In this document: positions 1-48,221 of the stretch, in pieces
Layout: every line of letters begins with the position of its first letter
How positions within the stretch are numbered: the first letter of the stretch is position 1
Source: Candidatus Woesebacteria bacterium
Lineage (GTDB): Bacteria; Patescibacteriota; Microgenomatia; UBA1400; UBA1396
Direction: 5' to 3'
Assembly (NCBI GenBank): GCA_021208605.1
Contig: JAJOJK010000007.1
Span: 1 to 48,221, forward strand
DNA: 48,221 nucleotides
Program-made: the position numbers and the translations under genes
Notes under the pieces: generated by a model
Databases searched by the model: none
The model's input: the letters and a program-made list of their open reading frames with translations, nothing else
What the model was told of the DNA's origin: nothing

Positions 1-2
1 AT

Positions 3-1298
3 AACGGACAGCCTGGTCAGACGAATCAGAGCAACCCGGAAAGCAGCTCGGCAGCCAGTAGCGCTGCTGAACAAGAAACCAATCGTGAAACGCGCGACTC
101 GGCGCAATCATGCAACAGTTTGACCCGCTTGGGTGTAGGAGACATTGCAATCGTCTCCGATGCGACGCCGGATGATCTCCCGCTACGCTCGGGACCAAGC
201 ACGTCAAATTCGATTCTGGTACAAATCCCCATTCGCACAGAGGTAACCATCATCAGCGGTCCGTTTTGCGATGGTCGTCTCGTTTGGTGGGAAACCCAGT
301 ACCGTGGATCCACGGGATGGGTAGCTGAGGTGAATGGGTATAACAACTATAACCTCATTCCGAACGGGCAGCCGTTGCCCGGCAGTGGGTCAAGTTCTAG
401 TAGTGGTTCCAGCTCCTCAATCGGATCTTTGGGAACCTCCAGCAATAATAGCTGTGCAGGAGCGTTGACGCCGACCTTGGAAATTGGAGATCGTGGGCGT
501 GTAACATACACAAACGGTGATCCAACAGGTATGCGCACAACCCCGCAAGGGGCGTTGATTACACGTCTGCCAGAAGGAACGGAATTTGACGTCATCGGTG
601 GTCCACAGTGTACTGATGCCCAGAACGGGCATTTGTGGTGGGTGCAAATCGAAACTGACTCAAGTCAAGTAGGTTGGGTGCCGTTTGGTTATATTGGCAC
701 GCCGTATTGGATTGAGCCGGCGCCCGAACAAATTAGCTCAGTAACATCAAACCGCAATATCATTAGTGATAGAGTTGAACTGTCAGATGGAACAACATTC
801 ACTTTTGAATACGATGAAGATCGTCACTGGATCTTGAATGGCTCGGAGTATGTTGTATCTGAGCTGCAGAAGATTGAAGGTCGGATTGATTCAAGTTTAC
901 ATGTTACTGGCCAAGTGCGCACAGTCTTCGAATATGCTGTGCCGGTCGTAGGTGATTCAGATGAAAATGTGAGAATAATTCGGGATCATTTTTGCGATGG
1001 AAATCTTCATTGCGAATTTGATATCGCCTATTTGATTGGTGACCGTCTGATGGATCTCTCCGGAGTTGGTAATATTGTCTATGGCTATTACATTGACTCC
1101 CTTGATCTGCCACTGCGCATGAGTGACGCATTAGCAGATTGGGATCAACTCATCAGTTCTCTTCGCGCTCGTGAGTATATTACTCTTCACGACAATTCAG
1201 ATGATATTGCACAACGCCAAGTTGGCCGTGAGTTACGCCGCAGAGGTTTAAGCGTTGACAATCTCAGTGAAATTGCTGAAGACCTTGAGCTTCACTAA
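3..1298 (+). CDS. Secreted SH3b-domain protein, 5'-partial, with an unrecognised C-terminal domain
   Basis: There is no stop between nt 3 and the TTG at 120 used by the ORF track, so the gene begins upstream of the window. Two bacterial-SH3-like modules (GRLVWWETQYRGSTGWVAEVNG; GHLWWVQIETDSSQVGWVPFGY) flank a Ser-rich linker. The last ~190 aa match nothing I recognise. Confidence 0.6.
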   Translation, partial: NGQPGQTNQSNPESSSAASSAAEQETNRETRDSAQSCNSLTRLGVGDIAIVSDATPDDLPLRSGPSTSNSILVQIPIRTEVTIISGPFCDGRLVWWETQYRGSTGWVAEVNGYNNYNLIPNGQPLPGSGSSSSSGSSSSIGSLGTSSNNSCAGALTPTLEIGDRGRVTYTNGDPTGMRTTPQGALITRLPEGTEFDVIGGPQCTDAQNGHLWWVQIETDSSQVGWVPFGYIGTPYWIEPAPEQISSVTSNRNIISDRVELSDGTTFTFEYDEDRHWILNGSEYVVSELQKIEGRIDSSLHVTGQVRTVFEYAVPVVGDSDENVRIIRDHFCDGNLHCEFDIAYLIGDRLMDLSGVGNIVYGYYIDSLDLPLRMSDALADWDQLISSLRAREYITLHDNSDDIAQRQVGRELRRRGLSVDNLSEIAEDLELH

Positions 1299-1307
1299 GC
1301 TCTAGCT

Positions 1308-1331
1308 GTGGGTGGCCGAAAGGTCACCCAC
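1308..1331. other. Strong hairpin (10-bp stem, GAAA tetraloop) between convergent genes
   Basis: GTGGGTGGCC-GAAA-GGTCACCCAC. It is followed by TAAAAAACA on the + strand, so the T-run lies 5' of the stem on the - strand. It is therefore not a canonical intrinsic terminator on either strand. Confidence 0.35.
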
Positions 1332-1355
1332 TAAAAAACAACGTAACTATTATTA

Positions 1356-1670
1356 CTAATATAAATAAATTAGATATGTTCCAATAATACCGACGATAGA
1401 ATATACCAAACTATTTAACAGGTTTTTTATTTTTGAATCTCTTTTTTGTTTTTCTGAAAATATTTGAAGTGTCAGTATAGAAAAAAAACTAAGAAGAAAC
1501 CAAATAATAAATATAGTTAAGTTTCCCATAAGTGTGACTACAAGATAAGTAATACCACTAACATACATACCTAATAGTAGCGAATTATGGTTCGGTATAT
1601 TTTGTATTAGTGATATCAGCAGAAACCAAAAAATGTTTATTGTTACGCTTATTATAACTTTTTTTCTCAT
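1356..1670 (-). CDS. Small multi-pass membrane protein, unknown function
   Basis: The ORF is very AT-rich, with 3-4 hydrophobic stretches. I prefer the ATG at 1670 (MRKKVII...) over the GTG at 1685. Confidence 0.45.
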   Translation of the reverse strand: MRKKVIISVTINIFWFLLISLIQNIPNHNSLLLGMYVSGITYLVVTLMGNLTIFIIWFLLSFFSILTLQIFSEKQKRDSKIKNLLNSLVYSIVGIIGTYLIYLY

Positions 1671-1874
1671 AATATTTATGGTCACATTATACTATTATGT
1701 CTTTAAAAAATCGAAGTCAATAAACCCCTCCACGAAAAAGAGACAACGCCATACACAACTGGATGAAAAATAATAAGTACAAGTAAAAAACCGAGTCCGT
1801 AAAAAAACTTTGTGTTTTTTTTCACCTATGCAAAGAGACTAATACATCTCTCACATAGTATACAATGCAGCAAT

Positions 1875-2330
1875 ATGAAATTACCTGTTTTTGTAAAGGT
1901 CTTTTTCTTTTTTGTTGTGTTCATGGTCATCATTCCTTTCATGCTTATCACGGGGATTACCGTCATTGGGCCATTCTTTTTTGCGACTGACTCCGTTCTC
2001 TCTATAGAATCTCTTTCATCATTCCGCTCTGTAGTCCGGAATATAATTGCCGGGCCAGTCTTTACGGTATTGCTGGCTGCATTGGCCGGTTTTTTGGGAG
2101 TGAGAAAGGATTTTTCAAACCAGACTCGATCGATACTTTTCGGCGTACTTCTCTTTTTTTTCTTCACTTTCCTCTTGCGAAGTGGCATAGCGTACTACGC
2201 ATATATTTCTTTCGGAGTTCCCTTTAGTTGGGACTTATTACTCATTGGCTGGGGAATGAAAACGCTTTTGACAATGCTGGGTTTGGCGGTAGGATTCTTT
2301 GTCGCTCGTAGCGTATATAATAAAGAGTGA
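1875..2330 (+). CDS. Multi-pass membrane protein, unknown function
   Basis: Hydrophobic ORF. The ATG at 1875 (MKLPVFVKVFFFF...) looks more plausible than the GTG at 1812. Confidence 0.5.
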   Translation: MKLPVFVKVFFFFVVFMVIIPFMLITGITVIGPFFFATDSVLSIESLSSFRSVVRNIIAGPVFTVLLAALAGFLGVRKDFSNQTRSILFGVLLFFFFTFLLRSGIAYYAYISFGVPFSWDLLLIGWGMKTLLTMLGLAVGFFVARSVYNKE

Positions 2331-2384
2331 TGACTGTGCGTTTAGTATCAATAGTTCGAATCTCTATTTAACTCAAAAAAACTC

Positions 2385-2723
2385 ATGAATAGCAAAAAAG
2401 ACGTACTGAAAACAATCATAATTTTTTTAGTAGCTCTAACTCTGAGAATTACTATTCTTGGCATCGTCTTCAGCTTTTTCTCTGCATTTGTAGATCAAAA
2501 TTATACGGCTCTCTCTTACGTGTTTGAGGATATAGCTTACTTTATTTTTTATGCCACATTCTTAATCCCACTGGTGGATGTGCCGCTCATTATTTTTATG
2601 ACTCGAAAAGAAGAAAAGACGCTTTCGCTTTGGTTGCAACGTGGAGCGATGTTGGTTGGTAATATTGTGTTGAGTCAGGCGTTTGTTGGGATATTTTTGT
2701 TGGGTGCAAATATGGTTGGGTAA
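2385..2723 (+). CDS. Small membrane protein, unknown function
   Basis: 112-aa ORF with an ATG start and three hydrophobic segments. It shares strand and AT-rich composition with the upstream gene. Confidence 0.5.
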   Translation: MNSKKDVLKTIIIFLVALTLRITILGIVFSFFSAFVDQNYTALSYVFEDIAYFIFYATFLIPLVDVPLIIFMTRKEEKTLSLWLQRGAMLVGNIVLSQAFVGIFLLGANMVG

Positions 2724-2920
2724 GAGAGATCTATAAGATACGATCGATTATATTTTTTATTTAAAACGACGCTTCTAAAATAACATTCTCCGGGTACTCT
2801 GGAGAGTTTTCCCCGAATGGCAACGACTCCAACATATCTAGATTGAAGTTTACAACTTTGACAAACCTTTGCATCACTGGTGTATTGTCACCAATGGCTT
2901 TGATTCGAATATGAGTTGCT

Positions 2921-3394
2921 TCAAAATTTTTCTATAATCCCTACAATTTCTTCCATGGTTACCAAAGCAACACCGGCAGGATTTAATGCTCTGTTATCCA
3001 CCATCAACGCATAGTTTTCTGCCGGGATGCTAATTTCTTCCCTATTGCCTCGTTGCGTTTTATCTGGGGTGACATATGGTTCTGGTACTACTTCTCCATC
3101 GATATACACCTGGGAATCCTGTATTCGGAGAGACTCATGTGGCAATCCAACTATTCTACTTACTGTGAGGTAATCTTCATGTGTGTATACAACAATTGTT
3201 CCCCGACTGAGGTGATCACTATTTTGCACATGCGTATACCGATAGTTTTGTAAGGAGCTTAGAGTTGGCTCCATGGCTGGGCCCTGAATAAGAATGCTAT
3301 TTTTGTAAAAGAAATGAGTTAAAAAAGAAAATGTAAACAGGATGCCTAGTGTAATAATTACGAAAAGAATAATCTTTCTGAGTTTACTTGTCAT
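2921..3394 (-). CDS. S26 signal peptidase I homologue with both catalytic dyad residues substituted
   Basis: An N-terminal TM segment is followed by the conserved SPase I boxes. These read GPAMEPTL (canonical G-x-S-M-x-P-T-L), SRGTIVVY, VSRIVGLPHE (canonical V-K-R-x-x-G-L-P-G-D) and MVDNRALNPAG (canonical GDNRxxSxDSR). Confidence 0.7.
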   Translation of the reverse strand: MTSKLRKIILFVIITLGILFTFSFLTHFFYKNSILIQGPAMEPTLSSLQNYRYTHVQNSDHLSRGTIVVYTHEDYLTVSRIVGLPHESLRIQDSQVYIDGEVVPEPYVTPDKTQRGNREEISIPAENYALMVDNRALNPAGVALVTMEEIVGIIEKF

Positions 3395-3453
3395 TGTCTA
3401 ATTGTACAGACTTCTATGATTTTTAGAATTATATTAGTGTACTAGTTTGCTAG

Positions 3454-3482
3454 TTTACACAAAAGAAGTCATAGTTTAAAAT
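3454..3482 (+). promoter_or_regulatory. Candidate sigma70-type promoter (TTTACA-17 nt-TAAAAT)
   Basis: The hexamers lie at 3454-3459 and 3477-3482 in the divergent intergenic region. Chance matches are likely in AT-rich DNA. Confidence 0.3.
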
Positions 3483-3495
3483 CGGTTCTTATCAA

Positions 3496-3546
3496 ATGCA
3501 AGTCCAATCAATTATCTATCACTGTTCTTGGTGGCAGCTCAGCTAA
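3496..3546 (+). promoter_or_regulatory. Candidate leader peptide ORF MQVQSIIYHCSWWQLS* with tandem Trp codons
   Basis: My own translation of the intergenic sequence gives atg caa gtc caa tca att atc tat cac tgt tct tgg tgg cag ctc agc taa. The TGG TGG pair at 3529-3534 lies three codons before the stop, as in E. coli trpL ([14 protein letters not shown]). I see no clear Shine-Dalgarno sequence. Confidence 0.4.
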
Positions 3547-3583
3547 ATAAAGCCGGAGCTGATTGGTTGTATATTCCCTACTC

Positions 3584-3607
3584 ATCTGTCTCCTGGCAGA
3601 TTTTTTT
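3584..3607 (+). terminator. Intrinsic-terminator-like hairpin plus T7 run, 12 nt upstream of the GNAT-like gene
   Basis: The stem ATCTGTC/GGCAGAT has 7 bp including one G-U, the loop is TCCT, and TTTTTTT (3601-3607) follows. No + strand gene ends nearby, so it looks like a leader or attenuator element. Confidence 0.5.
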
Positions 3608-3618
3608 GTAAAAAATAA

Positions 3619-4248
3619 ATGAAAGGAAATATGCAACAAACAGAAAAAATTACATTTGAAAGATACTATAGTGTTCAATCTGCTGAAGAGTTAGGAATAC
3701 TCGCACAGAGTATTGCGGAATGTGTTTCGAGTGCTTTTCAAGGTGGAGTAACAGAAAAAGACACCCGAGAGCATATAAGCGGTGACCTTATTATGGTAAA
3801 CAGAAATGCTGAAAGGGTGAACGCTTTTAGTGTCATAATTTTTGCATCACCAAATGAAATTTTTACGAGTAATTCTATCTCAAATCAGAAAGGTGCTTAT
3901 TTTGCGGCTGCAACAGTGCGGAAAGAATTGCAGGGTCTAGGACTTTATAAAGCAATGAATAACGAAAGAATACTGGAGGCTATGAATAGTCATGTGCCCC
4001 TAATTTTTACGCGTACTCAGAATCCACGTGTCCAAGCGGGGATAGAAGCTGTGTTGAGCGATTATGAGGCAAGTGGATATATAGCATCTTACTCAACAAA
4101 GAGAATGAAAGTTTCTGGTGCCTATGGTCAAATGCTTACAAAAGAAAAACCGTTTTCAGATTCAGTAACCTTTAGTGATCTTGATTTAGAAGCTGGAGAT
4201 GCTTACATTTTGCTTTTTCATATTAAATACCCAACTAGAAACAGATAA
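3619..4248 (+). CDS. GNAT-like N-acetyltransferase (tentative)
   Basis: VRKELQGLGLYKAM fits the GNAT acetyl-CoA motif R/Q-x-x-G-x-G/A. The start may instead be the ATG at 3631, which is preceded by AAAGGA. The stop lies 2 nt before the next start. Confidence 0.4.
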   Translation: MKGNMQQTEKITFERYYSVQSAEELGILAQSIAECVSSAFQGGVTEKDTREHISGDLIMVNRNAERVNAFSVIIFASPNEIFTSNSISNQKGAYFAAATVRKELQGLGLYKAMNNERILEAMNSHVPLIFTRTQNPRVQAGIEAVLSDYEASGYIASYSTKRMKVSGAYGQMLTKEKPFSDSVTFSDLDLEAGDAYILLFHIKYPTRNR

Positions 4249-4250
4249 TC

Positions 4251-4898
4251 ATGAATAGAAATATACAATTTGTTACTGCTCTCCATGGAAATGAATACAT
4301 GCCAACTCTGGCAATAGCCAGCCTTGGTCTTCCACAGACTATAGGGAATCCTAAGGCATTAGCCGTTGGAAAAAGGTTTATTGATGCAGATCTGAATGGT
4401 GTCTTTGGCACTCACGGTGAAGGGTATGAATATACACGCGCATCAGAGCTATTACAGTCTATCGAAACATCAACTCCAGTGATTGATTTTCATACATTTT
4501 CGGCTGAAAGTGATCCCTTTGCTATCTTTGTTGATGCTCATCAGTTCGAATTAGCGAAGAAGACTGGAATAAAAAAGTTAATTTATATGAAGAATAACTT
4601 TAAGAAAGGGAGAGCCCTCATAAATCATGTGACAGGGGTGTCTGTTGAGGTTGGAACGCATACAAGTCCTCAATCTTTTGAAGTAACGCAGCAAATTGTC
4701 AAGAATGTTCTTAATGAGAATAGTATGAATCATGATGTTGAAATATTTGAGGTTTATGACACGATAACTCAGCCAGGGGATTATGTTAATTTTCAAGAAT
4801 ATAACAATGAATTTTATCCTGTTCTGGCCGGTCCTAATCCATATAATTTTTATGGATTAAAGGCAAGACGAATCAGTAGTTACGACTTGCCTCAGTGA
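4251..4898 (+). CDS. Succinylglutamate desuccinylase/aspartoacylase (AstE/AspA, M14-like) family protein, short form
   Basis: The N-terminal ALHGNEYMPT (the H-x-x-E zinc motif of the family), IDADLNG (compare DLNR) and VIDFHT all fit. At 215 aa it is shorter than typical members. Confidence 0.55.
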   Translation: MNRNIQFVTALHGNEYMPTLAIASLGLPQTIGNPKALAVGKRFIDADLNGVFGTHGEGYEYTRASELLQSIETSTPVIDFHTFSAESDPFAIFVDAHQFELAKKTGIKKLIYMKNNFKKGRALINHVTGVSVEVGTHTSPQSFEVTQQIVKNVLNENSMNHDVEIFEVYDTITQPGDYVNFQEYNNEFYPVLAGPNPYNFYGLKARRISSYDLPQ

Positions 4899-4941
4899 GT
4901 AATAAATTTCTTAGTACTCCTTTACTGATATACTAGGCGCT

Positions 4942-5199
4942 ATGAGTGAAAAGCAATACTTAGCTGAATTCATTAAGCAATTGCGCTTATATGATGATGA
5001 ATCATCTTTGCGTTCATTTTTGGAAGCTATATTAACTCCTAAAGAGCTTGAAGAAATTCCAAAGCGATTACAAATCGTTAAAATGCTAAAACAAGGGATT
5101 CCACAACGAGAGATTTCAGAAAATTTAGGAGTTGGGATCGCCACGGTGACTCGTGGTTCAAAAGAAGTCAATAAAGGTAACTTTCAAGATATTGCATAA
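4942..5199 (+). CDS. YerC/YecD-type TrpR-like DNA-binding protein
   Basis: This 85-aa protein contains LTPKELEEIPKRLQIVKMLKQGIPQREISENLGVGIATVTRGS, which is typical of the Trp-repressor-related YerC/YecD family. Confidence 0.8.
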   Translation: MSEKQYLAEFIKQLRLYDDESSLRSFLEAILTPKELEEIPKRLQIVKMLKQGIPQREISENLGVGIATVTRGSKEVNKGNFQDIA

Positions 5200-5294
5200 A
5201 GAATCACTTGTCATGTTATATCTAGTTCTTTTTCTTTCTGATATCACCGTACTTACTCTTTTGTATGATGTGTTGGTGAAGTAGAATATTGAGG

Positions 5295-6406
5295 ATGTTT
5301 CAATATTTTGCAAATAAATGGAAACGTTTTCAGCCAACGCTGTGGACTATTCTATTCAGTTTCGATATATACCTACTTTTGCATATTTTTACATGGGGAG
5401 AAACTTCATCAATTCCAACAATTGATTTCTATTTAGCATTTATCGTTCCACTTTTTTGCCGATAGTGTTTTCGATAGGGTACGCTTGGATCACGGCTTCT
5501 CGCCGTTGGTGGGGTCAAATGGGAATGACTTTTCTATTCACCGTTTTGAGCGTTTCGTTTGTAAGCATTGTCTACACTGCTGTTATTTTCGATGCTTGTT
5601 TTCATCAGCTTCCGGCAGCACTTGGATGCGATTCTGATCCATTTCCACTGATGGGTCTACCAATGCTTTTTGGATTTATTGGTATTGTTTCTACAGTGTT
5701 TATATCACCAGTTATCTCACTGATAGTGCGTAGCGTTTATAAACTTGGTTCTTTGGCTTTTGTGCGAAATATTTTAGAAAAAATGAAAATTGCTACAAAG
5801 CACTGGCTCGTAGTTAAAGTGGCGGTGTTGGGTGCTTTTATTCTCTTGTTTGGAGCTTTCAGTTGGCATCGTGCACAATGGGAAACCCATTTTAGTGCGC
5901 GCACTAAAATTAGGCTATCCTACCCAGATCAAATGGGACTTTTATATTCTCATAGTTATTGGAATGTGAGTGATATCGGAGTTGATAATATTTGGTTTAC
6001 AGGAGCCAGCCAGATCACTTCAGGTTTGAAGGGCGCGTCTGTAAGTGTATATCCAATCGAAAAGATGAGTTTTAAAAACGGTGCGATTTTGCGAGTACTG
6101 TTCCCAAGTGTACATACAGAAGGCTCTGGTTTCGATAAAATGGAGTTAGCAGACATTCAGACTCTGAACATGATAGAAAAATTCCTGCAAGATAAGCCGT
6201 ATTTTCATGGTCAAAGAGAGCTCATCTGGAAAGGAAATACCGCTCATGAATTTCGCTATAGCTCAGATTCTTTCAATAATCTCGAATGCGCTCTTTTGTA
6301 TACCGAGCGTGAAAAAATGTATCTAATCCGTGCATGTTGGCCAGCCAACGATTCAAAAACCAAACGTCAAGTTGATGGGATTGTTAACTCTTTAGAGCTG
6401 CCGTAG
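5295..6406 (+). CDS. Membrane protein with soluble C-terminal domain; needs a -1 shift at a T6 run, otherwise 5519..6406
   Basis: A 56-codon hydrophobic ORF (5295-5465, ATG start, TAGAAT 7 nt upstream) overlaps the 5456..6406 frame at TTTTTT (5452-5457). The hydrophobic sequence continues across the junction. Confidence 0.45.
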
Positions 6407-6426
6407 ATCGAATTACAAGTACTCTT

Positions 6427-7692
6427 TTAAGACTGACTCTCAATCTTCTCTTTCCCCATAAACTCCCGCAACACCTCCGGCACCACAATCGAGCCATCAG
6501 CCTGCTGGTAGTTCTCGACCACCGCGGCCAAAAGGCGTGGTGTAGCGGCTACGGTGTTGTTGAGCGTGTAGACATGCTTAATCGTGCCGTCTTTGGCCTG
6601 GTAGCGAATGTTCAAGCGGCGAGCTTGGAAATCATTGAAGTAGCTGTCCGAGTGGGTTTCGCGGAAGCGGTCTTGGCCGGGGAACCAGGTTTCGATGTCG
6701 AACTTGCGGCGTTGGCCGGCACCCATGTCGCCAGTACACATTAAGAGCACTTGGTAATGGAGGCCGAGCTTTTGCAAGAGTTCTTCCGAGAAGCCGAGCA
6801 TTTTTTCGTGCCACTCGCGGGTGACTGTTTCGTCGGCCACGGTGTAGACCACTTGTTCCACTTTATTGAAGGTATGCACGCGGAAGACACCTTGTGTGTC
6901 TTTGCCGTAGCTCCCCACTTCGCGGCGGAAACAAGGGCTCATGCCAACCATTTTGATTGGCAGATCATCTTCGCGCAGGACTTCGTCTTGGTAGTAGGCG
7001 GTCAGTGGGACTTCGGCGGTGCCGATGAGGCCTTCGCCGTCTTGGTTGCGGTAGATGTCGTCCATGCCCCAGGGTCCGTAGCCGGTGTTAATAAAGGCCT
7101 GTTCTTTGACCATGACTGGAACAGCGTGTGGTGTAAAGCCGTGGCTGACCATGAGCTTGAGCGCGAACTGCAGCAGTGCTTGTTCGAGAAGCATCATGTC
7201 ACCGCGCAGGAAATAGGCGCGACTGCCCGCGATTTTTACAGCGCGTTCAGTGTCTAGGCCGCCCATTTCGGTCATGAGTTCGTCATGGGTTTTTGGCTGG
7301 AAGTCGTAGGTTGGTTTGTGGCCTTCGGTACGCACAACCACGTTGCCCTCCTCGTCTTTGCCGATGGGGGTGTCGTCACTGGCTGGGTTGGGGACGGCGA
7401 GCATGGCCATGGTGAACTGCTCTTCGATTTCTTTGAGCTGTGGCTCGACAGCTTTGAGCTGGGTTTTCAGCTCTTTGCCTTGGGCGATTTCTTCCTCGGT
7501 GGGGCGACGGCCTTTGATGCCGCGTTGCAGTTCGTTGCTTTGGCGACGGAGGTCTTCGACGGTTTTGATGAGGTCGCGACGTTGTTCGTCAATTGTGAGA
7601 ACAGTATCGATCACCTCTGGATTGAGTTGTTTGTTGGCGGCGGCGGTTTTGAGTTGGTCCGCGTGCTCGCGAATGTATTGAATGTCTAACAT
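6427..7692 (-). CDS. serS: Seryl-tRNA synthetase
   Basis: 421 aa with an N-terminal coiled-coil arm (MLDIQYIREH...) and class II core motifs (FRREVGS, TLNNTVAATPR). Confidence 0.95.
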   Translation of the reverse strand: MLDIQYIREHADQLKTAAANKQLNPEVIDTVLTIDEQRRDLIKTVEDLRRQSNELQRGIKGRRPTEEEIAQGKELKTQLKAVEPQLKEIEEQFTMAMLAVPNPASDDTPIGKDEEGNVVVRTEGHKPTYDFQPKTHDELMTEMGGLDTERAVKIAGSRAYFLRGDMMLLEQALLQFALKLMVSHGFTPHAVPVMVKEQAFINTGYGPWGMDDIYRNQDGEGLIGTAEVPLTAYYQDEVLREDDLPIKMVGMSPCFRREVGSYGKDTQGVFRVHTFNKVEQVVYTVADETVTREWHEKMLGFSEELLQKLGLHYQVLLMCTGDMGAGQRRKFDIETWFPGQDRFRETHSDSYFNDFQARRLNIRYQAKDGTIKHVYTLNNTVAATPRLLAAVVENYQQADGSIVVPEVLREFMGKEKIESQS

Positions 7693-7708
7693 GATTACTT
7701 TCTGTGCT

Positions 7709-8611
7709 TTAGTGCTTCTTGAGTTCGTTGGTGATGGTGTCCGCTAAGGACAAGATGGTGAGTTTCGGAGACTGGGGGGAGCCCCCGGACGGAGACACGG
7801 AGTCGGTAATCACGATGCTGCTGAGAGGACTGTTGGTCAGTTTCTCGAGCGATTCTGGCACGTACAAAAAGTGCGTCACGTAAAAGTGGCTGTTTTTGGC
7901 GCCAGCTTTTTCAAGCGCTTCGGCGACTTCGACCACGGTCGAACCAGTGCTGACCACGTCGTCAATCACGATACAGGCTTTGCCTTGAATATCGGCGCCA
8001 GTTAAAGAATGAATGGTTACTTCACCGGTTTCGAGATCGCGGGTTTTTTCGATGTGTGCCAAAGGCGCATTGAGCTGTTGAGCATACGAATGGGCCCGTT
8101 TCAGGCCGCCAAAGTCTGGCGCGACGACTACAAAATCCTGACCAACATGTTCGCGAATGTGGCTGGCAAACAAGGGGAAGGTGTTGAGAATGCGAGTGGG
8201 TACCGAGTAAAATCCGGCCACACTGGGATTATGCAGATCAGCTAGGAAAACTTGGTGCACGTGTTGGTGCGAGATGCTATCGGCAATCACGCGGGCCGAC
8301 ATCGGCATGCCGTCTTGGAAGGTTTTGTCTTGCAAGGAGTAGCCCATCCATGGCATGACCACGGTGGTTTCCTCTGCTCCGGCGCGCTCGGCGGCGTCAA
8401 TTAAAAGCAAGAGTTCCACAAAGTGTTCGTCGACTGGTTGCGAGAGAGACTGAATAATAACGACTCGCTCATCGCGAACCGGCGTGGCAATGCGAATGCG
8501 CTTTTCACCATTTTTGAATTTCTGAATATCCACTTCACCAGCTGTGGCACCGATTTTTTCGGCGACCGCTTGGGCCAGATGTGGATTGGCTTGTCCGCTC
8601 AAAATTACCAT
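7709..8611 (-). CDS. prs: Ribose-phosphate pyrophosphokinase
   Basis: 300 aa with the PRPP-binding loop VIDDVVSTGST and an N-terminus typical of Prs (SGQANPHLAQAVAEKIG). Confidence 0.92.
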   Translation of the reverse strand: MVILSGQANPHLAQAVAEKIGATAGEVDIQKFKNGEKRIRIATPVRDERVVIIQSLSQPVDEHFVELLLLIDAAERAGAEETTVVMPWMGYSLQDKTFQDGMPMSARVIADSISHQHVHQVFLADLHNPSVAGFYSVPTRILNTFPLFASHIREHVGQDFVVVAPDFGGLKRAHSYAQQLNAPLAHIEKTRDLETGEVTIHSLTGADIQGKACIVIDDVVSTGSTVVEVAEALEKAGAKNSHFYVTHFLYVPESLEKLTNSPLSSIVITDSVSPSGGSPQSPKLTILSLADTITNELKKH

Positions 8612-8617
8612 GGACGT

Positions 8618-8623
8618 ATTATA
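8618..8623 (-). promoter_or_regulatory. -10 box TATAAT 6 nt upstream of the prs ATG (leaderless-type geometry)
   Basis: The minus strand reads gcTATAATacgtccATG. Confidence 0.4.
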
Positions 8624-8661
8624 GCGAGGTTTTGGCCTGGCTGGTAGGAGAAAATGTGCGG

Positions 8662-9555
8662 CTAATAGGTTCTTTCACCAAAAAAAGTATCCGGATAGGT
8701 GATAGGAGAAAGCGTTACTGTGTATGGCATCTCTCCGTCAGTAATGATGTTTTCTGATGCTTGGAGCGTGTTGTATAAAAAACCAGCTACACATCCGGCA
8801 TGAGTTCCTCTTGATGAATCATAGTCACCAGTATGATAGATATATTTTTGAGGTAAATTCGTATCTTGGTCTGAGGTTTGCTGCAGATATGAATAACTTC
8901 CACCTACAGTTATACTGGTTGCCCCAAGGTCTAAAATATGTTGTAAGACCTTTTGCCACTTTCTTTTACGAATGTATTCTGGAGTTGATCTGTACAGAGC
9001 GGCCTGCTCATCGAAGAATGTAGCCAGAGATTCTCGTATTCTTTCTCTGAACGTGTTTGCTGTTTGAATATCAGGTTCAGGATTTGATGGCATAGTGGGA
9101 TAAAAAATGAGTGGACCGTGAAAACCAATTGTCCGGAGAATATATTCGGTTTCTTCAACCAGTTCTGTTTCCTCTGCTAAGAGTAGTATGTCATGAGAGT
9201 GGCGCTGGATGTATTTCCTGAGCTTGAAGAGATACCTCACGATGTTTCCCTTATGGCGAGCTGAGTTATAAATGCCATTTATGCGTTTTTCGAGGAGTTT
9301 TGCACTTATGGGAGTAGTATCACGAAGAATGAGAATAAGTTCTACCCAAGTGCGAGCATCCATTTTTTCTTTGAGTTCATAGAAAGGATGCACTAAGGCA
9401 AAAAGTTCTCCACCATTATTCTGAATTGTTTCTTGCAGTGCGTGTGTTTGCGGATGATTCGGAGTGAGGTCTAGTAGATTATGTGTATCGCCCTCAAACT
9501 TTTTTTCTGGATTTGATTCAGCTGGTTCATTTTCATATGCTCTTGGTTTTCTCAT
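8662..9555 (-). CDS. Hypothetical protein, last gene of the suf transcription unit
   Basis: 297-aa ORF, more AT-rich than its neighbours. Its ATG is separated from the sufD stop by 1 nt (TAG-T-ATG). I recognise no motif. Confidence 0.5.
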   Translation of the reverse strand: MRKPRAYENEPAESNPEKKFEGDTHNLLDLTPNHPQTHALQETIQNNGGELFALVHPFYELKEKMDARTWVELILILRDTTPISAKLLEKRINGIYNSARHKGNIVRYLFKLRKYIQRHSHDILLLAEETELVEETEYILRTIGFHGPLIFYPTMPSNPEPDIQTANTFRERIRESLATFFDEQAALYRSTPEYIRKRKWQKVLQHILDLGATSITVGGSYSYLQQTSDQDTNLPQKYIYHTGDYDSSRGTHAGCVAGFLYNTLQASENIITDGEMPYTVTLSPITYPDTFFGERTY

Positions 9556-9556
9556 A

Positions 9557-10081
9557 CTACTCCTTGATCACTTTTGTCTCAGCCAAGAACCCATCCACAA
9601 TCATCCTTTTGGCGGTGTCTGGATCAATGCCGCGAGCACCGAAGTAAAAGAGATACTCGTCGTCAATGTTGGTAACCGTGGCGGCGTGGGAGCATTTGAC
9701 TTCGTTGGCACTGATTTCTAGATTCGGGATGGCTTCTGCGCGGGCGTCGTCTGATAAAAGCAAAATGTTTTCGGTTAAAAACGCATTCGTGTCTTGAGCC
9801 TGCGGGGCAACGATAATGGTTCCTGAGAGACTGAGCTCCGCCGAATCCTCCACTACTCCACGTAAAAGTGTTTCCGAACGAGTGTGTGGCGCCTTATGGA
9901 CGATATCTAGCGTAATATTTTTGTGCTCAGTTCCTGTGACGTGCCAGCCCCCGCGGATCTGCACATCAATACCAGGATCGAGTAGTTCAACGCGATAGTG
10001 TCCGCTACGATCCAGCATGACGGTTTGCGGAAACTCACTTGTCGTGAGCGGAATGTAATAGTCCGGCTGATTATCCCGCAA
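9557..10081 (-). CDS. sufD: SufD-like Fe-S assembly protein, short C-terminal module
   Basis: SufB/SufD-family C-terminus (ISANEVKCSHAATVTNIDDEYLFYFGARGIDPDTAKRMIVDGF). It has a TTG start preceded by GGGAGG. At 174 aa it is far shorter than canonical SufD (more than 400 aa). Confidence 0.7.
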   Translation of the reverse strand: MRDNQPDYYIPLTTSEFPQTVMLDRSGHYRVELLDPGIDVQIRGGWHVTGTEHKNITLDIVHKAPHTRSETLLRGVVEDSAELSLSGTIIVAPQAQDTNAFLTENILLLSDDARAEAIPNLEISANEVKCSHAATVTNIDDEYLFYFGARGIDPDTAKRMIVDGFLAETKVIKE

Positions 10082-10763
10082 GTTCCTCCCTTAACTCTTG
10101 CAACTGGAACCAGCGAATTGGAAATTTCTCTTCTGATTCGAGGAGTTCTTCTGCCACTTTCATGTACTGAAGTGATTTTTCTGGATCAGATTTTTTCATG
10201 GCTATGGCTTGGCGGAGCAGTGAGCCAGTGAGCCAAATAGTGCGCGTTGTATCGTCGAGGTCGGCCGAAAGTTTTTCTAGCATTTCGTGGGCTTCTGTAA
10301 AGTGTGCACTGGCTTTTTCGGTGTCTTGATTGTTCCATTCACTGACCGCTAAGTGTGACAGCATATTCGCACGCAAAGCGGATTCTTCCGGGATGTACTC
10401 TAGAGCCTCTTCATAAATTTGAATAGCTTCGGCAGATTCATTCATAGCCTCGGTAAGCTGGGCAACATGAAACACTACCAGCGCTTGCAGCTCACCATCC
10501 AGCGCTTCACTATTTACATGCATCATGTGTTCGGCCATCTGCAAAGTGGTTGCCGAAAGTTCCAAGTAAATATACTGTTTTGTGAAGAGGTAGAGATGTT
10601 GATAAGTAATGTCTTTTTCGAGCAGCACGCGCACAATTCCCTCGGTGTCTTGGTCGGTGATGTACTCGACTAACGCTTGTTCGTAGAGTGCCAGCGCTTC
10701 GGCAGATTGGGCGTGTTCTCGCAATTTTTGGGCCTTGAGGTGAAGATCATTGGCGCTAAACAT
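10071..10763 (-). CDS. All-helical (TPR-like) protein between sufB and sufD; possibly the detached N-terminal part of SufD
   Basis: 230-aa ORF with repeated A-x-x-A-x-x-x-Y-E-x-A-L helices (ALALYEQALVEY, AIQIYEEALEYI). It overlaps the sufD start by 11 nt. Confidence 0.45.
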   Translation of the reverse strand: MFSANDLHLKAQKLREHAQSAEALALYEQALVEYITDQDTEGIVRVLLEKDITYQHLYLFTKQYIYLELSATTLQMAEHMMHVNSEALDGELQALVVFHVAQLTEAMNESAEAIQIYEEALEYIPEESALRANMLSHLAVSEWNNQDTEKASAHFTEAHEMLEKLSADLDDTTRTIWLTGSLLRQAIAMKKSDPEKSLQYMKVAEELLESEEKFPIRWFQLQELREELAG

Positions 10764-10789
10764 TGTTTTGGGTTCCTTTCTCGATGGCG

Positions 10790-13353
10790 TTAGCCAATCG
10801 ATCCTTCCATTTCCATGTCAATAAGCCGATTCATTTCAACGGCATATTCGAGCGGGAGTTTTTTGATGAGTGGTTCTGTAAAGCCGCGTACGATCATTTT
10901 ACTCGCTTCTTCCTCGGAAAGTCCTCGGCTCATCAAATAAAATAACTGCTCTTCACCAATGCGGCTGACTGTGGCCTCATGTTCGAGTTTGACGTGTTGA
11001 TTGCGCACTCGTTCCGTGGGATAGGTATCGGAGCGGCTATGCTCATCGAGCAACAAGGCATCACAGACCACTTTATTTTTGGAGTGGTGCGCCAACGGCC
11101 CTACTTCCACCAGCCCGCGATAGCCAGCGCGCCCACCATCTTTGCTAATCGATTTAGAAGTAATAGACGAACTGGTATAAGGAGCCAAATGGATGGCTTT
11201 ACTGCCCGTGTCTTGGTGTTGGCCGGCTCCAGCTACGGCCATGGAGAGCACTTCGCCGCGGGCACCTTTGCCCTTCAGAATACAGCTCGGATACTTCATG
11301 GTCACCTTGCTGCCCATGTTGAAATCAGTCCAGATCATCTCGCCTTCTTCTTCCACAACGGCGCGTTTCGTAACTAAGTTGTAGACCGTTTTGTACCAGT
11401 TTTGCACGGTGGTGTATTGGCAGCGTGCACCCTTTTCACGACAATTTCCACGACGGCGGAGTGGAGAGAACTCGCCTGGTAGGCGGGGGCGGTGCAATTG
11501 TGAACACTTACTGAATGAGCAGTATAACTTTCATCATCTTGCACACTAAAATTATAGACTGGAACATTTTTAACTTGTTTTTTTTCTATTTTGGTGATTG
11601 GCACGTATATGTATTTTTCGTCAATAGCGTAGTATGTTGCTCTTTTTTTACCGTTCAGTGTGGGTTCGATTGGGATATTCACTATTTTGCCAAAAGGAAT
11701 CATAAATTCCCCACCAACAACGCAGACAAACATTTTTTTTCTGTTGTGTTTTGAACGATCTTGTTCATTGATGCTACAGACAATATTGCATCGAGCAAGA
11801 ATTTTTTGGACTTGATAGATTAATTTTTGGGAAGTTGTGTTAATTCTAAAAACTTCTTTTTTCCCATGTTTATGTATCTTGTTGTAATAATTTCCATCAC
11901 CTCGGAACCAGCCAAGAATGAGTTGTTCTTGTTTCTCTGGAGACTCATACATCATCCAGTCTGGGATTGCTTTTTCGTTATGTTTTTTCCCAAACTGTTC
12001 AAATATTCGTGCGGCCTGAGTGGAACTAATTACGAGGTTTATCCCATGGTTTTTAGGATGACGTACTTCTGTTATTTTTTCTTCATTTAAACAATCAGCG
12101 ATTAATTGTTTGACATCATCAATGTAGTCTCTTTCATTTTGGTGGAATGAAAAATTGACATAGTGTCCATTACTAATACTGCCCTCGGCAAGGTAGTAGC
12201 CAACTAAACGAAAGAAATCTGGAGAGGAGGGAATAATGACATTTCGTTTTTGATATCCCTTTTTCTTTCCTGTCCAATATTGCACTGATATTTCTTGGTG
12301 GTCATTCTCTTGTATTGTTCGATCAATTGGAATACAAAGATAGTCATTTTTCTCCAGTTTTCTTGCTGGTATCCATTCTGTTTGCCATGATTTATTTCGT
12401 TCATTTTGAGATTTTCTTTTTACAGATAAGAAGGGATGTTCATGGGTGGCGGTGATTGTATTCAGGTTGCCCCTTAGAGAAACTGTAAAAAGATCGCCAG
12501 AGTATGGACGTTTTTGTGTGTGATACACATTTTTATATCGTAACTTATGTGTGAATACTTGATCTCCGCATTGAATGTCTTCAATATTTTTAATTCCTGT
12601 TTTTGTGTGGATGCTTGTGCCAGCAATGAAACAGCCTTCTATGTAGTGCACTTCTGCTCCTTCATCAACGATGATCAGGGTGCGTTCAAACTGACCAGCA
12701 TTGGGCGCGTTAATGCGGAAATAGGTTTGCAGCGGCATGCTCACCTTCACTCCTGGAGGCACATACACAAACGAGCCGCCGCTCCAAACGGCCGTATTCA
12801 ACGCTGCAAATTTGTTGTCGGCCGAGGGAATGATTTTGCCAAAGTGTTCTTTCACTAAATCAGGATACTGACGCAAACCTTCGTCCATAGATAAGAAAAT
12901 AACGCCGTCCTTTTCCCAAGTTTCTTTGAGCGAGCCGTAGATAACTTCGCTGTCGTACTGCATTTTGACGCCAGCGAGAACTTCTCTCTCGGCTTGCGGC
13001 ACGCCAATACGTTCAAAGGTTTGTTTGATGTCATTTGGCACATCAGACCAGGTTTTGAAAGCGTGGTCACTGGGGCGCAGGTAGTAGTGAATGGCGTTAA
13101 AATCAATGCCCGTAAGATCGGCACCCCACTGTGGCAGCGGTTTCTTCTCAAAAAAACGAAAGGCGTTGACGCGCTGCTGCAGCATCCACTCTGGCTCTAT
13201 TTTGTGATGAGAAATGAGTTCGACGGTGCGTTGGTCCAGCCCTGGTTCAGTAATAACGGCGTAGTCTTCGGTGCTGAACGAGTAGCCATGCTCATAGCTG
13301 TCGCCTTGCGACCAAGTATTCTGAGCTGACTTGAGGGGAGCAAATCGGGCCAT
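10790..13353 (-). CDS. sufB: Fe-S cluster assembly protein SufB, interrupted by an intein and by a 1-nt frameshift in the C-extein
   Basis: The N-extein (240 aa) ends ...EVHYIEG. The C-extein starts [21 protein letters not shown], then continues in the -1 frame as [13 protein letters not shown]...[20 protein letters not shown]. The spliced, frame-corrected length is about 475 aa, matching canonical SufB. Confidence 0.85.
11497..12633 (-). mobile_element. Intein (379 aa) with LAGLIDADG homing-endonuclease domain in SufB
   Basis: Cys1 ([10 protein letters not shown]), block B (TATHEHPF), two dodecapeptide motifs ([11 protein letters not shown]; [11 protein letters not shown]), blocks F and G ([21 protein letters not shown]), then the +1 Cys of CTAP. 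The sequence is very AT-rich (15 G+C in 60 nt at 11821-11880). Confidence 0.85.
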
Positions 13354-13356
13354 GCG

Positions 13357-14124
13357 TTATTGTGTCAGGTAGGGTTCGTACCCGGTGTTTTCGAGTTCTT
13401 GAGCGAGTTCTTTTTCACCACTTTTCACTATCTGGCCGTTCACTAAAACATGCACAAAGTCTGGTTCAATAAACTGCAGAATGCGTTGGTAGTGGGTGAT
13501 GAGCAGCACACCGGTGTCGTGTGTTTCAACAATGTGTTTGGCGCCTTCGGCCACGATGCGGATAGCATCGATGTCGAGGCCGGAGTCGGTTTCGTCGAGA
13601 ATGGCGTAGCGAGGTTTGAAGAGCGACATCTGGAGGATTTCCACCCGTTTGCGTTCACCTCCAGAGAATCCTTCGTTGAGATTGCGTTGCAACAGCTCCG
13701 GAGCGACCCCAAGTTTTTCGGCTTCTGCTTGCAGATAACGGCGAAACGCCAACACCGAGTCAAACGATTTTTCGGGATTGTCTTTGAGCGGGCCAAAACG
13801 AGCTTCCCACAAGGCACGTAAAAAGTTCTGCACACTTACGCCTGGAATTTCGGTGGGATACTGGAATGCTAAAAAGACTCCTTGCTTAGCGCGTTCATCT
13901 GGGGATAACTCCATCAAGTTTTCACCATCGAGTTCCACGCGTGATTTCACGGTGTCCACTTCATACGCGGGATGTCCGGCTAATGTGTAGGCCAAGGTAG
14001 ATTTGCCAGATCCGTTCGGACCCATAATGGCATGAATCTCACCCGGTTGGACAGTCAGCGAAATGCCTTTGAGGACATCTTTTTCGGCAATGTGGCTGTG
14101 GAGGGAATCGATAATAAGTGACAC
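13357..14124 (-). CDS. sufC: Fe-S cluster assembly ATPase SufC
   Basis: Walker A GPNGSGKST, the ABC signature FSGGERKR and Walker B ILDETDSGLD. It has a GTG start with TACAAT 6 nt upstream. Confidence 0.95.
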   Translation of the reverse strand: MSLIIDSLHSHIAEKDVLKGISLTVQPGEIHAIMGPNGSGKSTLAYTLAGHPAYEVDTVKSRVELDGENLMELSPDERAKQGVFLAFQYPTEIPGVSVQNFLRALWEARFGPLKDNPEKSFDSVLAFRRYLQAEAEKLGVAPELLQRNLNEGFSGGERKRVEILQMSLFKPRYAILDETDSGLDIDAIRIVAEGAKHIVETHDTGVLLITHYQRILQFIEPDFVHVLVNGQIVKSGEKELAQELENTGYEPYLTQ

Positions 14125-14178
14125 GCCTGTATTGTAGCGTACAGAGCAAACGAAAAAAGCTCAGTTCTGGAAGGAGGT

Positions 14179-14874
14179 TTATTCTCCTAAAGGCAGTTCG
14201 TGGGCGGCTGGTTCCGATTTCTTGGGTTTTTGTGAGTCTGGTTGCATGCGGGCCATCATGTCGGCTTTTGGTTTGGCGTTGCCCATATTGGGCCCTTTTG
14301 GGCTGGACTGCGGGAGAGTTGCGCCGCTACGCTGCGAGGCTTGGTGTTGTTGACCAGATTTAATAATGTCCTCGTAGAGAGCTTGTTCGGTTTTGCTGCT
14401 GCCGATATGCATAGGTGCGGCTTTCATGAATGGAGTGGCTTGGTCGGCTAAAGCCGCATTGGTTTGGCCTTGTTGCTGGCGAGCCATTTGCTGTTTCTGG
14501 CGAAACGTTTCTAAACGCTGGCGTTCATCAGCCATACGTTGCCGATCGCGGGCGATCTCAGCTTGTTGACGCTGCTGTTCTTCTGGACTTGTTTCGCCAA
14601 AAAACTGTTCAGATGCTGTGCGAATCAGTTCTATGGGTGAGAGGAGTTTTCGGGCTTGGTGAAGTTGTTCGTTTTTCGGAGCCGTGTTGCCAGCAAAATT
14701 TTGCCCAGTGCTGGTAGGTTTGGATCCACCACCCTGTTGTCCGAGTAAATTTCGCATCAGTTGCTGTTGAGCGGACGACGGACTGCCACTCGCAGAATTC
14801 GCGGAATGCGACGCCAGAGTGGCGGCATCATCCTCAGAAAATTCGGCACCAAAAGATGTGGCAGCATCACTCAT
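14179..14874 (-). CDS. Gln-rich low-complexity protein, unknown function
   Basis: I prefer the ATG at 14874 (MSDAATSF...), which has TACGCT 6 nt upstream. It shares an N-terminal segment and a C-terminal ...GE with the ORF at 43930..44802. Confidence 0.5.
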   Translation of the reverse strand: MSDAATSFGAEFSEDDAATLASHSANSASGSPSSAQQQLMRNLLGQQGGGSKPTSTGQNFAGNTAPKNEQLHQARKLLSPIELIRTASEQFFGETSPEEQQRQQAEIARDRQRMADERQRLETFRQKQQMARQQQGQTNAALADQATPFMKAAPMHIGSSKTEQALYEDIIKSGQQHQASQRSGATLPQSSPKGPNMGNAKPKADMMARMQPDSQKPKKSEPAAHELPLGE

Positions 14875-14968
14875 ATATGCAGCGTAGCACGATCGCGGTC
14901 TTTTGTGCTCGCGCAGAGTGCGCAAAAGCAGATCATCAGTCTGGATTTCTTGCCACTGTTCGCGTACT

Positions 14969-16801
14969 ATGAAAGCTATGGATCAGCCTGCCCAAGCGAC
15001 TCCTCCAGCTGGTGCCCCTGCGGCCCAGAACGCCATGGGTCAGAATACCGGTGGCCGGAAGCGTTACTCTACTCTCGTGGAGGTCTTGTTGGATCAGGGC
15101 AAGCTGACCACCATTCAGTCTGACGATATTTCTTTAGAACAAATTCGTACCGGCAAAAGTCCCGACACCATTCTCGAAGAAAAAGGCTACGTCAGTGAGC
15201 AAGATCTCACCGAAGCCAAATCACTTTTGTATAACATTCCGCTTGTCGACATTGATACGATTGGTGCTTCCCCAGAGGCCTTGGCGCAAGTGCCCGATGG
15301 CATTGCCAAACGGTATAACGTTTTGCCGTTCCGACTCGATCGCGCCAACAATGAGCTGCAAGTGGTCATGGCTGATCCGCTCGATTTGCAGGCGATTGAG
15401 TTCGTGGAGCGAAAAACCGGTCTGCGCATGCGGCCCAGTATTGCGCCAGTCTCGGATATTCAACGCGCCATTGCTGAGCGGTATGCGCAAAGTTTGTCGA
15501 GCGAAGTCTCACAAGCACTCAAAGACACTTCCAGTTTTACCGGCAAAAAAGTATTTGTTGCTGGCGAAACCGACAAGGCCATTGCCTCTGGTGAGGTGGT
15601 GCGTGAAGCGCCAATTGCCAAGATCGTGGAAACAGTGCTTTCCTTTGCGTTGAAGTCTCGCGCCAGTGATGTGCACATTGAACCAATGGAAGAGCGTACC
15701 CGCATCCGTTACCGCATTGACGGTATTTTGCAAGAGAAATTGGTGCTGCCAAAATCTGTGCACGAAGGTGTCGTGTCGCGTATTAAGATTTTGTCTGATT
15801 TAAAAATCGACGAAAAGCGTTTGCCGCAAGATGGTCGTTTTACCTTCCGTTCTGGTGAAGAAGAGGTTGATCTTCGTGTGTCCACACTCCCCACCGTCCA
15901 TGGTGAAAAAGTGGTGATGCGTTTGCTGCAGAAATCCGATGATATGCCGTCACTGAATGAACTCGGTATGGTGGGATTGGCCTACGACCGCGTCCAAGAA
16001 GCCATTCGTATTCCGCACGGAATTGTGTTGGTGACGGGTCCAACCGGTTCCGGTAAAACGACCACACTCTACTCTATTCTCAACAAAATTAACTCACCCA
16101 AAGTGAACATTATGACGCTGGAAGATCCGGTCGAGTACCAGCTGGAAGGCATCAACCAGGTGCAGGTGAATCCGCAGGCTGGTTTGACGTTTGCTTCCGG
16201 TTTGCGTTCATTCTTGCGTCAAGATCCGAACATCATCATGGTCGGTGAAATTCGTGACGAGGAGACGGCGGAGCTGGCTATTCAGGCTTCGCTGACTGGT
16301 CACTTAGTGTTCTCCACCGTTCACACGAACTCGGCCGCGGGCGCTTTGCCACGTTTGATCGATATGAAAGCCGAACCGTTCCTCTTGGCTTCTTCGATTA
16401 CGCTGGTGATGGCGCAGCGTGTGGTGCGTAAGCTCAATCCAGATGTGGCCGAAGAGTACGTTCCACCAGCGGAAGTGTTGCAAGATATTAAAGAAACACT
16501 CGGCCCTGTTTTTGAGCAGTATTTGCAGAAGAAAAATATCACCGAAGCCGATGTTCGCTTAAGCCGCGCGCGCGCTGATCGGCCGACCAATGCTTCGGAA
16601 TACCACGGTCGTATTGGTATTTTTGAGGTTCTGCCAGTCACCAAAGAGATCAGTAATATGATTCTGCAGCAGAAATCCGCCGCCGAGATTGAGATAGCTG
16701 CCGCCCAAAGTGGCATGCTCCTCATGAAGCAAGATGGCTACATTAAGGCCATGGAAGGTGTCACCACCCTGGAAGAAGTCTTGCGTGTAGCGCAGACCTA
16801 A
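14969..16801 (+). CDS. pilB: Type IV pilus assembly ATPase PilB (GspE family)
   Basis: N-terminal T2SSE_N-like domain, Walker A GPTGSGKTT, and the Asp and His boxes. The ATG at 14969 (or 14978) is preferred over the TTG at 14903. Confidence 0.9.
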   Translation: MKAMDQPAQATPPAGAPAAQNAMGQNTGGRKRYSTLVEVLLDQGKLTTIQSDDISLEQIRTGKSPDTILEEKGYVSEQDLTEAKSLLYNIPLVDIDTIGASPEALAQVPDGIAKRYNVLPFRLDRANNELQVVMADPLDLQAIEFVERKTGLRMRPSIAPVSDIQRAIAERYAQSLSSEVSQALKDTSSFTGKKVFVAGETDKAIASGEVVREAPIAKIVETVLSFALKSRASDVHIEPMEERTRIRYRIDGILQEKLVLPKSVHEGVVSRIKILSDLKIDEKRLPQDGRFTFRSGEEEVDLRVSTLPTVHGEKVVMRLLQKSDDMPSLNELGMVGLAYDRVQEAIRIPHGIVLVTGPTGSGKTTTLYSILNKINSPKVNIMTLEDPVEYQLEGINQVQVNPQAGLTFASGLRSFLRQDPNIIMVGEIRDEETAELAIQASLTGHLVFSTVHTNSAAGALPRLIDMKAEPFLLASSITLVMAQRVVRKLNPDVAEEYVPPAEVLQDIKETLGPVFEQYLQKKNITEADVRLSRARADRPTNASEYHGRIGIFEVLPVTKEISNMILQQKSAAEIEIAAAQSGMLLMKQDGYIKAMEGVTTLEEVLRVAQT

Positions 16802-16844
16802 GCAGAGTGGGTATAGTAAAGAGAGAGAAAGAACATACACGTAT

Positions 16845-17909
16845 ATGGCCGCAACACTTGTTCAAATGATCGAAATGATGATTACCTATGAGGCGTCGGA
16901 CCTCCATTTGGTGGCCGGGCATCCGCCGCATGTGCGTATTCATGGTGATCTTTTACCGGTGCAGGGAGAATTAGCGCTCAGTGAAGCAGCGACGTTCGAT
17001 CTTATCAAGCCACTCATGAATGAAACACAGCAGGCTGTGTATGAAGAAAAAAAGGAAGTCGACTTTTCGTATCAGTATGGCGACAAGGCTCGTTTCCGTG
17101 TCAATGTCTACACCCAACGCGGTTCGATTGCCGCGGCGCTGCGTTTAATTCCTATTCGCATTAAGACGATCGATGAACTCGGTCTCCCCCCAATTATTCA
17201 TGACATGACAAAAATTGGTGCCGGATTAGTCCTCGTGACTGGTCCGACCGGAACCGGTAAATCATCGACCTTGGCAGCCATGATTCAGGAAATCAATGAA
17301 TCTCGAGCCGAGCATATTTTGACGATTGAAGATCCAATTGAGTTTGTCTACGAGCCAGTGAAATCGGTTATTTCGCAGCGCGAGGTGCATGAAGACACAC
17401 TCTCGTGGACGAATGCGCTCCGCTCTTCTCTGCGTGAGGATCCGGATATCGTTTTGGTTGGTGAGATGCGTGATCTGGAAACCATTCAGTCAGCCTTGAC
17501 TGTGGCCGAAACTGGTCACTTAGTGTTTGCCACGCTGCACACAAACTCTGGTCCCGAAACCGTGGACCGTATTATTGACGTGTTCCCACAACATCAGCAG
17601 AGCCAAGTTCGTCAGCAGCTGGCGGCGAGTTTGAAGGCGGTGGTGTCGCAACGCCTCATTCAGACAGCCCAGGGTGATGCCCGTATTGCCGCCATGGAAA
17701 TTTTGGTTAACACGAGTGCGGTAGAAAACCTCATTCGAGAAGGAAAGACCTTCCAGATTGATAACGTGATGCAGACTTCGAGTGAGTCGGGCATGATGAC
17801 TATGGAAGCGCACTTGGTACAGCTCATTAATAGTGGAAAGATTACCTACGAAGCAGCTCTGCGCAAAGCGATTCGCCCGGCTGAGCTGGATCGTTTGATG
17901 GGACACTAA
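16845..17909 (+). CDS. pilT: Type IV pilus retraction ATPase PilT
   Basis: 354 aa with Walker A GPTGTGKSS and the PilT signature AVENLIREGK. Confidence 0.9.
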   Translation: MAATLVQMIEMMITYEASDLHLVAGHPPHVRIHGDLLPVQGELALSEAATFDLIKPLMNETQQAVYEEKKEVDFSYQYGDKARFRVNVYTQRGSIAAALRLIPIRIKTIDELGLPPIIHDMTKIGAGLVLVTGPTGTGKSSTLAAMIQEINESRAEHILTIEDPIEFVYEPVKSVISQREVHEDTLSWTNALRSSLREDPDIVLVGEMRDLETIQSALTVAETGHLVFATLHTNSGPETVDRIIDVFPQHQQSQVRQQLAASLKAVVSQRLIQTAQGDARIAAMEILVNTSAVENLIREGKTFQIDNVMQTSSESGMMTMEAHLVQLINSGKITYEAALRKAIRPAELDRLMGH

Positions 17910-17912
17910 GGT

Positions 17913-19112
17913 ATGCCACAGTTTGAATATCGCGCGCGCGACACGAAAGGTCGCAAACTCAAAGGAAAAGTCGAGGCCAAAAACAAAAATGTCGCGGCCT
18001 CCATTTTGCGCGAAAAGGGTTTATTCATTGTTTCTCTGAAAGACCATTCCGAGTCAACGCTGAGTGAGATCAACGCCCAATTATCGCGGGTGAAATCTGA
18101 TGATATTGTGAACTTCACTCGTCAGCTGGCCACGATGATTAACGCTGGTTTGCCGCTGATTCAAGCCCTGAGTTTGCTGCAGGCTCAAGCGAAGCCAGCC
18201 ATGGAAAAGATAATCCGCCAGATGATTCAGGATATCGAGGGCGGTTCCAATTTGGGTGATGCCCTGGCCAAGCACTCCGTATTCGATAAAGTATTTGTGT
18301 CGCTGGTGCAGGCTGGTGAAGCGGCTGGTGCGCTTGATACCATTTTGATTCGTTTGGCCGACACTCTAGAAAAGCAGAAAGAGTTCCGGGCCAAAACTCA
18401 AGGTGCTCTGATTTATCCGGGAATTGTCCTGACCGCGATGCTCGTAGTGGTTATTGTGATGCTGGTTTTTGTGGTGCCGCGTATGACCGAACTCTACGCG
18501 GACTTTGATGCCGAACTTCCATTTGCAACGCAATTTTTGATTGATCTTTCCAGTTTCCTGCGCAATCAGTGGTATGTTTTTATAGCTTCTGCGGTCGGTG
18601 GTTTTGTGGTGTTTCGTGCCTGGAAGCGAACTCCGCAAGGGGCAATGCAGTTTGATCGGTTTAAGTTGCGGATTCCAGTTATGGGTCAGTTGCAACAGAA
18701 AGTTTTGGTGACCGAGTTTTCGCGCACGATGTCTCTGATGATTTCAGCCGGTATTTCTTTACTGGAAGCGCTCGATATTGTGGAAAACGGTATGAATAAT
18801 TTGGTGTACCAAACCGCCATTTCCAAAGCGCGTACCGGTGTGGAGAAAGGTCGTCCACTCTCTGGGTCGCTAGAGCGCGAAGATGTATTTCCGGCACTTT
18901 TGCCACAAATGGTGGCCGTGGGTGAAGAAACCGGACAGCTCGATGATGTTTTAGAAAAACTCGCTAAGTACTACGAATCAGAAACTGAGCACGCAATTAA
19001 AGGTTTGACTACAGCTCTTGAACCAATGATTATGGTCGTCCTCGGTATTGGTGTTGGTTTCTTAATTATTGCTATTGTGATGCCAATCTACAACTTAACC
19101 TCACAATTCTAG
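17913..19112 (+). CDS. pilC: Type IV pilus platform protein PilC (GspF family)
   Basis: 399 aa with two T2SSF repeats and three TM segments, directly downstream of pilT. Confidence 0.9.
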   Translation: MPQFEYRARDTKGRKLKGKVEAKNKNVAASILREKGLFIVSLKDHSESTLSEINAQLSRVKSDDIVNFTRQLATMINAGLPLIQALSLLQAQAKPAMEKIIRQMIQDIEGGSNLGDALAKHSVFDKVFVSLVQAGEAAGALDTILIRLADTLEKQKEFRAKTQGALIYPGIVLTAMLVVVIVMLVFVVPRMTELYADFDAELPFATQFLIDLSSFLRNQWYVFIASAVGGFVVFRAWKRTPQGAMQFDRFKLRIPVMGQLQQKVLVTEFSRTMSLMISAGISLLEALDIVENGMNNLVYQTAISKARTGVEKGRPLSGSLEREDVFPALLPQMVAVGEETGQLDDVLEKLAKYYESETEHAIKGLTTALEPMIMVVLGIGVGFLIIAIVMPIYNLTSQF

Positions 19113-19175
19113 AATCAAAAAACAAAAAAAGAAGCAAGGAGAAGCGAAACACGAGAATGCCAGACAATCATGATA

Positions 19176-19204
19176 TTGACAACCTTCTTTAGATTCTCTA
19201 CGCT
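19176..19204 (+). promoter_or_regulatory. Candidate promoter TTGACA-17 nt-TACGCT, 9 nt upstream of the pilin ATG
   Basis: The -35 is perfect (19176-19181) and the -10 is weak (19199-19204). The geometry implies a near-leaderless pilin mRNA. Confidence 0.35.
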
Positions 19205-19213
19205 TAAAGACAT

Positions 19214-19843
19214 ATGACGCTGCCCCGACAACTCTTATCACACATGCGAAATGTTGCTGGTTTCACCATGATTGAGTTATTGGTGGTGATCTCTGTGATC
19301 GGTATTTTGGCCGTCGCCGTGCTTTCTTCCATTAACCCGATTGAGCAGATTAACAAAGGTCGTGATACTCGTACTCGTTCCGACGCGGCGCAGCTGATTA
19401 ACGCGGTGGACCGCTACTTCTCTATTCACGAAGAATATCCATGGAACACCGAAACTGCCGACTGGGCTGGTGCCGATGTGGTCGATGACTACGAAACCGG
19501 TATTGGCTTTTACGAAGACGAAGCCGTTACGTTCCCAGGATCTACCACCACTCTGAGCAGCTGGGAATGGATCAACATTTTGGAAACCACCGCAGAAGTG
19601 AAAGCAGGTTTTGTGAATCGTCTGACCACAGATGACAATGTTGACTACGTTATCTACAAGCCAGACACGGCGAATGCGACCATGTACATTTGTTTCCCAC
19701 CATCATCTAACGCTTTCGACCAGGAAGCTTCCGCTCGCTGTACGGGTGGATCCATCGATGACGACGTGCAGTCCATTGCCTGTCCGGCGAACTGTGATGA
19801 CAGTTTCACCGACAACAACGCCTGTCTTGTCTGTCTCCCATAA
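19214..19843 (+). CDS. pilA: Type IV pilin (likely major pilin) with Cys-rich C-terminus
   Basis: Class III signal ...MRNVAG/FTMIELLVVISVIGILA. Six Cys lie in the last ~60 aa. An alternative start is the ATG at 19244. Confidence 0.8.
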   Translation: MTLPRQLLSHMRNVAGFTMIELLVVISVIGILAVAVLSSINPIEQINKGRDTRTRSDAAQLINAVDRYFSIHEEYPWNTETADWAGADVVDDYETGIGFYEDEAVTFPGSTTTLSSWEWINILETTAEVKAGFVNRLTTDDNVDYVIYKPDTANATMYICFPPSSNAFDQEASARCTGGSIDDDVQSIACPANCDDSFTDNNACLVCLP

Positions 19844-19919
19844 ACTTGGCAACAGAAATAACAACGGACCACGATTTTGTGAGCACTGTCTTCCAAAAGC
19901 GTGGTCCTTTTTCGTGTCG

Positions 19920-20744
19920 ATGTGCTATGCTGTCTCGACAATGACACTCTGGTTACTCCCTTTTGTTTTTTTTATTGGCGCCGTCATTGGGAGCTTTATC
20001 AATGTCTTGGTTATTCGCAGTTTGACAGGCGAGCAATTCTTGTGGGGACGTTCGCATTGTGACAGTTGTCGTCGTGATTTAGAGTGGTTTGAGTTGATTC
20101 CCCTGGTTTCTTTTTTCGCGCTGCGGGGCCGGTGTCGAACGTGTCATACACCGATCGATATCATGCATCCGGTAGTAGAGCTCCTGACAGCCTCTCTCTT
20201 TGCCTGGTGGTTTGTGATCGGATTCGCATTTTTTCAACTCACCACCCAGCCGCTGATGATTATTCAGCCCGGATTTTGGTTATTAGTGGGATTGCTCCTC
20301 CTGGTGATTTTTTTGACCGATATTCAGGCCTACTACATTCCCGATTGGGCCACATTGATGTTGAGCTTGATGACTCTGGCCTATCGTTTTGTGCTGATTG
20401 GGTTTGGCATTTATAATCCGCAGAGTTTAGCCTGGGCACTGTTCGGTGCCGCTCTGATTCTCTTTTTCTTTTTGTTCTTGTGGTTGATCACTGGCGGACG
20501 CGGAATGGGCTTCGGTGACGTAAAGCTGGTCTTTGCTCTCGGATTGTTGATGGAATGGCCAGCGATGCTGGTAGGTATCTTTTTGGCTTTTGTATATGGC
20601 GCTATTGTGGGAGTCGGAGTTTTGATAGTGAGTCGTCAGCGCCGTGGGGTGCCAATTCCGTTTGCCCCTTTCCTGATTCTTGGCACAGCTACTGCTTTGA
20701 TGTGGGGTGATTCTCTGCTACGCTGGTATATGCAATTCCTATGA
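19920..20744 (+). CDS. pilD: Prepilin peptidase / N-methyltransferase PilD (A24)
   Basis: Zn-finger pairs CDSC...CRTC, the Asp-box GFGDVKL, and a polytopic membrane profile. The track's N-terminal extension (19632-19919) overlaps pilA and was rejected. Confidence 0.88.
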   Translation: MCYAVSTMTLWLLPFVFFIGAVIGSFINVLVIRSLTGEQFLWGRSHCDSCRRDLEWFELIPLVSFFALRGRCRTCHTPIDIMHPVVELLTASLFAWWFVIGFAFFQLTTQPLMIIQPGFWLLVGLLLLVIFLTDIQAYYIPDWATLMLSLMTLAYRFVLIGFGIYNPQSLAWALFGAALILFFFLFLWLITGGRGMGFGDVKLVFALGLLMEWPAMLVGIFLAFVYGAIVGVGVLIVSRQRRGVPIPFAPFLILGTATALMWGDSLLRWYMQFL

Positions 20745-21655
20745 ACTTTTTATCGACGTTTCTCAAACTCAGTCTTGTTCTTTTTCTGATTGCGCTTTTC
20801 GGCTTTTATGGCGGCCGAGAAATATGGTTGTTTGTGGCGGCTGAACAAGTCGTCACCGATGCCAAACACCTCACATATCCCAAACAGTGGGAAGATGTCA
20901 TTTCAGGGTGTAGTAGTTCAACGATAACCGGGTCGTCACCATTTGAAGGCTTTCAGTTGCGTTTCATTGATCAGGAGAACTATGCTTTGGAAGTGGACTG
21001 TACTGCGGTGCAGCCCGTAGCCAAAGAATCAACCACATTGCCCCAAGGTGTGAAAAAAACTGTCGGTTCAGCTGGATTCTACTATGATTTTGATTTACAG
21101 GCTCTGAGTGGCGAAATTCAGTTGGAGTTTCTGGGTCGGACACGAGTAGTCTATGCCGATGGCGAAACGGTTAAGCAAACTTGGGGAACAACTACTTTTG
21201 TGGCGTCTCAACCAGCGAGTGCGTGCCAAGCTTTTGGATTGACCTGTTGTGATCCAGTCGAGCAGCAGGGTGTCGGTGAGGCAGTTTCCGCAGGAGTGGT
21301 TGATTGCAGTCAGAACTGTTTTAGTCAGTGTTTACAACGCCCGACATTGCTTTCATTTACCGCTGATCCCACGCCAAATCATGAAACTCGCACGGTTTCG
21401 GTGGAAGGAACTTCTTCTCTGGTGATTTTCTCGTATGCCTTTGACGAAACTCAGGCTGAAGTCGAGTCTGTAACGATTCAGTTTGGTGATGGCACCACGC
21501 GCACTCTTGAAGATGCCAATTCGTTAGTCACCAAAGAATATGCGTGTCCGCAGCGTGGTTGTGTGTACGCAGCCACAGTGAAAGCTGTTGATGTACGGGG
21601 TGTGGAGTCAGCCGAAAGCCGCCTGAGCACGATGGTGATTGAGTTTGCCCCATAA
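20741..21655 (+). CDS. Membrane-anchored Cys-rich protein with C-terminal PKD-like domain
   Basis: Its start overlaps the pilD stop (ATGA). It has an N-terminal TM segment and a Cys cluster (ACQAFGLTCCDP...DCSQNCFSQC). The PKD-like motif is IQFGDGTTRTL...KEYACPQRGCVYAATVKAVDVRG. Confidence 0.55.
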   Translation: MNFLSTFLKLSLVLFLIALFGFYGGREIWLFVAAEQVVTDAKHLTYPKQWEDVISGCSSSTITGSSPFEGFQLRFIDQENYALEVDCTAVQPVAKESTTLPQGVKKTVGSAGFYYDFDLQALSGEIQLEFLGRTRVVYADGETVKQTWGTTTFVASQPASACQAFGLTCCDPVEQQGVGEAVSAGVVDCSQNCFSQCLQRPTLLSFTADPTPNHETRTVSVEGTSSLVIFSYAFDETQAEVESVTIQFGDGTTRTLEDANSLVTKEYACPQRGCVYAATVKAVDVRGVESAESRLSTMVIEFAP

Positions 21656-21717
21656 GGGCATGCCTTACCAAAGAATGCTGCCTTCTTCTCGATTCACAAT
21701 CCGTGTATACTGATACT

Positions 21718-22143
21718 ATGCGTGTCACTCCTCATCGCTCTGGTTTTACCCTTTTCGAGTTGTTGGTGTCGATCTCGATTATCGGCATCTTAATTGCTCT
21801 CGGAACGGTCAGCTTCACTACTGCGCAGCAAAGTGGTCGTGACTCCCGTCGCCGCAGCGATGTGACAGGTATGCGTAATGCCCTCGAACAATACTACGCG
21901 CGTTACACCGCCTATCCTGACGCGTGTACCGATGACGAAGTCACTGAAGTCTTGCCCAATGGTTTTCCGACTGATCCGAAAACAGGAGACGAGAACTATG
22001 GCTATGACGTGACCTGTTCTTCCGACAGCTATTGTGTCTGTGCCCTCATGGAGCGCGAAGGAACGGGGAATTCCAATACCAATGACTGTACCGACTTTAC
22101 CACCAGCGGAGGAGATTACTTCTGTGCCCAAAATCTCCAGTAA
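21718..22143 (+). CDS. GspG-like pseudopilin / minor pilin, paralog 1
   Basis: Prepilin signal MRVTPHRSG/FTLFELLVSISIIGIL, followed by GRDSRRRSDV...LEQYYARYTAYP. Confidence 0.8.
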   Translation: MRVTPHRSGFTLFELLVSISIIGILIALGTVSFTTAQQSGRDSRRRSDVTGMRNALEQYYARYTAYPDACTDDEVTEVLPNGFPTDPKTGDENYGYDVTCSSDSYCVCALMEREGTGNSNTNDCTDFTTSGGDYFCAQNLQ

Positions 22144-22582
22144 GCATTCTCGGCTCGGTTTTTCGTTTATTGAACTGCTCGTGGTGACCGCCATTATTGG
22201 TGTGTTGACGAGTGTGGTGATTATTAGTTTCCGGCAAGCAAACCAGAATGCCCGAGATGCGCGGCGAAAAACTGATTTACAAGAGCTGCGCGGCATTCTC
22301 GAAAATTATCGTCTAGAAAACGGCACGTATCCCGAGTCAGAAAACGAGCAAGGTGGCTACGAAGTCAGCTCTGATGGTACCTTCCTAGAAAACTTACCCG
22401 CGGAGTACACTTCTCGCTCCTATACCGATCCCGTCAATGATGCCGAGCACTACTACCGCTACCGCTTGGTGGAGCAACCCGGTTGCTCGTACGAACTGAG
22501 CGTGTTTTTGGAGTCTGGAAATGGGCAAACATGCAGCAGTTGTGGGTATACAAATGATGAGTACTACTGTTTGACTGACTAA
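22124..22582 (+). CDS. GspG-like pseudopilin / minor pilin, paralog 2
   Basis: An inferred GTG start at 22124 gives the leader MPKISSKHSRLG/FSFIELLVVTAIIGVL, followed by ARDARRKTDL...LENYRLENGTYP. It overlaps the previous gene by 20 nt. Confidence 0.72.
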   Translation: MPKISSKHSRLGFSFIELLVVTAIIGVLTSVVIISFRQANQNARDARRKTDLQELRGILENYRLENGTYPESENEQGGYEVSSDGTFLENLPAEYTSRSYTDPVNDAEHYYRYRLVEQPGCSYELSVFLESGNGQTCSSCGYTNDEYYCLTD

Positions 22583-22591
22583 AGCAACACT

Positions 22592-23095
22592 ATGAAAAAG
22601 AATTGGCACATATTCTTACGCGCGCAAGCCGGCTTTACGTTTATTGAGCTCTTGGTCGTTACTGTCATTATTGGCGTCTTGGCAAGCGTGGTGATGGTTT
22701 CGTTTGTATCAAGTAGCGAGCATACCCGAGACGCGCGGCGCAAAAAAGACTTGGCAGCATTGCAGGCGGCCTTGGAAGTGTATAAGTTGAACACTGGTGC
22801 GTATCCGAGTCATACGCTCTGTAATGCGGCGGCGACGTGGCCAGGGTGTCGCACTCCATGGATTCCGGGCATGAATGACGATTACATTTCGGAATTACCA
22901 CAAGATCCGAGACAGAATGCCACCACTTTTATCGGGAACTCTGACGAACCAGAATATACCTACAACTATATTCGCACTTCTGAAACTTCCTATCATTTAC
23001 TGACACGCCTGGAGAATGTTGACGACGACCTTGTTAACGGCGATGAGTTTGGTTACACCGGAGAGGGAATCTATGTGGTTACGCAACCCAAATAA
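22592..23095 (+). CDS. GspG-like pseudopilin / minor pilin, paralog 3
   Basis: Leader MKKNWHIFLRAQAG/FTFIELLVVTVIIGVL, followed by TRDARRKKDL...LEVYKLNTGAYP. Confidence 0.8.
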   Translation: MKKNWHIFLRAQAGFTFIELLVVTVIIGVLASVVMVSFVSSSEHTRDARRKKDLAALQAALEVYKLNTGAYPSHTLCNAAATWPGCRTPWIPGMNDDYISELPQDPRQNATTFIGNSDEPEYTYNYIRTSETSYHLLTRLENVDDDLVNGDEFGYTGEGIYVVTQPK

Positions 23096-23574
23096 TTCTG
23101 CCGGTTTCACGTTTATTGAGTTGCTCGTGACAACAACATTGAGTTTGCTCTTGATGGGCGGAGCGTTTTGCTGCGTACAACTCATTTGCTTCTCGGCAAG
23201 ACAAAGTTGAGTCAGCGCGTGATGTGCAAGCGGTTTTGCAAGCCGCCCGCGAACGCAGTCGTGGCGGAGACAAGCCAGAGGCCTGTGGTCGGCTCAACGC
23301 TTACCGCGTCTGGGGAGTGCAGGGAACACAGAATTACTATCTGGCAGTTCGCTGTGATGACAACGGAACCGATCTCGAACAAGAAACCTTTTCTCTGCAA
23401 TCGGGCGAGTATTTTTTAGATGATTTCGAACTCTTTTTTCCACCACTTCCGGGACCTGTGCCAGGTGCGCCAGTGACGGTGTCAATTGGAGAGCTGGAGG
23501 ATCAGTCAGTTCGCTATGAATTTATGGTGTCAGACCAAGGAGTCATCGAAAATGGTGGCCTGGTTTCTGAGTAG
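23073..23574 (+). CDS. Minor pilin (GspH/FimT-like), frameshifted at a T4 run
   Basis: MWLRNPNNSAG/FTFIELLVTTTLSLLLMGGAF terminates after 45 codons. The +1 frame continues AAYNSFASRQDKVESARDVQAVLQAARERS... to 23574. The junction is at TTTT 23166-23169. Confidence 0.65.
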
Positions 23575-23620
23575 TTCTCTCTTTTTTTCTGTTCTCTCGC
23601 CTGCTAGGCTAAGAGAGCGT

Positions 23621-24118
23621 ATGAAACGAACCGCTCCCTCTACTCTGCCTGTTTTTTCCGCTCAACGCGGACAGTCTTTGATAGAAGTGACTTTTGCCAC
23701 TGCGGTGGTTTCTTTGGTTTTGGTGGCAATTCTTTCTTCGGTGATTCAATCAGTGGGAAACTCGCGCGTAGCTATTGAGCAAACACAAGCCACTTCTTTA
23801 GCCCAAGAAAGTATGGAATGGATTCGCAACCAACGCGATGTAATTGGCTGGGGCGTTTTTTCGTCTGCTTTGGAAGCTCGCGGCGGTGATGTCACCTACT
23901 GTGTTCCGAGCTTGCCGGCCACCTTTGCCGATCTCATCACGGCTACGCCGGGAGAATGTACCGACAATGAAGTTGTTACCGATACGCAGTTTCAGCGTGA
24001 ATTGCGTTTACAACGCTTGTCGGATACGGAAGTCGCTGTCGAGTCTATGGTCACCAGGCCCGGAAGATCCGGAGAAATTACTACTCGTTTAGAAACCGTA
24101 CTGGCGGATTGGGAATGA
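23621..24118 (+). CDS. Minor pilin-like protein (PilV/GspI-like)
   Basis: From the ATG at 23621: MKRTAPSTLPVFSAQRG/QSLIEVTFATAVVSLVLVAIL. Confidence 0.6.
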   Translation: MKRTAPSTLPVFSAQRGQSLIEVTFATAVVSLVLVAILSSVIQSVGNSRVAIEQTQATSLAQESMEWIRNQRDVIGWGVFSSALEARGGDVTYCVPSLPATFADLITATPGECTDNEVVTDTQFQRELRLQRLSDTEVAVESMVTRPGRSGEITTRLETVLADWE

Positions 24119-24654
24119 GACACACACGTTCAGGATTTACGATTATTGAGCTGATTACTGTGGTAACGATCACGGCAATTATTAGTATTGTGTCAGTTTC
24201 GGTGCTGGTAAATTCGCAGGTCCGGGGAACAAAGTCTACCACTATCAACAAAGTCCGGAATGAAGGTGCTTTTTTGTTGGATAGAATCTCTTTTCTTCTG
24301 CGCAACGCGCGGTACATAGAAGAAAACCAGTTTGGCGCCACGTGCCAACCAGCTATGGAATCAATTCGAGTGCGGGCAAATGATGGCGGCCTCGTGGAGC
24401 TCTACCGCACCGAAGACAACCGTGTTGCCTCTAATTCGGGAGAGGAGATTACCGATCCACCTACCACGTATTTGTCGAGTGCAGGCGTACGTGTTGATTC
24501 TTTGGTGTTCTCGTGCCAGCAAGCAGCGGAACAGACTGGTGCCATTATTGATGTTCGTTTGACTGTTTCTACCGGAAATCCAGATACGCTCTCGCCAGAA
24601 TCGTATCACTCAGAAGCATTTGCTACGCAAGTTTACGTGCGATCGTACCAATAG
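24115..24654 (+). CDS. Minor pilin-like protein (PilW/GspJ-like)
   Basis: Its ATG overlaps the previous stop (ATGA). The leader reads MRHTRSG/FTIIELITVVTITAIISIV. Confidence 0.68.
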   Translation: MRHTRSGFTIIELITVVTITAIISIVSVSVLVNSQVRGTKSTTINKVRNEGAFLLDRISFLLRNARYIEENQFGATCQPAMESIRVRANDGGLVELYRTEDNRVASNSGEEITDPPTTYLSSAGVRVDSLVFSCQQAAEQTGAIIDVRLTVSTGNPDTLSPESYHSEAFATQVYVRSYQ

Positions 24655-24729
24655 TTGATCCATACAAGTTTGTTGAGATTCCTGTCTCCATACTGCAACG
24701 CCTGTTGAGAAATGATACACTGAGTAGGT

Positions 24730-25500
24730 ATGCCGCACACGCATTTTTCTCAGTCTGGTCAGGTTGGCATTGCTGTCATTTTAGTGATGGTGGTAATGAC
24801 GACTATTGGTATTTCTTTAGCTACTCGATCAGCGAGTGATGTACGTACTGCTCGGCAGTCGCAAGAGGCAACGCAGACTTTTAGTGCGGCCGAAGCGGCC
24901 CTGGAGGATATTTTGTCTCGTGATCAGCAGTATTTAGAAGATACTTCCACTGGCGAGTATACCGATGTGGAAAATGTCACTGTTAACTATTCGGTGGGCA
25001 AACAAAACGAACTCACCACAGAGCTGCTCCAAGGTTCTACCGCTGAAGTCGATGTCTCGAGTGGGAGTGTCGGCCAGCAAGTGGTGATTGAGTGGGCCGA
25101 AAATGTCAGCTGCGGCAGTGGCTCACCAGCTTCTTTGTTGGTTAGTGTGATCAACACCGCTGGTGCCGAGCCAATTGCTCGCCACTATGCCTACTCGCCG
25201 TGTGATCGAGCTGACGGCATGGAAGTGATTTCGGCCGCTGGATCTATCTATGACCGCCAAGTTGTTTTGACGTTGGAATCGGGAGATCAATACCTGCGCG
25301 TGACGCCAATTTACGGTGACACCAACATTTTGGTCAACGGGAATGGCTGGACCTTACCAACGCAAGAATTCACAATTAACTCTGTGGCGCAAAACCAATT
25401 GGGCCGAGAAACAAAAGCGATTGAAGTCGAACGAACGACGGAGTACGCTCCGACGCTGCTCGATTACTCACTGGTTTCTGGCACCACGATTATTAAGTAA
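24730..25500 (+). CDS. PilX-like pilus assembly protein
   Basis: An N-terminal hydrophobic helix is followed by ...TARQSQEATQTFSAAEAALEDIL, resembling the PilX N-terminal domain. TGaTACACT lies 8 nt upstream of the ATG. Confidence 0.5.
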   Translation: MPHTHFSQSGQVGIAVILVMVVMTTIGISLATRSASDVRTARQSQEATQTFSAAEAALEDILSRDQQYLEDTSTGEYTDVENVTVNYSVGKQNELTTELLQGSTAEVDVSSGSVGQQVVIEWAENVSCGSGSPASLLVSVINTAGAEPIARHYAYSPCDRADGMEVISAAGSIYDRQVVLTLESGDQYLRVTPIYGDTNILVNGNGWTLPTQEFTINSVAQNQLGRETKAIEVERTTEYAPTLLDYSLVSGTTIIK

Positions 25501-25542
25501 AAGCAAGTAAACAAGGACGGCAGCAGACTGTCGAATGCACGT

Positions 25543-26564
25543 ATGAAAGTAGTTGGTCTCGATATCGGTTCGTATGCTATCAAAGCGGTAGTGGGAAAAC
25601 CGCAAAAAAATGGCGCCGAAATCCTGCAAGCGGTAGAGGTGCCGAATCCTATTGGCGCCATTTATCCGGATAATCCGCAGAAGCGTCAGCAGCTGATCGA
25701 TACACTGGTCAAGATGTTTACGGACTACAAGTTACCGCAAACCAATGTGCGGGTGGCTTTGGCTGAGCAAATGGTTTCCACCAAACTTGTCACCATGCCG
25801 CTGCTTTCAGAAGCTGAATTGGCTTCAGCAATTCAGTGGCAAGTTGAGCAGCACATTCCCATTCCTCTGGAAGAAATGGAGTATGAGTACGCCGTTTTGC
25901 GCCGGAGTGGCAAAGATGATCCGACTCAGAATATGGATGTTCTCATGATCGGTGTCAAAAAACAGTTTGTGAATGATTTCGCTGATTTGCTTTTGGAGGC
26001 AAACCTCGACGTGATCGATATGGAGACCGACACGTTGCTCAGTTACGTGTTCTCCAATTTTTATCGCCCAGTGAAGAAAACGTGGCCTTGTTTCATATTG
26101 GCGCTTCTTCTTCTGTTATTGCGTTGATTGGCAAAGGTCGGGTGCAGTTTGTCCACGCCGTGCCTATGGCGGGTATTCTTTTTTCTCGGGCAATTGAACG
26201 AGGTGTTGGTCTCGACGCGATGCGTGCCGAAGAATACAAGCGGACGTACGGTTTATTGGCTTCCCAGCTCGAAGGTCGCGTACGGAATGCGCTGGTGCCA
26301 GTGATCGATTCTCTAGTAACCGAAATTCAGAAAGCACTGCGTTTCTTCAGTGGCCAAAACGCGGGAGAAACGATCCAGCGAATTTTTGTAACCGGCGGTT
26401 CTCTCTATTTACCAGACTTACTTCCCTATTTATCCCAAGCCGTATCGGTAGAAATGGTGCCGGTAGAACTGAATCGTATCGAGCAGTTGAAATGGAGTGA
26501 GCCAGTCCAACAAGATAGCCGCTTTATCATTGCGACCGGATTAGCCATGAAGAGTGAAAAATAA
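25543..26564 (+). CDS. pilM: Type IV pilus assembly protein PilM (actin-like ATPase fold), frameshifted at a T5 run
   Basis: The N-terminal part (MKVVGLDIGSYAIKAVV...DVIDMETDTLLSYVFSNF) and the C-terminal part (...SPSEENVALFHIGASSSVIALIGKG...FVTGGSLYLPDL) are in frames 1 and 0. Both frames are open across TTTTT 26058-26062, and together they give a ~340-aa PilM. Confidence 0.8.
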
Positions 26565-26591
26565 AGGCCGTGGCCGCCAGGAAAAACAAGC

Positions 26592-27152
26592 ATGCTGATT
26601 ACGAATGAAATCAACTTTATGCGGCGCCAGCGGCGGCAGTTGGCTCGTCTGCAGGCGCTGGATCAGCAAATTTTGTATGTTGCGATTGCAGTATTTGTTA
26701 TAGCAGCTCTCACTACTGCGGCAGCTGGCGGATACTGGTACTGGACGCGTCAACAGTTGGCACTTCTGGAAGATCGAATTACGCAACAGGAGCGAGTCAT
26801 TCAAGGTTCTGCCGCCGAAGAGGCTGAGTATATTCTCTACACGACCCGGCTCGGCTCTATCGCTTCCATTTTGGAAGATCGCAATCCCAAGAAAGAAGCG
26901 CTTGATTTCTTGTCGGAACTTCTGGTGCCGAGTATTGCTTTCGATGCTGTCAATTATGATACACAAGAGCGCCGTCTTACCTTTCGCGTGGAGGCCCAGG
27001 ATGTGTTTTCGGTGGAAATATTTTTAGACAAACTCCGTGAACCAGAAATGAATGAAAAAATTGCCAATATTCAGTTGAGCGGTATCCAGCGCGACGAAGT
27101 GGGTCGCTATGTTATGAACGTCACTATTGTGCTCAAGGAAAGCGAAGAATAG
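26592..27152 (+). CDS. pilN: PilN-like bitopic pilus assembly protein
   Basis: 186 aa with a single TM segment (ILYVAIAVFVIAALTTAAAGGYWYW) followed by a coiled coil, immediately after pilM. Confidence 0.6.
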   Translation: MLITNEINFMRRQRRQLARLQALDQQILYVAIAVFVIAALTTAAAGGYWYWTRQQLALLEDRITQQERVIQGSAAEEAEYILYTTRLGSIASILEDRNPKKEALDFLSELLVPSIAFDAVNYDTQERRLTFRVEAQDVFSVEIFLDKLREPEMNEKIANIQLSGIQRDEVGRYVMNVTIVLKESEE

Positions 27153-27158
27153 GTTCGT

Positions 27159-27950
27159 ATGGCAATGGAAAATGTCGACATCGAGAAAAAGGCCAATGAG
27201 TGGTGGCTCCAGCGCCGCCAGCTCGTTATTGCGGTCGGTTTGTTTCTTGGGGCGGGACTGCTCTTAGCTGTAGGCGCGTATCAGTTTTGGCAGATAGCGA
27301 GCCAGGTTCAGATTAGCATTACTCAAAAGGAAGAAGAACTCAGTAAGGCGGAACAACGTGCGACGCTCCTGAACACCATCTCTCCCGATGACCGTACAGG
27401 GTATGTTTTAGTCGAGCAAGCCTTGCCTCGCTTCAAAGAGCCATTACAGGTGTTGCGGACTCTGGAAGCTATCTCACAAGAAACACAAGTTGCTCTTGGT
27501 GAGTATGATCTCAACCCAGGGGTCGTGTCGACGGAGTCGGCTCAACAATCGGGTTCAAGTCGGAGTCGTTCCAGTGGCTCACGTACGCAGTCACTGATAA
27601 TTGAAATAGAGGTGACAGGATCCTTTTCCCAGATTACGAACGCCATCAACAGTATTGAAGAAAGCCTCCCGCTGATGGAAATTACAGATATGCGAATTGC
27701 TCCGTCGCGACGTGGCAGTATCGGTGATCTGGCGGGAGTGCAGTACACCGCGACGCTGCAGCTCGTTAGCTACTATGCCGATATTCCCGCCCAAGTCGCT
27801 CGTGGTGGTGCCCAGCAGATTTCTCCTAGTGAACGACGTGCTCGTGGTGAGATCCAGGAAATGGAGTACTGGCTTGAAGGGGCAAGTGGAGCGTCGAGCC
27901 AGCAGGATTCCACCGGCAGCGGTAATACGGATATCTTCCAGCTCAACTAA
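27159..27950 (+). CDS. pilO: PilO-like bitopic pilus assembly protein
   Basis: 263 aa with a TM segment, a coiled coil and a C-terminal domain. The call rests mainly on its position after pilN. Confidence 0.5.
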   Translation: MAMENVDIEKKANEWWLQRRQLVIAVGLFLGAGLLLAVGAYQFWQIASQVQISITQKEEELSKAEQRATLLNTISPDDRTGYVLVEQALPRFKEPLQVLRTLEAISQETQVALGEYDLNPGVVSTESAQQSGSSRSRSSGSRTQSLIIEIEVTGSFSQITNAINSIEESLPLMEITDMRIAPSRRGSIGDLAGVQYTATLQLVSYYADIPAQVARGGAQQISPSERRARGEIQEMEYWLEGASGASSQQDSTGSGNTDIFQLN

Positions 27951-27995
27951 CTGAGCGAAATTATCAAAGTAAAATGAAACGTTACAGAAGGGAAA

Positions 27996-28250
27996 TTACT
28001 CTTCGTCGATTTCGTCATCATCGCTGATGATATCAACGCGAACACCCTTGTCTTCCTTCATGGCGCGGACGCGAGCCAAAGTGCGGATAGCGTCAATAGT
28101 GCGACCACGGCGGCCAATAACTTGACCACGGTCATCAGGGTGAACTTCAATAGTGTACTGCCACAATCCGTCGAACTCTTCTTCGGTGACGACAACGTCT
28201 TCAGGGTGTTCTACGAGGTGTAAAACGAGAAACTCGATCAGATTACGCAT
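27996..28250 (-). CDS. khpA: KH-domain RNA-binding protein (YlqC/KhpA family)
   Basis: 84 aa with the GxxG loop in VIGRRGRTIDAIRTL. It follows rpsP, matching the conserved synteny. Confidence 0.85.
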   Translation of the reverse strand: MRNLIEFLVLHLVEHPEDVVVTEEEFDGLWQYTIEVHPDDRGQVIGRRGRTIDAIRTLARVRAMKEDKGVRVDIISDDDEIDEE

Positions 28251-28253
28251 GGC

Positions 28254-28493
28254 TTACTTCTTTGCTGAGAATTTTTTGAAAAGGTTGGCAACGGTATCGG
28301 TAGGTTGGGCACCTTTTTGGATCCAGCTCTGGTACTTATCAACTTCGAAAGACAAAATTTTGTCTCCGAGTGGATTATAGAACCCGACCTGTTCCACGTA
28401 TTTACCGTCTCGTTTGCTTCGTTTTTCGGTCACAACGATACGATACTGTGGTTGGTGCTTTTTACCAATTCGTGTAAGCTTGATTCGCAACAT
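28254..28493 (-). CDS. rpsP: 30S ribosomal protein S16
   Basis: MLRIKLTRIGKKHQPQYRIVVTEKRSKRDGKYVEQVGFYNP is typical of bS16. Confidence 0.95.
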   Translation of the reverse strand: MLRIKLTRIGKKHQPQYRIVVTEKRSKRDGKYVEQVGFYNPLGDKILSFEVDKYQSWIQKGAQPTDTVANLFKKFSAKK

Positions 28494-28502
28494 AGAGATG
28501 TA

Positions 28503-29195
28503 TTATATCAGGTTTTCTTCGAGTGCAAAGGCTTGCTTCAGGGCTTCGGCCGCAGCAGCTTGTTCGGCTTTTTGTTTACTGGCCCCTTTTCCGGTGAAGG
28601 GCTCATATCCAGGGAGTACGACAGCAGCCGTGAAAATTTTGTCGTGGTCTGGGCCGGATTCTTCAACAATTTCGTATTGTGGAGCTTCCCCACCCAGGGC
28701 TTGTACCTTTTCTTGGAGCAAAGTTTTGGCATCTTTGGCATCGACCGTAGTAATAAACTCTGGTAAATGCGGTAAAAGATATTTGTGAATAAAGGCTTCA
28801 GCGGCAGCATAGCCTTTATCTCGGTGAATAGCGCCAATGACTGCTTCGCAAGTGTCGGCTAAAATGGAGTCGGACAAATCCTCAGCTGGAATAGGTTCCA
28901 TGGTACCCAGGTGTAAGTGTTCACCAAGTTGTAGATCACGGGCCACGGTGGCCAATGACTCGGTTCGTACCAAGGAAGCGCGGTAGCGAGTGAGTGTCCC
29001 TTCATCGAGTTTAGGATACTTCGCAATTAAAAATTCTGAGATAACAAGTTCTAGAACTGCATCGCCTAAGAACTCTAAGCGTTCGTTGGTTTCGTGACGG
29101 GCCACTGATTGGGCACGGAGCGAACGGTGCGTAAAAGCCCGATTCCGTAAAGACTCAGAGAGATCGGCAAGTTCGGGAGGAAATGGTGCTGACAT
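28503..29195 (-). CDS. rnc: Ribonuclease III
   Basis: RNase III signature ERLEFLGDAVLEL plus a C-terminal dsRBD (GPDHDKIFTAAV...GKGASKQKAEQAAA). Confidence 0.93.
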   Translation of the reverse strand: MSAPFPPELADLSESLRNRAFTHRSLRAQSVARHETNERLEFLGDAVLELVISEFLIAKYPKLDEGTLTRYRASLVRTESLATVARDLQLGEHLHLGTMEPIPAEDLSDSILADTCEAVIGAIHRDKGYAAAEAFIHKYLLPHLPEFITTVDAKDAKTLLQEKVQALGGEAPQYEIVEESGPDHDKIFTAAVVLPGYEPFTGKGASKQKAEQAAAAEALKQAFALEENLI

Positions 29196-29207
29196 GACGC
29201 AAGTATA

Positions 29208-29477
29208 TTATTCTAAGAGCGCATCTTCCACCGTATTTACGATGTCGCGCACAGTGCTGATATCACCAGACACGAGAGCTCGGGAGAAGCGAGGCGTTTG
29301 CAGCTCAATATCAAAAGTGGTGTTTAAGCCGTGAACAAATTTGCCCAAGGACTCAACGTCGCTTTTGACATCAATATCTTCCATGAGATCGCTTTCTGGA
29401 GTAAGTTCGTCTGGATCAACGCCATAGGTTTCGCCTAAGAGTTGAGTTACTTCTTGGTAAAGAGGATTATTTTCCAT
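29208..29477 (-). CDS. Acyl-carrier-protein-like small acidic protein
   Basis: 89 aa. My by-eye alignment to ACP places the Ser of EDIDVKSDVESL at the phosphopantetheine-Ser position (E. coli EDLGADSLDTVEL). The gene lies upstream of rnc, as acpP/acpA does in many Firmicutes. Confidence 0.45.
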   Translation of the reverse strand: MENNPLYQEVTQLLGETYGVDPDELTPESDLMEDIDVKSDVESLGKFVHGLNTTFDIELQTPRFSRALVSGDISTVRDIVNTVEDALLE

Positions 29478-29868
29478 CGGAGTCCTTTCTGCGGTCGTCT
29501 ACCACGTTGCCGAGAACTCCGTGAACAAAGCTGGCAGTTTCTTCGCTCCCGTATTCCTTTGAAATTTCCACTGCTTCATCAATGACGACTGCCGGAGGAG
29601 TTTCGGTATACACTAATTCATACAAGGCTTGCCGCAGAATTGCAAGATCAATTTTATTGAAGGTCTCAATGTCGTGCTTGGGAGCGTACTTAAGAATGAG
29701 TTCATCAAATTCTGAAATATGGGCAATTATTTGTTCGATATCGGCGAATTGACCGTTGGTTAACTCGCTCACTTCGCCAAAAGAGTTCTCATGGTAAAAC
29801 TGCCAAGAGAAGGTTTGCTCGATGCGATGAATCCGTTTTTGATGACGTGAATCTTGGGCAGTGGACAT
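29467..29868 (-). CDS. nusB: Transcription antitermination factor NusB
   Basis: 133 aa. LAILRQALYELVY...VVIDEAVEISKEYGSEETASFVHGVLG is typical of NusB. Confidence 0.85.
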   Translation of the reverse strand: MSTAQDSRHQKRIHRIEQTFSWQFYHENSFGEVSELTNGQFADIEQIIAHISEFDELILKYAPKHDIETFNKIDLAILRQALYELVYTETPPAVVIDEAVEISKEYGSEETASFVHGVLGNVVDDRRKDSDGK

Positions 29869-29885
29869 ACCGGGACAGGTGGAGG

Positions 29886-30044
29886 TTACTTCGTATCAGA
29901 AGAAGCGGAACGAAGATCCTTTTTCTTTTCGCGACGTTGACGACTGGTAACAGCCACACCACGACCCTTTAATTGTACGGTTTTGTCTTGACGACGACGG
30001 CCTTTACGACCAGTAGAAATGCGACGTTTTGGTAATGCACCCAT
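29886..30044 (-). CDS. rpmF: 50S ribosomal protein L32 (below the ORF-track size cutoff)
   Basis: My own translation gives MGALPKRRISTGRKGRRRQDKTVQLKGRGVAVTSRQRREKKKDLRSASSDTK*. The bL32 hallmark is M-x-x-PKRR-x-S. AAGGAA lies 5 nt upstream of the ATG. Confidence 0.85.
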   Translation of the reverse strand: MGALPKRRISTGRKGRRRQDKTVQLKGRGVAVTSRQRREKKKDLRSASSDTK

Positions 30045-30111
30045 GATGTTCCTTTTTTCGTGTTCTGCGATTCATATTCTCCTCAGAAACAATCTGATTT
30101 GAATAGAACAG

Positions 30112-30120
30112 GCATTATAT
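30112..30120 (-). promoter_or_regulatory. Extended -10 (TGaTATAAT) upstream of rpmF
   Basis: The minus strand reads gcaTGaTATAATgcc, about 67 nt upstream of the rpmF ATG. Confidence 0.4.
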
Positions 30121-30150
30121 CATGCACCACGATAAAAAAACGAGTGCTCT

Positions 30151-32097
30151 TTATACCTGCTTCTCTCGAGTATACAACCTTTTGACTAATTCGATCAGTG
30201 GCAAATCCATCCAGGTGGCCACACGGAGGCCATCCCAGCCAGTTTGCCTGGTACCCAAGAACTCTCCTGCACCGCGATTCTGCAAGTCGAGCTCGGCGAG
30301 TTCATGGCCGTTGGTTGTCGATTCAAGGAGTCGGAGGCGTTGCGCTGTCTTTCCAGGTGAAGGAACCAGGAAACACCAACCAGATTGACCACTGCGCCCC
30401 ACTCGGCCTCGCAGCTGATGCAGTTGCGCAAATCCAAACCTTTCAGCACTCAAAATAGTAATAATGCTGGCTTCAGGTATGTCGATGCCTACCTCAATAA
30501 CTGGCGTGGCGACAAGAATAGCCAACTCTTTTTTGCGCATGGCTTCGAGCAACGCTTGTTTTTCTGCCGCTGGGGTGCGACCCGTCACTAAGCCGATGCG
30601 AAAGTGTGGGAAGAGTTGCGTCACTCGTTTATAGAGTGTGGTGGCGTCATAGACATCCGCAAATGCTTCTGTTTCCGATGGTTCAATCAGCGGGGCGATC
30701 AGGAATGCTTGCGTACTCTCCTCTACTATCTTGGTAGCCAGCCACTGCAAGTGGGCATCCAGCTTCGTGGGGGAAAAGACTCTTGTGGTAATATCTCGTT
30801 CCTTGCCTGGAATTGGTTCGAGGAAAGAGACCGCTTGATTCCCATACAGCACGTGCGCAAGCGTACGGGGGATTGGGGTGGCGGTCATGGTGATGAGGTG
30901 TGGCGGGTGGTTCTCGTCCCATATATATTCGCGTTGGCCGACACCGAAACGGTGTTCCTCGTCCACGACGATTAAATCAGGAGAAAAAGAATCCGTATGG
31001 TGCAGTAGGGAATGCGTGCCGATCAATACGCGCGCTTCGGACGAGCCTTTCGAAGCGGCTGTCCAGGGCGCGATCTCAATGCCGAGTTTTTCTGCCATGG
31101 GTCGGAGATTCTGGAGATGTTGTTCGGCCAGCACTGTGGTGGGAACCAAATAGAGACTTTGTCCACCCACGCTCGCCTGTAAAAACAAGGCGTAGGCGGC
31201 AACAAGTGTTTTTCCACTCCCTACTTCTCCCTGAATAAACTGGCGCAGTGGTCGATTCAGCACAAATTGTTCCTGTAAAGATTCGATCGCTGACTGTTGC
31301 GACGGAGTTAACGGGAATGGCGCGTTCTCAATAAAAGCGTTGGTGAAGTTCTCAACATGCTCTGGAGTCACTGGCTTTCTGGCTTCGAGTGCATGTCGGG
31401 CCTCTCGCTCCGTGTCGAGAGCCGCAAAGATGGTCCAGAGTTCATCAAAGGCAATGCGGCGCCGGGCTTGCTCGGCCTCTTCTACTGACTCGGGCGTATG
31501 AATGCGTTGCCATGACTGCGGGCGTGACGCCAACTCACCTTCAGCGCGAGCGGTTTCAGAAAGGTACTCCGCCGGCAGCAGTTCAGTTCTGCGGACAATT
31601 TCTGGCATGACACGTCGCAGCCAGACTGAAGAAATTGATTTATGCTGCGAATACAGTGGGAGAACGCGACCCGTATGTACTCGGTTGACTCGATCCAGAG
31701 GTTCGTAGTTTGGGTTGGTGAGATTTTTTTTGCCGTGGTACTCGCCGACTTTCCCGGTAAAGGCATACCATTCGTCGGACTTGAGTTGTTTGCTCACGTA
31801 GGGCTGGTGAAAAAAAGTCAGGTCGAGTTCGTCGCCGTTGCTGTCGACTACCACAACTTGAGTCATAGGAACACGACTGCGCGTGCGAAAGCTGCGTACC
31901 GACACTACTTGGGCTTCAAGCGTCACTAATTCACCGACTATTAGGTCAGCTACCGGTGTGACCTGACTCGCGTCTTCATATCGGAACGGAATATGCTGCA
32001 ACAAATCCTGGACAGTATAGATTTCCATTTCGGCGAGTTCGGCGGCCTTTTTCGGGCCAATACCAGAAACGGTTTCGACTGAGTCACTCAATTGCAT
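30151..32097 (-). CDS. recG: ATP-dependent DNA helicase RecG
   Basis: 648 aa with a wedge/OB N-terminal domain, helicase motif I GEVGSGKT, DEEH, and a C-terminal TRG-like region. Confidence 0.92.
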   Translation of the reverse strand: MQLSDSVETVSGIGPKKAAELAEMEIYTVQDLLQHIPFRYEDASQVTPVADLIVGELVTLEAQVVSVRSFRTRSRVPMTQVVVVDSNGDELDLTFFHQPYVSKQLKSDEWYAFTGKVGEYHGKKNLTNPNYEPLDRVNRVHTGRVLPLYSQHKSISSVWLRRVMPEIVRRTELLPAEYLSETARAEGELASRPQSWQRIHTPESVEEAEQARRRIAFDELWTIFAALDTEREARHALEARKPVTPEHVENFTNAFIENAPFPLTPSQQSAIESLQEQFVLNRPLRQFIQGEVGSGKTLVAAYALFLQASVGGQSLYLVPTTVLAEQHLQNLRPMAEKLGIEIAPWTAASKGSSEARVLIGTHSLLHHTDSFSPDLIVVDEEHRFGVGQREYIWDENHPPHLITMTATPIPRTLAHVLYGNQAVSFLEPIPGKERDITTRVFSPTKLDAHLQWLATKIVEESTQAFLIAPLIEPSETEAFADVYDATTLYKRVTQLFPHFRIGLVTGRTPAAEKQALLEAMRKKELAILVATPVIEVGIDIPEASIITILSAERFGFAQLHQLRGRVGRSGQSGWCFLVPSPGKTAQRLRLLESTTNGHELAELDLQNRGAGEFLGTRQTGWDGLRVATWMDLPLIELVKRLYTREKQV

Positions 32098-32178
32098 ATG
32101 CCAATACTACCCTGTTTCTGTCTGGGAATAAACCGTACGTCTGTCGCATTTGCGTGGACTCCTGTATACTCATCGTGT

Positions 32179-34989
32179 ATGTTGTCTCGTTTGCAGCGCC
32201 AGTGGCGTCGATGGTCACGAAACATTCGTCGCCAACTGTCCGGTAACAAATATTCTCGCTCGAGTTCTTTCCGTAGCCGTCGAGCGGCTCGTACTTCAAG
32301 AGCCGTAAGCGCTCCTGCCACCGGCTGGCGAAAGTGGTTTGCCGTTCCCAAGGGAGCCGAAGCAGCCTTTTGGCGGGCGCAAGCGTTGCGTATTGGTGCG
32401 GTGCTGCTCGTTGCCGGTACGCTTTTTGGTATTGTGCTCTTTATTGGTTTAGTAGCCTGGGTGGCGAATGACCTGCCTGATCCCAGCGGTGTGCGTCGCC
32501 AGGAAGGGTTTTCGACCAAAATTCTCGACCGCTATGGAGAAGTTCTCTATGATGTGCATGGCGATGAGCGCCGGGTGCCGATTACTATCGATCAAGTTCC
32601 CGAGTATCTGCAGCAGGCGACCGTTGCCGTTGAAGATAAAGATTTTTATGACCACAGTGGTTTTGATCCGCTGACACCATTCCGTATTGCGTATAACTAT
32701 GTGTTCCGTGGTGGTCGTGTAGTGGGTGGTTCCACACTTACCCAGCAGTTAGTAAAGAATGTGCTGCTCACCAATGAGCGCACTATCACCCGTAAGTTGA
32801 AAGAATTTATTTTGGCCCTCGAGATTGAGCGTCAGTTCAGTAAAGAAGAAATTCTGCAAATGTATCTGAACGAAGCGCCGTACGGTGGTACTTCGGTAGG
32901 CGCTGGTGCAGCGGCCGAGATGTACTTTGATAAAGATGTGCAGGATCTTAACCTGGTCGAGTCCGCTATCCTGGCTGGTTTGCCGCAGCGGCCGACCGCC
33001 TACTCGCCGCTCCTCGGTCGAACCGATGAAGATGGTGAGTATCTGTGGAAAATCCGCGCCATCGGTGTGCTGCGCCGGATGCGTGAAGATGGATACATTA
33101 CCCAAGAACTCGAAGAAAGCGCTTTGGCTCAACTTGATAGTGTGGAATTTTCTAAGCAATCAACCGCCATTAAAGCACCACATTTTGTGTTTTATGTACT
33201 TGAACAGCTCGAAGAGATGTATGGCTCAGAAGTCGTGCAACGTGGTGGTTTGATCGTCAAGACTTCTCTCGATTTGCCATTTCATGAAGAAACGCAACAG
33301 ATTGTAGGAGAAGAGATCGAGAAAGTGATCGATTTCAACATTACGAACGGTGCAGTGGTCGTTATGGATCCTCGCAACGGCGAAATTCTCTCCATGGTGG
33401 GAAGTAAAAACTACTTTGCCGATGATATTCCAGGCCAATTTAACGTAGCGGTCGATGGTTTGCGTCAGCCAGGTTCCTCGATTAAGCCAGTGACGTACGC
33501 CACGGCTTTGCAACAAGGCATGACTCCGGCCACTATGTTTGTCGACTCATTTACGAGTTTTGCTCCCAACGATTCCGCCGATGCCTATGAGCCGCGCAAC
33601 TATGACGGCATTTTCCGTGGGCCAATGGCGCTGCGTCGTGCTTTAGCCGAATCCAATAACGTTGTGGCCGTGAAGTTGTTGGCCTCAGTTGGTGTGCAGA
33701 ACATGCTCCAGCAAGCGTTTGACATGGGGTTTGTAACGCTCGAACCAACGCGCGAAAATATGCGTAACTATGGTTTGGCAGTCACGCTTGGAGGCGCTGA
33801 GGTGCATCTGATTGACAGCGTGACGGCATATAGCTCCTTTGCAAATGGCGGAAGTCGAGTGGAACCGGTTGCCATCTTGGAAGTCAAAGATAACGCCGAA
33901 CAGGTCCTGTTCCAACACCGCGATATCCAAGGTCGCCAAGTTGTCGATCCAGAAGTTGCCTTCTTGATTAACTCGATCTTGTCGGACGACAACGCTCGCT
34001 CTGGCGCTTTCGGTGTCAACTCGCAGCTCAATATTAACAATCGCCCCGTTGCCGTCAAAACCGGTACAACCAATGATCAGAAAGATAACTGGACGATTGG
34101 GTGGAGCCGCTCCACGATCGTTGGTGTTTGGGTCGGTAACAATGATAACTCCAGCATGACCCGCGTGGCTTCTGGTGTTACCGGTGCCTCACCGATTTGG
34201 CGTCGCGTCATGTTGGCGGCTATTTCCAGTGGACGTACGACCGACGACTGGGAAGTACCGGACGGAGTCGAACGAGTGGCCGTAGATCCAATTTCCGGAT
34301 ACCCCGCCCACGACGAACTAGGCTCCAAAGAAGAATGGGTGATCAAAGGCACTTTGCCTACCGAACCTGATCCTATTCACCAGAAAGTACGCTTGTGTCG
34401 CGGTCAGGATAAGCTGGCGACAGCAGTCGACGTGCAACGCGGTGAGTACGACGAACGCGTGTACACAAACCTCTACGAAGATGATCCTATCAGTCAGGAT
34501 GGCCGTAATCGTTGGCAGGAAGGCATTGATGCGTGGATTGCCCAAAATCAAGATCGCGGTCCGTTCCAGGCGCCAACAGAGTATTGTGATTCCGTTGACG
34601 AAGTCATTGTTCGCTTAGAGAAACCTGAAAATGAGCGCTCGTATGACTCCGAGAATATTGAAGTTGAGGTCAACACCGTTTCAGAAGAGCGCATTGATCG
34701 TGTCGAAATTTTTGTCAACGGTTCTGTGCGCGAAACGCTGCGCGAGAAACCGTACCGCACTCAACTGAATCTGCCGCGCGGACGCTATACGCTCTACGCC
34801 AAAGCCGTGCGAACGGATAACAAAGAAGGCAAAACAGGTGAGGTACGTATTGGCACTGGTGGTCAAGACTGGAAAGAGCCCACCCCTACTCCTACGCCGA
34901 CTCCAACTCCGACACCAACGCCAACTCCCAAACCGAGTCCTTCGCCTACGCCCACTCCACCGCTCGACCTCAATCTCGACGACGAATAA
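32179..34989 (+). CDS. Class A penicillin-binding protein (transglycosylase + transpeptidase) with extended C-terminus
   Basis: GT51 motifs (AVEDKDFYDHSGFD, GGSTLTQQL), transpeptidase SxxK (PGSSIKP), SxN (ESNN) and KTG (VKTGTT). An extra ~250 aa ends in a (PT)n tail. The ATG at 32179 is preferred; the longer track ORF overlaps the recG start. Confidence 0.9.
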   Translation: MLSRLQRQWRRWSRNIRRQLSGNKYSRSSSFRSRRAARTSRAVSAPATGWRKWFAVPKGAEAAFWRAQALRIGAVLLVAGTLFGIVLFIGLVAWVANDLPDPSGVRRQEGFSTKILDRYGEVLYDVHGDERRVPITIDQVPEYLQQATVAVEDKDFYDHSGFDPLTPFRIAYNYVFRGGRVVGGSTLTQQLVKNVLLTNERTITRKLKEFILALEIERQFSKEEILQMYLNEAPYGGTSVGAGAAAEMYFDKDVQDLNLVESAILAGLPQRPTAYSPLLGRTDEDGEYLWKIRAIGVLRRMREDGYITQELEESALAQLDSVEFSKQSTAIKAPHFVFYVLEQLEEMYGSEVVQRGGLIVKTSLDLPFHEETQQIVGEEIEKVIDFNITNGAVVVMDPRNGEILSMVGSKNYFADDIPGQFNVAVDGLRQPGSSIKPVTYATALQQGMTPATMFVDSFTSFAPNDSADAYEPRNYDGIFRGPMALRRALAESNNVVAVKLLASVGVQNMLQQAFDMGFVTLEPTRENMRNYGLAVTLGGAEVHLIDSVTAYSSFANGGSRVEPVAILEVKDNAEQVLFQHRDIQGRQVVDPEVAFLINSILSDDNARSGAFGVNSQLNINNRPVAVKTGTTNDQKDNWTIGWSRSTIVGVWVGNNDNSSMTRVASGVTGASPIWRRVMLAAISSGRTTDDWEVPDGVERVAVDPISGYPAHDELGSKEEWVIKGTLPTEPDPIHQKVRLCRGQDKLATAVDVQRGEYDERVYTNLYEDDPISQDGRNRWQEGIDAWIAQNQDRGPFQAPTEYCDSVDEVIVRLEKPENERSYDSENIEVEVNTVSEERIDRVEIFVNGSVRETLREKPYRTQLNLPRGRYTLYAKAVRTDNKEGKTGEVRIGTGGQDWKEPTPTPTPTPTPTPTPTPKPSPSPTPTPPLDLNLDDE

Positions 34990-35043
34990 AGAACTCACAA
35001 TACTTGGTAAGCAGAGAATTGGTGCTGATTTTTCTTGTCAGCG

Positions 35044-37041
35044 TTACTGCAGCGTGACACCCAGAGTCTGCAGTGATTTCACGGCCTTCTCCTTGAACAC
35101 TTGCGCGCGTTCACTCGAAAACTGCTCGTTTGTATCCCAGAACGTGAGACGGAACGTCCAGTTGTTTTCGAACTGGTCACGAAGCTCGACTGTGGAAACG
35201 GTAGCATCCAAAGATTTGAGTGCCGTGATAATTTCACCCACCGGTGTGGCATTCGGCAGAACAAGGGTCCAGTCTTCATAGTACGGTGCTGTTTTGGGTA
35301 CCGGGTGATACTCTGGCCACCGCTGACTAACTTCCAGGAGTGATCGCCAATGGAGTTCGAAACCGACTTTTCCTTCTGGCAGATAACCAATACTTCCTAG
35401 CACTCGATCTTTGTGAGTGATAATTCCATATGAGGAGAAAATTCGCCCTGTATTTCGGTCTTTTTTCGTATCATCATTGGGTTTTTCAACAGAAAAATCG
35501 TTGATGTACAGCTCATTTGCTAGAAAATCGAGTGTAGCGCGGAGTTGACGGAAATCAGTGTCCAGGACGGTGAGCACTAGGTGTTCATCTGGCAATGTTC
35601 CTTCTTGTGGAAGATATATGTTGGCCAACTCAAATGTACCTCGCGCAGCACTGTGTTCTAAGAAATGGACGGTTTCTTCCGCGTGCGATGGCAATACGTA
35701 TTGACGCATATACTCCATATCACTGGTAAGCGGATTTCGGATTTGCTGGTGTTCCGCTGGATCGAGGTTCCAGCGCTCCAGAAGTTCTGTTCCAACCATG
35801 GAGTACGTGTAGAGTTCTTGGTATCCCAAGGCGGCGAGAACGTGTTTGAGTTTGGTTTCGAGCGTGAAGTTATCTCCGACTGGTTTGTGAGTAGGAATTG
35901 CGGTGTCCATCAGTCGGCTGGGCAAATTATGGTAGCCATAGATGCGCGCCACTTCCTCAACAATATCGGCTGACATGCTGAGATCAGTGCGGAAGCTGGG
36001 GATGGTGATCAGGAGCTCTTGTGCGCTGGACTCAGTGACTTGGCATCCCAGCTGTGTGAGGATGGTTGTAATTTCGGAAGCAGGTAACTCAATACCGAGA
36101 TACCGCTCGACTTCGCTCGGTGCAAACGGAAGTGTCTTGTTGTTTGAAGGAACAATCACTTCGTCATAGACCGTTGAGGCTTGTGTGGCGCCAGTGAGCT
36201 CAGTGAACAGCTCAATGCCGCGCAGCATCACTTCGCGGGCCAAATTGTGGTCTAGAGCGCGTTCATTGAGCTGAGCCGCAGGTGTGCGCAGCGCGTGGGT
36301 CATGGACGTGAAACGAATCTTCTCATGGGGAATGGACTCAATCCAGAACAGTACATTTTGGGTCGTGTCGTTGACCGCAGTATTGGCGGTGCCCATGATT
36401 CCGGGAATGTCGATTATGGTTCCGTCAGCATTCGTGAAGACCACTTCTCCACCCACGGTTTCGTAGCTGGCGCCGTCCAGTGTCGTGAATGGCATGCCGG
36501 CTTCGGCTTCTCGCACGTGGATTTCGCCACCGAGGGCCATGATTTTTTCGTAGTCAAAGGCGTGGCAAGGATGGCCCAGATCGTGGCTGAGGTAGTTGGT
36601 AATATCGATGATAACGTCTTTTACGTTGAGCTCGACTTGTTGCAGGCGGGTACTCATCCACTCAGGTGTGGCGGGGTGCTGCACGTTGCTCAGGATTACT
36701 GCCGTGATGCGGTGGCAGAGCTGACTGCTGTTATCAATAACCGGCAGGGGCAAGGTTTCGGTGTCGGCTGCGGGGAGAGCGTCGGTCAGTGTGAGCGTTT
36801 TGAGTTCTGAGGGGAAACCAGCATTATCCAAAATAACAGCGGCCTCGCGCGCAATGCCGCGCACAGACATGCTATCCACGCGGTTGGTGGTGACCTCGAT
36901 GTCGTAAACGGAGTCGCCTTGGCGGTCATAAATGCGCTCGACAGATGGTCCGCAGAGGGAGAGCTGGTTTTGGATGGTTTCTGGATCGGCTTGCGTATCG
37001 AGGTGATCTTTCAGCCAAGTGTGGGGGACGAGTATGTTCAT
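35044..37041 (-). CDS. pheT: Phenylalanyl-tRNA synthetase beta subunit (lacks the OB-fold tRNA-binding insert)
   Basis: B1 start MNILVPHTWLKDHL..., B3/4 (DIEVTTNRVDSMSVRGIAREAA), B5, and the FDX-ACB C-terminal domain. Only ~10 aa separate B1 from B3/4, versus ~110 aa in E. coli. Confidence 0.92.
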   Translation of the reverse strand: MNILVPHTWLKDHLDTQADPETIQNQLSLCGPSVERIYDRQGDSVYDIEVTTNRVDSMSVRGIAREAAVILDNAGFPSELKTLTLTDALPAADTETLPLPVIDNSSQLCHRITAVILSNVQHPATPEWMSTRLQQVELNVKDVIIDITNYLSHDLGHPCHAFDYEKIMALGGEIHVREAEAGMPFTTLDGASYETVGGEVVFTNADGTIIDIPGIMGTANTAVNDTTQNVLFWIESIPHEKIRFTSMTHALRTPAAQLNERALDHNLAREVMLRGIELFTELTGATQASTVYDEVIVPSNNKTLPFAPSEVERYLGIELPASEITTILTQLGCQVTESSAQELLITIPSFRTDLSMSADIVEEVARIYGYHNLPSRLMDTAIPTHKPVGDNFTLETKLKHVLAALGYQELYTYSMVGTELLERWNLDPAEHQQIRNPLTSDMEYMRQYVLPSHAEETVHFLEHSAARGTFELANIYLPQEGTLPDEHLVLTVLDTDFRQLRATLDFLANELYINDFSVEKPNDDTKKDRNTGRIFSSYGIITHKDRVLGSIGYLPEGKVGFELHWRSLLEVSQRWPEYHPVPKTAPYYEDWTLVLPNATPVGEIITALKSLDATVSTVELRDQFENNWTFRLTFWDTNEQFSSERAQVFKEKAVKSLQTLGVTLQ

Positions 37042-37064
37042 AGTATCTTTGTTTCTTTCTGTGC

Positions 37065-38105
37065 TTAAAATTGTTCGAGGAAGCGGGGATCGGCGGTAAA
37101 GAGCAGCCGAATGTCGTCCAAGTGCAGACCTGGACGAAGGGCGTATGTTCGCTCTACTCCCCAGCCAAAGGCAAAGCCGGTGTATTTTTCTGGATCAATG
37201 CCACCCGCTCGTAAGACGTTGGGATGGACCATGCCAGCGCCACCGACTTCGTGCCAGCCTGATTTACAGAAGCGACACGTTTCCCCATTGAGTTGACCGG
37301 TGCCTTTACAGATGGTGCACGAGAAATCGATTTCGAACGAAGGTTCAGTAAATTTAAAGTGGAACGGTCGAATACGTGATTTACTGTCTGGACCGTAGAA
37401 TTCTTTCGCAAAGTGATCAATAGTTCCCTTAAGGTGCTGAATGGTAATGTTTTTGTCGACCACTAAACCCTCGAACTGATGGAACATTTGGGTATGCGTG
37501 ACATCTTGTTGGCGGCGATAGGTGCGGCCAATGTTGATCATGCGAATAGGAGGTTCAGAATTGAGGCGTTCCATTTCACGGACTTGGCCATTGGAGGTGT
37601 GTGGCGTGAGGACCATTTTGCCAAGTTGAGAGTGTTCTGGGGCGTTCATGAAGAAGGTTTCCCACTCATCGCGAGCGGGGTGGTTCGAAGGCATGTTCAG
37701 CGCCTCAAAAGCGTAGTGGTCCCACTCGACCTCAGGATAACGCACGCGCGTAAAGCCGATTTTTTCAAAAATGTCGGTGATTTCGTTGATGGCTTGGCTG
37801 AGAGGATGCAGTCGGCCAACGGGGCGATCAGCGGCTGGGAGGGTTGGGTCGAGCCATTCTGTTTTACTTGGCGTATTTTCCGCCTCTGTCAGGAGCGTTT
37901 CCATTTCTTCGCGGAGTTCTTGCAGCTTTTGGCCAGCGGCGGGTTTTTCCTCAGGCGAGAGTTCGCGCAGCAAGCTGGCCGCCTCAGAGAAAAGTCCCTG
38001 TTTTTTTCCGAATAAGAAGATACGGAGTTCTTCTGGTTCGTTCGGAGCCTGGGTAAGTTTTTGGCGAATGTTGGTTATGTGTTGAGCGAAAGTGTCTGTC
38101 TTCAT
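37065..38105 (-). CDS. pheS: Phenylalanyl-tRNA synthetase alpha subunit
   Basis: 346 aa with class II motifs (HPARDEWETFF, GRTYRR, GFAFGWGVER). Confidence 0.95.
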   Translation of the reverse strand: MKTDTFAQHITNIRQKLTQAPNEPEELRIFLFGKKQGLFSEAASLLRELSPEEKPAAGQKLQELREEMETLLTEAENTPSKTEWLDPTLPAADRPVGRLHPLSQAINEITDIFEKIGFTRVRYPEVEWDHYAFEALNMPSNHPARDEWETFFMNAPEHSQLGKMVLTPHTSNGQVREMERLNSEPPIRMINIGRTYRRQQDVTHTQMFHQFEGLVVDKNITIQHLKGTIDHFAKEFYGPDSKSRIRPFHFKFTEPSFEIDFSCTICKGTGQLNGETCRFCKSGWHEVGGAGMVHPNVLRAGGIDPEKYTGFAFGWGVERTYALRPGLHLDDIRLLFTADPRFLEQF

Positions 38106-38146
38106 GTCTCTTTTCTTGTTTTGATTGTATCAAGGTCTGCAGGTAC

Positions 38147-38172
38147 AAAAAACCCCCGGGAGTCGGGGGTTT
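38147..38172 (-). terminator. Rho-independent terminator between rplT and pheS
   Basis: The minus strand reads AAACCCCCG-ACTCC-CGGGGGTTTTTT, directly after the rplT stop and 41 nt before the pheS ATG. Confidence 0.65.
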
Positions 38173-38196
38173 CGGTAGTTGAAGCGCGAGCGAGTC

Positions 38197-38556
38197 TTAT
38201 TTCGCTTTGGACGCTACTTCAACTACCTTGCTAAATGATTCGAAATCACGAGCCGCCATTTCAGAGAGCATCTTGCGATTCAGCTGAATATCGGCTTTTT
38301 TGAGTTGGTTCACGAAGCGTGAGTAGTTAACGGCATCAGCAATGTTTTGCAAACCAGCACTGATACGAGAAATCCACAAGCGACGGAAATCGCGTTTGCG
38401 GTTCTTGCGGCCAATGTAGGCATATTTACCAGCATGTAAGAAGGCTTCTTTGGACACCTTGTACAAGCGGTTTTTGGTCATGCGGAAGCCTTTGTTGGCT
38501 TTCAGCACTTTTTGGTGACGACGACGTCGGTATGGTCCTGTTTTTACGCGAGACAT
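38197..38556 (-). CDS. rplT: 50S ribosomal protein L20
   Basis: MSRVKTGPYRRRRHQKVLKANKGF... is typical of bL20. Confidence 0.95.
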   Translation of the reverse strand: MSRVKTGPYRRRRHQKVLKANKGFRMTKNRLYKVSKEAFLHAGKYAYIGRKNRKRDFRRLWISRISAGLQNIADAVNYSRFVNQLKKADIQLNRKMLSEMAARDFESFSKVVEVASKAK

Positions 38557-38565
38557 AATTTCCTT

Positions 38566-38772
38566 TTAGGCAATGCCGAGCATTTGCTTAATTTTCTTGG
38601 CAAAACGACCCTTCACTTCTACCGGAGTGCGGTAGCTGCGAATCGCACGCTTCGATTTGTTGAAGCGCAAGTGGCGCATGTTTTGGCGGCGGCGTAAAAC
38701 TTTACCGGTAGCGGTAATTTTGAAACGCTTGGCGACGCCTTTGCGGGTTTTTTGCTTATACGTTTTTGCCAT
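38566..38772 (-). CDS. rpmI: 50S ribosomal protein L35
   Basis: MAKTYKQKTRKGVAKRFKITATGKVLRRR... is typical of bL35. Confidence 0.93.
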   Translation of the reverse strand: MAKTYKQKTRKGVAKRFKITATGKVLRRRQNMRHLRFNKSKRAIRSYRTPVEVKGRFAKKIKQMLGIA

Positions 38773-38792
38773 AGAATTCCTTCAAGAGGGGT

Positions 38793-38820
38793 ATTATAAC
38801 AGGGTTTTGCTCGCTTGCAA
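38793..38820 (-). promoter_or_regulatory. Internal promoter TTGCAA-16 nt-(TGt)TATAAT for rpmI-rplT
   Basis: The minus strand reads TTGCAAgcgagcaaaacccTGtTATAAT, followed by the SD GAAGGAA 5 nt before the rpmI ATG. Confidence 0.5.
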
Positions 38821-38837
38821 AGAGAATCTCTCTCAGC

Positions 38838-39386
38838 TTATTTCTTTTTTTCTGGCATCAGCTGCATGGTCATGACTTTTCCTTGCAGTTTTGGCTCAAT
38901 TTCGATGCGAGCAACGTCTTCTACCGCCTCGTACACTTTGTTGAGAACGTTTTCACCGAATTCTTTTTTGGTAATTTCTCGACCACGGAAGCGCAGCAGA
39001 AGACGGACCTTATCACCATTTTCTAAGAATTTACGCACGCGTTTGGTGCGCGCCAGTAAGTCACCTTCAGCAATAAATGGGCTCAAGCGCAGTTCTTTGA
39101 TTTCAGAACCTTTACCGCTGACGCGTTGCTTTTGCTTTTGTTGTTGCTGTTGGTACTTATGTTTGGACTCTTCAATAATCTTTACAACAGGAGGTTTGGC
39201 GGTAGCAACAATGAGGATCAAGTCCTTTTCTTGTTCCTCTGCCATGCGAATGGCTTCTTCTTTCGACATTACGCCGATCTGGTCACCGCGATCAGTGAGT
39301 ACTCGAACTTCACTGGCTCGAATGTCCTCATTCATTATAAATTCTGATTTACGGCGATATTTTGGTCGTCGTGGTTTGAAGCGAAT
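38838..39386 (-). CDS. infC: Translation initiation factor IF-3, with ATT start codon
   Basis: AAGGAGGT, then 5 nt, then ATT (39386-39384) opens the frame IRFKPRRPKYRRKSEFIMNEDIRASEVRV.... The track's ATG at 39335 is internal. Confidence 0.88.
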   Translation of the reverse strand: MRFKPRRPKYRRKSEFIMNEDIRASEVRVLTDRGDQIGVMSKEEAIRMAEEQEKDLILIVATAKPPVVKIIEESKHKYQQQQQKQKQRVSGKGSEIKELRLSPFIAEGDLLARTKRVRKFLENGDKVRLLLRFRGREITKKEFGENVLNKVYEAVEDVARIEIEPKLQGKVMTMQLMPEKKK

Positions 39387-39425
39387 TGCGTACCTCCTTG
39401 TTATTTAGATTTTCTATTATACCAT

Positions 39426-41270
39426 TTACGATCGCAAGACTGCAGGGGTTTCCTCTTCAATCCTAGCAATCAGTTCTGATGTCGCGAGAACCCCGAGTGA
39501 GCGATTCCCATGTTGCCGAACTGCACTGGCAAAATTTTGCTCACTGTCGTGAGTGCCCTGCTCTTTTCCGCCAACTACCAGCATATACGGAATCTTTTCC
39601 TGCTCGGCCTTGCGGATACGGTTTTGCATGGTTTCGGCCTCATCGCGAACTTCGACGCGAATGCCATGCGAGTTCAGTTCTTTAGCAACAGCCTGCGCGT
39701 ACGCACTTTGGTCAGCAGTAATAGGAATGACTACTGCCTGCACTGGTGACAGCCAAGCCGGGAAAGCACCCGCATAGTGCTCAATCAAGACGGACAAGAA
39801 ACGCTCGATCGCGCCCATAATGGCGGCGTGGATCATGACGACGCGTTCTTGTTCACCATCTTCGTTGATACAGTTCAGGTCGAAACGCTCCGGCATGTTC
39901 ATGTCGAGCTGGATGGTGGCGACTTGCCACTCGCGACCAATGGCGTCGTGGCCCATGAAGTCGATTTTGGGACCGTAGAAGGCGGCTTCACCTGGAGCCT
40001 CGACAAACTCAACGCCATGATCTTGAATGAGTTGACGCATCTGGCTCTCAGCAAACTCCCAGTTTTCGGGAGAGCCAAGGTATTTTTCGGGGTGTTCCGG
40101 GTCATGGAGTGACAAACGCACGCTGAGGTCAAACCCAAAGGCGCCATAGAACTCGTGGACAATGTCCCAGATAGCGTTAATTTCCTGCTTTACCTGAGAT
40201 GGACGACAGAAGACGTGCGCATCGTCTTGCGTGATCGAGCGTACGCGGGAGAGACCAGCCAGTTCGCCGGTTTGTTCGTCGCGGTAGACCATGGTGGTAT
40301 TGGCGTAGCGTTGTGGCATCTCGCGGTAGCTGTGCGGACGGCGATCAAAAATCTGCGTGTGGTGCGGACAGTTCATTGGTTTCATGGCGAACTCATGGCC
40401 TTCACGCGTTTGGATACGGAAGAGTTCGTCAGCAAACTTATCCCAGTGACCGCTGCGTTCATACAGGTCTTTTTTGGTGACGTGAGGAATTTCTACGCGT
40501 TGGTAACCGTGTTGCTGACGGAGTTTCCAGACAAACTCATCGAGCAAGTTGCGCAGCATGGCACCTTTTGGGGCCCACAGTGGCAGACCAGGACCAACCA
40601 GTTCAGAGAACGTAAAAAGATCGAGTTCTTTACCGAGCTTGCGGTGGTCGCGCTTGCGGGCTTCTTCGAGCATCTGTTGGTAGGTGCGCAGTTCTTTACG
40701 GCTCGGGAAAGCGGTGCCGTAGATGCGCGTGAGCATGATGTTGTTTTCGTCGCCATGCCAGTAGGCGCCGGCCACGTTCAGCAAAGAAAAGGCTTTGATT
40801 TCGCGTGTGTTTTCCACATGGGGACCCTTACAAAGGTCAACGAACACCAGGAGTTCAGACAAAACCGGGCGTTTTCCCTGTTCGACCAGCGCTTTAGCAG
40901 CGGCGAGGTTTTCCTCTTTTCCGGTGAGGTACAAGGAAACGGGTTCACTGTTCTCCTCTGCTTTGGCGATCCATTCCTGTTTGTACTCGTTATCGGCGAA
41001 GATGGTGCGGGCCAGGCTTGGTTCGACTTCGATGCGCTCGAACTGCATGTTTTGATCGATGAGTTCCTGCATTTTGGATTCGATCTCGGCGAAGTTTTCT
41101 TCATTGATAGTGATATTGCGTGGTTCAAAGTCAAAGTAAAACCCAGTTTCGGTTGCCGGACCCATGGCCATGACAATCTTGTCTGGACCATAGAGCAGTT
41201 CCATAGCCATAGTGAGCATATGTTCTGCGGAATGACGAATTTTTGCTACATTGTCTGCGTGCTCAGACAT
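39426..41270 (-). CDS. thrS: Threonyl-tRNA synthetase (no N-terminal TGS domain)
   Basis: It starts ~10 aa before the editing-domain HxxxH (IRHSAEHML) and has class II motifs and an anticodon-binding domain. It sits at the head of the thrS-infC-rpmI-rplT-pheST block. Confidence 0.95.
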   Translation of the reverse strand: MSEHADNVAKIRHSAEHMLTMAMELLYGPDKIVMAMGPATETGFYFDFEPRNITINEENFAEIESKMQELIDQNMQFERIEVEPSLARTIFADNEYKQEWIAKAEENSEPVSLYLTGKEENLAAAKALVEQGKRPVLSELLVFVDLCKGPHVENTREIKAFSLLNVAGAYWHGDENNIMLTRIYGTAFPSRKELRTYQQMLEEARKRDHRKLGKELDLFTFSELVGPGLPLWAPKGAMLRNLLDEFVWKLRQQHGYQRVEIPHVTKKDLYERSGHWDKFADELFRIQTREGHEFAMKPMNCPHHTQIFDRRPHSYREMPQRYANTTMVYRDEQTGELAGLSRVRSITQDDAHVFCRPSQVKQEINAIWDIVHEFYGAFGFDLSVRLSLHDPEHPEKYLGSPENWEFAESQMRQLIQDHGVEFVEAPGEAAFYGPKIDFMGHDAIGREWQVATIQLDMNMPERFDLNCINEDGEQERVVMIHAAIMGAIERFLSVLIEHYAGAFPAWLSPVQAVVIPITADQSAYAQAVAKELNSHGIRVEVRDEAETMQNRIRKAEQEKIPYMLVVGGKEQGTHDSEQNFASAVRQHGNRSLGVLATSELIARIEEETPAVLRS

Positions 41271-41287
41271 AGTGAGCTCCTTACTGT

Positions 41288-41713
41288 TTATTGGGTGGTA
41301 GTTGTTGCGGTGGCTTCAGTGTTTTCGGAAGACCCCGTACGGAAAGAATTGAAGAGATCAAAGATTTGCTCTTCGTTGTATTGGAAACGATTGGTATCAG
41401 TATTTGTCGTGGAAGTTGGTTGCGTGGTAGTAGGAATTAAGAAACTGGGCGTCACTCGTTCCAGTTGATTCATAAATCCAGTCAACCATGGTTCTAAGTA
41501 TGTGACAAAGAGGCCAACAATAATACCGAAGAAAATGATCGTGGCAATCATGCGACCTAAACCGAGGCCAATACCGGCAATGAAACTTTTTAAGAAAATT
41601 TCTTTTCCCGAAGCATCATAAATCGTTCGACGCGCTGGTTGGTCGATTGCTTGCGATTCTTCGGTGGTGTCTAATGGTTGAAACGAGGCCATTTTGCTTG
41701 CCCAGTATATCAT
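41288..41713 (-). CDS. Small membrane protein with Thr-rich C-terminal tail, unknown function
   Basis: 141-aa ORF with central TM segments (FIAGIGLGLGRMIATIIFFGIIVGLFV), 17 nt upstream of thrS. Confidence 0.5.
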   Translation of the reverse strand: MIYWASKMASFQPLDTTEESQAIDQPARRTIYDASGKEIFLKSFIAGIGLGLGRMIATIIFFGIIVGLFVTYLEPWLTGFMNQLERVTPSFLIPTTTQPTSTTNTDTNRFQYNEEQIFDLFNSFRTGSSENTEATATTTTQ

Positions 41714-41734
41714 GCTTTGCTGATTATCCCAGCG

Positions 41735-43807
41735 CTACGAATTGTTTTTTTGCTCTTGCCACTGACGATATTTATCGCCGAACCAATTCTGGAAGTACCA
41801 CTTCCAGTAGCGCGGGTGCTGCAGACACAGGCGAATTTCGCGACGACAGTTCGGCGCAAACGTGATGGTGTGGGTGCTGCTGTAGTTTTCGTAGGTTACG
41901 GTGACGGTAGTGCGTTGCACTTCTCCACTGGTGAGGTCGATAAAGACCAGTCCATTTTGATTACTTGGTTTGGTTTGTTCGATATGCACGGAGTCCGAGT
42001 CAACCGAGATGTCTGGGAAATCCTCAATGAGGGTGGGATAGTCGTACCAGTCGCGCGGGAAAAAGGCCAAGCGAATCGGGTTGCGGCCGGCTTGGGCAAA
42101 GGCATTGGTAACGACAGTATGTGTTTTGGCAGTGTCGAGTTCACGCTCCGCTAGTTCCGGGAAAATATAGGGATAGCGCATTTCTCGTTCTTGTTCCAGG
42201 CCAGCAGCATGAATGAACGGATACCAGTTAGTATGACCATTTTCTTGACTTGGAGTGAAGCCCCAGACAAAATTGCCGTTAGAATCAGTCCACTGCCACT
42301 CAGTGAGAAGGTCAGCTAATGGGCCGAGTTTCGACTGCGGATCACGGTGAGTCTGCCAGTGATCTGGGGCAAATTGCAAGAGAGGTTCACCGTGTAATGC
42401 GAAGGTTATCTGATTGTTTTCTTGGCGTCTGACGGTGAGTTCGTCAGCAGATATGTTTTCAGCGAGCACTATACGCGTGGGCTGGCCATATTTGGCTTCG
42501 CGGGGCGAAAGTTGGTCGGTGTGCGGCGGATGAAATTGGTTTTGAGTGTCTTTTTGCCAGAAGCGCGCGCCATCCAGTGTGAAGGGAACTACCCAGTAGG
42601 CTAACGATTTGGCTGTGCGCGTGGTGTAGGGGTCGAACATGTGTTCGCCATACACACGGAGGTCAGAAATATACAAGGTTTGATCACTGAGTCGAACGCG
42701 GGCCCGATACGTTGGCGTGGTGACCCACCAGGCTTGGTTATCGCTGCCGGTGAGTTTGTCAGCGCCGTGATGGATGGTGACAGAGGGCAGATCTGTACTC
42801 GACATGACCTGAGAGAATTCGGTAGCGGTTACAACCGCATGTTCATTGTGCTTTTTCCATTCCCCAACAAAATTTAACTGACGAGCAAATTCTTGTTGAT
42901 CAATTTCTGGCATGGAGTTTTCGAGTCCGAGTAATGCAAAAGTGAGGGGTTGTTCAGATTGGGTATGCGCTTGGGTAAAGACGTGACGGAAGTAGTCAAA
43001 GCCGCGCTCTTTTATGCGGTAGTCGTTTGGTTGGGATGTGTAGGAGTTGGTGGTATCGCCATAATTCCAGACGGGATCGCTGATGGTTTGGCGCATGATC
43101 AGTGGCATTTTTGCAGAAGGACTACTAGCGGGAACAAAAGCCCATTTTTCGCTCGGGGAGTACGGAAAGTGCGGTGGGCCGCCCCACATGGTGTAGGAGT
43201 CAGTGCCCCATTGCTCGCGGGTAATTTCATGTGCCTGGACTCCATACTCTTCGGTGAGGTATTGGAGAGAAGGTGTATCGATAATCCAGGCGTTCGTAAG
43301 CGTTGGTGTTTCTCCAAAAGTGCGTTCAAAAACAGACATGTATTGGTCAATAATCTTGATGCGGTCCTCTGGCGCATATCCGACCAAGTAGACATGCTGC
43401 GCTTCATACCAATTCTCGGGGGTACCCGTGTAGGTTACGCCGCTCTCTGACGCGAGCTGTGGAGTAATTTCCAGAAAGGCGCCAATTTCCATGCCAGCAG
43501 AACGAGCAGAGCGTAAGACTGCGACATACTCCGGATCTTGTAAAGCGTCATAGCGTACCGCTAAGGTCAGGGGAAGATCATTGGATTCGGCAGTAGCAAT
43601 TTGGTTCTCTAAGGCAGTGAGGCTTCCGGGACTACAACACTCGGTGCCGCGGACTTGGCTAATGACAACAGTGTAATGCTCAGGAACTGTTTCATCACCG
43701 TTGACAGTTTGGGCGGAAATAGAAAAAGTATGAAAAAAGAAAACAAAACCTACACTGAAAACAGTGAGCAGGTGTAACAGGCGGTAAGGAATGGAAAAAC
43801 CAGCCAT
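41735..43807 (-). CDS. Large secreted protein, unknown function
   Basis: The ATG at 43807 gives the signal-like N-terminus MAGFSIPYRLLHLLTVFSVGFVFFFHTFSISAQ. The longer track ORF would overlap the tRNA. I see no recognisable catalytic motif. Confidence 0.55.
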   Translation of the reverse strand: MAGFSIPYRLLHLLTVFSVGFVFFFHTFSISAQTVNGDETVPEHYTVVISQVRGTECCSPGSLTALENQIATAESNDLPLTLAVRYDALQDPEYVAVLRSARSAGMEIGAFLEITPQLASESGVTYTGTPENWYEAQHVYLVGYAPEDRIKIIDQYMSVFERTFGETPTLTNAWIIDTPSLQYLTEEYGVQAHEITREQWGTDSYTMWGGPPHFPYSPSEKWAFVPASSPSAKMPLIMRQTISDPVWNYGDTTNSYTSQPNDYRIKERGFDYFRHVFTQAHTQSEQPLTFALLGLENSMPEIDQQEFARQLNFVGEWKKHNEHAVVTATEFSQVMSSTDLPSVTIHHGADKLTGSDNQAWWVTTPTYRARVRLSDQTLYISDLRVYGEHMFDPYTTRTAKSLAYWVVPFTLDGARFWQKDTQNQFHPPHTDQLSPREAKYGQPTRIVLAENISADELTVRRQENNQITFALHGEPLLQFAPDHWQTHRDPQSKLGPLADLLTEWQWTDSNGNFVWGFTPSQENGHTNWYPFIHAAGLEQEREMRYPYIFPELAERELDTAKTHTVVTNAFAQAGRNPIRLAFFPRDWYDYPTLIEDFPDISVDSDSVHIEQTKPSNQNGLVFIDLTSGEVQRTTVTVTYENYSSTHTITFAPNCRREIRLCLQHPRYWKWYFQNWFGDKYRQWQEQKNNS

Positions 43808-43813
43808 GAAGGG

Positions 43814-43885
43814 TGAGTCTGACAGGGTTCGAACCTGTGGCCTCTTCGATGTCAACGAAGCGCTCTACCACTGAGCTACAGACTC
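43814..43885 (-). tRNA. tRNA-Val (anticodon GAC)
   Basis: The 72-nt cloverleaf folded by hand is GAGTCTG-TA-GCTC-AGTGGTA-GAGC-G-CTTCG-TTGACAT-CGAAG-AGGCC-ACAGG-TTCGAAC-CCTGT-CAGACTC-A. CCA is not encoded. Confidence 0.9.
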
Positions 43886-43904
43886 AACTTTCGGGTAGGC
43901 AGAT

Positions 43905-43913
43905 ATTGTAACA
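43905..43913 (-). promoter_or_regulatory. Extended -10 (TGtTACAAT) upstream of tRNA-Val
   Basis: The minus strand reads acgTGtTACAAT, followed by 19 nt (43886-43904) to the tRNA 5' end at 43885. Confidence 0.4.
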
Positions 43914-43929
43914 CGTTTTTGGAGGGATG

Positions 43930-44802
43930 TTACTCGCCCATTGTGTTGCCGCTGCCTTCGAGTTGTTTCCCTTCGTCGAAGCGCGCAGCACTCTCTTGCA
44001 TAGTTGCACCAGTATCAAGCCCGCCAGCGCCAGCGCTCATTCGGGCTTTCTTACGAGCAGCACGTTCTTGTTGCAGGACATATGCCTTCATTGATTGTGC
44101 CCGCTTTACTCGGAGACCGAGACTCTGCAGGTAGTCTTGCAGCTGGGTTGTAAGGCTAAAGTTATGTGTTCTTGTTCGTTGTTGGGTATGCGCGTCGATT
44201 GCCTGTTGACCGCCACTCGTTGTGGTGGCAGCTTTGTTTTTGACTGTTATTTTTCTGATCTGTTTGCGAAGTTCCGCCATTTGGGCGATGCTGTGTTGCT
44301 CGTATTGTTCACTAGACTGTTTTGCACCTGATTTTTTACCGGCTGCCTGTTGTAATTTTTCTACATTAAGGTCATTGGCTTCTTGCTGCAAAGCTTGATG
44401 CATAGCTTGGCTGGTTTCAGCGGCAGTATGATTCTGCATGGATCGTAAAGAGTCTTGTGCATGATTAAGTCGAGATTGGTGCTCGTGGTCAGCACTGCTA
44501 AAAAGCGTGCCAGATTTGCTGCTGATATCAATACCATGAAGGCCCAATACTTGTGCGTCCTGCTTGGGAGCTCCAAAAAGGAGTTCAGACTGGCCTTTGA
44601 AGCCGAGTGTTTTTTGCGGCGATTGAGTTGGTTTGCCACCTTCTTGATTGCCACTGAGTTGTGACATCATTTGTGCTAAGGCACCTTCATCGTTAGTGGG
44701 GAAAGAGGCATGAGAACCGTGCTCAACTTCAGGTTGAGTGTGTGGTTGCATCCCAGTAGTTGCTGGTTGTTGTCTCATATCTGTTGCGGCCTGCCCTGCC
44801 AT
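43930..44802 (-). CDS. Gln-rich low-complexity protein, possible paralog of 14179..14874
   Basis: 290 aa. TATAAT lies 9 nt upstream of the ATG. The segment MMSQLSGNQEGGKPTQSPQKTLGF resembles LMRNLLGQQGGGSKPTSTGQNF in the other ORF. Confidence 0.5.
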   Translation of the reverse strand: MAGQAATDMRQQPATTGMQPHTQPEVEHGSHASFPTNDEGALAQMMSQLSGNQEGGKPTQSPQKTLGFKGQSELLFGAPKQDAQVLGLHGIDISSKSGTLFSSADHEHQSRLNHAQDSLRSMQNHTAAETSQAMHQALQQEANDLNVEKLQQAAGKKSGAKQSSEQYEQHSIAQMAELRKQIRKITVKNKAATTTSGGQQAIDAHTQQRTRTHNFSLTTQLQDYLQSLGLRVKRAQSMKAYVLQQERAARKKARMSAGAGGLDTGATMQESAARFDEGKQLEGSGNTMGE

Positions 44803-44890
44803 AGATTGGTTATTATACCCGAAAGAAACGCAAATTTCAACCGAGCTCCAGGCGGAGAGGTGCCTTAAACGCCATTATAGGGCGAAAGTC

Positions 44891-45808
44891 TTAAACTGTT
44901 AAGAGGTGATCGACGGCTTTTTGTTTCAGCAAAGAAGCGATGACGTACTGGCGTTGGTCCTCAGAAGGGTTTTCCACCTGGGACAAGATCTCAGTAACTT
45001 CTTTCTCTGGCAATTCGATCTTTTCAGCTCGCACAATCGCGCCGAGTAAGAACTCAACTTGTAAGTTCATCAGTGCGCGGGCGGCGTACTCTTGGTGAAT
45101 ATCTTGAATTGATTTTCCGACCTTTTCCAGATAGTCATCCAGAGAAACATTCATGTGTTCCAGTTGGTGACCAAACTCATGGAGCGCGCGTTCTGTTTCT
45201 TTGCGTACTAAGAGCTCAGGGATCTTGATGGTTACTTTTTCCAGAATTCCCTCGAGTAAGGCGCTGATTTGCTGTTGGCGCTTCATTTCTTCAGGAGTTT
45301 CTTCTTTTTTGTCGTCTTTCTTTTTGGAGTCTTTCCAGAGTTCGTGAGATTTTTTGGTCTCTTGCACTATTTTCTGGTAATCACCGAGTTCAACTTCTGG
45401 AGTTTCGGCGATTTCTACTTTGAAAGTCCAGTCTTTACCCTCTTCCACTGACTCAGCAGAAACGGCTGGATCGGTTAGCGGCATAAGTTTGTGTTCGCGG
45501 ATATAGGTTACGTAGGCGTCAGACAAGAGTTCCTCGAGCACCATGTCGCGGACACGGTTGGCGCCCAAGCGTTCTTCTACCATGGCCAATGGAGCTTTTC
45601 CTTGACGGAAGCCTTCAAACTTGGCTTGTTTTTGGGCTTTTTGGAGCACTTGTTGCTTGGTTTTGGCAATTTCTTCAGCGGAAAGCGTGAGGGTAAATGT
45701 GGTGTTTTCCGCAATCAGGGTTGGCTGATCTTTTGAGCGGATTTTTGCTGGTTTGTGAAGTGTCTTTTTGAGTTGACTTTTTCGCTGCTTTAGAAGTTGT
45801 ATCAGCAT
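44891..45808 (-). CDS. tig: Trigger factor lacking the FKBP/PPIase domain; 5' end uncertain
   Basis: Ribosome-binding signature EGFRQGKAP in the N-domain, followed directly by C-domain-like helices. An alternative start at 45857 lies in another frame (see findings). Confidence 0.78.
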   Translation of the reverse strand: MLIQLLKQRKSQLKKTLHKPAKIRSKDQPTLIAENTTFTLTLSAEEIAKTKQQVLQKAQKQAKFEGFRQGKAPLAMVEERLGANRVRDMVLEELLSDAYVTYIREHKLMPLTDPAVSAESVEEGKDWTFKVEIAETPEVELGDYQKIVQETKKSHELWKDSKKKDDKKEETPEEMKRQQQISALLEGILEKVTIKIPELLVRKETERALHEFGHQLEHMNVSLDDYLEKVGKSIQDIHQEYAARALMNLQVEFLLGAIVRAEKIELPEKEVTEILSQVENPSEDQRQYVIASLLKQKAVDHLLTV

Positions 45809-45865
45809 TTTTTTCGGTAGTCTTCTCTGGTTTGGTGGTCTTTTTTGTCTGTGCCATAGGTGGTG

Positions 45866-45874
45866 ATTGTATCA
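45866..45874 (-). promoter_or_regulatory. Extended -10 (TGaTACAAT) 8 nt upstream of the ATG at 45857
   Basis: The minus strand reads ctaTGaTACAATcaccacctATG. Confidence 0.4.
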
Positions 45875-45892
45875 TAGATTGTGTTTTGCCGT

Positions 45893-45976
45893 AGGGTTAC
45901 CTTTACTATTGAAATACTCAAGAAGGGTAACCGTAAGGTTACCCTTCTTGAGGTAGTTGTAGAGGAAGGTAACCCT
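45893..45976. repeat. Nested inverted repeats built on an AGGGT(T/A)ACC motif
   Basis: The inner hairpin (45917-45952) has a 16-bp perfect stem and a GTAA loop. The outer arms AGGGTTACC (45893-45901) and GGTAACCCT (45968-45976) are complementary. Confidence 0.75.
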
Positions 45977-45987
45977 CCTAAAACTTT

Positions 45988-46467
45988 TTAAGCAATTTCC
46001 TTAATTGAGTACACCACTTTTCCAGCGGGCACTTCTACTTCCACAGACTCGCCGGCTTTTTTGCCGAGTAAGGCAACGCCAAGTGGCGATTTGGAAGAAA
46101 TTTTCTTTTGGCTGGGATCAGCTTCCCACTCGCCAACGATATGGAAAGTGTGGTGATTGCCTTTGCCGCCAATTTCTACGATCACTTGCGAACCAATACC
46201 CACTTGTCCGGCGATTTTGTCATTTTCTGAGATGACTTCTGCGCGTTGAATGAGGATTTCGAGTTCGTCTTTACGGCCTTCCAAGAACGCTAGGTCTTCC
46301 TTGGCAGCGTGGTATTCGGAGTTTTCAGAAAGGTCTCCGTGGGAACGGGCAAGGGCTAAACGCTTAATTGCCGCGGGGATCTTGTCATCCGTGAGTTCTT
46401 GCAGTTCTGCAACCAGGGAGTCGTACCCGGTTTGTGTCATGGCGAGTGTCTGTGAATCATCAGACAT
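45988..46467 (-). CDS. greA: Transcription elongation factor GreA
   Basis: The coiled-coil N-domain carries the acidic tip (ARSHGDLSENSEYHAAKE), with an FKBP-like C-domain. Confidence 0.92.
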   Translation of the reverse strand: MSDDSQTLAMTQTGYDSLVAELQELTDDKIPAAIKRLALARSHGDLSENSEYHAAKEDLAFLEGRKDELEILIQRAEVISENDKIAGQVGIGSQVIVEIGGKGNHHTFHIVGEWEADPSQKKISSKSPLGVALLGKKAGESVEVEVPAGKVVYSIKEIA

Positions 46468-46487
46468 AGTGCCCTTTCTTGTGGTAT

Positions 46488-47549
46488 TTAAACCGTCTGC
46501 GTATTGTACTGAGCGCTGAGTTTTTTGTCCATGTCATCAGTACTGTTGTTATAAGACGCGGTGTTTTCTTCTTGTGAGTCAATATATTCTTGATACTCTG
46601 CTTCTGGAACTGCAATAATGAGGAGGCGCTTCCAAGTGGTTCCCGGTGGGTAGCACGTTTGCAGGATGAGTTGTTCTCGCTCAGTTTGCGGAGCCATGTA
46701 GCTGAGATCGTCAGCGGCGACGACTTTTTTCTCGACGATTCGATAGGTATAGTCCTCGTTCCAGAACCGCATCGTGACGTTTTGGCCGATTTCAGCGTCT
46801 TTGAGGGCATAAAATTGGGCGTTGTAGAACGCTACGTTCCAGGCTGAATCAGTGGAGTGGGCAAACAGATACACTGTTTTATTATCTTCGAGTTGATCTG
46901 GGAGCGCCGAACCAGCTGCGTGGGCAATTCCCTCCTTGAGTGCACTGGTGTAGCTCTCCTTATCTGAGCTATCTACGTTGGGTACCACGACACTTTCGAT
47001 GCCGAGATCAGGCACGCGCAAGGAAAACACATCCTCAGGAGCTGAAGCATATGGCTCAGGCGTAGGAGTTGGCGTATTTGGAATTGGAGTGGTAGGAGCA
47101 ACTTGGGCTTCCATAGCTGAGTAGATGCGACTATCTCCCAGGTGCGCTTGAATGTTTTTCCAGGCTTGCTGGCTTTCCAAAATGATGATCGGTCCTAAAA
47201 AGAAGAGGAAAGAAGCTAGAGACACCCCATAGGCTAAGCGCGTGCTGGTTTGCAGAATTCGATCAGCTAAGTCATGCGGAATCTCGAAGGAGATATCAAG
47301 ACTTGGCCACTGAATTGCAGGAATGCGTGGTAGCGGGATTTCCCAGGTTTGGAGCCACGGCTCGCTCATCAAGAGATGATAGCTTTGTGCCAAGTACCAG
47401 GAGTCAGCCAGGGCTCGGGTTTGAGTGCGGTATGCACCCAGATCAAGCCAGACTTGCGGTTCGGAGTATCCCTGTGCGATCCACTCGGAAACCAAACTCT
47501 GGATGGAGAATGACCCGTGCAGTGTGTGATTCGGCATACGCCTCCTCAT
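46488..47549 (-). CDS. Sortase-family transpeptidase with N-terminal extension
   Basis: His box VYLFAHS, catalytic LILQTCYPPG (TLxTC-like) and a downstream Arg (WKRLL). A TM segment lies in the N-terminal half. Confidence 0.8.
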   Translation of the reverse strand: MRRRMPNHTLHGSFSIQSLVSEWIAQGYSEPQVWLDLGAYRTQTRALADSWYLAQSYHLLMSEPWLQTWEIPLPRIPAIQWPSLDISFEIPHDLADRILQTSTRLAYGVSLASFLFFLGPIIILESQQAWKNIQAHLGDSRIYSAMEAQVAPTTPIPNTPTPTPEPYASAPEDVFSLRVPDLGIESVVVPNVDSSDKESYTSALKEGIAHAAGSALPDQLEDNKTVYLFAHSTDSAWNVAFYNAQFYALKDAEIGQNVTMRFWNEDYTYRIVEKKVVAADDLSYMAPQTEREQLILQTCYPPGTTWKRLLIIAVPEAEYQEYIDSQEENTASYNNSTDDMDKKLSAQYNTQTV

Positions 47550-47550
47550 T

Positions 47551-48221
47551 TTATTGGGTTAAGCGAGAGCGCAACCAGGTGAGTCCGAGACCGATCAAGG
47601 CGAAGGACAAGGAAGCGGTCACCGCTTGCTCACCCGCACTCCCTGTTTCCGGTAAGGTGGTTGGCGTTGGAGCCACGGTTACTTCTGGCTTGGTTCGTTT
47701 GTTACCGAAGCGCACGGTGGTGGTACTTCTGTCCTCTAAAGTGATGGTCACCTCCTGAGGTGTGGTAGCGTGCCAACCGTCTTCCATGATTTCACGGATA
47801 ACGATTTGTTCGCCACCTTGCAGGTTGCCAACGCGTCCACCGCGACCGTTATTGTGGTCGTAGGTTTCGTAGGCGTACCACTGGTTGTCTTCATCGCGGC
47901 GCCATTCGAATTTCCAGCTCAAGCCAGGCTCGTTGCTGTCGCGGTTGGCGTCACCGTCGATGTCTTCGTACTTCTCGATAATGAAGCCGGAGTCTTTCTT
48001 TTCTTCACAGCTACAGTCCGATTCCTCGACACACTGTGGGTTACGACACTGGCCGTTCCAGCAGATCATGCCGTTGCCACATTGGTTGTCGGAGTCACAG
48101 CTGTCGTTACACTGCAACGCTGGCGTTGGTGTTGGCGTAGGCGTGGCCGTCGGAGTTGGTGACGGAGTCGGAGTTGGTGACGGAGTCGGGGTTGGCGACG
48201 GAGTCGGAGTTGGCGACGGAG
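47551..48221 (-). CDS. LPXTG-anchored surface protein, 5'-partial (frame open to window edge)
   Basis: The C-terminal sorting signal is LPETG, then a hydrophobic stretch, then RSRLTQ*. An SdrD-B/Cna-B-like module (DIDGDANRDSNEPGL...) and a Cys-rich module (CNDSCDSDNQCGNGMICWNGQCRNPQC) precede it. The (S/T)P repeat upstream has no stop through nt 48221. Confidence 0.8.
   Translation of the reverse strand, partial: PSPTPTPSPTPTPSPTPTPSPTPTATPTPTPTPALQCNDSCDSDNQCGNGMICWNGQCRNPQCVEESDCSCEEKKDSGFIIEKYEDIDGDANRDSNEPGLSWKFEWRRDEDNQWYAYETYDHNNGRGGRVGNLQGGEQIVIREIMEDGWHATTPQEVTITLEDRSTTTVRFGNKRTKPEVTVAPTPTTLPETGSAGEQAVTASLSFALIGLGLTWLRSRLTQ
48151..48221. repeat. 18-bp tandem repeat (at least 3.9 copies) encoding a (T/S)P linker, running off the window
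   Basis: The unit cggagttggtgacggagt repeats at 48151, 48169, 48187 (2 mismatches) and 48205 (partial). Confidence 0.8.

Follow-up and report, generated by a model that had tools for sequence, protein, structure and literature searches.

Predicted dual tryptophan control, by a TrpR operator and a trp-type leader-peptide attenuator, of a GNAT/AstE-like/trpR operon in Patescibacteria

Does the 224-nt intergenic region in front of a three-gene operon of a Candidatus Woesebacteria genome encode a device that responds to tryptophan (Trp), and what would such a device be doing upstream of these genes? The initial annotation of the window, by which we mean the entire 48,221-nt stretch of DNA analyzed here, had interpreted the region as a candidate trp-type attenuator, comprising a candidate promoter, a 16-codon ORF with TGG TGG three codons before the stop, a 6-bp hairpin and a 7-bp stem with a T-run as the terminator. 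We recovered all four elements where they had been placed (Table 1), and the terminator was also found by a terminator scan. The attenuator interpretation itself is supported by the conservation of the leader, by the detection of an antiterminator and by modeling of the ribosome position, and it came through all the computational checks that the initial annotation had suggested. Together with a palindrome at the promoter, these observations suggest that two serial Trp-dependent controls, namely repression by TrpR and leader attenuation, probably turn on the GNAT/AstE-like/trpR operon when Trp is low.

Table 1. Features of the predicted control region and the operon that it precedes, with positions in the window
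Feature	Positions	Strand	Basis or remark
TrpR operator-like palindrome GTACTAGTTTGCTAGTTT	3439..3456	.	overlaps the -35 box; core at 3441-3454
Sigma-70-type promoter TTTACA-17-TAAAAT	3454..3482	+	10/12 in promoter scan; -35 TTTACA at 3454-3459, 17-nt spacer, -10 TAAAAT at 3477-3482
Predicted leader peptide ORF MQVQSIIYHCSWWQLS	3496..3546	+	conserved layout, rarity in shuffles; 16 codons, ATG at 3496, TGG TGG at 3529-3534, TAA at 3544-3546
Segment A, start of leader ORF	3496..3509	+	pairs with segment C (3561-3572) in MFE folds
Hairpin 1:2, CAGCTC/GAGCTG with inner GCT/AGC helix	3535..3561	+	MFE fold, consensus structure; CAGCTC at 3535-3540, GAGCTG at 3556-3561
Antiterminator 5' strand GCCGGAGCTGATTGGT	3552..3567	+	constrained folds, consensus fold, pair counts; includes the 3' arm of hairpin 1:2
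Antiterminator 3' strand	3580..3597	+	same folds and pair counts; overlaps terminator 5' arm and loop
Intrinsic terminator ATCTGTC-tcct-GGCAGAT and T-run	3584..3607	+	fold, terminator scan, consensus; -7.7 kcal/mol; ATCTGTC at 3584-3590, GGCAGAT at 3595-3601, T-run to 3607
Gene 1, divergent GNAT-fold acyltransferase, 205 aa	3631..4248	+	AF2 pLDDT 90.7, structural neighbors; start most likely
Gene 2, AstE/AspA-family zinc amidohydrolase, short form, 215 aa	4251..4898	+	Pfam PF24827, 1.9e-11
Gene 3, TrpR-type repressor, 85 aa	4942..5199	+	PF01371, 1.2e-20

As noted in the initial annotation, the window has no gene for Trp biosynthesis, and the genes downstream of the leader encode a protein with a GNAT fold, a member of the AstE/AspA family and a TrpR. 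The start of gene 1 is most likely the ATG at 3631 and not that at 3619, since six assemblies annotate a 205-aa protein, a ribosome-binding site (AAAGGA) is present and MQ begins every homolog; hence, the terminator ends 23 nt before the gene and not 12 nt as earlier counted. Its identification as a GNAT holds at the level of the fold, with the top structural neighbors of its AF2 model in the PDB (Foldseek) being GNATs throughout, but not at the level of Pfam, where the window protein itself has no GNAT match (below thresholds). Remote members of the family do match Acetyltransf_1, and a QGxGLY motif is conserved among the homologs. For gene 2, the AstE-like assignment is upheld alike by the Pfam match, by the invariant H12, E15, H81 and E133 (the HxxE...H zinc ligands and the catalytic Glu) and by the nearest structures to its model (pLDDT 94.4), which are succinylglutamate desuccinylase (AstE), aspartoacylase and aminoacylase 3; a sequence search of the PDB gave no match, and these relatives came from the fold search. 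It is without the usual C-terminal domain (215 aa versus about 300 aa). Gene 3 had been termed a YerC/YecD protein of the TrpR family: it is indeed of this family, but the scores favor TrpR proper, with 63.4 bits for TIGR01321 (just below the NCBIfam equivalog cutoff of 67.25) versus 34.3 bits for the YerC model TIGR02531 (cutoff 42.2), and the YerC/YecD label was accordingly rejected. In the PDB it matches E. coli TrpR best and YerC-like structures less well, and it aligns with TrpR at LTPxE, R and GIATVTRGS with a conserved recognition helix. Each of the three proteins is devoid of Trp (0 of 505 aa, with a background of 1.34%; P = 0.001), and their counterparts are Trp-free or nearly so in 7/7 other operons.

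Searching related genomes for this operon along with a short ORF bearing Trp codons and a terminator revealed their co-occurrence in four other distinct loci (L001, L002, L003 and L005), in which operator, leader ORF, hairpin and terminator precede the same three genes in the same order. Gene 1 of these loci is 52-77% identical to that of the window, with a third-codon identity of only 0.30-0.51, i.e. near saturation. The pairwise nucleotide identity is 55-97% from WW to the hairpin and 72-92% in the terminator, and the stretch from WW to the terminator is thus conserved far above the level of synonymous sites in four lineages. More distant homologs of gene 1 (L007-L018) were considered as further members and set aside, since they lack a leader and are paired with a different gene; hence, the alignment could not be extended, and that of the antiterminator consists of the five alignable sequences only.

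The palindrome GTACTAGTTTGCTAGT, which adjoins the -35 box and is invariant across the loci, had been overlooked in the initial annotation. Its core, ACTAGTTTGCTAGT, features two CTAG elements 8 bp apart, a spacing that it shares with ACTAGTTAACTAGTAC, the trp operator upstream of E. coli trpL, whose position we checked against E. coli genomes. The 14-nt core is identical at 14/14 positions in every pair of the five loci while its flanks diverge, making it the most conserved element in the five-locus comparison. The only exact copy of the core in the 48-kb window is the site upstream of the leader, and no second operator above chance was detected there on allowing up to three mismatches. We infer from these sequence features that the palindrome is a candidate TrpR operator, which would place the operon under two controls. 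Equivalent -35 and -10 boxes with a 17-nt spacer can be read from the sequence in L001, L005 and L002. Transcription is predicted to start near 3489, 6-7 nt upstream of the leader ATG, and the end of the -10 box lies 10-13 nt from this ATG in four loci, suggesting a near-leaderless mRNA. The absence of a Shine-Dalgarno sequence, which had been listed as a weak point, stands: none is clearly discernible before any of the leader ORFs examined, and the structural genes have them. In L003 the 5' UTR would be ~37 nt, still with no Shine-Dalgarno sequence.

An ATG-initiated ORF of 16-18 codons is present upstream of gene 1 in 5/5 alignable loci, the predicted peptides being MQVQSIIYHCSWWQLS in the window and MRNKSTIYHYSWWQLS, MKPICTAITFCWWQLS, MKYMYTTHPSFWWQLC and MKIKRHQIDQFLCWRPAG elsewhere. 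Their N-termini drift, while the position of Trp is constant. The four closest loci have a common ORF length and the trpL-like layout of WW, three codons and a stop, to which the initial annotation had drawn attention; WW itself is retained in 4/5 loci, with a single W in the fifth, L003. Among shuffled versions of the 224-nt intergenic region, just 0.15% have an ATG ORF of 8-30 codons with a tandem TGG.

The 5' arm of hairpin 1:2 begins directly after the Trp codons, the leader stop codon sits in its loop, and the MFE fold adds an inner GCU/AGC helix to the 6 bp described earlier; in L003 it is retained as CCGCT/AGCGG. Neither the folds nor the consensus structure provide a conserved pairing partner for UGGUGG itself. 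The initial annotation had reported no convincing antiterminator, with a GGAGC/CTCC pairing as its tentative best. That pairing proves to be part of a longer conserved helix between 3552-3567 and 3580-3597, which both the constrained and the consensus folds return as the alternative to the terminator. The cells of this antiterminator are 94.9% paired over the five loci as against 31-57% in slid registers, and three of its pairs are compensatory with both sides changed, all of them from one lineage, L003. The terminator of the window is weak, with 7 bp that include one G-U pair; its position is conserved in 5/5 loci, with energies from -7.7 to -11.3 kcal/mol apart from a poor version in L003 (-4.9 kcal/mol). 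Additionally, segment A at the start of the leader ORF is complementary to its own segment C in each of the five loci, with different sequences (duplex energy versus shuffles: p = 0.17, 0.003, 0.005, 0.015 and 0.105). In the modeled folds this outer helix would serve as an anti-antiterminator in untranslated RNA and would hide the leader start codon.

The switch was modeled by folding nascent transcripts with the ribosome either at the Trp codons or at the stop codon. For a ribosome at Trp, the energy of the nascent antiterminator in four loci is -8.6 to -10.8 kcal/mol, and that in L003 is -7.4 kcal/mol; once the ribosome is placed on the stop codon, the values are weaker, from -1.4 to -5.9 kcal/mol; the E. 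coli trpL control yields -15.6 versus -2.4 kcal/mol in the same pipeline, with a terminator of -13.5 kcal/mol. These nascent folds were used in lieu of an equilibrium test because the genuine E. coli trpL fails the latter as well. When only a 30-nt ribosome footprint is masked, equilibrium folding yields no antiterminator for the window RNA, which prefers the outer helix with the terminator (-17.3 kcal/mol) over the antiterminator fold (-14.0 kcal/mol). As the window RNA favors the terminator at equilibrium, the switch would need co-transcriptional kinetics or steric exclusion.

Based on the above, we propose the following course of events. The Trp-loaded TrpR encoded by the operon would bind the palindrome and, as this overlaps the -35 box, block initiation. 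Transcripts that escape repression would begin a few nucleotides before the leader ORF. When charged tRNA-Trp is plentiful, the ribosome would reach the stop codon and cover the GGAG of the antiterminator 5' strand, whereupon the terminator would form and end transcription. When charged tRNA-Trp is scarce, the ribosome would stall at the tandem TGG and mask the 5' arm of hairpin 1:2, thereby freeing GGAGCTGATTGG to pair with the emerging 5' arm of the terminator and letting the RNA polymerase read through. If the RNA is not translated, the outer helix and hairpin 1:2 would together sequester the antiterminator strand, and the terminator would again form.

Some of the same observations could be accommodated by other explanations. 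The uniform lack of Shine-Dalgarno sequences before the leader ORFs and the peak of nucleotide conservation in the structured 3' half would fit a structured RNA whose signal is something other than the ribosome position, for instance a protein or small ligand, with the short ORF being incidental and untranslated; a TyrRS-linked relative of the operon (L038) also appears to use a T-box-like RNA. We regard this as unlikely because 5/5 loci keep the leader in frame from its ATG to a stop codon in the hairpin loop despite the scrambled 5' sequence of the ORF, UGGUGG lacks a conserved pairing partner, three non-homologous leaders again join three Trp codons to a terminator, and there is no Rfam match. 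It is also quite improbable that TrpR is the sole regulator and that, in this genome, the hairpin and T-run do not respond to Trp, being either a relic in decay or a partial terminator that acts constitutively. The low stability of the terminator in the window and more so in L003, together with the status of the operator as the most conserved element, are in line with such a role for TrpR, as is L020, the sister of L003, which has kept the operator and has no leader at all, indicating that the leader element is dispensable. However, such a relic is hard to reconcile with the conservation between WW and the terminator, with the compensatory changes in the antiterminator or with an outer helix that is re-created by different sequences at each locus.

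A short peptide with a conserved Trp near its C-terminus and a stop codon near an RNA structure further brings to mind TnaC-like arrest peptides, which would sense free Trp in the exit tunnel and allow induction by excess Trp. TnaC has the spacing W-x3-D-x7-P; the window peptide lacks this and is unconserved beyond WW, its terminator is intrinsic and not Rho-dependent, and a switch induced by surplus Trp would counteract TrpR at the same promoter and ill suit a Trp-free cargo, all of which leaves this option very improbable. As for a chance co-occurrence of an ORF, hairpins and a T-run in an AT-rich spacer, this part of the window indeed shows no enrichment of promoter-like or terminator-like elements relative to shuffles, but the rarity of WW ORFs in the shuffles, the conservation of the element in four other lineages and its parallels in three more effectively refute it. 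Hence, we continue with attenuation coupled to TrpR repression as the preferred interpretation.

The predicted control region is arranged like that of the E. coli trp operon: in both, an operator at the promoter is followed by a short leader in which WW stands three codons before the stop, and then in turn by a 1:2 hairpin, an antiterminator and an intrinsic terminator. However, there is no sequence homology between the two leaders; the window version lacks a Shine-Dalgarno sequence, has its Trp codons just 5' of segment 1 as opposed to inside it, and possesses an extra outer helix involving the leader start. Moreover, the cargo is a GNAT, an AstE-like protein and trpR itself instead of trpEDCBA, and the host belongs to the Patescibacteria (CPR). 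Consistent with this, the Rfam Trp_leader family RF00513 does not match the window leader even at E <= 10, and a scan at gathering thresholds and then at E <= 10 returned only snoRNA/miRNA noise of 12-20 bits; the leader is an analog of Trp_leader and not a homolog, and constitutes a new conserved RNA motif absent from Rfam. In Firmicutes, the T-box leaders of trpS and tyrS sense uncharged tRNA, which results in terminator read-through. The window leader shares this logic of sensing uncharged tRNA, but it would do so via the ribosome and has no T-box features (no match to RF00230). With regard to TRAP-type regulation by (G/U)AG repeats 2-3 nt apart, the leader has just one such triplet.

Classical attenuators have been predicted upstream of pheST in gamma-proteobacteria and of trpS and leuS in Streptomyces (PMC1262725). 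As in those cases, a leader peptide here would control non-biosynthetic genes tied to the same amino acid; however, trpS lies outside the operon, the regulated genes are two enzymes and a repressor, and the phylum is a different one. The presence of trpR in the operon that it represses is shared with trpRBA of Chlamydia trachomatis, an organism with a reduced genome in which Trp is salvaged and not made, and where attenuation-like control is exerted via the repressor YtgR and not by a leader peptide and terminator (PMC7755916). We found no prior description of this leader element in the literature, the sole related remark being that trpR heads some of the TrpRS operons in CPR bacteria (PMC5370408).

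Further leaders, which cannot be aligned with the above, were found at L032 (ending in SSWWTSRYRWCG before the stop), L034 (ending in STWWSPADSKRSW) and L036 (ending in AWWTGRYLWCG). Each has three Trp codons and a GC-rich terminator, and their modeled switch goes from -12 to -19 kcal/mol to about 0, with the truncation points of the folds set by hand for L032 and L034. These two leaders precede GNAT-AstE-trpS operons, and that of L036 precedes genes for 550-aa and 136-aa proteins followed by AstE-trpS; all three operons are headed by trpR. With trpS inside the attenuated operon, they resemble the synthetase-gene attenuators. Judging by their sequences, we posit that they are independent reinventions.

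What we describe is a classical mechanism with a new cargo in a new phylum. To our knowledge, classical attenuation has been recognized almost exclusively in operons for biosynthesis and in a handful of synthetase genes of Proteobacteria and Actinobacteria, and regulation in bacteria of the candidate phyla radiation is essentially unstudied. The logic of classical attenuation along with a TrpR operator is now predicted in the latter, over an acyltransferase/deacylase pair.

Finally, the genomic associations offer some hints regarding this pair. The gene trpS is adjacent in L001, L002 and L003, and a partial gene beside gene 1 in L020 resembles it by eye; upstream of trpS in L001 and L002 there is no Trp leader, and a different palindrome is found instead. 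In related genomes the same AstE-like gene shares operons with trpS or, as in L030, has trpC and trpB downstream. Taken together, this linkage to trpS, trpC and trpB, the Trp-free proteins, the TrpR site and the Trp leader mark these enzymes as needed when Trp runs out. A function in Trp supply or salvage tied to TrpRS in Patescibacteria would fit, this being the weakest of our inferences; for instance, the AstE-like amidohydrolase might free L-Trp from an N-acyl-Trp. We tentatively raise the prospect, which on balance we consider rather doubtful, that the two enzymes form an unrecognized Trp-salvage pathway of Patescibacteria, for example from N-acyl- or D-Trp to L-Trp, that was ancestrally co-transcribed with TrpRS and is induced via TrpR and the charging of tRNA-Trp (through the leader attenuator or, in the Tyr version at L038, through a T-box-like leader with 29.8 bits, short of the gathering score of 93). 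If true, these ultra-small, biosynthetically poor symbionts would retain the full enterobacterial-style dual control for an amino acid that they cannot make. In any event, a role in amino-acid scavenging by obligate symbionts would become testable for an otherwise anonymous GNAT/amidohydrolase pair that is widespread in Patescibacteria. A GNAT succinyltransferase, an N-succinylamino-acid racemase and a desuccinylase reportedly act together in converting D- to L-amino acids. The window shares with this pathway (Sakai et al., 2006, as cited in PMC12006748) the pairing of a GNAT with an N-acyl-amino-acid amidohydrolase, but its deacylase is of the AstE/AspA and not the M20 family, and neither a racemase nor a transporter that would complete a salvage pathway is present in the operon. 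Downstream of the more distant homologs of gene 1 there are genes for an MR_MLE protein of the enolase superfamily and for an Asp/Glu racemase.

The initial annotation had set a promoter, a Trp-Trp leader ORF, a hairpin and a terminator ahead of an operon of three genes (genes 1 to 3, coding for a GNAT-fold, an AstE-like and a TrpR-type protein), and each of these elements is confirmed at its position. Both hairpins appear in the minimum-free-energy fold of 3485-3625 (-30.7 kcal/mol, z = -1.9), and shuffling the intergenic region produces a tandem-Trp ATG ORF of 8-30 codons in just 0.15% of cases. The proposed start of gene 1 near the terminator did not hold: the gene almost certainly begins at ATG 3631, which is preceded by AAAGGA, is the start shared by all homologues and yields the 205-aa product called in all assemblies carrying the gene.

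Positions of the regulatory elements, genes and other features in the window
Feature	Position	Strand	Basis
Operator-like site ACTAGTTTGCTAGT, two CTAG motifs 8 bp apart	3441-3454		
Promoter candidate TTTACA-17-TAAAAT	3454-3459 and 3477-3482, 17-nt spacer	+	sequence; promoter scan returns the site
Leader ORF for MQVQSIIYHCSWWQLS, 16 codons, then stop	ATG 3496, TGG TGG 3529-3534, TAA 3544-3546	+	sequence
Hairpin CAGCTC / GAGCTG	3535-3540 with 3556-3561	+	sequence; MFE fold
Terminator ATCTGTC / GGCAGAT, then T-run	3584-3590 with 3595-3601; T-run to 3607	+	sequence; terminator scan; MFE fold
Predicted antiterminator	3552-3567 with 3580-3597		constrained folds
Predicted outer helix	3496-3509 with 3561-3572		folds
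Gene 1 (GNAT-fold)	3631-4248	+	
Gene 2 (AstE-like)	4251-4898	+	
Gene 3 (TrpR-type)	4942-5199	+	
Low-GC island	1300-6400		
tRNA gene	43814-43885	-	Rfam match

The three-gene operon recurs in identical order in four further distinct lineages, L001, L005 (= L013), L002 (= L006) and L003 (= L004), whose gene-1 products are 77%, 75%, 72% and 52% identical to that of the window. When these loci are aligned with the window (alignment A2), all four retain the same upstream order, in which an invariant ACTAGTTTGCTAGT comes first, followed by a short ATG ORF, a hairpin with the stop codon inside its loop, the conserved stretch GATTRGTTNTATATT and finally a hairpin with a T-run. The leader ORF with its Trp codons and the terminator are kept in these four loci, although L003 has only one Trp codon and its terminator is poor. 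The leader peptides (MQVQSIIYHCSWWQLS in the window, MRNKSTIYHYSWWQLS, MKPICTAITFCWWQLS, MKYMYTTHPSFWWQLC and, in L003, MKIKRHQIDQFLCWRPAG) vary freely at their N-termini while ORF length, frame, Trp position and the placement of the stop in the loop stay constant, which, judged from the alignment, is the pattern expected if the only function of the peptide is to be translated. Among the five loci, gene 1 is just 30-51% identical at third-codon positions, and neutral sites are therefore near saturation; between pairs of loci the operator is identical at 14/14 positions, the region from the Trp codons to the hairpin at 55-97% and the terminator at 72-92%, and the spacers on both sides drop to about 40%. 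L020, a sister of L003, has the promoter and operator and lacks both leader and terminator; because of this, and of the state of L003, the putative attenuator is best read as an optional second layer that is able to decay.

A search with the AstE-like protein reached distant loci with Trp leaders of their own, none alignable with that of the window. In L032/L033 the order is trpR, leader (MNSKIQSTNKVSTLVVKHSSSWWTSRYRWCG), GNAT homologue, AstE-like gene and trpS, with the terminator CCCGCaccatGCGGG followed by T6; L034 has the same order with the leader MTINIIRTNNSTWWSPADSKRSW, and in L036 the leader MTGVSKAWWTGRYLWCG follows trpR and precedes genes for 550-aa and 136-aa proteins, the AstE-like gene and trpS, both leaders ending in a GC-rich hairpin and T-run. 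Modelling of these three leaders gives a nascent antiterminator of -12.2 to -19.1 kcal/mol while the ribosome occupies the first two Trp codons, and of ~0 kcal/mol once it has reached the third Trp or stop codon, against terminators of -9.6 to -13.6 kcal/mol. Since the same design recurs in unrelated sequence before homologous operons, which is the strongest single argument, we consider it likely that the element in the window is a genuine Trp attenuator. L038, another locus with an AstE-like gene, carries at 2569-2762 a full-length but sub-threshold T-box match (RF00230, E = 5.5e-5; 29.8 bits, where the gathering score is 93) upstream of an operon for a GNAT-like protein (229 aa), an AstE-like protein and TyrRS; because of this match, the Tyr-linked module seems to monitor tRNA charging via a T-box-like leader rather than a leader peptide.

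The initial annotation had found no convincing antiterminator by eye; constrained folds reveal one, and thus the mutually exclusive alternative to the terminator, in the models. It pairs (A)GGAGCU-GAUURG, the 3' arm of the hairpin with the following six bases, with CYAAUC-UG-CCUCC(U), the 5' arm of the terminator with three upstream bases. With RNA transcribed as far as the terminator loop and masked to 12-14 nt beyond the Trp codon in the A site, the modelled antiterminator reaches -8.6 to -10.8 kcal/mol (-7.4 in L003), falling to -1.4 to -5.9 kcal/mol when the ribosome covers GGAG at the stop codon; the terminators are at -7.7 to -11.3 kcal/mol (-4.9 in L003). By these models, the switch is sharper in L032, L034 and L036 than in the window. 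RNAalifold also returns the antiterminator helix on a sub-alignment, and 94.9% of its cells in A2 are paired, a share that drops to 31-57% on sliding the 3' partner by 1-3 columns; both-sided changes affect three pairs, all in L003 and hence in one lineage. As a positive control, the genuine E. coli trp leader passed through the identical script gave a nascent antiterminator of -15.6 kcal/mol at Trp, reduced to -2.4 once the ribosome is at the stop codon, with a terminator of -13.5. At equilibrium, the full E. coli leader retains its terminator even with a ribosome at Trp, as does the window RNA with a masked ribosome; the latter result is therefore not evidence against attenuation, and in both RNAs the modelled switch is kinetic. 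When the RNA is not translated, the first part of the leader ORF folds onto the conserved stretch just after the hairpin, and its 5' partner differs in sequence at each locus with complementarity kept. Relative to shuffled 5' segments, the duplex energies at the five loci give p = 0.17, 0.003, 0.005, 0.015 and 0.105 (our own Fisher combination, ~3e-5). The antiterminator and this outer helix compete for GAUUGG, and the helix also hides the leader start; we infer that the helix acts as an anti-antiterminator, which would enforce termination when the leader is not translated.

The element list of the initial annotation, sound for the leader and terminator, had missed the operator half. The window site, which overlaps the -35 hexamer, has the same CTAG spacing as ACTAGTTAACTAGTAC, the established TrpR operator, which 5,422 E. 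coli genomes carry between their -35 box and trpL; the TrpR-operator complex was reportedly described by Otwinowski et al. in 1988. L003 and L020 instead have this palindrome immediately downstream of a TTGACA-17-TATATA promoter. Gene 3, previously called YerC/YecD, instead scores as TrpR (TIGR01321, 63.4 bits against 34.3 for YerC/YecD), finds its best structural alignments in E. coli TrpR, ahead of YerC-like structures, and keeps LTPxE, the helix C Arg and the recognition-helix string GIATVTRGS. The window operon appears to have a repressor half, made up of a predicted TrpR operator and a TrpR-type gene. The operator-like palindrome of the trpS-containing operons, ATCAGCGCACTAGTGCGCTGAT, has a single CTAG where that of the window has two (L036 ~862-883 and ~450-470; L034 ~2330-2350; L032 ~1908-1925), and L010 has GTACTAGTATGATAGTAC upstream. 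Another palindrome, TGTTGCC-N5-GGCAACA, upstream of trpS and of a divergent gene for a 340-aa hypothetical protein (L001 ~4425-4445 and ~5630-5700; L002 ~4085-4105 and ~5335-5400), may be the site of another regulator. The E. coli locus L026 (NZ_CP148323.1, ~266-292) has an apparent extra 8 bp, TAACTAGT, within the trp operator relative to the K-12 sequence.

The GNAT assignment of gene 1 finds no Pfam GNAT match in the window protein itself, but the top structural neighbours of its predicted model (pLDDT 90.7) are all GNAT acyltransferases, e.g. EctA, AAC(2') and the tabtoxin resistance protein, and remote family members pass Acetyltransf_1. One remote relative (P0148) carries a fused chorismate mutase (CM_2) domain, and a separate CM_2 gene lies directly upstream of the gene-1 homologue on a Saccharibacteria contig (L012 3595-3912). 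Gene 2 codes for an AstE/AspA-family zinc amidohydrolase with H12, E15, H81 and E133 invariant; its model (pLDDT 94.4) is nearest to succinylglutamate desuccinylase, aspartoacylase and aminoacylase 3, the last solved with N-acetyl-L-tyrosine. trpS adjoins the operon in L001, L002, L003 and probably, by sequence, L020, whereas L032, L034 and L036 have it inside the operon. L030 (2843-3630 and 3724-5768) has an intact AstE-like gene with trpC (IGPS) and trpB (PALP) behind it, and its gene 1 is reduced to a 51-aa ORF with a GNAT remnant, LEAGDAYILLFHIQY, at its C-terminus. The three window proteins have 0 Trp in 505 aa against 1.34% in the long ORFs of the window (P = 0.001), and all seven related operons (L001-L005, L032, L034, L036) are Trp-free or nearly so (<=1 W in 855-1346 aa each, including the TrpRS of L032, L034 and L036 and the 550-aa L036 protein), as expected of proteins needed when Trp-tRNA is short. 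More distant gene-1 homologues (L007, L008, L010, L011, L014, L015) are followed by an MR_MLE enolase-superfamily protein (~385 aa) without AstE or TrpR, an Asp/Glu racemase being nearby in L008 and L010 only. A GNAT, an N-succinylamino-acid racemase and a desuccinylase together convert D- to L-amino acids. The gene content of these distant loci is reminiscent of that route, which is cited in PMC12006748. The window operon may serve Trp supply or salvage, e.g. by releasing L-Trp from an N-acyl derivative, a reading kept as a hypothesis because the window operon has no racemase.

That the conserved RNA is riboswitch-like or protein-binding, with the ORF incidental, would fit the finding that no leader ORF in the loci compared has a Shine-Dalgarno sequence, but we hold it unlikely, as it leaves unexplained the preserved reading frame, the unpaired yet conserved UGGUGG and the Trp-rich ORFs of the three non-homologous leaders. 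No Rfam match to the leader was found among the families scanned, and the leader has no TRAP-type triplet repeats. A TnaC-like arrest peptide, with expression induced by excess Trp, is highly improbable, being contradicted by TrpR control and by the Trp-free cargo. Chance co-occurrence of the elements is ruled out by their conservation. The attenuator, as far as sequence and models tell, shares with the E. coli trp operon the combination of operator and leader-peptide mechanism; in contrast to it, the leader is not a homologue of trpL, no biosynthetic gene is controlled, the leader message is probably near-leaderless, because in four loci only 10-13 nt separate the end of the -10 box from the ATG, and the host is a Patescibacteria bacterium. 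The nearest precedents for non-biosynthetic cargo are the attenuators predicted upstream of trpS in Streptomyces and of pheST in gamma-proteobacteria (PMC1262725), and one paper notes trpR as the first gene of some CPR TrpRS operons (PMC5370408). In the literature searched, neither the leader nor the operator nor the GNAT/AstE pair was described; on computational evidence, a known mechanism of the E. coli trp type is new here in its non-biosynthetic cargo and its Patescibacteria host.

The nearest named relative of gene 1 is in a 'Candidatus Cerribacteria' MAG, and contig JAJOIK010000005.1 of GCA_021209405.1 is essentially the same stretch as the window. The operon lies within a low-GC stretch (0.37-0.38 against ~0.50 in the rest of the window), an island that also holds small membrane-protein ORFs and signal peptidase I. 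Operon neighbours vary from genome to genome, which suggests a mobile or variable cassette. The single tRNA gene is the sole Rfam match in the window.
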